In this document: positions 1 through 16,143 of the stretch, one piece after another
How the letters are laid out: each line of letters begins with the position of its first letter
Position numbering within the stretch: the stretch's first letter is position 1
IMG/VR virus record: IMGVR_UViG_2609459839_000007
DNA: 16,143 nt
Origin: a virus
Taxonomy: Duplodnaviria; Heunggongvirae; Uroviricota; Caudoviricetes
Strand: one strand, 5' to 3'
Position numbers and translations under genes: made by a program
The notes under the pieces: generated by a model
The model's database searches: none
Seen by the model: only the letters and a program-made list of their open reading frames with translations
Told to the model about the DNA's origin: nothing

Positions 1-1158
1 ATGCTCACCGTTAAGCAGATTGAAGCAGCAAAGCCGAAAGAAAAACCATACCGCCTACTCGATGGTAATGGCCTGTACCTTTATGTCCCTGTATCAGGGA
101 AAAAGGTATGGCAGCTTCGCTACAAGATTGACGGTAAGGAGAAAATCCTGACTGTCGGAAAATATCCGCTTATGACTTTGCAGGAAGCAAGGGATAAGGC
201 ATGGACTGCGAGGAAAGACATCTCGGTTGGCATCGATCCGGTAAAGGCGAAAAAGGCTTCGTCTAACAACAATTCATTTAGTGCGATTTACAAGGAATGG
301 TACGAGCACAAGAAGCAAGTCTGGTCAGTAGGCTATGCAACTGAACTTGCCAAAATGTTTGATGACGACATTTTACCCATCATCGGCGGTCTTGAGATTC
401 AGGATATTGAGCCGATGCAACTGCTGGAAGTAATCCGCAGATTTGAAGATCGCGGTGCAATGGAGCGAGCCAACAAAGCCCGCAGAAGATGCGGCGAGGT
501 TTTTCGTTACGCTATTGTCACCGGAAGGGCTAAATATAACCCGGCACCTGACCTTGCAGACGCCATGAAAGGATACCGCAAGAAGAACTTCCCGTTCCTT
601 CCAGCAGACCAGATGCCTGCATTCAACAAAGCACTGGCAACATTTTCAGGAAGTATCGTATCGCTCATTGCGACAAAAGTTTTACGTTATACAGCCCTAA
701 GAACGAAAGAGCTTCGTTCCATGCTATGGAAGAACGTCGATTTTGAAAACAGGATTATCACCATCGACGCCAGTGTGATGAAGGGACGCAAAATTCATGT
801 GGTCCCGATGTCAGACCAGGTGGTTGAACTTCTCACTACGCTAAGCTCAATCACCAAACCAGTCTCAGAGTTTGTTTTTGCCGGGCGCAACGATAAGAAG
901 AAGCCAATCTGCGAGAACGCGGTATTGCTTGTGATCAAACAAATCGGCTATGAAGGTCTGGAAAGCGGTCACGGATTCAGGCATGAATTCAGCACGATTA
1001 TGAACGAGCACGAATGGCCTGCTGACGCTATTGAAGTGCAGCTGGCACATGCCAACGGCGGATCTGTGCGCGGTATTTACAACCATGCTCAGTATCTCGA
1101 TAAGCGCAGAGAAATGATGCAGTGGTGGGCGGATTGGCTTGATGAAAAGGTGGAGTGA
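1..1158 (+). CDS. int: Tyrosine recombinase / integrase, P4-like (CP4-57 IntA-type) family
   Basis: 385-aa ORF with ATG at 1. N-terminal AAKPK..YRL.DG.GLYL motif and C-terminal HGFRHEF... / QLAHANGGSVRGIYNHAQYLDKRREMMQWWADWL region are typical of P4-type integrases. Upstream att site or tRNA would lie outside the window. Confidence 0.9.
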   Translation: MLTVKQIEAAKPKEKPYRLLDGNGLYLYVPVSGKKVWQLRYKIDGKEKILTVGKYPLMTLQEARDKAWTARKDISVGIDPVKAKKASSNNNSFSAIYKEWYEHKKQVWSVGYATELAKMFDDDILPIIGGLEIQDIEPMQLLEVIRRFEDRGAMERANKARRRCGEVFRYAIVTGRAKYNPAPDLADAMKGYRKKNFPFLPADQMPAFNKALATFSGSIVSLIATKVLRYTALRTKELRSMLWKNVDFENRIITIDASVMKGRKIHVVPMSDQVVELLTTLSSITKPVSEFVFAGRNDKKKPICENAVLLVIKQIGYEGLESGHGFRHEFSTIMNEHEWPADAIEVQLAHANGGSVRGIYNHAQYLDKRREMMQWWADWLDEKVE

Positions 1159-1492
1159 TCCACCTTAACCACTATCGGATAGTACAAAGCTTTGTGTGTC
1201 CCCACTATGACCTGCATAATCAATGAGAAGATAACAGTGATGACAAACGAGGCAGAAGTCTTCTTTTCTTTCATGACTTCTCCAGCATGCATACCTTTCT
1301 GCCATGACTGAAGTGAATGCCTGTTATGAACGAGGATTGGCCCAGACTTAGATAATGAGAGAGCACGGTGCTAATACCCAGACACGTCACCAGCCAGGCA
1401 ACAACAGATGGGGTCATAGCAACATTTTGGAAGGTATCTTCGTATCATTATGTGGTTAAATAGACATAATTTAACCCAATGGAATTTTCGCC

Positions 1493-2095
1493 ATGCTAAC
1501 CTTCTGGCACGAATATTCAGATCTCATCTCCGCATTTTTAGCAGCTCTTTTAGGTGGCTGTTTCACGATGATAGGAGTGACAACTCAGGTGAAACAGCAG
1601 GCAAAACAGCAGGCAACAGCGGCCAGAGAGAAGCGTATAACAACGCTATTGGGTGTCAGAGAGGAAATAGACTCACTGATTAAACTGTATCAGGCCAGAA
1701 TGGCAGAAGAAATCGAAAAATACGACCGGAACTCACCGTTCGATAACATTTTCCCCATTACTCAAAACTACTTCACGTTCTATGAAGCCAACTCGGCATC
1801 CCTACCTGAAGTTCATAGAGAAACACTCTCAAAAATTGTGGCTTTTTATACAAGCGCAAGAAGCCTAATTGATTCCTATCGCGGCAATAATGCGCTTATC
1901 GAACGGCTGGACTCCACGCAGGTTGCAAGTGACATTACTGGCAACAAAGAACATCTTGCACACCTGAAAAGATACACAATCCTAGCCACAGAGTACGGCC
2001 GCGGATTAATGATGATTCATGATGAGGTCATGCTCCGCTATAAACAGGTTATAGAAGCCATCGATGGTGAAATCTCACAGCTACAATGCAGTTAG
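1493..2095 (+). CDS. Hypothetical protein; hydrophobic N-terminal segment (possible TM helix) followed by a helical soluble domain; no recognised family
   Basis: 200-aa ORF; residues ~10-30 (LISAFLAALLGGCFTMIGV) are hydrophobic. No clear SD before the ATG at 1493. An alternative start at 1568 is preceded by AGGTGG (1552-1557) and would remove the hydrophobic segment. AT-rich relative to neighbours. Confidence 0.5.
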   Translation: MLTFWHEYSDLISAFLAALLGGCFTMIGVTTQVKQQAKQQATAAREKRITTLLGVREEIDSLIKLYQARMAEEIEKYDRNSPFDNIFPITQNYFTFYEANSASLPEVHRETLSKIVAFYTSARSLIDSYRGNNALIERLDSTQVASDITGNKEHLAHLKRYTILATEYGRGLMMIHDEVMLRYKQVIEAIDGEISQLQCS

Positions 2096-2576
2096 CACTA
2101 CAACCTGTCCGCATATTGAGCGACACGGTCGGATTTAGTGGGCTGAATGTCCGTTGTGAGCACTTAACGGACATTGCTAACCGCCTTCTGAGTGAATTAT
2201 CAGGGAGTAGGTCAAGATGGGACGTAGAGCACAAATCGTGGACAACATTTTTCGGGCACTTTTTAAAAATGACTAAACTGGTAAAATTCGATGTTATGAG
2301 CTGCGCTTTTAAGGGCCGTTAGTCGCATAGATTGTTAATCTATTCAGCGTTACTCATTCTCCAGATTACCAATTTAAATGGATGCACGGCCACCATGTTA
2401 AAATCTAACGCGGCCCTAAAGTCAGAGTGTAATGGGAAATGCAAGAAGTTATTTTCGTGCGCGTTCACTGGCGCACCTTGAGCAACCATTTCTCAATGCG
2501 TCTTAAAAGAGATGACTTGACTAAATTATGTATGCACTATCTGAATCTGATTTTTTTACTTAAAAGGGGGTTTTCA

Positions 2577-3476
2577 ATGACAGCAATAGCCTGCTGGCTA
2601 AACAGGGAAGAAGGGGAAAGTATCTGGGCCGTAAGCGACTCAAGAATCACCCAGCATGAAAGTGTAATGACAAATCACTGTCCTAAACTATTCTCGATTC
2701 CGGTATCAGTTATTCGCTCCAATGACATATACCGTCTATCTCCGGAAAAAATTATGGAGTTTGGTTTCGGCTTTGCAGGAGGAACAATGATCGGTATAAA
2801 TGTGAAGGAGTTACTTGCCGTATCATTATCTTCATTACATGAAGTTAATTATTATGATGTTCAGCAGCCGGAGTTGACTTATGATAGTTACCCGAGTCTT
2901 TATGAAATTGCAGTTTTAACAAAGGGAATCGCGGAAAAATTTATACTGGATATTGGCCAGTTTTTTCCCCGTTCTGTAGCAACGGAGATGATTATTTACG
3001 GATTCTGTTTCAGAACACAGGTACATAAAATCATTAAGATCTACAACACCCCATCAAACCCCACTAATCTTGTAATTGAGGACTGCCTTGACCTGACAAC
3101 AGGTACCCCGGTAGTCTTGGGAGACAGAAAGCAGCAGTTTCGGGAAGATATTGAGATGACGAGGGGGCGTTTTGAGAATGGCACGCTTAACTGGTGGCGG
3201 GCGTCATTTATCGCGTTAAACAACTGGATATCTCAGGACACCGTAAATACAATTGGTGGGCATATTCAGTTCTCAATGGCGAATAGAATTGGCACAAGAA
3301 ATCTTTTTATGTCCAGCTCAGAGTCTAACCCCCTTGATATGACCTATGCCGGAATCAGTAATACAAGTGCTCTAGGATTTACCATTGGACAACTTAGTAT
3401 TATGCCAATGTTAGGTATGACCCTTCCTGGGGAAAATGGCTGGCCATACGGCGATCAAATACTCCATAATGATTAG
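2577..3476 (+). CDS. Hypothetical protein with proteasome beta-subunit / HslV-like N-terminal nucleophile (Ntn) hydrolase signature and a C-terminal extension
   Basis: 299-aa ORF starting at the ATG at 2577, 6 nt after AAGGGGG (preferred over the in-frame upstream ATG at 2439, which lacks an SD). N-terminus MTAIACWLN...AVSDSRIT...K...GFGFAGGTMIG parallels E. coli HslV TTIVSVRRN...IAGDGQAT...K...AGFAGGTADAF (recalled from memory): Thr directly after Met, Asp ~20, Lys ~36, GFAGG motif. Strongly AT-rich. Confidence 0.6.
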   Translation: MTAIACWLNREEGESIWAVSDSRITQHESVMTNHCPKLFSIPVSVIRSNDIYRLSPEKIMEFGFGFAGGTMIGINVKELLAVSLSSLHEVNYYDVQQPELTYDSYPSLYEIAVLTKGIAEKFILDIGQFFPRSVATEMIIYGFCFRTQVHKIIKIYNTPSNPTNLVIEDCLDLTTGTPVVLGDRKQQFREDIEMTRGRFENGTLNWWRASFIALNNWISQDTVNTIGGHIQFSMANRIGTRNLFMSSSESNPLDMTYAGISNTSALGFTIGQLSIMPMLGMTLPGENGWPYGDQILHND

Positions 3477-3637
3477 AAGGTTAAGTATTTTATATTGGAT
3501 ATATGGCTATTGTGCTGCCATGATTCTAACAAATTATGCTTAAGAGGTGGTGCAACTCCTCTCATACAAAAAATACGTAAAATCAGTAACGGCTGGAAAT
3601 AATTCAATACATACACTCTCGAAAGTGCATCAGCCAA

Positions 3638-3676
3638 CCGCAGCACGTCTTGCATACGGCGTGTCTGCGGTTTTAT
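3638..3676 (+). terminator. Putative rho-independent terminator downstream of the 2577-3476 gene
   Basis: Imperfect stem CCGCAGCACG / GTGTCTGCGG (6 perfect bp plus a bulged extension) followed by TTTTAT; convergent with the invertase stop codon. Confidence 0.3.
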
Positions 3677-4227
3677 ATAATCCTGGCTGGAAACCTCTTA
3701 TACAAAGTCGATACACCAATATCATAGATGATCGCTACCTTCTGGCGAGGAATTCCTGCTGCAATTAATCGTCCGGCCTGCTCCCATTGTTCTGGTGTAA
3801 GTTTGGGGCGACGTCCACCAATTCGTCCCTGTGCGCGAGCAGCTTCCAGTCCAGCTTTTGTTCGTTCAACAATCAGTTCACGCTCCATTTCAGCCAGGGC
3901 ACCCATCACATGAAAGAAAAAGCGTCCCATTGGTGTGCTGGTATCAATTGAATCCGTCAGACTACGAAAGTTGATGCCTCGTTCGCGCAACTCCTCCACC
4001 AGCACGACAAGATGCCGCATACTACGCCCCAGCCGATCCAGCTTCCAGACAACCAGAGTGTCACCTGCCGATAATGTCCTGAGCAGTTTTTTCAGTCCCG
4101 GCCTTTCGGACTTTGTGCCGCTTATCTTGTCTTCAAAAATCAGCTCGCATCCTGCACAGTTCAGCGCATTACGTTGTAGATCTGTGTTCTGGTCATTTGT
4201 TGATACGCGTACATAGCCAATAAGCAT
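3673..4227 (-). CDS. pin: Serine-recombinase DNA invertase (Pin/Gin/Hin/Cin family)
   Basis: 184 aa from the ATG at 4227 (MLIGYVRVSTNDQNTDLQRNAL..., catalytic Ser in VRVSTNDQ), preceded by GGGGGA; C-terminal helix-turn-helix region. The track ORF extends 12 codons further upstream, but the family N-terminus is MLIGY. Confidence 0.85.
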   Translation of the reverse strand: MLIGYVRVSTNDQNTDLQRNALNCAGCELIFEDKISGTKSERPGLKKLLRTLSAGDTLVVWKLDRLGRSMRHLVVLVEELRERGINFRSLTDSIDTSTPMGRFFFHVMGALAEMERELIVERTKAGLEAARAQGRIGGRRPKLTPEQWEQAGRLIAAGIPRQKVAIIYDIGVSTLYKRFPARII

Positions 4228-4253
4228 GGTAGATCCCCCTGACAAAAGCAGGA

Positions 4254-4730
4254 ATGATGCCATTTGCTCGTTATTTCTGCATTTTCATAAACGTTGGTTT
4301 GGGAGAAGCGGCAAAACGGGATGTGGGGACAGGGGAAAATCAGATACCGGACATGGCCTCTTTTGCCAGTGGTGATGGATGGATGAAATTACCCAACGGG
4401 AAAATCCTGCAATATGGTCGTGGTGCGGTTACGCCGACATTATCGACGCAAACAATGAGAATTACATTCAGCATCCCTTTCCCCAAAAAAGCGGACTGCG
4501 CCATGCTTACTCATTCTGGTGATGGCGGTGCGCCTTTAGCTGGCGCAGTCAAAGAAGCGATCAGTGAGGTATTCAGCCGTCAGGCCTGGAGGAAAAACCC
4601 AGCCACAAGCCACGCCGCTGCATTCAGGTCTGCCGGAGACATCTGGTCGACAGAGCTTTGCGGCACTTTCGCCAGCCGCACAATGTATTTAGATACCACA
4701 TGTGCCAGAAGTCTGACGGACTCATCCTGA
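4254..4730 (+). pseudogene. Orphan tail-fibre C-terminal variable segment (remnant of an invertible tail-fibre cassette), promoterless
   Basis: ORF reads rightward across the candidate crossover site; contains GDGWMKLPNGKILQYGRG, resembling the conserved GW.KLP.G.I.QWG motif of variable tail-fibre C-termini. No N-terminal tail-fibre body and no downstream assembly gene. Confidence 0.3.
4282..4307. other. Candidate invertase crossover site (gix/hix/pix-like 26-bp imperfect dyad)
   Basis: TTTTCATAAACG TT GGTTTGGGAGAA resembles the recalled hix/gix pattern TTnTCnnAAACC nn GGTTTnnnGAnAA; lies ~55 bp upstream of the invertase start, the usual position of the invertase-proximal site. Confidence 0.3.
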
Positions 4731-4731
4731 T

Positions 4732-5412
4732 TCATCTGGTAGGGATACCGTCACTGGCAAGCTTGTGACGCCCGTACTTACTGGTAATGACGGATTTCAG
4801 TTTGCGCAGTACATACGCACTGGTATGCAGCGTCTCGCTGTCGAGGTAGCTGTTATCCGCATCCGGCATCTGTTCGTTTTCAGCGATACCGTAACCCGCC
4901 AGAGAGGACGGCTGCCCCAGTTCCAGCCCCGGACGCCACAGATAGTTACCCTCGGTGTCTTTCAGCAAACGGATGGCAAACAGGCTGTTGTTGTTCATCA
5001 TGAACTTCGCGCCGGTGCGGTGTGCCTTACGCAGCGTGTAAATCAGTTTGATAATGGCGTCTGCGGTCACCGCGGTCGCTTCGCCGGATACAATATGCTG
5101 AAGTTTGCCGAACGCCCGGACCTTGTCGGTTTCATCAGTGGATTCATACGCCAGGAACCCTTTCGGCTTCTTGGTGCCATCGCCGGTGGTAAAGGCAATT
5201 TCTTCCTGTTCGGCAAATTCGGTTGCCAGCTCGCTGTTGATCCATGCTTCCACGTTGAAAAAGGCATCATCCAGCATTTTCTGGGTAGCCTGCGGGTTGC
5301 CGTAGATTTCCCCCATGAAAGGTTCAATCAGGCCCAGTTTTGAGGTGGCAGTCTGGGAGCGCGCGTCAGTCTCGCCAACCGGCACTACCTGCTGAGGTGC
5401 CATAGGCGACAC
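4732..5412 (-). pseudogene. Internal fragment of an HK97-family major capsid protein gene
   Basis: Motifs EIAFTTGDGTKKPKGFL, AHRTGAKFMMNNNSLFAIRLLKDTEGNYLWRP and GYGIAENEQMPD match HK97-fold capsid conserved blocks. The ~160 N-terminal residues and the normal C-terminal block are missing; the ORF opens with GTG only by track convention. Confidence 0.6.
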
Positions 5413-5551
5413 CCGTTGTTAACTTATCCATGGATTTCATAACCCCACCTCGCAGACAAAGCGGGTGTAAATTGAGGGAATACTACGAAACGTAACAGAC
5501 TCGGAGTCAGTGAATAACTCAGGTATTGGGTTATCAGCTAATATCGAGACT

Positions 5552-5585
5552 CAAAAAATGGAAAAACCCGCTCGACGGCGGGTTT
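5552..5585 (-). terminator. Putative rho-independent terminator (minus strand) in the AT-rich region upstream of the porin gene
   Basis: Stem CCCGC / GCGGG with A/T extensions (5564-5585), followed on the minus strand by TTTCCATTTTTT. Confidence 0.35.
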
Positions 5586-6012
5586 AAGCTGTGTGACGAA
5601 GTAACCACTCTTAACAGCATAACCAATTTTTTACGTACGTAAACCACTAAATGATATTTGCGAGAATGCTACCGAGTATTGAAAACACCACTACAAATAC
5701 ATAAGCAAATCCCAACAAATAACCAACAAATAATTTCCAGTGTTATTTTTAGCCGGTTTAAATTGAACCTTCAAATTATAGAGCACCTATAAATAACAGC
5801 CGTTAATATAAATTGGCTAATAGATTTATTTTTATTCAGCAAAGAGCCATGAATAGGATTCGATAGAAAAAAGTTCAGATAAAAATAGAGATCTACTTCA
5901 CAAATCAAACGAGAAACCAAAACTTACATCTTGAAATAATCACATTGATTAGATGAATATTTATCGCGCAGTGACATCATTTTTTAATAATAGTTCAAAA
6001 AAAGGGCTCACG

Positions 6013-7110
6013 ATGAAAAAATTAACAGTGGCAATTTCTGCTGTAGCTGCATCAGTACTGATGGCGATGTCTGCTCAGGCAGCTGAAATTTATAATAAAG
6101 ACAGTAACAAGCTGGATCTGTACGGGAAAGTTAATGCTAAGCACTACTTCTCCTCTAATGATGCAGATGATGGTGATACTACTTATGCCCGTCTTGGCTT
6201 CAAAGGTGAAACCCAAATCAACGATCAACTGACTGGTTTCGGTCAGTGGGAATATGAATTCAAAGGCAACCGCGCTGAATCTCAAGGTTCCTCCAAAGAT
6301 AAAACCCGTCTTGCCTTCGCTGGCCTGAAATTCGGTGACTACGGCTCCATCGATTACGGCCGTAACTACGGTGTAGCATACGACATCGGTGCGTGGACTG
6401 ACGTCCTGCCAGAATTCGGTGGTGACACTTGGACTCAAACCGACGTGTTCATGACTCAACGTGCAACTGGTGTTGCAACCTATCGTAACAACGACTTCTT
6501 TGGTCTGGTTGATGGTCTGAACTTTGCTGCTCAGTACCAAGGCAAAAACGATCGTAGCGATTTCGATAACTACACTGAAGGTAACGGTGATGGCTTCGGT
6601 TTCTCTGCTACCTATGAATACGAAGGATTCGGTATCGGTGCAACTTATGCGAAATCTGATCGTACCGACACTCAAGTTAATGCAGGGAAAGTTCTTCCTG
6701 AAGTATTTGCTTCCGGTAAAAATGCAGAAGTTTGGGCCGCAGGTCTGAAATATGACGCTAACAACATTTACCTGGCCACTACCTATTCTGAAACCCAGAA
6801 TATGACTGTATTTGCTGATCACTTCGTTGCTAATAAAGCCCAAAACTTCGAAGCTGTTGCACAATATCAGTTCGATTTCGGTCTGCGTCCGTCCGTTGCT
6901 TACCTGCAATCTAAAGGTAAGGATCTTGGAGTATGGGGCGATCAGGACTTAGTCAAATATGTTGATGTAGGTGCAACCTATTACTTCAACAAAAATATGT
7001 CTACTTTCGTTGATTACAAAATCAACCTGCTTGACAAAAATGACTTCACTAAAGCACTCGGTGTAAGCACTGATGACATCGTTGCTGTAGGTCTGGTTTA
7101 CCAGTTCTAA
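6013..7110 (+). CDS. nmpC: Outer-membrane general porin, NmpC/OmpD-type (OmpC family), intact
   Basis: 365 aa from the ATG at 6013 with signal peptide [30 protein letters not shown], and C-terminal ...GLVYQF beta-barrel terminus. Matches my recollection of E. coli DLP12 NmpC. The track ORF begins 20 codons earlier, but the signal peptide defines the start. Confidence 0.9.
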
Positions 7111-7272
7111 TCTAATTACGAAAAAGATATGTTGCGGGAGGCGTTGCCTCCCCAACATATAAGTGGCTCCCTCAAGCCACTTCCTTTAGAAGCACAACCT
7201 TGCTTCTAACTATATAAACCTTCTGTTATATATTACCCTTTATTTTTGGGGGCGTCTCAACGCCCCATTTTT
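7110..7272 (+). ncRNA. Candidate structured RNA downstream of nmpC (IpeX-like locus): four consecutive hairpins ending in a terminator
   Basis: Hairpins at 7127-7160 (~15-bp stem ATATGTTGCGGGAGGC / GCCTCCCCAACATAT), 7162-7181 (AGTGGCT / AGCCACT), 7188-7207 (AGAAGCA / TGCTTCT) and 7249-7266 (GGGGCG / CGCCCC) plus T-run. Equating this with IpeX is from memory of its map position only. Confidence 0.3.
7249..7272 (+). terminator. Rho-independent terminator
   Basis: GGGGCG-TCTCAA-CGCCCC followed by ATTTTT. Confidence 0.5.
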
Positions 7273-7299
7273 AATAACTTTTAGTAAATAATTGGCATA

Positions 7300-7683
7300 T
7301 TAATTAGAGTTATTAACAACGATATCCATCTCTAACCGGATATCTAATGCCATTAACATCCCTTCAATTATGCCCTCAGCCTTCTGTAACCTTTTCCCGA
7401 TATAACCATCAGAGCAGCAATGCTTACCTGCCAGTGACATGAATGTCATACCGACTACATAATAATCTACTAATAAATCGTGCAAATCGCTGTTGTTCTT
7501 TTTCAGACGGGCCATGCACCCGCAAATAATCATCGCGTCATCGTCACAACATTGCGGGCGAGATTTTACTTTTGAAGTAATTAATCCCTTAAAACCGGCG
7601 GCAATGGACGACCAGGTCACATCTTCATGATTATTAGCCGCCCACGCTCCCCAACGCTCAAGAACCATCTGAATATCACGCAT
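7300..7683 (-). CDS. quuD: Late-gene antiterminator Q (phage 82 / DLP12 QuuD-type)
   Basis: 127 aa from the ATG at 7683 ([22 protein letters not shown]...), preceded by GGAG; matches recalled QuuD sequence. Cys-rich zinc-binding region present. Confidence 0.8.
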
Positions 7684-7768
7684 CAACTTACTCCACAAAA
7701 ATCAGACCAGAACGCCAATTACAAGCAAAAATCAACAAAACAGTATTAGTTGATTGTTATCTCTGACT

Positions 7769-7909
7769 TCATACTCCTGCTCCTGTCAGGGTTTTGGCGT
7801 AATTCTTCAGTATTCGGTAATCGGTCAAAACAGAACCGGGGAAACGATATAAGCGCAGATGCCCCCAGCGGTGGCGAAGAAGTTCTGCCATATAAAACTC
7901 AAACATCAT
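7769..7909 (-). CDS. ylcG: YlcG-family small prophage protein (46 aa)
   Basis: Below the ORF-track cutoff; hand-translated as [46 protein letters not shown]. Its start codon overlaps the rusA stop. Confidence 0.6.
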
Positions 7910-8268
7910 TCATTCCCCATTTCGGTGATGGTCAGTTCCAGCCTCCCACCTTTGGTAACAGGCATCTTCACAACGCGGTAATCAACGACCAGCTCATCAT
8001 CCAGCCAGAAACCTGCTTTAGTGAGTGCGTCAAAAGCGGCTTTTTGCAGATTATCCAGGTCACGGCGACGGCGATCCGGCATGTGGCACTCAATGCGGAT
8101 TTTCACAGGCATAGCCAGACCGATATCCAGCATTGAGCCTTTAATGATTCGGGCGACGTTATCGCGGTATGCCTGCCCTTCTGCGCTGATGTGCGTGCGC
8201 CCTCGATTATGGCGGTAGTAGCGGTTATTGCTCGGCGGCCAGGGTAGTGTGATGTGGTAAGTATTCAC
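7906..8268 (-). CDS. rusA: Holliday-junction resolvase RusA
   Basis: 120 aa, [26 protein letters not shown]...[22 protein letters not shown]..., matching recalled E. coli RusA. Start codon is GTG, overlapping the ybcO stop. Confidence 0.9.
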
Positions 8269-8555
8269 GCCTTAATTACCCCCTCTTTCAGCCAGATAAC
8301 CTGCGTTCTCGCCATACCTTCCAGCGCGCATTCTTTTGCATATCCAGCGTCAACAAAATGCGTGCGGCGGTCGATTTCGTCGTGGCAGGCAGAACATGCA
8401 ATGGTGGCAATCAGGTCTGGCGGTTTCGTACCGGTGCCGCACAATCCAGTCAGCCGGATATGTGCCAGTACAGACGTTTCAGGGTTGCCATTACATACGC
8501 CAGGGATTCTTACCTGGCATTCCCGACCACGCGCTGCTTTTCTCAAATCAGCCAT
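8265..8555 (-). CDS. ybcO: YbcO-family (DUF1364) Cys-rich prophage protein, putative nuclease
   Basis: 96 aa from the ATG at 8555 ([23 protein letters not shown]...), preceded by AGGAGG; matches recalled DLP12 YbcO. Confidence 0.8.
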
Positions 8556-8718
8556 GACTCCTCCTTGCTGCCAGTCGCAACCATTTTTTATCAACCAAGC
8601 TGGCGGTATATCCGAGCAGTGTTGGTATTTCGGATGGCTTCAGCTCAGGTTTACGCTTACGACGATTTGGTACTCTGTAGATGTATCCGTTCATGACACG
8701 AATAAGCGGTGTAGCCAT
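8548..8718 (-). CDS. ninE: NinE-family protein
   Basis: 56 aa ([56 protein letters not shown]); basic KRKP/WLR pattern as in lambda NinE. Start overlaps the ybcN stop. Confidence 0.75.
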   Translation of the reverse strand: MATPLIRVMNGYIYRVPNRRKRKPELKPSEIPTLLGYTASLVDKKWLRLAARRSHG

Positions 8719-9173
8719 TACGCCTCCTGCTTGTCGCGCAGCAGCTGAAACTCGCAGCTCTGTGGAATAGTCAGGTGGCAACCAATATTCACCGCCCAGG
8801 CTTCAACCTTACACAGGAAGATATACATCTCTCCGGTATCAAGATCGGAGGTATGGCGTAACGACTGGATAGTGGTGATCTCACCGGTTACGACATCAAC
8901 CAGGTCTTTGGTTTCATAACCGAGATATGTGTGTTTGAGAGCATCTTTTACCCAAGCTGGAGTGGCGAACGTTTTACCCCTGCTGATGAGGTATTCACTG
9001 ATTTCGCTGTACCACATGTGGCTGAGTGCATTCTGGGAAAGACTGCGTTTCTCACGCCACGGTTTAAGCACCATGCGAAAGCATTTGCCTTCCTCCAGAT
9101 AAGGCTGGATCTGCTGGCCGATAGCGGTGAAGTTACCACGATGCAATTTGATGCCGTCTTGTGGGAGGTTCAC
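8718..9173 (-). CDS. ybcN: YbcN-family prophage protein (DLP12 YbcN-like; reported as a DNA base-flipping protein)
   Basis: 151 aa, GTG start at 9173 preceded by GGAGGTGA; sequence [55 protein letters not shown]... matches recalled DLP12 YbcN. Confidence 0.75.
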
Positions 9174-9206
9174 GCTTCACCTCCGCAGAGGTCAAACGCT
9201 GGATGC

Positions 9207-9291
9207 AAAAAATCGCAGGTGCATCTCTGCATCTGTGAAGGGAGAAGAGAGTTTGGATTGTATGTGCGCATAAACGTCCCCGTTTAGCGCA
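9207..9291. repeat. Copy A of an ~85-bp direct repeat with an embedded 11-bp-stem hairpin
   Basis: Aligns with 11141-11225 at 80/85 identical positions in direct orientation; contains TGCGCATAAACG-TCCC-CGTTTAGCGCA. Lies immediately 5' (minus-strand sense) of ybcN. Confidence 0.85.
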
Positions 9292-9367
9292 GAAGTCACC
9301 GGAGTTGTTCAAGCTCCAATGGCATGATTATGGCTGGTTGATTATTGGAAATCAAATGTGCTGAAAA

Positions 9368-9877
9368 TTAGTCTGCCAAGTCTTCCTCAGTCGCAACTGG
9401 GTAATTCCAAATATCAAAAAAAGCTATAGCCTCCTGCCATTTGCTCCATAAGTTATCAAGTACTTGTGTAGGTTCCGTACTTTTAAAAACAGAATCAGCC
9501 GCATCACCGTTATGAACTTCCTCGTACAGTTCCATTATTAGCAGATTAACAAAGTACTGTTTCAACATTAATGCCTGATTACCTTCTTTCTGCTGGCTAT
9601 CCTGCTTGATGAGCTCCATCGCCCGTACTAGGCACCTGATGATATCCGCTGCATCATTAACGCTCCATTCAGATCCGCGCTTATCTTTAGCTGATGAATT
9701 GGCTCTCTCAGCGCAAGCCTTTAAAGACTCATAAAGGTAAACTCTATTTTGTAGCTGCAGCGCTTTTTTTGACGTGCACCAACTTGCAAGCGCCGACCCC
9801 GCTGCGGCTAATGTGCCAAACGCAGAAATGCCTGCTGCTATTGCACTTAAGTCGGCACTGTCAAAGTTCCACATCAT
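9368..9877 (-). CDS. Hypothetical single-pass membrane protein (moron in the nin region)
   Basis: 169 aa; ATG at 9877 preceded by AAGGTG. N-terminal hydrophobic stretch LSAIAAGISAFGTLAAAGSALASW, then an acidic helical domain. AT-rich, with its own AT-rich upstream region. Confidence 0.6.
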   Translation of the reverse strand: MMWNFDSADLSAIAAGISAFGTLAAAGSALASWCTSKKALQLQNRVYLYESLKACAERANSSAKDKRGSEWSVNDAADIIRCLVRAMELIKQDSQQKEGNQALMLKQYFVNLLIMELYEEVHNGDAADSVFKSTEPTQVLDNLWSKWQEAIAFFDIWNYPVATEEDLAD

Positions 9878-10052
9878 CGTTACACCTTATATAAACACCC
9901 CTCAGTAATATCCAATAAGGTATGTGAACAATCAATATAATTTATATCCGTATCGGCACATAGCGATTTTAATGCTACTGATAATGGTATCTTTTAGATT
10001 ATATCGTCCAGTTCCAGTACCCGTATTTTATGAAATGGACTCGCACATTACC

Positions 10053-10093
10053 AAAAAAAATGCCAGCACTTCCGTCATCGCAGAATGCTGGCA
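10053..10093 (-). terminator. Rho-independent terminator after the Bro-N gene
   Basis: 8-bp stem TGCCAGCA / TGCTGGCA (10061-10093) followed on the minus strand by a T8 run (10053-10060). Confidence 0.5.
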
Positions 10094-10112
10094 GTATTTC
10101 TAACTAGTGACT

Positions 10113-10721
10113 TTATTGCAACAGATTCTGACGGAAATATGGTAACACACGACTCCACTTATCATCCTGCCACGGTTGGAATTTTACATGCGCCGTTTCT
10201 CTGGCAAGGATTTCTCGCGCCCTGTTGAGTATCCGAGGATATTCTTGTTCGATTGAAGTGAATCTACCTGCTTCGCGATGCTCTGCGACCTGAAGAAGGG
10301 GCGTAACGTTCTGGCAGGCGGTTAACATCGTATCACTTGCTCGCCATAACCAGGCGAGTGTGCAAAGTTCGTTATCAGTGAATTGTTTTGTGATTGGGGA
10401 TTGTTGAACTTCTCGATCGAGAATATCCAGAACCCAGCGGCGGAATTCTTTGGCCACAGGAGTACGAGCAAACATGGCGATCAAATGGGCTCCGCGAAGG
10501 CTAAATACTCGAGACTCCTGCATTCCACGAGGGGTGGTCACTTTGACCACCCTTGTCATCATATCTGTGAATTCATCTGAGTGCCGAGAGTAAATGCGCT
10601 GAACTGCTTTATCGTCCGCATATTCCAGTGCTAAACCAACTTCAGTGGCAGTAAGCCAAATTCTGTTATTGTGGCAAATCGGGGTAAACGTCGTTTTGTG
10701 GAATGCTAATTGAGTAGTCAT
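10113..10721 (-). CDS. Bro-N domain protein (putative phage antirepressor-like regulator)
   Basis: 202 aa; ATG at 10721 preceded by GAGGTGA. N-terminal region (NNRIWLTATEVGLALEY...RVFSLRGAHLIAMFARTPVAKEFRRWVLD) fits the Bro-N pattern. Confidence 0.65.
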   Translation of the reverse strand: MTTQLAFHKTTFTPICHNNRIWLTATEVGLALEYADDKAVQRIYSRHSDEFTDMMTRVVKVTTPRGMQESRVFSLRGAHLIAMFARTPVAKEFRRWVLDILDREVQQSPITKQFTDNELCTLAWLWRASDTMLTACQNVTPLLQVAEHREAGRFTSIEQEYPRILNRAREILARETAHVKFQPWQDDKWSRVLPYFRQNLLQ

Positions 10722-10876
10722 AGTATCACCTCATCAGGTTAACCATCACCACCAACGACGCCAATCGACTGGTGGTGAACTGTGTAAGGTTGGCGTAACC
10801 GGCTACTCAAACCCGGCGCTTCCGAAGAAGCCCTCACACAGCCCACCATAATTTGGGCATAGCCGTGCTTAGCGCA

Positions 10877-10898
10877 CAAAAAAACCGCTTAACGCGGT
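10877..10898 (-). terminator. Putative rho-independent terminator (minus strand)
   Basis: ACCGC-TTAAC-GCGGT hairpin (10884-10898) followed on the minus strand by a T7 run (10877-10883); lies ~85 nt downstream of the small ORF at 10985-11074. Confidence 0.4.
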
Positions 10899-10984
10899 AT
10901 GCGTTGAGTAGTATCCCGGGACGCCAATCCCGTGTGCCGATTTTGCGGCAACGCACAGAATATAGCGCCGGATAAATCATGTCG

Positions 10985-11074
10985 TCAACCCCAGTAAATG
11001 GACACCATGATGATCACAGCCATAGCTGCTACAACAGTTACAACTACCTCAGGCCAAAACATAACGATTTCCAT
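10985..11074 (-). CDS. Small hydrophobic peptide (29 aa), candidate membrane peptide
   Basis: Below the ORF-track cutoff; hand-translated as MEIVMFWPEVVVTVVAAMAVIIMVSIYWG. ATG at 11074 preceded by AAAGGTGA; downstream terminator at 10877-10898; copy B of the 85-bp repeat lies just upstream. Confidence 0.3.
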   Translation of the reverse strand: MEIVMFWPEVVVTVVAAMAVIIMVSIYWG

Positions 11075-11140
11075 ATCACCTTTAGCCGCCAGACGAATAG
11101 AGACTCCCAATTCTGGCTGTCGAAGTAAAACACCGAATGT

Positions 11141-11225
11141 AAAAAATCGTAGGTGCATTTCTGCATCTGTGAATGGAGATGAGAGTTTGGATTGTGTGTG
11201 CGCATAAACGTCCCCGTTTAGCGCA
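11141..11225. repeat. Copy B of the ~85-bp direct repeat with embedded hairpin
   Basis: 80/85 identical to 9207-9291; same hairpin TGCGCATAAACG-TCCC-CGTTTAGCGCA. Confidence 0.85.
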
Positions 11226-11363
11226 ACCCCACCACCGGGTGTTCAGGCCGACAGTAACTATATTATTCCCTACTGATTTTTGAAAATCAAAGGTCTTTAT
11301 ACGTCACACGAGAGCAAATATTTCCGAAGAAGAAACCTTTCGCCTTGAAAGGATAAAGAGTTC

Positions 11364-11410
11364 ATTTCATAAATTGAAATATTCAATAAGAATATTTCAA
11401 AAAATGAAAT
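11364..11410. promoter_or_regulatory. Cluster of three overlapping dyad symmetries (candidate operator) upstream of the 11534 gene
   Basis: ATTTCA-N5-TGAAAT (11364-11380), GAAATATTC-N5-GAATATTTC (11376-11398), ATTTCA-N5-TGAAAT (11394-11410), in an AT-rich region 125-170 bp upstream of the start codon. Confidence 0.35.
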
Positions 11411-11533
11411 TATTTACTAGCGAGTCTATCTAACTGATAATTATGAAGATTGTAAGCGGTAGCAATCACCCGCATACACATTGAACAGGATTTAATACAA
11501 AACGTCTTAAATTGTCCGTAAGGAATAGCACGA

Positions 11534-13036
11534 ATGACTCAAACTCCTCTATTACTTGCAATCATATTTTTATTGGTTGTTCTTGTTCTTTATATAGCTG
11601 CAATCAAACGCATCAAAAAATTACAATTAGAATTAAGTGATAGCAATCAAAAAAATGAAGAATACAAATCTCGCTTTGCAGATTATTTTAATGTAGAAGA
11701 AGAATGTAAGAAGCTTATTGAGAAAACAGAGCAAGAATGCTCCATAATAAAAGAAGAATCCCTAAAAGTAAAAGAAAATGCCAATAATGAACTAACAAAC
11801 ACCATTGAAAAAATGGATGGTATCAATAAACAAATCCAAGAGCTAAGAAGAACTTATAAAGAGAAGAAAGAAATATATGATAAACTAGTAAGGCAAATTT
11901 CTATTTATTCAGAAGATGTTGAGCTAGCCGAACTAGGATTTTACGAACCTCATTTTAATTTTGAAGATTCAGAGCAATTTAAAAACAAAATAAAATCCAT
12001 CAGGGATGAACAGAAATTAATGCTGCGGGATAAAACCCACTCTGGCGCAGTATATTGTACAACCCAATGGACTGTTGAAGGCTCTCGAGCAGAGGGTAAA
12101 AAAATGACAGACAGAAATATCAGGCTAACTACTAGAGCATTTAATAATGAATGTGATGCTGCAATTAGCAATTGCACGTGGAAAAACATCACTAAAATGG
12201 AAGAACGCATCACAAAGGCATTTGAGGCCATAAATAAACTAAACGAGCAAAATCACATATATATAAACACTAAATACCTCAATAAAAAACTTGAGGAATT
12301 GTGGCTTACCCATGAATATCGTGAGCAAAAACAGAAAGAAAAAGAAGAACAGGCAGAAATAAGGGCACAAATGAGAGAGGAGGAGCGTGCACAACGAGAA
12401 ATAGAAAAGGCCATGCAAGACGCAGAGGCAGAAGAGCGCCGTTATAAAAAAGCAATTGAAGCTGCAAGAAAGGAAATGGAAAAAGTTACTGGTGACATGA
12501 AGCAGCGCCTCGAAAATCGCATTGCCGAACTAGAACAGAGTTTGTCGCAGGCTGAATCAAAGCATCAAAGAGCATTATCCATGGCACAACAAACCAAACA
12601 AGGTCATGTTTATATTATTTCGAACATAGGTTCTTTTGGGGAGAATGTTTATAAAATAGGCATGACACGACGTCTTGATCCGCAAGACCGTGTAAATGAG
12701 CTCGGTGATGCATCTGTTCCTTTTATTTTTGATGTACATGCCATGATTTATTCGGAGGACGCTCCATCATTAGAAAAAAAACTACATGATGTCTTCGATA
12801 AAAAGAGAGTCAATCTTGTAAATCGTAGAAAAGAGTTTTTCTATATTACTCTGGATGAGATCAAAGAAGCTGTTAAAAAACACTCTGATTCAGAAATTGA
12901 ATTTATTGAGACAGCAGTCGCAAAAGACTTTAATGAGTCATTGGCTATTCGTAATCATGAAAATAAAAAAAGTGACAACAGCAACTCATCAATTATACCT
13001 GAGCGAAAAACCCCAGAGTTTGCAGATGCAATTTAA
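11534..13036 (+). CDS. Membrane-anchored coiled-coil protein with C-terminal GIY-YIG-type nuclease domain (T5orf172-like; architecture resembles DUF4041-T5orf172 proteins)
   Basis: 500 aa; ATG at 11534 preceded by AAGGAA. N-terminal TM helix (LLLAIIFLLVVLVLYIAAI), two E/K/R-rich coiled-coil stretches, and C-terminal GHVYIISNIGSFGENVYKIGMTRR...PFIFDVHAMIY...KEFFYITLDEI (GxVY...YKIG, Arg, Glu). Very AT-rich. Confidence 0.8.
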   Translation: MTQTPLLLAIIFLLVVLVLYIAAIKRIKKLQLELSDSNQKNEEYKSRFADYFNVEEECKKLIEKTEQECSIIKEESLKVKENANNELTNTIEKMDGINKQIQELRRTYKEKKEIYDKLVRQISIYSEDVELAELGFYEPHFNFEDSEQFKNKIKSIRDEQKLMLRDKTHSGAVYCTTQWTVEGSRAEGKKMTDRNIRLTTRAFNNECDAAISNCTWKNITKMEERITKAFEAINKLNEQNHIYINTKYLNKKLEELWLTHEYREQKQKEKEEQAEIRAQMREEERAQREIEKAMQDAEAEERRYKKAIEAARKEMEKVTGDMKQRLENRIAELEQSLSQAESKHQRALSMAQQTKQGHVYIISNIGSFGENVYKIGMTRRLDPQDRVNELGDASVPFIFDVHAMIYSEDAPSLEKKLHDVFDKKRVNLVNRRKEFFYITLDEIKEAVKKHSDSEIEFIETAVAKDFNESLAIRNHENKKSDNSNSSIIPERKTPEFADAI

Positions 13037-13274
13037 TTAATTTGTAGTAGCAATAAAGCAGGCATCGTTGAGAATATTTTGTCAGCGATGCTTACTTCTC
13101 TAACAAAAACGGTGATTACCAACGAACTAACGGACTTCAGGTAATCATAAGACAAATGGAACGACTCTCCGGTGATTAGATCCCTGCAATAACAGTAATT
13201 TTCTACTAACTGAAAAATCTTTAACTGCCGCTCCTATTTCTAAGCTGACTGCTAGATTACATGGTGTGTTACCG

Positions 13275-13397
13275 ATGAAAACCGTCACCCGTGCATTTGA
13301 TGACGATGTTGAGTTTCAGGAGCGCATGGCAGAACACATCCGGTACATGGTTGAAACCATTGCTCACCATCAGGTTGATATTGATTCAGAGGTATAA
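13275..13397 (+). pseudogene. gam: Truncated gam (lambda Gam C-terminal ~35 residues only)
   Basis: Translation ...[36 protein letters not shown] matches the recalled C-terminus of lambda Gam; similarity is lost upstream of about 13285. Confidence 0.6.
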
Positions 13398-13402
13398 AAC
13401 GG

Positions 13403-14188
13403 ATGAGTACAGCACTCGCAACGCTGGCTGGGAAGCTGGCTGAACGTGTCGGCATGGATTCTGTCGACCCACAGGAACTGATCACCACTCTTCGCCAGAC
13501 GGCATTTAAAGGTGATGCCAGCGATGCGCAGTTCATCGCATTGTTGATCGTCGCCAACCAGTACGGCCTTAATCCGTGGACGAAAGAAATTTACGCCTTC
13601 CCTGATAAGCAGAACGGCATCGTTCCGGTGGTGGGCGTTGATGGCTGGTCCCGCATCATCAATGAAAACCAGCAGTTTGATGGCATGGACTTTGAGCAGG
13701 ACAATGAATCCTGTACATGCCGGATTTACCGCAAAGACCGTAATCATCCGATCTGCGTTACCGAGTGGATGGATGAATGCCGCCGCGAACCATTCAAAAC
13801 CCGCGAAGGCAGAGAAATCACCGGACCGTGGCAGTCGCATCCCAAACGGATGTTACGGCATAAAGCCATGATTCAGTGTGCCCGTCTGGCCTTTGGATTT
13901 GCGGGTATCTATGACAAGGATGAAGCCGAGCGCATTGTCGAAAATACCGCATACACTGCAGAACGTCAGCCGGAACGCGACATCACTCCGGTTAACGATG
14001 AAACCATGCAGGAGATTAACACTCTGCTGATCGCCCTGGATAAAACATGGGATGACGACTTATTGCCGCTCTGTTCCCAGATATTTCGCCGCGACATTCG
14101 CGCATCGTCAGAACTGACACAGGCCGAAGCAGTGAAAGCTCTTGGATTCCTGAAACAGAAAGCCACTGAGCAGAAGGTGGCAGCATGA
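13403..14188 (+). CDS. bet: Lambda Red single-strand annealing protein Bet
   Basis: 261 aa, [43 protein letters not shown]..., essentially as recalled for lambda Bet; stop overlaps the exo start. Confidence 0.95.
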
Positions 14189-14865
14189 CACCAGACATTA
14201 TCCTGCAGCGTACCGGGATCGACGTGAGAGCTGTCGAGCAGGGGGATGATGCGTGGCACAAATTACGGCTCGGCGTCATCACAGCTTCAGAAGTTCACAA
14301 CGTGATAGCAAAACCCCGCTCCGGAAAGAACTGGCCTGACATGAAAATGTCCTACTTCCACACCCTGCTTGCTGAGGTTTGCACCGGTGTGGCTCCGGAA
14401 GTTAACGCTAAGGCGCTGGCCTGGGGAAAACAGTACGAGAACGACGCCAGAGCCCTGTTTGAGTTTACTTCCGGCGTTAATGTTACTGAATCCCCGATCA
14501 TCTATCGCGACGAAAGTATGCGCACCGCCTGCTCTCCCGATGGTTTATGCAGTGACGGCAACGGCCTTGAGCTGAAATGCCCGTTTACCTCCCGGGATTT
14601 CATGAAATTCCGGCTCGGTGGTTTCGAGGCCATAAAATCGGCTTACATGGCCCAGGTGCAGTACAGCATGTGGGTGACGCGAAAAGATGCCTGGTACTTT
14701 GCCAACTATGACCCGCGCATGAAGCGTGAAGGCCTGCATTATGTCGTGGTTGAGCGGGATGAAAAGTACATGGCGAATTTTGACGAGATGGTGCCGGAGT
14801 TCATCGAAAAAATGGACGAGGCACTGGCTGAAATTGGTTTTGTATTTGGGGAGCAATGGCGATGA
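14185..14865 (+). CDS. exo: Lambda Red 5'-3' exonuclease Exo
   Basis: 226 aa, [40 protein letters not shown]..., as recalled for lambda exonuclease. Confidence 0.95.
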
Positions 14866-15044
14866 AGCATCCTCACGATAATATCCGGGTAGGCACGATC
14901 ACTTTCGTCTACTCCGTTACAAAGCGAGGCTGGGTATTTCCCGGCCTTTCTGTTATCCAAAATCCACTGAAAGCCCAGCGGCTGGCTGAGGAGATAAATA
15001 ATAAACGAGGGGCTGTATGCACAAAGCATCTCCTGTTGAGTTAA
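14856..15044 (+). CDS. Lambda orf60a-like small protein
   Basis: 62 aa, [62 protein letters not shown]; same position after exo as in lambda. Confidence 0.65.
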
Positions 15045-15208
15045 GAACGAGCATTGAGATGGCACATAGCCTTGCTCAAATTGGAGTCAGGTTTGTGCCA
15101 ATACCAGCAGAAACAGACGAAGAGTTTCATACGTTAGCCACATCCCTTTCACAAAAGCTGGAAATGATGGTGGCGAAAGCAGAAGCAGATGAGAGAGACC
15201 AGGTATGA
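15017..15208 (+). CDS. Lambda orf63-like small protein
   Basis: 63 aa, [63 protein letters not shown]. Confidence 0.6.
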   Translation: MHKASPVELRTSIEMAHSLAQIGVRFVPIPAETDEEFHTLATSLSQKLEMMVAKAEADERDQV

Positions 15209-15284
15209 CAACCACTGAATGCATTTTTCTGGCAGCGGGCTTCATATTCTGTGTGCTTATGCTTGCCGACATGGGACTTGTTCA

Positions 15285-15500
15285 ATGACACCTCAGCAAG
15301 AAAACGCCCTTCGCAGTATTGCCCGTCAGGCTAATTCTGAAATCAAAAAAGCCAGACAGCAGTTTCCGGATAAAAACGTCGATGACATTTGCCGTAGCGT
15401 ACTGAAGAAGCACCGCGAAACGGTAACGCTGATGGGATTCACACCGACTCATTTAAGCCTGGCGATCGGCATGTTAAACGGCGTCTTTAAGGAGCGATGA
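15285..15500 (+). CDS. Lambda orf61-like small protein
   Basis: 71 aa from the ATG at 15285 (MTPQQENALRSIARQANSEIKKARQQFPDK...); track ORF starts at 15219 in the same frame. A 27-codon hydrophobic mini-ORF (15205-15288) overlaps this start. Confidence 0.55.
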   Translation: MTPQQENALRSIARQANSEIKKARQQFPDKNVDDICRSVLKKHRETVTLMGFTPTHLSLAIGMLNGVFKER

Positions 15501-15521
15501 ACATGAAAAGCAAAATCATCA

Positions 15522-15544
15522 GGGAGCTACAGGCTCCTTTTTTA
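15522..15544 (+). terminator. Putative rho-independent terminator
   Basis: GGAGC-TACAG-GCTCC followed by TTTTTTATTG. Confidence 0.45.
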
Positions 15545-15598
15545 TTGTTCGCATTCATCCTCAAGCGTATTAACCAACAATTCAGGGATTAATGGAAG

Positions 15599-15817
15599 AT
15601 GGCAGACATCATTGATTCAGCATCAGAAATCGAAGAATTACAGCGCAATACAGCAATAAAAATGCGTCGTCTGAACTACCAGACTGTATCCGCAACTCAT
15701 TGTTGTGAGTGTGGCGATCCGATAGATGAGCGAAGACGCCTGGCTGTTCAGGGTTGTCGGACTTGTGCAAGTTGCCAGGAGGAGATCGAACTTAAGAACA
15801 AACAATGGGGACTGTGA
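15599..15817 (+). CDS. TraR/DksA-family C4-type zinc-finger protein (phage-encoded)
   Basis: 72 aa with CCECGDPI...(17 aa)...CRTCASC four-Cys motif near the C-terminus. Confidence 0.65.
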   Translation: MADIIDSASEIEELQRNTAIKMRRLNYQTVSATHCCECGDPIDERRRLAVQGCRTCASCQEEIELKNKQWGL

Positions 15818-15864
15818 TGGCCTCAAAGCAGCAAATTTCAACATCGTCCAACTGAGGTGTAAAA

Positions 15865-16143
15865 ATGTTCAGAATCATTTTTCCTAACACCTGGTACGTC
15901 GACCACCACGGCACTCCCTGCAAAATCCTGCGTTCTACCCACAACAAAGTTCACTACATCCGAAAAGGCAGAACATGTATCGCCAGCATGTTCCGCTTTA
16001 ATCATGACTTTGAACCTGTGAATAAAGCTGATGCAGATCGGATAGCAGAAGAGATCGAAACGGCAGAACACATTAAGAAGTTACGTGACATGCGTTCAAA
16101 AAGCAGAGGTAACCATGGAATCATACAGCCTCACACTCGATGA
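15865..16143 (+). CDS. Hypothetical prophage protein
   Basis: 92-aa ORF; ATG at 15865 preceded by GAGGTG; stop is the last codon of the window. No family recognised. Confidence 0.45.
   Translation: MFRIIFPNTWYVDHHGTPCKILRSTHNKVHYIRKGRTCIASMFRFNHDFEPVNKADADRIAEEIETAEHIKKLRDMRSKSRGNHGIIQPHTR

Follow-up and report, generated by a model that had tools for sequence, protein, structure and literature searches.

The gene at positions 2577 to 3476 (+ strand) of the window, by which we mean the whole 16,143-nucleotide stretch of prophage DNA analyzed here, is an Escherichia coli prophage gene without functional annotation. Predicted structure and active-site conservation supported its 299-aa product (RefSeq WP_024248228.1, "hypothetical protein") as a very divergent relative of the proteasome catalytic subunit, a stand-alone hydrolase of the N-terminal-threonine type. 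The explanation as a whole, namely that the protein is an active stand-alone T1-type Ntn hydrolase carried as a mobile accessory gene and probably engaged in phage/mobile-element conflict, was given an even chance of being correct. The catalytic class of the hydrolase could be specified precisely and with high confidence, down to the individual active-site residues that mutagenesis would target.

The gene and its setting in the prophage

The open reading frame at 2577 to 3476 is almost certainly a real gene. Its product begins MTAIACW, and a Shine-Dalgarno-like GGGGG run (2566 to 2570, + strand) lies 7–11 nt 5' of the ATG at 2577. Because of this run, the 900-nt RefSeq version of the gene, and the homologs beginning with MT (at the same start position in 147 of 174 unfiltered family sequences), the start at 2577 was favored over an ATG at 2439. 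The 345-aa ORF read from the latter was considered an unlikely product on the same grounds.

The gene occupies a cargo slot whose edges were assigned from Pfam matches and RefSeq context. The left edge is an intS-type tyrosine integrase at the argW tRNA-Arg attachment site (1 to 1158, + strand), and the right edge is a Pin-type serine invertase (3673 to 4263, − strand), after which come tail-fiber genes. The GC content of the hydrolase gene (42.2%) was lower than that of intS (47.8%) and pin (49.2%), in line with the AT-richness reported in the earlier note, although "markedly" overstated the difference. A promoter and terminator scan of positions 1150 to 3750 gave a result no better than shuffled sequence. 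The hydrolase was labeled "hypothetical" in all public sources retrieved, and it was recognized by none of the Pfam, NCBIfam, PHROGs, and PADLOC models. A search of PADLOC-DB 2.0, including the PDC candidates, gave no match to the window protein at E ≤ 1; a paralog carried on E. coli integrative and conjugative elements (ICEs) likewise had none at E ≤ 1e-3.

A 200-aa gene (WP_021577015.1; 1493 to 2095, + strand), present in the window (L001) and in L019 to L021, encodes a protein with an N-terminal transmembrane helix and weak ZorB/MotB matches (E = 2e-3, PADLOC). If the two genes formed one system, this membrane protein would sense or anchor and the hydrolase would be the effector; the helix and the ZorB/MotB-like matches are consistent with such a division, as is the occurrence of the identical pair with identical spacing at three E. 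coli sites (argW, a torT-adjacent prophage, and plasmid pSM107_MCR). However, the E. coli copies are a single ~99%-identical DNA block, so that their linkage is uninformative, and the two genes are 480 bp apart. By tblastn, the 200-aa protein was absent from all loci outside the E. coli cassette, including that of a Pantoea ortholog of the hydrolase with 80% identity, and the gene upstream of the Rahnella homolog was not homologous to it. A two-gene system is improbable on this evidence. The 200-aa gene, which had been proposed for co-cloning with the hydrolase, was thus not a conserved partner and probably does not belong to the hydrolase system, as judged from the loci compared. Both this gene and a 78-aa ORF (2086 to 2322) were rejected as partners since they are confined to the 99%-identical E. 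coli cassette.

Predicted fold and active-site residues

A proteasome-like fold is predicted for the hydrolase with very little doubt. The shallow AF2 model had a pTM of 0.82, and the deep model, built with 124 sequences, reached a pLDDT of 94.6 and a pTM of 0.92. The predicted structure contained the alpha-beta-beta-alpha Ntn sandwich with the topology of a proteasome subunit (S1–S10, H1–H4). Foldseek, with the first (shallow) model as the query, returned 291 matches in the PDB at E ≤ 1e-3, and the 50 matches listed were all proteasome or Anbu entries; the matches in BFVD were phage proteasome-like proteins. The assignment to the proteasome-beta/Ntn fold, made earlier from the sequence alone, was thus supported by the AF2 models, the PDB matches, and the active-site conservation described below.

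The profile-HMM comparison suggested as a check on this assignment gave no significant match. In Pfam, the window protein had no match to PF00227, and one of the 124 family members matched it at E = 0.08. Nothing relevant was found by phmmer and profile searches of PDB sequences. When the 124-sequence family profile was compared with an HslV profile by hhalign, the probability was 0.4% and the GFAGGT segment alone was aligned (AGFAGGT in HslV); against a small alignment of Thermoplasma acidophilum beta, human beta5, and HslV, it was ~2% (P 0.01–0.025). The collinear hhalign trace was used as a guide to residue register and not as evidence of homology. Because no sequence-profile method links the hydrolase to PF00227, the register depends on a structure prediction together with an alignment that is not significant. 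The T. acidophilum beta reference sequence was matched residue for residue to PDB 3c91_H; the human beta5 reference had PDB 1iru_L as its best full-length match (percent identity not displayed).

The C-terminal extension of ~120 residues that had been ascribed to the protein proved to be wrong. Since the Foldseek alignments to beta subunits of ~200 residues span 245–263 columns and the hhalign trace covers residues 1–261, the extra length consists of insertions inside the fold and a tail no longer than ~50 residues. The tail beyond the proteasome-like core (approximately residues 251–299; 3327 to 3473, + strand) carries a clade-specific motif, GM(S/T)LPxExGW, and varies in length across the family. 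Its pLDDT was low in the shallow model and 73–94 in the deep model.

The motifs described earlier were all located where they had been claimed (T2-A3-I4, A18-VSDSRIT-25, K37 at 16 residues past D21, and G63-FGFAGG-69), and homologs retained Thr at the N-terminus as well as the Asp and the Lys. Conservation was counted over 124 family members with a mean column identity of 21%, and start residues over the 174 unfiltered sequences. D21, K37, and G182 were invariant (124/124), followed by G68, G142, and G227 (123/124 each), G228 (122/124), and G63 (115/124). Position 2 was Thr in 121 members and Ser in the remaining three. Thr or Ser directly followed the start Met or Val in 159 of the 174 unfiltered sequences (147 MT, 9 MS, and 3 VT). 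As judged from this alignment, the motifs are not due to chance, because three residues were invariant and G68, G142, and G227 nearly so at such a low mean identity.

Thr2 (codon at 2580 to 2582; this and the following codons are on the + strand) is the predicted catalytic N-terminal nucleophile, equivalent to proteasome Thr1 after removal of the initiator Met and with no propeptide, according to the family starts and its location at the start of strand S1 in both models. Asp21 (2637 to 2639), within the DSRIT motif, probably corresponds to proteasome Asp/Glu17; it pairs with Glu17 of T. acidophilum beta in the collinear, non-significant hhalign trace. Lys37 (2685 to 2687) would be the equivalent of Lys33, being 16 residues past Asp21 as in Asp17–Lys33, with K-L-F-x-I placed on K33-L-F-Q-I of T. 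acidophilum beta. The arrangement DSRIT...KLFxI, with its D-to-K spacing of 16, mirrors ERRVT...KLFQI in T. acidophilum beta and ADSRAT...KKVIEI in human beta5. In GFGFAGG (residues 63–69; 2763 to 2783), Gly68 is the likely counterpart of the oxyanion-hole residue Gly47: A67-G68 pairs with A46-G47 in an alignment that is itself non-significant, and in the model Gly68 directly precedes the helix 70–84, as Gly47 ends S4 before H1. By hhalign register and family conservation, the invariant Gly182 (3120 to 3122) was aligned to Gly128 of the proteasome G-S-G loop, and Gly227-Gly228 (3255 to 3260) to Gly170-Gly171. At position 210, the window protein has Ser where 120 of the 124 relatives have Pro.

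These residues suggest that the protein is, in all likelihood, a catalytically active threonine hydrolase. A catalytically dead scaffold with the proteasome fold, comparable to alpha or inactive beta subunits, would be in accordance with the absence of demonstrated protease activity in Anbu (established knowledge) and with the equivalents of Ser129, Asp166, and Ser169, which were not conserved among the 124 members (aligned residues D183, V223, and I226, in a register taken from the non-significant alignment; position 183 was D in 59, S in 27, and N in 11). To our knowledge, these three residues are likewise not universal in HslV and other homologs. In contrast, Asp21, Lys37, and Gly182 were invariant and Thr2/Ser2 and Gly68 nearly so at ~21% identity, a pattern not expected without catalytic selection, and the nucleophile directly follows the start codon. 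A pseudoenzyme is therefore very improbable.

For the active hydrolase, methionine aminopeptidase would expose Thr2, the removal of Met being predicted from the family starts. With the Thr2 amino group and Lys37 activating it and Asp21 orienting it, the Thr2 hydroxyl would then attack a peptide bond in the manner of proteasome beta and HslV. Catalysis may require no AAA+ unfoldase, since the loci share no partner gene: neither an AAA+ gene nor any other conserved neighbor was found in any examined locus. The earlier observations that the window lacks an HslU-like ATPase partner and an Anbu-type operon partner held for the window and extended to all other examined loci.

Distribution, genomic contexts, and candidate role

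The hydrolase family comprised 763 clusters at 50% identity (E ≤ 1e-3), with a median length of 278 aa. A search for related loci with one family alignment identified three viral and five genome loci. In E. coli, the hydrolase was found in 7 of 5426 genomes, and a further 37 had the ICE-borne paralog; such rare and patchy presence is typical of an accessory rather than a housekeeping gene. Conjugative plasmids were also among the carriers.

Gene neighborhoods were compared in ~16 contexts, a sample biased toward Enterobacterales and considered without a formal background model. Mobile elements accounted for ~12 of the 16, and 3–4 were ordinary chromosomal settings. Within lambdoid prophages, the gene was located in the int-to-tail-fiber region (the window, L019, L021, and L030) or in the immunity region, adjoining PDC-S33/RelA_SpoT (L002). 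P2-like slots adjoined PDC-S59 (L004) or lay between the baseplate V gene and the tail S gene (L016), and copies in P4-like satellites adjoined a ScoMcrA-type HNH nuclease (L017 and L031). A Pantoea prophage copy was 1.3 kb from CBASS (L006). In ICEs, the gene was directly downstream of a conjugative TraC-like ATPase on the same strand (L022 and L028). On plasmids, it was found near a DRT-type reverse transcriptase in Acinetobacter (L024) and, on a Vibrio conjugative plasmid, with PDC-M27ABC on one side and CBASS plus a SLATT-RT (reverse transcriptase) UG17 pair on the other (L023). Known or candidate defense genes occurred within a few kb in 7 of the ~16 contexts, a count from a small, Enterobacterales-biased sample with no background statistic; they were PDC-S33, PDC-S59, CBASS (twice), PDC-M27ABC, DRT UG17 (twice), and HNH/ScoMcrA (twice). 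These contexts bore out the suggestion that the gene travels on its own as cargo of mobile elements. It would be an accessory ("moron") gene complete in itself, for which prophages, P4-like satellites, ICEs, and conjugative plasmids serve as vehicles.

In the chromosomal settings, homologs in Psychrobacter and Halomonas/Vreelandella were surrounded by ordinary genes (SDR, OsmC, FMN reductase, PEP carboxylase, LysE, and DUF427), and no defense genes were present at the Psychrobacter and Halomonas loci; at another Enterobacterales locus, the homolog was in a small chromosomal islet. The protein could be a cellular non-immune peptidase or a processing or ligating enzyme (a maturase, a connectase-like transpeptidase, or a stress peptidase) that hitch-hikes on mobile elements in Enterobacterales. 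We regard this as unlikely, given the predominance of mobile elements at classic cargo and hotspot positions, the scarcity of the gene in E. coli, and the lack of a conserved substrate-like neighbor.

A role in phage/mobile-element conflict may be the most likely one because the gene recurs in slots where such elements keep immunity genes. As a candidate drawn from gene neighborhood, with the 3–4 chromosomal contexts as counter-examples, a conflict or defense role was rated at slightly below even. One form would be a counter-defense or establishment factor that degrades proteins of host immunity, restriction, or competitors on entry or induction of the element. The position behind the TraC-like ATPase in ICEs and the presence on conjugative plasmids fit this form, as do the proteasome-like proteins encoded by phages (PPH/AAH, PMC8665760; the BFVD matches). 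However, the hydrolase had no tblastn match in 50,697 sequenced phage genomes, and its prophage copies occupied lysogeny-expressed moron slots beside defense genes rather than early lytic operons, which makes counter-defense doubtful, somewhat more so than a cellular peptidase.

The likeliest form of a conflict role would be a protease acting as a single-gene defense or abortive-infection system, with a phage or host protein as its substrate during infection, as with Lit of prophage e14. We tentatively propose, as one possibility at odds somewhat against, that the family may represent a new class of single-gene anti-phage (abortive-infection/exclusion) effector, an ATPase-independent, propeptide-less Thr protease that cleaves a specific phage or host protein. 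Nothing relevant was found in the literature on proteasome-like, Ntn, or threonine-protease phage defense. If its role is defense, the hydrolase would give bacterial immunity an effector with a new chemistry, that of a Thr protease; otherwise, a large family of enzymes carried on mobile elements is nonetheless defined by it.

Comparison with known systems

Compared with the 20S proteasome beta subunit (MEROPS T1A, PF00227), the hydrolase lacks detectable sequence-profile similarity, a propeptide, and an alpha-subunit or ATPase partner; it contains several insertions and a tail of ~50 residues, its gene is found on mobile elements, and it belongs to a family in which Ser129, Asp166, and Ser169 are not conserved. 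HslV (ClpQ) is compact (~175–176 aa) and dependent on the AAA+ protein HslU encoded adjacent to it, whereas the hydrolase has 299 aa, with no adjacent ATPase gene in the window or at any homolog locus, and the hhalign probability between the two was as low as given above.

Anbu has a long C-terminal helix, and its gene shares a conserved operon with those for ATP-grasp, alpha-E, and transglutaminase-like proteins; BPH has ~185 aa. The ATP-grasp, alpha-E, and transglutaminase-like Pfam families were absent among the neighbors of the hydrolase, and neither the Anbu operon nor either architecture was found at its locus. We know of no association of Anbu or BPH with mobile elements.

Lit of prophage e14 is a zinc metalloprotease and an abortive-infection effector that targets EF-Tu and is triggered by the T4 Gol peptide. 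Lit and the hydrolase have in common that each is a protease, predicted in the case of the hydrolase, whose single gene belongs to a defective E. coli prophage and lies in its int/pin cargo region. The likeness is a functional analogy without homology, and a target and a trigger are known for Lit alone.

The closest counterparts are the 22 uncharacterized families of proteasome homologs described by Fuchs, Alva, and Lupas (2021), such as GPH, PMI-1 to PMI-6, DPH, RPC, and the phage-borne PPH/AAH (PMC8665760). These families are highly divergent, retain Thr1/Asp17/Lys33/Gly47, contain insertions as well as C-terminal extensions, have no AAA+ partners, and are in some cases spread by phages (PMC8665760). 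RPC and PPH were excluded as the family of the hydrolase because both lack helix H2, which is present in the hydrolase model. By taxonomy and length, GPH or a PMI family is the likeliest counterpart, and the hydrolase family may already be catalogued; the family representatives (e.g., GPH WP_152342571.1) had no match among the hydrolase-family accessions retrieved. The hydrolase is the same kind of object, but it has a mobile-element/defense-island context, whereas Fuchs et al. (2021) reported no informative genomic context for their families (PMC8665760).

Anbu and BPH, the characterized partner-less relatives, show little or no known physiological proteolysis, a point against the explanation favored here (PMC8665760; also established knowledge). 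The orphan proteasome homologs (Anbu, BPH, and the 22 families) remain a puzzle, with neither a physiological function nor an informative gene context known for them. If the proposed role is correct, a bacterial proteasome homolog would have an immune role for the first time, and an "orphan" proteasome-like family its first function. Because the family recurs in mobile-element cargo slots beside CBASS, DRT, RelA/SpoT-type, and other defense genes, the question of what these homologs do can be put to a direct test in E. coli, for which a single 0.9-kb gene and a T2A control suffice.

The hydrolase gene and its prophage setting

The open reading frame at 2577-3476 (+) encodes a 299-aa protein (WP_024248228.1) with the N-terminus MTAIACW, and its translation places the motifs T2-A-I4, A18-VSDSRIT-25, K37 and G63-FGFAGG-69 where the earlier note had them. 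An in-frame ATG at 2439 (which would give 345 aa) was rejected as the start, because 2577 is better supported by an upstream GGGGG run (2566-2570), by the RefSeq annotation of the shorter 299-aa version, and by the N-termini of homologues, which coincide exactly with it. The gene had been called markedly AT-rich; its GC content (42.2%) is indeed below that of intS (47.8%) and pin (49.2%), but the difference is too small for that adverb.

The window is E. coli DNA, and its bases 1-4308 matched strain NADC1036 at 98.9%. The gene order in that strain is tRNA-Arg, intS, a 200-aa hypothetical protein, the 299-aa hypothetical protein, pinE, and tail-fibre and Mu-like baseplate genes. The hydrolase gene therefore sits as cargo of a prophage at argW, flanked by its integrase and invertase, in keeping with its initial description as integrase-adjacent cargo. 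It has the same position in IMGVR_UViG_2619619133_000005 (7,046 bp) as in window 1-7046. Neither half of the window was covered to at least 80% by any complete E. coli genome.

Mosaic lambdoid remnants make up the remainder of the window. An abrupt junction lies within 4254-7698: a tail-fibre fragment (Gp53-like_C; 4254-4730) gives way to a capsid gene that is truncated and oppositely oriented (4732-5412), and a spacer of very high AT content (about 5400-6000; GC about 0.30) leads to a porin gene (5953-7110) and, on the minus strand, a Q antiterminator (7300-7698). A strongly AT-rich 500-aa gene (11534-13036, +; GC about 0.28-0.40) with DUF4041 and T5orf172/MUG113 Pfam domains matched over its full length PD-Lambda-1, a single-gene defence already known (PADLOC E 3.7e-198); it belongs to another prophage fragment, about 8 kb away from the hydrolase gene.

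Family conservation, predicted fold and active site

Searches of the protein against Pfam, NCBIfam, PHROGs, PADLOC and PDB sequences returned nothing meaningful, and all public names retrieved for it and its relatives were "hypothetical protein". A word-indexed search yielded 25 relatives, mostly from Enterobacterales, and an HMM from their alignment was used in a full scan of 1.84 billion cluster representatives, giving 763 proteins at E<=1e-3, 419 at E<=1e-10 and 80 at E<=1e-30. Nearly all matches were 260-310 aa long and aligned from residue 1. Named members came from E. coli, Citrobacter, Pantoea, Rahnella, Providencia, Proteus, Serratia, Psychrobacter, Halomonas/Vreelandella, Vibrio, Acinetobacter, Azoarcus, Limnohabitans, Anabaena, one Sporomusaceae MAG and one Bacteroidota MAG.

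Among 174 family sequences taken without filtering, 147 started with MT, 9 with MS and 3 with VT, and most of the others were visibly mis-started or truncated. This count is the fair figure for Thr2, since the 124 full-length members aligned for conservation (mean column identity 21%) were selected for MT/MS starts; T2 was found in 121 of these, the other three having Ser. D21, K37 and G182 were present in 124/124 members, G68, G142 and G227 in 123, W7 and G228 in 122, and C144 and P210 in 120. Strong purifying selection on the catalytic residues of the family is well supported. At codon 210 (window 3204-3206), within a conserved W-W-R-x-P-F motif ahead of helix H4, the window protein has Ser instead of Pro, which is retained in 85%- and 80%-identical relatives (P0002-P0004); Ser210 could reflect a change specific to its clade or mark an allele with mild impairment.

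The proteasome-like fold first suggested for the protein was borne out by structure prediction. AlphaFold2 models from 25-sequence (pLDDT 79, pTM 0.82) and 124-sequence alignments (pLDDT 94.6, pTM 0.92) had the same order of secondary structures; lower-ranking matches in the fold comparison were Anbu (16.8), alpha subunits (about 16-14), HslV (14.6) and BPH (12.8). Foldseek concurred (E 6e-7, prob 1.00), and a handful of uncharacterised phage proteins in a viral structure library shared the fold. Because the Foldseek alignments span 245-263 columns against targets of about 200 residues, the proteasome-like core corresponds to roughly residues 1-250. In the predicted structure, the extra length relative to HslV consists of insertions (the S1-S2 hairpin, the 46-57 hairpin, the 85-107 H1-H2 loop, the 161-181 region and the H3-H4 link) and a tail of about 50 residues, and the C-terminal extension of about 120 residues proposed earlier is therefore incorrect.

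Profile-profile comparison with an HslV profile gave a probability of 0.4%, pairing only FGFAGGT with AGFAGGT. A second comparison used a small reference alignment that combined T. acidophilum beta (matching PDB 3c91_H residue for residue), human beta5 (full-length top match to PDB 1iru_L) and HslV; it gave about 2% probability (P 0.01-0.025), below significance. The low-stringency trace of this non-significant alignment was collinear across 204 columns, pairing D21-S-R-I-T with E17-R-R-V-T of T. acidophilum beta, K37-L-F-S-I with K33-L-F-Q-I, A67-G68 with A46-G47, G182 with G128, and G227-G228 with G170-G171. In the same trace, D183 (variable), V223 and I226 occupy the positions of Ser129, Asp166 and Ser169, respectively, so these supporting residues are not conserved. 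The triad and oxyanion Gly are thus accompanied by none of the secondary supporting residues; that the protein is a pseudoenzyme is nevertheless highly improbable, and its assignment as a propeptide-less, ATPase-independent, predicted proteasome-like Thr hydrolase is well supported.

Genomic contexts, neighbours and possible role

The hydrolase gene is rare in E. coli, being carried by 7 of 5426 complete genomes (37 of 5426 for a diverged ICE paralogue), and none was found in sequenced phage genomes. About 16 independent contexts were compared. In lambdoid prophages the gene lies in the int-to-tail-fibre cargo region (the window locus, the E. coli cassette copies L019/L021, and L030) or, in Serratia (L002), in the immunity region adjoining a RelA_SpoT protein (PADLOC PDC-S33; 6330-7451). 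P2-like contexts place it beside PDC-S59 and ogr/gpD (Providencia, L004), between the baseplate V and tail S genes (Rahnella), or with an ogr remnant. A second RelA_SpoT-domain gene lies near the Providencia copy (L004 16040-16891), so that such proteins recur in two unrelated prophages. In a P4-like satellite the gene follows the alpha primase and neighbours an HNH gene of ScoMcrA type, and an AAA_21/DUF4276 pair is located past psu; in a Citrobacter P4-like satellite island its surroundings include CbtA/CbeA, Psu, HD-CE/HATPase and HNH genes. In a Pantoea prophage a Cap15/CD-NTase CBASS system lies at a distance of 1.3 kb, and on an Acinetobacter plasmid the gene has a zeta toxin and a DRT-type reverse transcriptase nearby. 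On a Vibrio conjugative plasmid (L023; V. nigripulchritudo pTUMSAT-V.nig2-1) it lies between PDC-M27ABC and CBASS with a SLATT/RT-UG17 pair; this dense defence island (356-12009) has, in this order on one strand within 12 kb, PDC-M27A/B/C, the proteasome-like gene, CBASS cyclase and 2TM effector, and SLATT and RT-UG17 reverse transcriptase.

In ICEs of E. coli and Citrobacter (PFL_4703/TIGR037xx-type) the gene directly follows a TraC-like conjugative ATPase. This paralogue (306 aa, about 59% identical; L022 8001-8921 in E. coli 2012C-4502, and L028/L029 in Citrobacter) is present on 705 contigs, and its same-strand position about 50 bp downstream suggests co-expression with the transfer operon.

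No conserved partner gene was found across the loci examined, and AAA+ ATPase and Anbu-operon genes were adjacent in none, as expected from the original report of no HslU-like or Anbu-type partner. The upstream 200-aa protein (WP_021577015.1; 1493-2095, +) has one N-terminal TM helix, is otherwise helical and gave weak ZorB/MotB-like PADLOC matches (E 2e-3). Its pairing with the hydrolase at argW, in a lambdoid prophage adjacent to torT and on plasmid pSM107_MCR might indicate a two-gene system, but these three E. coli copies are a single ~99%-identical block, tblastn found the 200-aa protein in no locus outside it, the Pantoea orthologue of the hydrolase (80% identical) lacks it, and the Rahnella upstream gene is unrelated. 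Such a system is improbable, and the 200-aa gene could be independent cargo. Beside the hydrolase in E. coli, the 200-aa protein is always 100% identical and at constant spacing. A 78-aa ORF overlapping the end of its gene by 10 nt (2086-2322, +; unannotated in RefSeq) had no family matches; its conservation does not extend beyond the E. coli cassette, and it probably does not represent a gene. Both the torT-adjacent prophage and pSM107_MCR have a further hypothetical gene, the third in the row (WP_104769331.1, about 410 aa; 9308-10567 of L019/L020/L021), with no PADLOC matches, between the hydrolase and tail-fibre assembly genes; the window lacks this gene and has pin after the hydrolase instead.

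The hydrolase gene behaves like a self-contained accessory gene carried by mobile elements, repeatedly neighbouring immunity genes. This pattern is typical of defence genes, yet also of other conflict or fitness cargo, and it is from gene position only that we infer a biological role. A defence hypothesis is reasonable given these neighbourhoods, and a defence or abortive-infection protease has a little under an even chance of being correct; a counter-defence or establishment factor is decidedly unlikely. Non-mobile loci, namely two syntenic Psychrobacter species and Halomonas/Vreelandella (with SDR, OsmC, FMN reductase, DUF938, PEP carboxylase, LysE and DUF427 genes) and a chromosomal islet that contains an orphan Imm63 gene, favour a non-immune cellular enzyme, which we consider unlikely.

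Comparison with known proteasome homologues

No PADLOC model covers the family, and our literature search found no paper in which phage defence was tied to a protease of proteasome-like or Ntn type; that the family represents a novel immunity effector, a Thr protease encoded by a single gene, is a tentative proposal, open to considerable doubt. Twenty-two new proteasome homologue families were described by Fuchs, Alva & Lupas (Bioinformatics 2021, PMC8665760), defined by Thr1/Ser1, Asp17, Lys33, Gly47, insertions and C-terminal extensions, without an AAA+ partner; some are phage-borne (PPH, AAH), and the authors saw no genomic context pointing to function. None of the accessions retrieved for the hydrolase relatives matched these families. 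RPC and PPH were excluded as its family, both lacking H2. Compared by description, the hydrolase family may be one of the 22: its taxonomy fits GPH, and its length and insertions fit a PMI family. With the triad and oxyanion Gly that define those families, it belongs among the orphan proteasome homologues, a known kind.

Follow-up and report, generated by a model that had tools for sequence, protein, structure and literature searches.

An 85-bp direct repeat in the window (the whole stretch of DNA analysed here, 16,143 nucleotides) is the best-conserved core of a control cassette of about 190 bp, which comprises a promoter, a folded RNA leader, a tiny leader ORF and a weak putative terminator. 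We propose, with a probability of roughly 60%, that the cassette, present in duplicate, would act as a translation-gated attenuator and translational-coupling device heading the ninB-rusA-Q operon, and that an antirepressor module would have been inserted via cassette homology. Direct support comes from the repeat itself, a promoter motif, three covarying stem-loops (SL0, SL1 and SL3), the position of the leader start, the overlap of the leader stop with the next start codon, and a hybrid empty site.

The original prediction had described a direct repeat of about 85 bp with 94% identity and 5 differences. Alignment of 9207-9291 with 11141-11225 gave exactly this result (80/85 identical), and a repeat search of the whole window extended the similarity to 104 nt at 89% (9188-9291 versus 11122-11225), so the repeat is neither shorter nor weaker than first read. 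Every further direct repeat in the window is at most 34 nt long and at most 80% identical, therefore the 104-nt repeat is far beyond chance. Fainter homology between the copies reaches further 5' in the minus sense, past the 85-bp core. The covariance model of the whole element matched at 9196-9323 (160 bits, copy A) and 11130-11257 (135 bits, copy B) and nowhere else in the window. The sense strand of the unit is the minus strand, and the promoter motif lies just upstream of each copy. Copy A and copy B had been placed right before ybcN and a 29-codon hydrophobic ORF. The order holds; copy A ends about 35 nt ahead of the ybcN/ninB start (GTG at 9173) and copy B lies about 70 nt ahead of the small ORF (11074-10985). 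Among the suggested roles, that of a duplicated promoter/leader element has the best functional support, but the size was underestimated (about 190 bp, not 85) and the leader ORF and the hairpin hiding the Shine-Dalgarno (SD) sequence were unseen. Also absent from that account were the overlap with the annotated ylcH/orf33, the minus functional strand, and the isrK-like, c4-a1b1 and C4 RNA genes between the copies. The parts of copy A and its first gene are listed below.

9338-9355, minus strand: inverted repeat TTGAT-N8-ATCAA, overlapping the -35 and the spacer (pattern match, 0 mismatches)
9327..9355, minus strand: predicted promoter, -35 TTGATT at 9355-9350, 17-nt spacer, -10 CATAAT at 9332-9327 (promoter scan)
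9297..9321, minus strand: SL0, the 5'-terminal stem-loop of the predicted transcript, loop CUUGAACAA, present in the MFE fold
9265..9291, minus strand: SL1, GCGCUAAACG-GGGA-CGUUUA(U)GCGC (folds)
9170..9271, minus strand: leader ORF, 33 codons plus stop, equal to ylcH of K-12 DLP12 and orf33 of phage 82 (ORF list and annotation)
9239..9264, minus strand: linker, G-free, CA/CU-rich, predicted single-stranded, leader codons 3-12
9207..9238, minus strand: SL2 and U-tract, CAGAUGCA-GAGA-UGCACCUG, then CGA, then UUUUUU at 9212-9207 (terminator scan and fold)
9172..9199, minus strand: SL3, a hairpin burying the ninB SD (GGAGG) and GUG start, -16.8 kcal/mol, z -2.56
8718..9173, minus strand: ninB/ybcN, PHROG 72; copy A heads the operon ninB-ninE-ybcO-rusA-ylcG-Q, in which this gene comes first

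The match of ninB/ybcN to Pfam NinB (E 8.5e-05) scores 22.8 bits, slightly under the curated cut-off of 23.8, and the RefSeq annotation of an identical locus agrees with the call. The same promoter and palindrome layout stands ahead of about 100 distinct variants, among which the sequence further upstream is unrelated, and the same hexamers are marked as a putative promoter in the record of phage 82 (X92588). The inverted repeat TTGAT-N8-ATCAA is a candidate operator that probably binds some regulator; a pattern search of the window returned no occurrence above chance elsewhere.

SL0, SL1 and SL3 are supported by strong compensatory covariation. Across 80 distinct sequences, 96.1% of the cells were paired, versus 17-43% in slid controls. 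Compensatory changes were found at 17 of the 27 pairs, and the number of compensatory cells reached 269, versus 88.5 ± 5.9 in shuffles (0/500). In this set, 8/10 pairs of SL0 showed compensatory changes, and its loop is CCUGAACAA in most relatives. SL1 corresponds to the strong shared hairpin with a TCCC loop that had been noticed earlier; it was found as 10 bp with one bulged base, with the loop reading UCCC on the plus strand and GGGA on the minus (sense) strand. GGGA and the G before it resemble an SD sequence, and the 3' arm contains the leader AUG (9271-9269). Seven different stem sequences carry the one invariant GGGA loop in the variant list, 9/10 pairs covary among the 80 sequences, and the folding energy is -11 to -15 kcal/mol in every type. 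SL3 sequesters the ninB SD in all tail types, with three or four different arm sequences and energies of -6 to -18 kcal/mol, and the ninB ribosome-binding site is predicted to be occluded by SL3 unless the upstream ORF is translated. The linker between SL1 and SL2 is the most variable part of the element and is hypervariable between element types. A cmscan search (E up to 1; isrK, C4, c4-a1b1 and the other 4224 models) gave no Rfam match at 9188-9355 or 11122-11290.

SL2 has an 8-bp stem, a GNRA loop and a conserved internal A.C mismatch. Its energy is -7.3 kcal/mol in copy A and -4.4 kcal/mol in copy B, and the consensus scan sees only a 5-pair version, in copy A only. The U-tract reads UUUUUU in both copies of the window, 2-3 nt past the stem. 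It has at least 5/6 U in 113 of 126 distinct variants and is interrupted (UUUUCU) in most of them. Because the hairpin is weak, a gap of 2-3 nt precedes the U-tract and the tract is mostly interrupted, termination at SL2 may be inefficient. When the downstream sequence was included, the RNAalifold/MFE solution became a rival long hairpin, which pairs GAUGCAGAAAUGC with the U-tract region. The nucleotide sequence of SL2 is near-absolutely invariant across genera, for which the attenuator reading has no account. A diverged Citrobacter copy (L200:5306-5427) keeps the SL2 architecture including the A.C mismatch with a different sequence, and its U-tract is CGAUUUUCUUUUU.

Phage lambda carries a strong hairpin and T-run between ren and ninB, which we take to be tR2. 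It is quite unlikely that the unit is the tR2 equivalent, that is, a terminator with accessory hairpins stopping pR transcription before the nin genes as long as no antiterminator acts, with a non-functional or minor promoter motif, in which case the duplication would give each module its own stop signal. The shared map position immediately before ninB, the order of hairpin and T-run, and the conservation of SL2 and its U-tract fit this reading. However, a terminator could do without the promoter motif, SL0, SL1, the leader ORF and SL3, yet each of these is conserved or covaries, and SL2 is far weaker than the lambda hairpin (-7.3 versus -15.4 kcal/mol). Many variants already carry a strong terminator (GGCCUCUUCGGAGGCC then a U-run) just 5' of the promoter, and the homologous Gifsy-1 promoter has a mapped transcription start site (PMC4825925). 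The lambda site itself has no sequence similarity to the cassette, no covariance-model match, no promoter motif and no leader ORF. The suggestion of a conserved nut-like or terminator landmark was only partly right: the position is that of the lambda hairpin, but the element has an unrelated sequence and is far more elaborate.

The leader ORF (29-34 codons) lies between the promoter and the first structural gene. Its start position is conserved in 84 of 88 distinct elements. Every type has the start codon, which is GUG in type 3 and AUG otherwise, at the same site within the 3' arm of SL1, and the distance from this start to SL2 is always 36 or 39 nt. SL2 and the U-tract make up leader codons ~13-22 (..SQMQKCTCDFL..), which places the terminator-like site within reach of leader translation. 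In copy A the leader TGA overlaps the GTG start of ninB (GTGA, 9173-9170). In 80/88 distinct elements, including four tail sequences and the diverged Citrobacter copy, the leader stop is part of an RTGA that overlaps a downstream ORF 60 aa or more in length. The K-12 element is about 96% identical to copy A; its ylcH (572368-572469) aligns with copy A and has the same kind of 4-nt overlap with ybcN. An open leader frame alone is weak evidence, because the +1 frame is likewise open in 70/87 variants. The leader peptides are hypervariable and show no runs of regulatory codons. On the 5' side of SL2, no conserved helix turned up that could compete with it, and the sole alternative pairing lies 3' of the U-tract.

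That ylcH/orf33 is a functional protein of 31-33 aa, with the conservation coming from coding and the repeat being a gene duplication, is very unlikely. It is annotated as CDS in K-12, phage 82, HK225 and RefSeq genomes, nearly all variants keep the ORF in frame together with its start codon, and the segment SQMQKCTCDFLH does not vary. On the other hand, variable sites are spread over the three codon positions as 13/12/16 with no third-position excess, and nonsynonymous variants (34) outnumber synonymous ones (15). The N-terminal third is unrelated between types. The SQMQKCTCDFLH segment is constant in nucleotides, even at synonymous sites, which places the constraint at the RNA or DNA level. 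The five positions at which copies A and B differ all change the amino acid, and the copy B C-terminus is replaced and extended to 53 aa. The peptide has no PHROG match. In K-12 the 'ylcH' RNA was detectable and about 4-fold up microaerobically, while the protein was not detected in the one proteome listing it (PMC8910356). These substitution patterns indicate that the leader peptide sequence is not under purifying selection.

Of 5426 complete E. coli genomes, 4210 contain the unit, as do phages of Escherichia, Enterobacter and Klebsiella. In most lambdoid prophages of E. coli it stands ahead of the genes from ninB to Q. The distance to the start of the NinB-family gene is fixed at 39-42 nt across several different NinB sequence types, and upstream neighbours differ freely between loci. 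The unit is always co-oriented with the next gene and was free-standing in none of about 130 loci. Two other identities were considered and rejected. An IS200/IS605 end was suggested by an overlapping 'tnpA' at one locus, which is a truncated tnpA ORF reading from the IS into the unit; another locus has the same unit and flanks without tnpA, and the unit also occurs in its usual context next to ybcM. Sites of the nut and put type lie just downstream of pL/pR and have boxA-boxB or the put two-stem fold, with a boxA-like consensus of CGCUCUU(U)A. The unit has its own promoter and is located in the nin region, and the phages that carry it differ in their early regions. Nothing resembling the boxA CGCUCUU(U)A can be seen in its sequence.

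A further idea is that the unit encodes a self-standing, trans-acting sRNA of about 113 nt, which would act on host or phage mRNAs or as a sponge for a host sRNA, the place before ninB being incidental and the ORF spurious. We consider this unlikely. A promoter, a 5' stem and a terminator-like 3' end are present, the combination of a variable 5'/middle part and an invariant 3' hairpin resembles prophage anti-sRNAs (PMC4104026), ylcH RNA occurs in K-12 without detected protein (PMC8910356), and the SL2 invariance could reflect a binding partner. Against it, the unit is never independent of its neighbours, lying in the same orientation 39-42 nt ahead of ninB or about 72 nt ahead of the small ORF. 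A conserved start codon and RTGA overlap are needless for an sRNA, and SL3 forms one continuous design with the downstream SD. A conserved single-stranded seed is absent, the would-be seed (the linker) being the least conserved part, and there is neither an Rfam family nor any correspondence to AgvB/AsxR, Pas, HnrS or svsR. The small structured RNA offered by the original prediction, if free-standing, is less likely than the leader and insertion-mark roles, because of the fixed distance of 39-42 nt to a co-oriented gene and the hypervariable single-stranded linker. The unit might also serve as an sRNA in addition to being a leader, as IsrK does.

Copy B heads the second group of genes, whose features are as follows.

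11336..11352, minus strand: terminator-like hairpin, CCUUUCAAGGCGAAAGG then UUUCUUCUUC, directly 5' of the copy B promoter, the place where many relatives have the strong terminator (terminator scan)
11273-11290, minus strand: inverted repeat of copy B (pattern match, one mismatch)
11262..11290, minus strand: predicted copy B promoter, -35 TTGATT at 11290-11285, 17 nt, -10 AATAAT at 11267-11262 (promoter scan)
11130..11257, minus strand: structured leader of copy B, covariance-model match of 135 bits, whole RNA z -1.01
11044..11205, minus strand: leader ORF of copy B, extended to 53 codons, with its stop 27 nt beyond the AUG of the hydrophobic ORF (ORF list)
10985..11074, minus strand: 29-codon hydrophobic ORF (MEIVMFWPEVVVTVVAAMAVIIMVSIYWG), first ORF 3' of copy B, PHROG 4612, E 1.7e-16
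10768..10988, minus strand: antirepressor control RNAs with their own predicted promoter TTGACG-18-TATATT at 10988-10959 (Rfam and promoter scan)
10965-10913, minus strand: c4-a1b1 targets, Rfam 39.6 bits, under the gathering score of 46.7
10950-10878, minus strand: isrK-like RNA with terminator, Rfam 58.7 bits, gathering 50
10853-10768, minus strand: C4 antisense RNA, Rfam 74.8 bits, gathering 45
10113..10721, minus strand: antirepressor gene, Bro-N and P22AR_C (Pfam), PHROG anti-repressor Ant families
9368..9877, minus strand: 169-aa cargo ORF in the variable slot between ant and copy A, PHROG 1779, function unassigned there

SL1 of copy B (11199-11225) is identical to that of copy A. SL0 is weak with several G.U pairs, and SL2 (11147-11172) is weakened by a C.A pair and followed by the U-tract at 11141-11146. 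The hairpin at 11336..11352 would insulate the copy B cassette against upstream transcription. Other ant-proximal copies have a leader ORF of 40-53 codons whose stop falls -12 to +27 nt around the small-ORF AUG; ant-proximal copies lack an exact coupling of the leader stop with the ORF that follows. The hydrophobic ORF has conserved homologues at two other loci. The Bro-N gene expected between the copies is confirmed by Pfam and is an antirepressor gene. The 169-aa cargo ORF had no Pfam and no PADLOC match, and the slot is filled by different cargo at other loci.

Eight other loci show the same order of unit, small ORF, isrK, C4, ant, variable cargo, unit and ninB. The comparison with module-free relatives that had been called for identified two loci (L070 and L038) with the same PD-Lambda-1 flank, a single hybrid unit (B-5'/A-3') and ninB, and with the module absent. 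Their crossover lies inside the 29-bp identical SL1 segment, and because these module-less relatives carry one hybrid unit, the unit is the crossover site. Copy B itself is composite, with a PD-Lambda-1-linked 5' half and an ant-type 3' half. Judged from these junctions, the two copies mark where the antirepressor module recombined in. The proposed recombination scar is supported as a mark of module insertion, but the cassette is a pre-existing functional element used as homology and not a by-product of the insertion. That the repeat is a mere scar or 'linker', neutral homology remaining at module borders after mosaic exchange among lambdoid phages, is highly improbable. The hybrid units and the composite copy B do speak of repeated crossovers inside the unit, and upstream neighbours vary freely; neutral homology, however, would not give compensatory changes in three helices, an invariant tetraloop, and a preserved promoter motif and stop/start overlap. 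The covariation already disfavours a scar without function.

On the preferred reading, the cassette would work as a translation-gated attenuator. We infer that the promoter would be active in E. coli, that SL2 would terminate, and that the leader would be translated and serve as the gate. RNA would start from a sigma-70-type promoter (TTGATT-17-CATAAT) overlapped by a palindrome that probably binds a regulator, and the nascent 5' end would fold into SL0. SL1 would come next, showing the SD-like GGGGA in its loop and locking the leader AUG in its stem. The leader ORF would then cross the G-free linker, SL2 and its U-tract as a weak intrinsic terminator, and SL3, which would hide the SD and start of the first real gene, before stopping at the RTGA that overlaps the start codon of that gene. 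With the leader untranslated, SL2 would form and most transcripts would end as an RNA of about 113 nt, and the read-through mRNA would be translationally silent because of SL3. With the leader translated, the ribosome would block SL2, open SL3 and pass to ninB by termination-reinitiation. As a result, the ninB-rusA-Q operon would be expressed from the cassette promoter, independent of pR. The isrK/C4-controlled antirepressor module, with the membrane ORF ahead and the cargo behind, would have entered by homologous recombination on the cassette, and this use of the cassette as homology would explain why the window has two copies. After the insertion, copy B would head the antirepressor module and copy A would still head ninB.

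Leader-ORF attenuators of the E. coli pyrBI type have their terminator inside the leader ORF. The cassette is similar in having a promoter-proximal short ORF, a terminator-like hairpin and U-tract inside this ORF, where a translating ribosome would block terminator formation, and a leader peptide whose sequence is unimportant. It differs in having no regulatory codon runs or conserved antiterminator helix, in a leader start locked in the covarying SL1, in the coupling of the leader to the first gene through the RTGA overlap and SD-hiding hairpin, and in being phage-borne and modular. The IsrK-orf45-anrP system of Salmonella Gifsy-1 is also related in logic. There, a short RNA ends at an intrinsic terminator, the read-through mRNA is translationally inactive, and expression of the downstream gene depends, by coupling, on translation of a small upstream ORF, with control of the Q antiterminator operon as the outcome (PMC4825925). 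The prophage setting, the proposed short and read-through RNAs with coupling, and the Q-operon outcome are alike, and an isrK-like module lies between the two copies of the window. In contrast, the repeat unit has no Rfam similarity to isrK or C4 and heads ninB, not an antirepressor, in most phages.

In Gifsy-1, the transcription start site of the antQ operon lies 1,600 nt upstream of antQ, and the operon is induced by the antirepressor AnrP (PMC4825925). Upstream of STM2620/SL2582 we found TTGACT-17-CATAAT, the identical CCUGAACAA loop and an SL1-like hairpin, with a predicted start site about 1606 nt upstream of antQ, which agrees with the published position. This 5' UTR and the cassette both lead the nin-to-Q operon, some 1.6 kb ahead of Q; both have the CATAAT, a 5' stem capped by the CCUGAACAA loop, and a further hairpin whose loop holds the SD and whose 3' arm holds the AUG. 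In Gifsy-1, unlike the cassette, the hairpin AUG starts the first full-length gene, and a short leader ORF, SL2/U-tract and the TTGAT-N8-ATCAA palindrome are all absent. The Gifsy-1 match to the covariance model scored 7 bits (E 0.67), which is not significant; the Gifsy-1 promoter is judged homologous to the cassette promoter from motif identity and the intermediate Citrobacter copy.

The same element in the same place is known as ylcH (b4588) of K-12 DLP12 and orf33 of phage 82 (X92588), recorded only as a hypothetical small protein (with a putative promoter in phage 82). The RNA structures, the putative terminator inside the ORF, the SD sequestration and the second copy before an antirepressor module are absent from these records. 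A more far-reaching possibility, which we regard as improbable, is that both cassettes form one coupled RNA switch, in which the short terminated leader RNA from either would act in trans by pairing via SL2 and the linker with both read-through transcripts. In Gifsy-1, short IsrK acts in trans on its own read-through transcript (PMC4825925); trans-activation by the short form is shown for IsrK and is speculative for the cassette. By opening SL1 or SL3, such pairing would permit translation of the leader. The coupled switch would explain the absolute invariance of SL2 and the presence of the cassette on the antirepressor module. If true, it would co-activate the antirepressor module and the ninB-to-Q operon through a shared, copy-number-sensitive RNA signal, independent of the immunity repressor.

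The repeat scan of the window returned a single outstanding direct repeat, 9188-9291 versus 11122-11225 (104 nt, 89% identity), and the remaining repeat families were all at most 34 nt long and at most 80% identical. The original prediction of an ~85-bp direct repeat was confirmed: its core copies, 9207-9291 (copy A) and 11141-11225 (copy B), differ at exactly 5 of 85 positions. The hairpin described for both copies was borne out as 10 bp with one bulged base, its loop reading UCCC on the plus strand and GGGA on the minus strand. Each copy also lies 5' of a minus-strand gene, as had been proposed. About 35 nt separate copy A from the GTG (9173) of ybcN, which is ninB, and copy B lies about 70 nt ahead of a 29-codon hydrophobic ORF. 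Because all neighbour genes are on the minus strand, the unit was read in minus sense, as a promoter, hairpins SL0, SL1 and SL2 with a U-tract, a leader ORF, and hairpin SL3 over the ninB Shine-Dalgarno (SD) sequence. By these components we class the cassette as a putative leader-ORF attenuator with translational coupling, which would double as recombination homology.

A sequence search had been suggested as a check for a conserved landmark, and it found the unit to be common in lambdoid prophages, with a NinB-family gene immediately 3' of it in every case examined. The 104-nt unit was matched in 4210 of 5426 complete E. coli genomes (~78%) at 6237 places, and also in phages 82, 4A7, HK639 and HK225 and in Enterobacter and Klebsiella phages. 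The K-12 counterpart is ylcH (b4588) of DLP12, with 33 codons and a 4-nt overlap with ybcN, annotated as hypothetical protein YlcH and nothing more. The predicted K-12 sites fall at 572,307-572,312 for the -10 box, ~572,319 for the transcription start and ~572,425-572,432 for the U-tract. Phage 82 has the unit as orf33, and its depositors also marked a putative promoter there. Phage lambda differs in having an unrelated strong hairpin with a T-run at this position, presumably tR2, and gave zero matches to the covariance model of the unit. About 130 further loci were pulled from IMG/VR using the SL2 core as pattern. Retrieval anchored on the SL0 loop gave mostly chance matches; among the matches listed, the covariance model confirmed at least ~10 Enterobacterales loci, and the taxonomic range given here is a minimum. 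A complete enterobacterial-type cassette (105.7 bits) was also found on a 1115-bp contig assigned to 'Kocuria sabuli' (locus L192, NZ_JAVHZE010000050.1), most likely as contamination of this actinobacterial assembly.

When the 120 nt upstream of 15 copies, four of them ant-proximal, were aligned, a conserved TTGATT-17-CATAAT promoter was observed, with a palindrome TTGAT-N8-ATCAA over the -35 and spacer, and a stem with loop CCUGAACAA comes next. Among the IMG/VR loci, nearly all of 108 distinct variants carry this promoter motif, even though their flanks farther 5' are unrelated, and in many a strong terminator directly precedes the promoter. The corresponding sites in the window are as follows.

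Predicted promoters and upstream terminator-like hairpin of the two copies
9355-9327, minus strand, copy A promoter (promoter scan)
11290-11262, minus strand, copy B promoter (promoter scan)
11352-11336, minus strand, terminator-like hairpin before the copy B promoter (terminator scan)

The palindrome was considered as a regulator site. The FNR consensus has an N4 spacing and the Fur consensus has 19 positions; neither is supported, as the palindrome is spaced by N8 and has 8 of 19 Fur consensus matches, counted by hand. Elsewhere in the window the palindrome did not recur above chance.

A covariance model built on nine close copies, for which three helices were entered by hand, found 105 elements in 100 sources and exactly two in the window (9196-9323 at 160 bits and 11130-11257 at 135 bits). 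Across 80 distinct sequences, in an alignment that leans toward structure because it was fitted to the model, standard pairs filled 96.1% of cells versus 17-43% with partners slid 1-3 columns. Compensatory cells numbered 269 versus 88.5 ± 5.9 in shuffles (0 of 500 reached it), and 8 of 10 pairs in SL0 and 9 of 10 in SL1 covaried. Compensatory changes occurred at 17 of 27 pairs versus 11.8 ± 1.1 in shuffles, a number reached by 0 of 500. SL1 has at least seven different stem sequences (9-11 bp, -11 to -15 kcal/mol), all capped by GGGA, and the same SL1 pattern was seen in an alignment-free list of raw variants.

SL2, CAGAUGCA-GAAA-UGCACCUG with a conserved A.C mismatch, does not vary among the IMG/VR loci retrieved by it, which is circular because the retrieval pattern required SL2. 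The same SL2 also recurs unchanged in 8 of 9 model-confirmed elements obtained with the other anchor (among the matches listed) and in BLAST-retrieved phages. The one diverged copy, from Citrobacter (L200:5306-5427, 41 bits), has an SL2 wholly different in sequence, with equal stem length and mismatch position, a 4-nt loop and then CGAUUUUCUUUUU. In 113 of 126 variants, at least 5 of 6 U-tract positions are U. SL2 itself has little stability (-7.3 kcal/mol; -4.4 in copy B), and a rival long hairpin using the U-tract competes with it in equilibrium folds. The minimum-free-energy structure of copy A is SL0, SL1 and SL2, with z -2.67; for copy B the structure is weaker, with z -1.01. The SL2 region CACAGATGCAGAAATGCACCTGCGA (window 9213-9238 and 11147-11172) is identical at every nucleotide across Escherichia, Enterobacter, Klebsiella, Lelliottia, Huaxiibacter, Trabulsiella and Citrobacter, and next to it SL1, the linker and the NinB proteins vary greatly.

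That the leader ORF is spurious was suggested by the five A/B differences, all nonsynonymous, and by a copy B frame of 53 codons. This reading was overturned by the conserved start position and the RTGA overlap. In each of the seven SL1 types the start codon, AUG (GUG in type 3), occupies one fixed place in the SL1 3' arm, and its distance to SL2 is 36 or 39 nt without exception. In 80 of 88 distinct elements the final TGA overlaps the RTG start codon of an ORF downstream that is at least 60 aa long, and the overlap is kept across four different tail sequences and the diverged Citrobacter copy. The open frame itself is weak evidence because the +1 frame, as a control, is also open in 70 of 87 variants. 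In ant-proximal copies the coupling is imprecise, with leaders of 40-53 codons whose stop lies -12 to +27 nt around the next AUG. Variable sites fall 13/12/16 by codon position, and 15 synonymous versus 34 nonsynonymous changes were counted. The N-terminal third is unrelated between types, and SQMQKCTCDFLH, the segment that stays constant, does so at the nucleotide level. These comparisons indicate that the peptide sequence is not under selection, and the pattern is the signature of a leader ORF in which translation would matter rather than its product.

The SL1 loop is an SD-like GGGGA, the sequence that the phage 82 depositors took as the orf33 ribosome-binding site. The ninB SD, and often its start codon too, is paired in SL3 in every tail type, with upstream arms that differ by type (CCUC...GAGG, GCGUUACCUC...GAGGUGGCGU and GCGGUUUCC...GGAGGCCGU; -6 to -18 kcal/mol). 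The copy A SL3 (9199-9172) has -16.8 kcal/mol and z -2.56, and the leader ORF passes straight through SL3. Pairing in cis of the CU-rich linker with the ninB SD was also considered; the matches are short and non-conserved, and SL3 better explains the SD occlusion.

These components suggest a translation-gated attenuator with translational coupling, in which SL1 would lock the leader start, a weak predicted terminator lies inside the leader ORF, SL3 would hide the SD, and the RTGA overlap joins the two frames. If the leader is untranslated, transcription would terminate at SL2 to give an ~113-nt RNA, and read-through transcripts would be silent. If the leader is translated, read-through and NinB synthesis would follow, and the ninB-rusA-Q operon would be expressed from the cassette promoter. 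The G-free linker could be an additional candidate Rho entry site on untranslated leaders. The closest bacterial logic is that of a pyrBI-type leader. In a prophage, the closest described logic is IsrK-orf45-anrP (PMC4825925).

In Gifsy-1, TTGACT-17-CATAAT lies directly 5' of STM2620, with which the operon ending in antQ begins. A stem there carries the loop CCUGAACAA, identical to that of the cassette, and a hairpin has GGAG in the loop and AUG in the 3' arm. The predicted Gifsy-1 start (~36632) is ~1606 nt upstream of antQ, and the published mapping places the antQ TSS 1,600 nt upstream, in an operon (SL2582-SL2579) whose transcription is raised by the antirepressor AnrP and by prophage induction (PMC4825925). 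In the window, the copy A promoter is ~1620 nt upstream of Q. The covariance model scored 7 bits on Gifsy-1, below significance; a link to the cassette is suggested by the shared motifs and by the intermediate Citrobacter copy, whose SL1, GCGCCAC..GGAG..CCAUGGCGC, is nearly that of Gifsy-1. In K-12, the 'ylcH' RNA is up ~4-fold microaerobically, and no protein was detected (PMC8910356).

The genes and RNAs around the two copies are listed below.

Features around copies A and B in the window
5953-7110, plus strand, porin gene, 3' of Q on the opposite strand (Pfam Porin_1, E 5.6e-157)
7698-7300, minus strand, Q antiterminator gene, downstream of copy A
9368-9877, minus strand, 169-aa cargo ORF with hydrophobic N-terminus (PHROG 1779, function unknown)
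10721-10113, minus strand, antirepressor gene, Bro-N and P22AR_C (domain match)
10853-10768, minus strand, C4 antisense RNA (Rfam 74.8 bits, gathering score 45)
10950-10878, minus strand, isrK-like RNA with terminator (Rfam 58.7 bits, gathering score 50)
10965-10913, minus strand, c4-a1b1 targets (Rfam 39.6 bits, under the gathering score of 46.7)
10988-10959, minus strand, strong promoter-like site (promoter scan)
10985-11074, minus strand, 29-codon hydrophobic ORF (PHROG 4612; homologues in compared loci L009 and L134)
11534-13036, plus strand, PD-Lambda-1 defence gene, 500 aa, DUF4041/T5orf172 (PADLOC E 3.7e-198)
13403-14188, plus strand, RecT, beyond PD-Lambda-1
14185-14865, plus strand, YqaJ exonuclease, beyond PD-Lambda-1

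The region between the copies is an antirepressor control module of the P1 immI / Gifsy-1 isrK-orf45-anrP type (PMC4825925). Its RNA control region (10768-10988, minus strand), directly 5' of the antirepressor gene, had been missed in the original prediction. The hydrophobic ORF could be a small membrane or toxin-like peptide. Gene callers lengthen it to 57 aa from an AUG (11158) inside copy B SL2, and this AUG is absent (AUA) in locus L010 and in IdasGreatGrand. On the other side, copy A is followed 3' by ninB, ybcO, rusA and the Q gene, with ninE and ylcG annotated in the identical RefSeq locus; the porin gene sits where DLP12 has nmpC.

Between RecT/YqaJ and the nin region, the window lacks genes O, P, ren, cro and cI. 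This sets it apart from phage PhiR26_1, which is otherwise identical to it over the module. The immunity and replication region of the window prophage therefore seems to have been lost, and the cassette promoters appear to be the only obvious drivers of ninB to Q.

The arrangement unit, small hydrophobic ORF, isrK/a1b1, C4, ant, variable cargo, unit, ninB recurs at eight other loci, among them IdasGreatGrand, E. coli 95-3322, an O157-like strain and several IMG/VR contigs. The cargo between ant and the second unit differs by locus (slot at 4182-5295 in L009 and 4321-5117 in L010); it is the 169-aa ORF in the window and, in others, a HEPN-domain protein with a partner, or a DNA polymerase III theta homologue with other ORFs. 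PhiR5_1 and ET358 carry ant modules without an upstream unit copy. A single-copy empty site, to be sought in relatives lacking the module, was found in two loci, L070 and L038. Both have the PD-Lambda-1 gene, the AT-rich spacer and a copy-B-type promoter and SL0 (with the unusual GGUGGGGU) as in the window, and their 3' part is a copy-A-type linker, tail and ninB. The switch from B to A lies inside a 29-bp identical SL1 segment, TGCGCTAAACGGGGACGTTTATGCGCACA. Copy B is itself a hybrid of a PD-Lambda-1-linked 5' half and a tail typical of ant-proximal copies. These hybrid units therefore indicate that the cassette is a repeated crossover site for module gain and loss, in agreement with the classical picture of lambdoid mosaicism, exchange via short shared sequences at module boundaries. 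From this arrangement, every module inserted by such a crossover would arrive behind a complete promoter-leader. The earlier reading of the repeat as a recombination scar thus stands as far as a crossover site for the module is concerned, and fell short in that the repeat would also be a leader-ORF attenuator with coupling.

The PD-Lambda-1 gene adjoins copy B upstream on the opposite strand and is tied to a copy-B-type promoter and SL0 in L038 and L070 too. The spacer between this gene and the copy B promoter holds an AT-rich 21-nt inverted repeat, ATTTCATAAATTGAAATATTC / GAATATTTCAAAAAATGAAAT (11364-11410), which is conserved together with the terminator-like hairpin (11336-11352) and the PD-Lambda-1 flank in both loci. 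The 3' arm of copy B SL0 (11229-11240, minus sense CCCGGTGGTGGGG) contains GGTGGTGG, which differs at one position from the Chi octamer GCTGGTGG and is possibly relevant to recombination at the junction.

Two further two-copy arrangements lack the isrK/ant module. Locus L107 has units at 6850-6978 and 10953-11081, 4.1 kb apart, the second before a 271-aa ORF. Citrobacter L200 has a degenerate unit (4272-4393) ahead of a decayed ninB and, 1 kb on, the strongly diverged unit at 5306-5427 ahead of a 66-aa ORF and rusA. Other modules, too, can thus have the cassette at their head.

Several known identities were rejected. An IS200/IS605 origin was raised by ~80%-identity matches that fell on annotated tnpA; in these, a truncated tnpA ORF runs on into a unit at its normal place. 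In E. coli 7/2 (L006 1562-2131, NZ_CP023820) the last ~50 residues of a RefSeq 'IS200/IS605 family transposase' are read-through into a ylcH-type unit, an annotation artefact through which BLAST feature tables suggest a transposon link for the unit. AgvB/AsxR are located 3' of PR', not at the place of the unit; Pas sRNAs lie near lysis and structural genes, and the Pas paper is without ninB, ybcN or ylcH. svsR is at the cI 3' end, and HnrS is a 66-nt RNA of late genes in EHEC/EPEC only. The unit had no match in Rfam. Within the mainly open-access literature searched, the element was not described in the supplements of a K-12 small-RNA sequencing paper, or in papers on ylcH, ybcN and ninB with sRNA or promoter. 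The ORF and a putative promoter are already known (phage 82; K-12 annotation). That literature gave no description of a structured leader, of a terminator within the ORF, of SD sequestration, of covariation across the family or of a module-junction role. The element is suited to a new Rfam cis-regulatory family.

The cassette stands at the entry to an operon that contains rusA and ends in the late-gene antiterminator Q. If the proposed mechanism is true, it would be a gate for prophage Q and recombination functions without the early promoter pR, and this gate would also serve cryptic prophages such as that of the window. It would then have consequences for killing by prophages, which has been shown for Gifsy-1 AntQ, for the silence of rusA in K-12, and for antirepressor switches feeding late gene expression. 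Since a functional cassette is also portable homology, modules would be gained or lost always with a ready-made expression signal. This would give a concrete mechanism of mosaic evolution, in which the modules are an antirepressor switch and variable cargo beside the PD-Lambda-1 defence gene.

Follow-up and report, generated by a model that had tools for sequence, protein, structure and literature searches.

Two putative transcription units, an RNA-gated antirepressor-type gene and a membrane-anchored orphan gene, in the ninB cargo slot of a degraded lambdoid prophage

Introduction

In phage lambda, ren is the last non-essential gene of the early right operon before ninB. Phage P22 places its antirepressor Ant under the control of Mnt/Arc and sar RNA, and P22 sieA adjoins an antirepressor region. 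The described systems closest to the locus reported here gate an antirepressor gene by RNA. In the prophage Gifsy-1, experiments demonstrated that anrP translation and prophage induction depend on IsrK, and translational coupling of orf45 and anrP has been described (Hershko-Shalev et al. 2016, PMC4825925). C4 RNA and Icd are the regulators of P1 Ant (PMC8201110). In the P1/P7 immI region (c4-icd-ant; Citron and Schuster 1990, cited in the same source), C4 is processed from a transcript shared with its target; it has two pairs of target sites, a1/b1 farther upstream and a2/b2 where translation of the downstream ORF begins; an antirepressor is the product under control; and the specificity loop differs from phage to phage. 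The Sie proteins (P22 SieA, HK97 gp15, and Tuc2009 Sie2009) are small (~160 to 170 aa), prophage-borne inner membrane proteins that act alone; SieA has three transmembrane (TM) segments and a cytoplasmic FnRYPnEAnnFNK motif (PMC10461980).

Here, we compare with these systems two neighboring genes in a 16,143-nt stretch of viral DNA (IMG/VR record IMGVR_UViG_2609459839_000007), referred to as the window. The host is E. coli, and the prophage is lambda-like and degraded. A preliminary description of the same DNA had suggested that one gene encodes a superinfection exclusion or abortive infection factor and the other an antirepressor-like regulator.

Results and Discussion

Two co-oriented genes occupy the cargo slot upstream of ninB

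The two ORFs of the preliminary description, which gave them no strand, are present at 9368 to 9877 (169 aa; here, p169) and 10113 to 10721 (202 aa). Both are minus-strand genes, and their place is the cargo slot that immediately precedes ylcH-ybcN (ninB) in a DLP12/lambda-type prophage. As had been stated, this slot carries other cargo in DLP12-type prophages: in K-12, it holds emrE-ylcJ-ybcK-ybcL-ybcM, and in the window, it also contains the validated defense gene PD-Lambda-1, on the opposite strand. The prophage has lost everything from ren through gam, cI, cro, O, and P included, so that the immunity and replication region is absent. Because pR and cI are deleted, only promoters of their own can drive both genes. 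In intact relatives, ren flanks this slot at its other end, and ren and p169 coexist there. The ren-ylcH slot itself is present in roughly 2,900 genomes.

A repeat search revealed a 104-nt direct repeat (family D1) bordering a 1.9-kb cassette. Copy 1 (9188 to 9291), on the ninB side, is the ylcH/ninB leader with a terminator-like hairpin; copy 2 (11122 to 11225), 89% identical and spaced 1,934 nt from the first, forms the far border. The leader is also kept at p169 loci of other backbones, and copy 2 was seen only at loci with the PD-Lambda-1/orf57 arrangement. Absent from the preliminary description were the IsrK and C4 RNA genes (10768 to 10965), the PD-Lambda-1 neighbor, and the loss of ren through gam.

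We read the interval as two independent, co-oriented transcription units, Unit A (10988 to 10053), with the RNA genes and the Bro-N gene, and Unit B (9935 to 9368), with p169. Taken jointly with the full explanation of both units given below, we assign this reading a probability of about 50%.

Unit B encodes a rare, constrained protein with a predicted membrane anchor

The p169 ORF begins at ATG 9877 and matches PHROG 1779 (E value, 1.7e-102; function unknown). Since close homologs lack the first ATG, translation probably starts at the second (9874), which would give 168 aa. The gene has its own Shine-Dalgarno sequence (SD), AAGGTG at 9888 to 9883 on the minus strand, and an acidic helical C-terminal part, both as first described: residues 41 to 169 have a pI of 4.57, and the AlphaFold model is all-helical, with a helical bundle over residues 40 to 158 (pLDDT, about 70 to 93). 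The accompanying claim of AT richness applies to the 235-nt upstream spacer (36.6% GC) and not to the gene (44.5%, versus 45.2% for the window). Similarly, the single TM helix is borderline in p169 itself (Kyte-Doolittle [KD] 19-residue maximum, 1.59; summed Hessa scale, +2.7) and is sustained across the family, in which the hydrophobic helix is conserved over 25 members (median KD, 1.86). No K or R precedes the anchor in 21 of 24 single-domain members, one does in the other three, and two to six follow it; under the positive-inside rule, this distribution supports a predicted N-out/C-in orientation. Besides the anchor, family members retain the helical domain, which is acidic, and a C-terminal tail that is likewise acidic (TxEDLxD; TEEDLAD in p169), and one relative, P0041, is fused to extra TM segments. 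Comparison with homologs of 69 to 74% identity yielded dN/dS values of 0.09 to 0.16 (~0.1), indicating purifying selection.

p169 had no match in Pfam, NCBIfam, or PADLOC (PADLOC-DB 2.0, 0 matches), a PDB sequence search returned nothing, and there was no fold match. Searched against Pfam and PADLOC, 25 family members produced scattered single-member noise only, and no PADLOC match was consistent over the 25 (best E value, 0.0018). These searches found no known Sie, Abi, or defense protein similar to p169. Three candidate assignments were rejected. Weak fold matches to HEPN toxins lack the conserved Rx4-6H motif. A lipoprotein or signal peptide is contradicted by the sequence ASWC, which is not a lipobox, by a Cys33 that is not conserved, and by the absence of a basic n-region. 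Homology to SieA fails on the single hydrophobic segment and the missing FnRYPnEAnnFNK motif; unlike SieA, p169 has one predicted anchor and a large cytoplasmic helical domain, and the two share no sequence similarity. The likeness to the Sie proteins is one of size, prophage location, predicted inner membrane placement, and presumed action without a partner gene; as with P22 sieA, an antirepressor-type gene is nearby.

The family is small, amounting to ~34 clusters among 1.84 billion proteins. Among phages, tblastn with p169 detected PhiR26_1 and PhiR5_1 only, and a locus search with a narrow p169 alignment reached one GTDB species representative only. The gene is present in ~3% of complete E. 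coli genomes, the O104:H4 outbreak lineage included. PhiR26_1, whose deposited host is E. coli K-12 MG1655, carries an identical copy; literature searches on PhiR26_1, the WP accessions, and phrog_1779 were without result. Judged by its sequence and that of its relatives, p169 is a real, conserved, uncharacterized protein with a predicted membrane anchor, belonging to a small, rare, and strongly constrained family without a known relative.

A conserved promoter-like element lies within a terminator-like hairpin

Upstream of p169, on the minus strand, is a promoter-like element at 9907 to 9935, consisting of a -35 TTGATT (9935 to 9930), a 17-nt spacer, and a -10 GATATT (9912 to 9907). With 8 of 12 matches, it fell below the threshold of the promoter scan. 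Conservation points to it instead: TTG and GATATTA are invariant and at fixed spacing in eight loci that encode proteins of 50 to 100% identity and have otherwise unrelated flanking DNA. We infer that TTGATT-17-GATATT would be p169's own promoter. Neither a cI operator nor a LexA box was found at this site, and its sequence is unlike the cI operators of the intact relative, whose cI is WP_000858975.

The -10 element is enclosed by an inverted repeat (9893 to 9920, minus strand), after which comes a U-rich run. In the window the two arms match imperfectly (ACCTTA...TGAGGGGT); in relatives the repeat is perfect over 7 to 9 bp and covaries, with arms ATACCCT/AGGGTAT in loci L008 and L059 and ATACCCTGA/TCAGGGTAT in L055. 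Such a structure could serve as a terminator or an insulator against read-through from upstream.

What p169 may do

Unit B would then be a separate, moron-like unit in which the conserved promoter inside the terminator-like hairpin drives p169. An Ala/Gly/Ser-rich N-terminal helix would anchor the protein in the inner membrane with ~10 residues outside, and the acidic helical bundle (~135 residues) and the TxEDLxD tail would face the cytoplasm. [quoted passage not shown] An exclusion or defense role is plausible, and our preferred, although tentative, reading is that p169 is a prophage-expressed factor of this type that would interfere with incoming phage at the inner membrane. In its favor are the conserved anchor, a putative promoter of its own without a cI operator, purifying selection, and a cargo slot beside a validated defense gene; against it are the lack of known Sie or defense homology and an orientation that follows the early lytic operon, unlike that of the lysogen-type cargo.

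The distribution of the family bears on this orientation. Relatives of p169 are confined to the early regions of lambdoid prophages and always run in the direction of the early operon. Most of them are found between the replication genes and nin; across several different lambdoid backbones, the usual place is that of the last gene before ninB/DUF1367, and one relative is in the pL operon just after N. Co-directionality fits an early lytic function equally well. It is possible, although we are inclined to doubt it, that p169 is an early lytic accessory protein made mainly from N-antiterminated pR (or pL), with an action at the membrane that helps the phage itself, such as countering a membrane-bound Abi effector (as Ren does against Rex) or modulating FtsH, cell division, or lysis timing. 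Besides the common orientation of every relative examined, this explanation would account for the lysogen-type cargo of the same slots (PD-Lambda-1, pyocin S, and an AAA_15 ATPase) being on the other strand, for the short spacers (79 to 107 nt) upstream of relatives in several backbones, and for the place of p169 as the last gene before ninB, which is that of ren in lambda. The resemblance to Ren is positional; Ren is ~96 to 100 aa, soluble, and without similarity to p169. The putative promoter argues the other way. Because N-modified polymerase reads through terminators anyway, a dedicated sigma-70 promoter and a shielding hairpin would be needed only when pR is off, and the promoter lacks a cI operator. 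Furthermore, p169 is intact and 100% identical in the degraded prophage, which has no pR, and a homolog is kept in the remnant L068 (cI-N-x-homolog-Exc-Int).

We keep exclusion or defense at the inner membrane as the preferred reading of p169. A more far-reaching reading is possible but doubtful: p169 may be the founder of an undescribed single-gene, inner membrane-tethered lambdoid family, N-out/C-in, with the acidic helical domain in the cytoplasm and the conserved acidic tail, carried in an insulated "promoter-inside-a-terminator" cassette and either excluding superinfecting phages at the cytoplasmic membrane face or disarming a membrane-bound Abi effector. In both cases, if true, p169 would bring a new class of mechanism to the ren-ninB slot. 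The identical copy in PhiR26_1, with its MG1655 host, makes the exclusion and counterdefense hypotheses directly testable.

An IsrK/C4 RNA cassette precedes the Bro-N gene in Unit A

All elements of Unit A lie on the minus strand. The top match of the promoter scan (10 of 12) was a promoter-like site, TTGACG-18-TATATT, at 10959 to 10988, whose -10 ends 8 to 9 nt before the start of the model match for an IsrK-type Hfq-binding small RNA with a1/b1 sites (10878 to 10950; Rfam RF01394, 58.7 bits; gathering score, 50). IsrK has its own terminator hairpin (10898 to 10884) with a U-run, recorded as a terminator-like site in the scan, and is overlapped by a match to the c4-a1b1 model (10913 to 10965; RF03163) that, at 39.6 bits, is below the gathering score of 46.7. 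A C4-type antisense RNA follows at 10768 to 10853, 46 nt upstream of the Bro-N ATG, and matches its model over the full length (RF01695, 74.8 bits; gathering score, 45). Overlapping C4 is a candidate short upstream ORF (10739 to 10879), with 46 codons from TTG 10879 or 36 from ATG 10848, that stops 18 nt before the Bro-N ATG; by analogy, it would be the positional counterpart of Gifsy-1 orf45 and P1 icd.

Two C4 segments are exactly complementary both to sites in IsrK and to sites flanking the Bro-N start codon. The first target, a2 (CUACUCAA, 10710 to 10717), occupies Bro-N codons 2 to 4, at +4 from the ATG, and is complementary to the C4 loop UUGAGUAG. This 8-mer occurs three times in the 16-kb window, in Bro-N, in IsrK (10904 to 10911), and as the complement in C4 (10803 to 10810), with 0.42 occurrences expected. 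The second, b2 (AUUGGCGUC, 10757 to 10765), is in the Bro-N leader and complementary to C4 ACGCCAA; its 9-mer occurs twice in the window, in the leader and in IsrK (10920 to 10928), versus 0.14 expected. The UUGGCGU site of b2 is at -43 from the Bro-N ATG and is likewise present in IsrK. Energies of whole-RNA duplexes between C4 and its targets were not clearly better than those of shuffled sequence and so were uninformative; exact short complementarities and covariation were used instead. In O157 typing phage 9 (L014), the loop of C4 that varies reads CCUUUUAG; it covaries with sites in that phage's own IsrK and at its own SD, where it pairs with CUAAAAGG. At the level of sequence, the RNA genes and their complementarities are demonstrated.

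Repression, activation, and the target of the protein we infer as follows. The sigma-70 promoter at 10988 to 10959 would make a short IsrK RNA that stops at its own terminator, and read-through transcripts would carry the C4-type RNA, the short ORF, and the Bro-N/P22AR_C gene. The C4 segments UUGAGUAG and ACGCCAA would pair with a2 and b2 on either side of the Bro-N SD and start codon, holding translation off. The a1/b1 sites of IsrK would compete for this pairing or remodel it, so that Bro-N translation is switched on, as in Gifsy-1, and the protein would then act on a prophage repressor as an antirepressor or early-gene derepressor.

Unit A appears to be a module of a type already known, that of P1/P7 immI and Gifsy-1 isrK-anrP, in which RNA gates an antirepressor. 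It shares with Gifsy-1 isrK-orf45-anrP the order of promoter, IsrK with terminator, C4-like RNA over a short ORF, antirepressor-type gene, and terminator; its length from 10950 to 10053 is ~900 nt, compared with a reported transcript of ~910 nt (PMC4825925). The Rfam models c4-a1b1, IsrK, and C4 all match upstream of AnrP, and the IsrK and C4 architecture is found upstream of H0107 in VT2-Sakai as well. AnrP and the Bro-N protein begin with the same residues, MTTQ, an identity explained by the a2 target, which falls within the corresponding codons; homology of the two proteins was rejected, as only these four N-terminal residues are common to both. Unlike the Bro-N plus P22AR_C protein of the window, AnrP and H0107 are ORF6N domain proteins, and the Gifsy-1 module follows Q, whereas this one precedes ninB. 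Rfam gave no IsrJ match downstream of Unit A. With P1/P7 immI, Unit A has in common the predicted C4 within a transcript shared with its target, the paired sites upstream and at the translation start, the antirepressor-type gated gene, and a variable specificity loop, here covarying with its targets. It differs in its lambdoid context rather than a plasmid prophage, in having only a short unrelated ORF in place of an Icd homolog, and in an a2 site inside the antirepressor ORF itself. The gated protein probably also belongs to a family other than that of P1 Ant.

An unannotated spacer thereby turns into a complete RNA switch that can be tested. Together with the first codons of its target, the IsrK/C4 cassette would be a portable control module placed before unrelated antirepressor-type proteins; the types gated are ORF6N, Bro-N, and Bro-N plus P22AR_C, in E. 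coli, Stx phages, and Salmonella prophages. Unit A bears on SOS-independent prophage induction and on cross talk among coresident prophages.

The 202-aa protein resembles antirepressors

The Bro-N domain claimed for the 202-aa protein is present (PF02498, residues 17 to 100; E value, 4.4e-10; 40.5 bits; cutoff, 25.6) and is followed by a domain that had gone unmentioned, P22AR_C (PF10548, residues 110 to 180; E value, 1.7e-17; 63.7 bits; cutoff, 22.4). Its best PHROG matches are anti-repressor (Ant) families. Relatives number at least 4,182 protein clusters at E values of ≤1e-10, and all 120 of those listed have both domains. PF10548 is the C-terminal domain of P22 Ant; at the N terminus, P22 Ant has P22_AR_N where this protein has Bro-N (in Pfam at E values of ≤0.1, Bro-N and P22AR_C were the only domains found), and Mnt/Arc and sar RNA stand there in place of the C4/IsrK RNAs here. 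The suggestion of an antirepressor-like regulator was strengthened by the P22-type C-terminal domain and by the IsrK/C4 cassette directly upstream.

Some observations would suit a DNA-binding regulator or growth inhibitor of the Roi, Rha, or KilA type, or an antiphage effector in its own right, in place of an antirepressor. Bro-N is a DNA-binding fold common to KilA-N-type proteins, roi is located in the same region of VT2-Sakai, and a deposited phage record (PV340555) names the protein "Rha protein." We regard this alternative as unlikely: Pfam found neither Phage_pRha (PF09669), which leaves the Rha label unsupported, nor KilAC/ANT; at its C terminus the protein has the P22 antirepressor domain; anti-repressor families are the top PHROG matches; and the gene sits behind the same RNA switch as the P1 and Gifsy-1 antirepressors. 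The window contains no cognate repressor. Domain names and context support the view that the protein is an ordinary antirepressor-type regulator.

The Bro-N gene ends, as first described, in its own intrinsic terminator (10093 to 10053, minus strand), a 13-bp stem (UGCCAGCAUUCUG / CGG.AAGUGCUGGCA) followed by 8 U. The 86-nt stretch containing it (10030 to 10115) has a minimum free energy (MFE) of -23.2 kcal/mol (z-score, -2.3).

p169 and the Bro-N gene appear to be independent

A single two-component system of membrane effector and DNA-binding regulator or sensor (e.g., a toxin-antitoxin or abortive infection pair) is highly improbable and largely refuted by the comparative data: although a Bro-N/P22AR_C gene or remnant lies upstream in all E. 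coli-type loci with p169 at ≥95% identity, and 112 of the 180 complete genomes with p169 have the pair, the genes are divided by a strong intrinsic terminator and an additional putative promoter, p169 relatives of 46 to 79% identity have unrelated upstream neighbors (DUF551, Ea22-like, and hypothetical proteins), the O104:H4 Bro-N gene is a pseudogene with an internal stop beside an intact p169, the Bro-N/P22AR_C family has >4,000 clusters versus ~34 for p169, and IsrK/C4-antirepressor modules occur elsewhere without p169. Given the terminator, and given that linkage is confined to near-identical E. coli copies, there are no grounds for presenting the two genes as a single finding, and p169 does not appear to be functionally tied to the Bro-N gene. 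The statement that neither gene is part of the nin operon holds for the Bro-N gene and is half true of p169, an optional gene whose position, last before ninB/DUF1367, is conserved.

The accessory slot in a degraded lambdoid prophage

Across 9300-10800, the window is 100% identical to E. coli chromosomal prophages and to temperate phage PhiR26_1 (PV340555). In the matching records the early-right operon, equivalent to the window's minus strand, runs cro, cII, O, P, ren, a variable slot, ylcH, ybcN (a NinB-family gene), ninE, ybcO, rusA, ylcG, and Q. The variable slot contains the open reading frames (ORFs) of the 169-aa protein p169 (9368-9877) and of the 202-aa Bro-N protein (10113-10721), both on the minus strand. 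A preliminary description had placed them where DLP12-type prophages carry accessory genes; this placement is right, because the slot carries PD-Lambda-1 here and emrE-ylcJ-ybcK-ybcL-ybcM in K-12 DLP12. PD-Lambda-1 (DUF4041 plus T5orf172/MUG113; 500 aa; 11534-13036, plus strand; PADLOC E value, 3.7e-198), an experimentally selected anti-lambda defence gene, lies on the opposite strand of the same slot and was absent from that description. As a whole the description was largely right, one half of its subject being a known system and the other an uncharacterised orphan gene.

Colinearity with the intact relatives (E. coli 118UI and PhiR26_1) extends only from 5379 to 13288. At the junction (13278-13288) the 3' end of ren meets mid-gam, and ~6.07 kb is gone (ren, P, O, cII, cro, cI, and kil); 0 of 5,426 complete E. 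coli genomes have this ren/gam junction. The window's prophage is defective. It has neither pR nor a cognate repressor, and any expression of p169 and the Bro-N gene here must therefore start at their own promoters. The left part (1-5412) is mosaic: adjoining the lambdoid segment are an intS-type integrase (1-1158, plus), two hypothetical ORFs (1493-2095, plus, with a weak ZorB/MotB-like PADLOC match, E value 0.002; 2439-3476, plus, with no PADLOC match), a pinE-like, pin-type invertase (3673-4263, minus), a tail-fibre fragment (4254-4730, plus), and a truncated capsid gene (4732-5412, minus). Both hypothetical ORFs also occur in several genomes and one plasmid at 99% identity.

A C4/IsrK RNA cassette precedes the Bro-N gene

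The Bro-N unit is an ordinary but complete known system. Directly upstream of the gene, on the same strand, Rfam detects the Hfq-binding RNA IsrK (10950-10878; 58.7 bits, gathering score 50), the a1/b1 targets of C4 overlapping it (10965-10913; 39.6 bits, under the gathering score of 46.7), and a full-length C4 antisense RNA (10853-10768; 74.8 bits, gathering score 45). The top promoter-like site of the region (TTGACG-18-TATATT, 10988-10959, minus) ends 8 to 9 nt before IsrK, which itself ends in a terminator-like hairpin and U-run (10898-10875, minus). From 10950 to its own terminator (10093-10053, minus; 13-bp stem and 8 U), the unit spans ~900 nt and includes a short ORF (10879/10848-10739, minus), with 18 nt between its stop and the Bro-N ATG.

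The C4 loop UUGAGUAG is exactly complementary to CUACUCAA, an 8-mer with just two occurrences in the 16-kb window, one in IsrK (10911-10904) and one in Bro-N codons 2 to 4 (10717-10710). A second C4 segment, ACGCCAA, is complementary to UUGGCGU, which extends to the 9-mer AUUGGCGUC, confined in the window to IsrK (10928-10920) and the Bro-N leader (10765-10757). The leader target sites flank the Shine-Dalgarno sequence and start codon of the Bro-N gene, one on each side. O157 typing phage 9 retains the constant pair ACGCCAA/UUGGCGU, and its variable C4 loop CCUUUUAG matches CUAAAAGG in its own IsrK and at its own Shine-Dalgarno sequence; as read from these sequences, the loop change is a compensatory covariation of the specificity loop.

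The same c4-a1b1/IsrK/C4 series lies upstream of AnrP in Gifsy-1 and of H0107 in VT2-Sakai. Experiments in Gifsy-1 showed that read-through of the IsrK terminator yields a translationally silent mRNA of ~910 nt that short IsrK opens in trans, that orf45 and anrP are translationally coupled, and that AnrP brings about expression of antQ and induction of the prophage (PMC4825925). In P1, C4 RNA and Icd control Ant (PMC8201110). By analogy with these two model systems, the Bro-N gene would be the payload of an RNA switch with the direction of regulation described for them, and its product would have antirepressor activity. The payloads differ: AnrP and H0107 carry ORF6N, the typing-phage protein Bro-N alone, and the protein studied here Bro-N plus P22AR_C. 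They are not homologous, and only the first residues, MTTQ, are common to them, because those residues encode the a2 site, the C4 target at the Bro-N start. Unrelated payloads behind the same RNA series and MTTQ argue that the cassette is a portable gate before interchangeable antirepressor-type genes.

In the Bro-N protein, Bro-N covers residues 17 to 100 and the P22 antirepressor C-terminal domain (P22AR_C) residues 110 to 180; its top PHROG matches are anti-repressor families. The family comprises at least 4,182 clusters at an E value of ≤1e-10, and relatives are all from Enterobacteriaceae among the 120 matches listed. Pfam gave no domain support for the "Rha protein" label of PV340555. 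Within the P22AR_C-coding part, 116 nt (10309-10424) are ~83% identical to unannotated DNA of the lambda-like phages Lambda_4C10, 4A7, D2, 1W, 3W, and Perceval, which suggests that these phages hold antirepressor gene remnants.

Just upstream of the IsrK promoter is a small ORF of unknown function (10985-11158, minus; PHROG 4612), in which an internal ATG (11074) with a good Shine-Dalgarno sequence would give a very hydrophobic predicted 29-aa peptide, MEIVMFWPEVVVTVVAAMAVIIMVSIYWG. Elsewhere, Rfam places IsrJ directly downstream of the Q antiterminator gene at three lambdoid loci (L008, 9567-9643; L011, 8784-8854; L059, 8371-8443) and, in Gifsy-1 (L064), downstream of anrP (STM2616) at 33406-33480, with the isrK/C4-anrP module between match and Q. 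This suggests that "IsrJ" is a short late-promoter leader transcript; the window has no Rfam match to IsrJ.

p169 is a real gene with its own predicted promoter

p169 is a real gene. Compared with homologues 69 to 74% identical in protein, its dN/dS is 0.09 to 0.16 at dS >1.5. The family is rare: clustering at 90% identity leaves 14 clusters in a set of 5.8 billion proteins, and clustering at 50% leaves 34 representatives in one of 1.84 billion. Nearly all full-length members have 150 to 180 aa. p169 belongs to PHROG 1779 (function unknown) and has no match in Pfam, NCBIfam, PADLOC, or PDB sequences; 25 family members scanned individually, including against Pfam and PADLOC, likewise gave no family match. 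No catalytic signature was found in p169, and readings of it as a HEPN, lipoprotein, or signal-peptide protein fail.

Conserved in the family are an Ala/Gly/Ser-rich hydrophobic stretch (SAIxxxAAAxAAFxS), an A-x-RAN motif, Trp71, Trp147, and, in most members, a C-terminal (T)DEDLxD tail. The Kyte-Doolittle (KD) value of the stretch is marginal in the window's p169 (1.59) and clear in the family (median, 1.86). Before the stretch, 21 of 24 single-domain members have no K/R and the other 3 have one, and D/E is usually present; 2 to 6 K/R follow it. In one relative (P0041), extra transmembrane segments are fused in front. Together, the stretch, the charge pattern, and the P0041 fusion point to a membrane anchor of N-out/C-in orientation and a domain on the cytoplasmic side.

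Upstream of p169, TTG (-35) and GATATTA (-10) at 17-nt spacing are invariant in 8 loci whose coding regions are synonymous-saturated; in the window these are TTGATT (9935-9930, minus) and GATATT (9912-9907, minus). A U-rich run follows an inverted repeat whose loop contains the -10 element; in several relatives this repeat is perfect and covarying (7 to 9 bp). We read the arrangement as a putative terminator for upstream read-through with an embedded promoter; in p169 transcripts started there, the 5' arm of the hairpin would be missing. The promoter element is unlike the cI operators of the intact relative.

A further, conserved promoter-like site (TTGATT-17-CATAAT, 9327-9355, minus) directly follows the p169 stop, and after it come two hairpins, a terminator-like site, and the GTG start of ybcN (9171-9370). 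This ~190-nt spacer is kept even where p169 is only 63% identical. It has no Rfam match; it might serve as a regulatory leader or tR2 equivalent, or encode a small RNA.

Distribution and probable role of p169

A full p169 gene is present in 180 of 5,426 complete E. coli genomes, and the ylcH-ybcN junction in 2,918. At all loci with near-identical copies or relatives 46 to 79% identical, p169 is the last gene before ylcH/NinB or DUF1367, on the early-operon strand. Distant relatives (18 to 29% identity) form four locus groups in lambdoid prophage regions. Two are early-right, between replication and nin genes and co-directional with the early operon, with opposite-strand cargo nearby, e.g., pyocin S or an AAA_15 ATPase; one follows directly on N in the early-left operon of a remnant reduced to cI-N-x-gene-Exc-Int; and the fourth is a short degraded remnant beside lysis-type and colicin/pyocin immunity-type genes. 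At one distant locus (L071), a LexA-box-like CTG-N10-CAG (ATACTGTTTGTATGCACAGTTTA, ~7490-7520) lies immediately past the homologue, ahead of the small ORF that comes next, with a pyocin S gene close by on the opposite strand.

[quoted passage not shown] Our leading reading, an exclusion or defence-type factor, has a probability of about 0.35. Expression in the lysogen is favoured because p169 has a predicted dedicated promoter, as expected of a gene that is on while pR is shut off by repression, and is retained in degraded prophages. Both features count against an early lytic helper or counter-defence factor, which strict co-orientation with the early operon favours and which we hold to be only slightly less probable; the rest of the probability goes to other readings. 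A two-gene system of p169 and the Bro-N protein is highly improbable: near-identical p169 copies always have a Bro-N/P22AR_C gene or remnant as upstream neighbour, but in O104:H4 the Bro-N gene is broken by an internal stop and p169 is intact, and the 46 to 79% identical relatives, in phages with O/P or O/DnaB replication modules, lie behind unrelated DUF551, Ea22-like, or hypothetical genes. The linkage reflects recent shared ancestry, p169 being independent of the Bro-N gene.

A direct repeat flanks the cassette

Two copies of a 104-nt direct repeat (9188-9291 and 11122-11225; 89% identical, 1,934 nt apart) flank a 1.9-kb cassette of the small ORF, IsrK, C4, the Bro-N gene, and p169. The repeat, which contains a terminator-like hairpin (9231-9214), is the ninB (ylcH/ninB) leader and is conserved in other p169 loci. 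Its bracketing of the cassette suggests that the cassette moves by recombination within this leader. A second ORF (11044-11205), overlapping ORF 10985-11158 on the same strand in another frame, starts inside a repeat copy.

Follow-up and report, generated by a model that had tools for sequence, protein, structure and literature searches.

The defence gene PD-λ-1 was found in E. coli ECOR26 by functional selection against λvir, and its activity was confirmed by plaque assay (Vassallo et al. 2022, PMC9519451). It is a 1,503-nt gene on contig QOXL01000020, encodes protein RCP76574.1 and was cloned with its own flanks; the cloned interval spans 48998-50844 and the gene 49060-50562 (supplement file 2, PMC9519451). 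On a promoter-less vector the gene was active from its own promoter (PMC9519451). Saxton et al. (Nature 2026, PMC13190303) renamed PD-λ-1 as SNIPE and showed that this nuclease of the inner membrane cuts the DNA of siphoviruses while their genomes are being injected; its topology was mapped by PhoA-LacZα fusions. The prototype and about 66% of the homologues have the N-terminal membrane anchor, which is not universal. Defence is abolished by the substitution E414A or by deletion of DUF4041, a domain which promotes DNA binding and probably contacts tape measure proteins (PMC13190303). SNIPE lacking the transmembrane (TM) helix (ΔTM) is highly toxic: it relocates to the nucleoid and introduces double-strand breaks into the DNA of the host, and the toxicity is suppressed by E414A (PMC13190303).

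The timing and the place of cleavage have also been described for the prototype. Radiolabelled λ DNA and ParB-tracked genomes showed that SNIPE cuts during, not after, injection, and prophage induction was unchanged by SNIPE (PMC13190303). Membrane-bound SNIPE spares host DNA, even DNA artificially tethered to the membrane (PMC13190303). By proximity labelling, SNIPE lies near the mannose permease ManYZ before infection and near λ's tape measure protein while infection is under way (PMC13190303). Defence is strong and ManYZ-dependent against λ-like phages, and weaker and ManYZ-independent against many other siphoviruses; that DUF4041 touches the tape measure protein directly was indicated both by DUF4041 mutations with gain of function and by changes in the Bas14 tape measure protein that allow escape (PMC13190303).

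Zorya, Kiwa and the superinfection exclusion proteins (HK97 gp15 and those of lambda type) resemble SNIPE in acting at the inner membrane when the genome is injected, and prophage-encoded defences of the entry stage protect the lysogen (PMC13190303). SNIPE is one polypeptide that cuts DNA itself, whereas the other entry defences sense envelope perturbation or block the channel. These systems have no meaningful sequence relation to SNIPE (ZorA match E = 0.12, PADLOC). The SNIPE family is thus already found, validated and mechanistically explained, so that a further copy has little discovery value in itself. What is described below is how one such copy compares with the prototype, and how it came to its present position.

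The DNA analysed here, called the window, is a 16,143-nt stretch of a tailed-phage record (IMG/VR IMGVR_UViG_2609459839_000007). It contains an open reading frame (ORF) at 11534..13036 on the + strand, with an ATG start, 500 codons and a stop, and an AAGGA Shine-Dalgarno-like motif 9-13 nt upstream of the ATG. The gene has a GC content of 0.351 and the interval 11208-13288 one of 0.357, against 0.466 in the rest of the window. The gene and its own upstream and downstream non-coding DNA form an AT-rich island at about 11226..13288, collinear with positions 7923-10089 of phage PhiR26_1 and with a prophage of E. coli WP2-S18-ESBL-07. An earlier sequence-only reading had picked out this AT-rich 500-aa gene, an N-terminal TM helix, a T5orf172/GIY-YIG nuclease block and a DUF4041-T5orf172 architecture, all of which were borne out by the profile searches and hydropathy values below. 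It had also suggested a single-gene, membrane-anchored anti-phage nuclease, which agrees with the full-length PD-Lambda-1 match and with a tested relative that is 99.6% identical.

The protein matches the PADLOC PD-Lambda-1 model PDLC03976 from aa 1 to 485 (profile 1-485 of 491, 657 bits, E = 3.7e-198), and a second PD-Lambda-1 model, PDLC03977, over its full length (E = 1.4e-194). It also matches phrog_1847, a PHROG family without assigned function, at 651 bits. At the amino acid level, 498 of 500 residues are identical to XSB42081.1 of PhiR26_1 (PV340555.1), which is annotated 'PD-lambda-1'; PhiR26_1 is the only phage record with the whole SNIPE gene. From the name of this phage, presumably a phage of ECOR26, and from the annotation, we infer that its protein is the one tested from ECOR26. 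The ECOR26 protein and the window protein are both 500 aa long, from genes of 1,503 nt, with the same order of TM helix, helical region, DUF4041, helical region and GIY-YIG domain. All nine residues named in PMC13190303 (E414, E223, N250, L253, W257, E264, K305, I308 and T319) are found at the same positions. Thus the gene at 11534..13036 is a near-identical copy of the already characterised SNIPE (PD-λ-1), and it can be annotated confidently as such. Annotation pipelines are already renaming the family: precomputed annotations give PF13250 as 'SNIPE', and RefSeq names some copies 'SNIPE associated domain-containing protein'. The sequence-only reading had left open whether the family had been tested; the plaque assay (PMC9519451) and the experiments on E414A and on ΔTM toxicity (PMC13190303) had already been published.

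The domains of the protein were located by Pfam profiles. DUF4041 (PF13250, now Pfam 'SNIPE') lies at 12125..12289 (+), aa 198-252, covering profile positions 2-56 of 56 with 70.4 bits (cut-off 27). T5orf172 (PF10544), a nuclease domain of the GIY-YIG type, lies at 12602..12880 (+), aa 357-449, with 61.8 bits (cut-off 20), and MUG113 (PF13455) matches aa 373-449 with 67.9 bits. The codon of the catalytic Glu414 is at 12773-12775 (+), in the context PSLEKKL. With HMM E-values down to 3.7e-198, the ORF, its domains and the gam remnant described below are not products of chance. The NCBIfam search with the SNIPE protein returned spurious low-score matches only, and the PDB sequence search only chance-level matches to helical proteins (E ≥ 0.078).

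The N-terminal TM helix is placed at 11543..11605 (+), about aa 4-24, and is predicted to anchor the protein in the inner membrane; the prediction comes from hydropathy and from a confident helix in an AlphaFold2 model. The mean Kyte-Doolittle hydropathy of aa 6-24 (LLLAIIFLLVVLVLYIAAI) is 3.37 in a 19-residue window. Single-sequence AlphaFold2 modelled helices at aa 4-132 and 247-362, with pLDDT values of about 70-88 as far as about aa 120 and of about 63-83 across aa 250-350. The pLDDT was below 50 over most of aa 123-214 and 351-448, so that the DUF4041 and GIY-YIG regions are of low confidence in the model. Since these values are too low in the globular parts, the assignment of the GIY-YIG fold rests on the Pfam matches.

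The T5orf172 domain takes its name from an ORF of phage T5, and GIY-YIG homing endonucleases are common in phages. The gene could on these grounds be read as a selfish homing endonuclease of the free-standing T5orf172 type, with no part in defence. We regard this as vanishingly improbable, since the nuclease domain is joined here to a TM helix, long helices and DUF4041, the PD-Lambda-1 match is full-length, and a protein 99.6% identical has been shown to localise to the membrane and to confer defence. The candidate defence proteins of PDC-S57 in PADLOC share the nuclease domain with SNIPE (PDLC05041, E = 1.1e-18, aa 354-468); over the TM, helical and DUF4041 regions of SNIPE, neither these nor other T5orf172/GIY-YIG proteins match.

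The genes around SNIPE do not look like partners. A PADLOC scan of the ORFs adjoining SNIPE gave no matches, and searches of PADLOC, PHROGs and NCBIfam assigned no function to the neighbouring ORFs (no matches, or only families of unknown function). The flanks vary among the window, PhiR26_1 and the WP2-S18-ESBL-07 prophage, in that a Rha module is present or absent and ren is present or deleted. SNIPE here fits a single-gene system without an obligatory partner, like the prototype, for which one protein is listed.

By analogy with the prototype, the copy in the window would act as follows. Held in the membrane, SNIPE would be inactive towards the chromosome and would associate with ManYZ, the route by which λ-like phage DNA is injected. 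During injection it would also associate with the tape measure protein through the DUF4041 region, which would bind DNA as well, and the C-terminal GIY-YIG nuclease would then cut the incoming phage genome. The outcome would be a direct, non-abortive defence against siphoviruses, in which DNA already in the cell, such as that of a resident prophage, is left alone. Since the window copy has kept an intact ORF, an intact upstream region and the named functional residues, it is expected to work like the prototype; a nuclease-dependent defence of this allele against siphoviruses is thus suggested by a protein that is 99.6% identical.

A nuclease of this kind might instead be an abortive-infection or toxin effector that breaks down the DNA of the host upon infection, killing the cell, as the high toxicity and host double-strand breaks of the ΔTM prototype could suggest (PMC13190303). 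The TM helix is intact in the window copy, however, and membrane-bound SNIPE is auto-inhibited towards host DNA, even when that DNA is tethered to the membrane (PMC13190303). The radiolabelled phage DNA was cut during injection, and PD-λ-1 is described as a direct defence, which time-lapse microscopy was meant to confirm (PMC13190303). Death of the host as the mode of defence is accordingly very improbable.

The position of the gene was compared with PhiR26_1 and the WP2-S18-ESBL-07 prophage. In both, the order is Q–ylcG–rusA–ybcO–(ninE)–ybcN–(phrog_1779 ORF–Rha)–small ORF–SNIPE, with SNIPE on the + strand, followed by ren (−), P, O, cII, cro, cI (+), accessory genes, kil, gam, bet and exo. 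SNIPE is therefore a moron that has the nin/Rha genes on one side and ren on the other, and it runs antisense to the pR operon. In PhiR26_1 and the E. coli prophage examined, kil and full-length gam lie 5-6 kb beyond SNIPE. The flanking DNA of the window copy is the same as that of the known SNIPE locus upstream, and downstream up to the ren stop codon. Beyond this point the window departs from the inducible carrier phage of SNIPE, for its prophage is without the DNA from ren to gam codon 62, and without lysis and structural genes.

In the window SNIPE lies directly upstream of the gam remnant (gam'), bet and exo, on the same strand. The sequence-only reading had for this reason assigned it to the lambda N-cIII-kil position, and one could suppose that SNIPE natively replaced kil, cIII and N as a moron of the pL operon and is expressed with the early-left region. 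By BLAST, however, two stretches of the window are collinear with separate segments of PhiR26_1: window 5377-13288 corresponds to PhiR26_1 2177-10089 (98.8%), and window 13278-16085 to PhiR26_1 15281-18089 (97.5%). In the window they share 11 bp, and in PhiR26_1 they are 5.19 kb apart. The deletion junction is at 13278..13288, with the 3' flank of SNIPE up to the ren stop codon on the left and gam from codon 63 on the right. Base-level alignment placed the left breakpoint exactly at the ren stop codon, 13285-13287 (TCA on the + strand), and imperfect microhomology is present at the junction (AAAACCGTCAC vs AAAGCCATTAC). Relative to PhiR26_1, about 5.2 kb is missing, namely ren, P, O, cII, cro, cI, a lipoprotein gene, kil and 62 codons of gam; relative to other prophages about 6 kb is missing. 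The ren stop is also where the phage match and each of the 15 best matches in E. coli end, with 'protein ren' listed among the features of most of them, and the window retains no pL, N or immunity gene. SNIPE adjoins gam'-bet-exo in the window because of this deletion of about 5.2 kb, and an origin as an early-left moron is extremely improbable. The early-left placement is a deletion artefact, and the window gives no evidence for a defence hotspot at N-cIII-kil.

The same junction was found in E. coli GCA_000601315.1 (contig JHDQ01000043.1, 100% identity over 8,610 bp) and in the Logan assembly SRR1186308. Seen in two independent records, the junction is genuine, and the first of them is probably where the window comes from. 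Among 5,426 complete E. coli genomes, none spanned the junction with a 201-bp query, and the SNIPE island was present in 131; a 32-mer across the junction had no match in a collection of one genome per species.

Our explanation of the locus has three parts. SNIPE would be a moron of a lambdoid prophage, expressed in lysogeny, with its native site between nin/Rha and ren; the prophage would have decayed in the strain from which the window comes; and one deletion, from the ren stop codon to gam codon 62, would have taken replication, immunity and kil and put SNIPE upstream of gam'-bet-exo. Taken whole, with the mechanism of the prototype, the native nin/Rha-ren site and the adjacency to gam'-bet-exo made by deletion, this explanation is in our judgement highly probable.

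The window allele is rare. Its exact protein, WP_032231243.1, is on two contigs by cluster look-up and on three by contig look-up, while the common allele (that of PhiR26_1, WP_000195116.1) is on at least 1,000 contigs. Over window 11122-13288 only three nucleotides differ from PhiR26_1, at 11397, 11621 and 12845, which are too few to infer selection. The two in the coding region (11621 and 12845) are both non-synonymous (L30I and I438V), the window protein having Leu30 for Ile and Ile438 for Val relative to PhiR26_1 and the common allele; both changes are conservative. Residue 30 closely follows the TM helix and lies in the N-terminal region that has been implicated in the association with ManYZ, and residue 438 is in the nuclease domain.

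Within the 412 nt upstream of SNIPE there is one difference from the inducible phage PhiR26_1, at 11397. A consensus scan found a candidate σ70 promoter, TTTACT-17-GATAAT, at 11413..11441 (+), about 90 nt upstream of the ATG, and this site is identical in PhiR26_1. About 280 nt of native upstream DNA containing the σ70-like site probably sufficed for defence in the cloned PD-λ-1. On the strength of this consensus match, SNIPE in the window may be expressed from its own promoter within the remnant.

These data also bear on whether the window copy is an inert relic, silenced by L30I and I438V or by loss of the regulatory context of the prophage. The prophage is heavily decayed, with a truncated capsid gene and with lysis, immunity and replication gone; the allele is rare; and neither coding difference is silent. 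Yet the ORF of 500 codons is fully open in AT-rich, stop-prone DNA, the conservative substitutions fall outside the named functional residues, the upstream DNA is one base off that of the inducible phage, and its own promoter was enough for the tested gene to work on a vector that supplies none. We consider an inert copy quite improbable, and a working SNIPE remains the preferred reading.

To the right of the junction, gam is reduced to its last 36 codons and the stop, at 13287..13397 (+), without its native start codon, as seen in the alignment to PhiR26_1 Gam. A program-called ORF of 43 aa at 13266-13397 matches positions 60-98 of 98 of the Pfam Gam profile. Two intact genes follow on the + strand: bet at 13403-14188 (261 aa, Pfam RecT, 115.6 bits) and exo at 14185-14865 (226 aa, Pfam YqaJ, 105.2 bits). 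The sequence-only reading had given gam as cut to its last ~35 codons and bet and exo as intact, and was close on the first point and right on the second, both genes being of full length. The genes bet and exo are neighbours of SNIPE through deletion, and not functional partners.

The deletion also removed pL, N and every early-left terminator, and a consensus scan of the 250 nt between the SNIPE stop and gam' found no terminator-like element on the + strand. With the terminators gone and none found before gam', the SNIPE promoter may read into bet-exo. One may imagine from this arrangement a domesticated SNIPE-bet-exo unit that would give constitutive, low-level Red recombinase without Gam from a non-inducible remnant; we think such a unit unlikely. 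It is the only idea here that goes beyond the literature, and it would be of modest interest if true.

The locus adds to the cases in which a defence gene has outlasted its prophage: SNIPE was kept together with a porin gene and bet-exo, and immunity, replication, lysis and structural genes were lost. The porin gene, at 5953-7110 (+), is intact and of the OmpC/OmpD/NmpC type (Porin_1, 523 bits). It lies between Q and the former lysis region, and is found in the same place in PhiR26_1, where it is called 'OmpD'. The DNA upstream of it (5600-6000) is very AT-rich, with a GC content of about 0.30. The porin gene is a lysogenic-conversion gene kept in the remnant alongside SNIPE.

Upstream of the SNIPE island there is a direct repeat of 104 bp, 89% identical, at 9188-9291 and 11122-11225. 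The two copies bracket a 1.8-kb module with the phrog_1779 ORF and a Rha/Bro-N antirepressor-like gene. The WP2-S18-ESBL-07 prophage is without this module, and a single repeat copy stands immediately upstream of its SNIPE island, which suggests that recombination between the two copies adds or removes the Rha module.

The first three letters of the window are the ATG of intS (1-1158). In the related strain NADC1036, intS is about 160 bp from a tRNA-Arg gene (3765-5158 of that locus), and in the GCA_000601315.1 locus (8695-9503) genes for a LysR-type regulator and a GntP-family permease come directly after the DUF4222 gene. Since the remnant ends at intS and at the LysR/GntP chromosomal genes, the whole of it measures only about 16.7 kb. 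Lysis genes and nearly all structural genes are gone from it. After intS come an invertase gene, a tail-fibre fragment and a truncated capsid gene. A second decay scar is located at about 5377, preceded by a C-terminal tail-fibre fragment (4254-4730) and the truncated major capsid gene (4732-5412), which covers Pfam profile positions 48-219 of 280. Next to the capsid fragment comes lambdoid DNA whose start falls within the PhiR26_1 holin region. The remnant is probably a composite of two elements, because the integrase gene is at the tail-fibre end and not at the exo end.

Between intS and the pinE-like invertase gene, an AT-rich module of two ORFs occupies 1181-3670, with ORFs at 1493-2095 and 2439/2577-3476, both on the + strand. 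The first ORF has a hydrophobic N-terminus, and neither ORF has a match in Pfam, PADLOC, PHROG or NCBIfam. The 2.5-kb module occurs elsewhere at 99% identity, including on plasmid pSM107_MCR, where it is beside a different integrase gene and tail-fibre genes. It looks like mobile cargo of unassigned function, and is possibly of more interest than the SNIPE finding.
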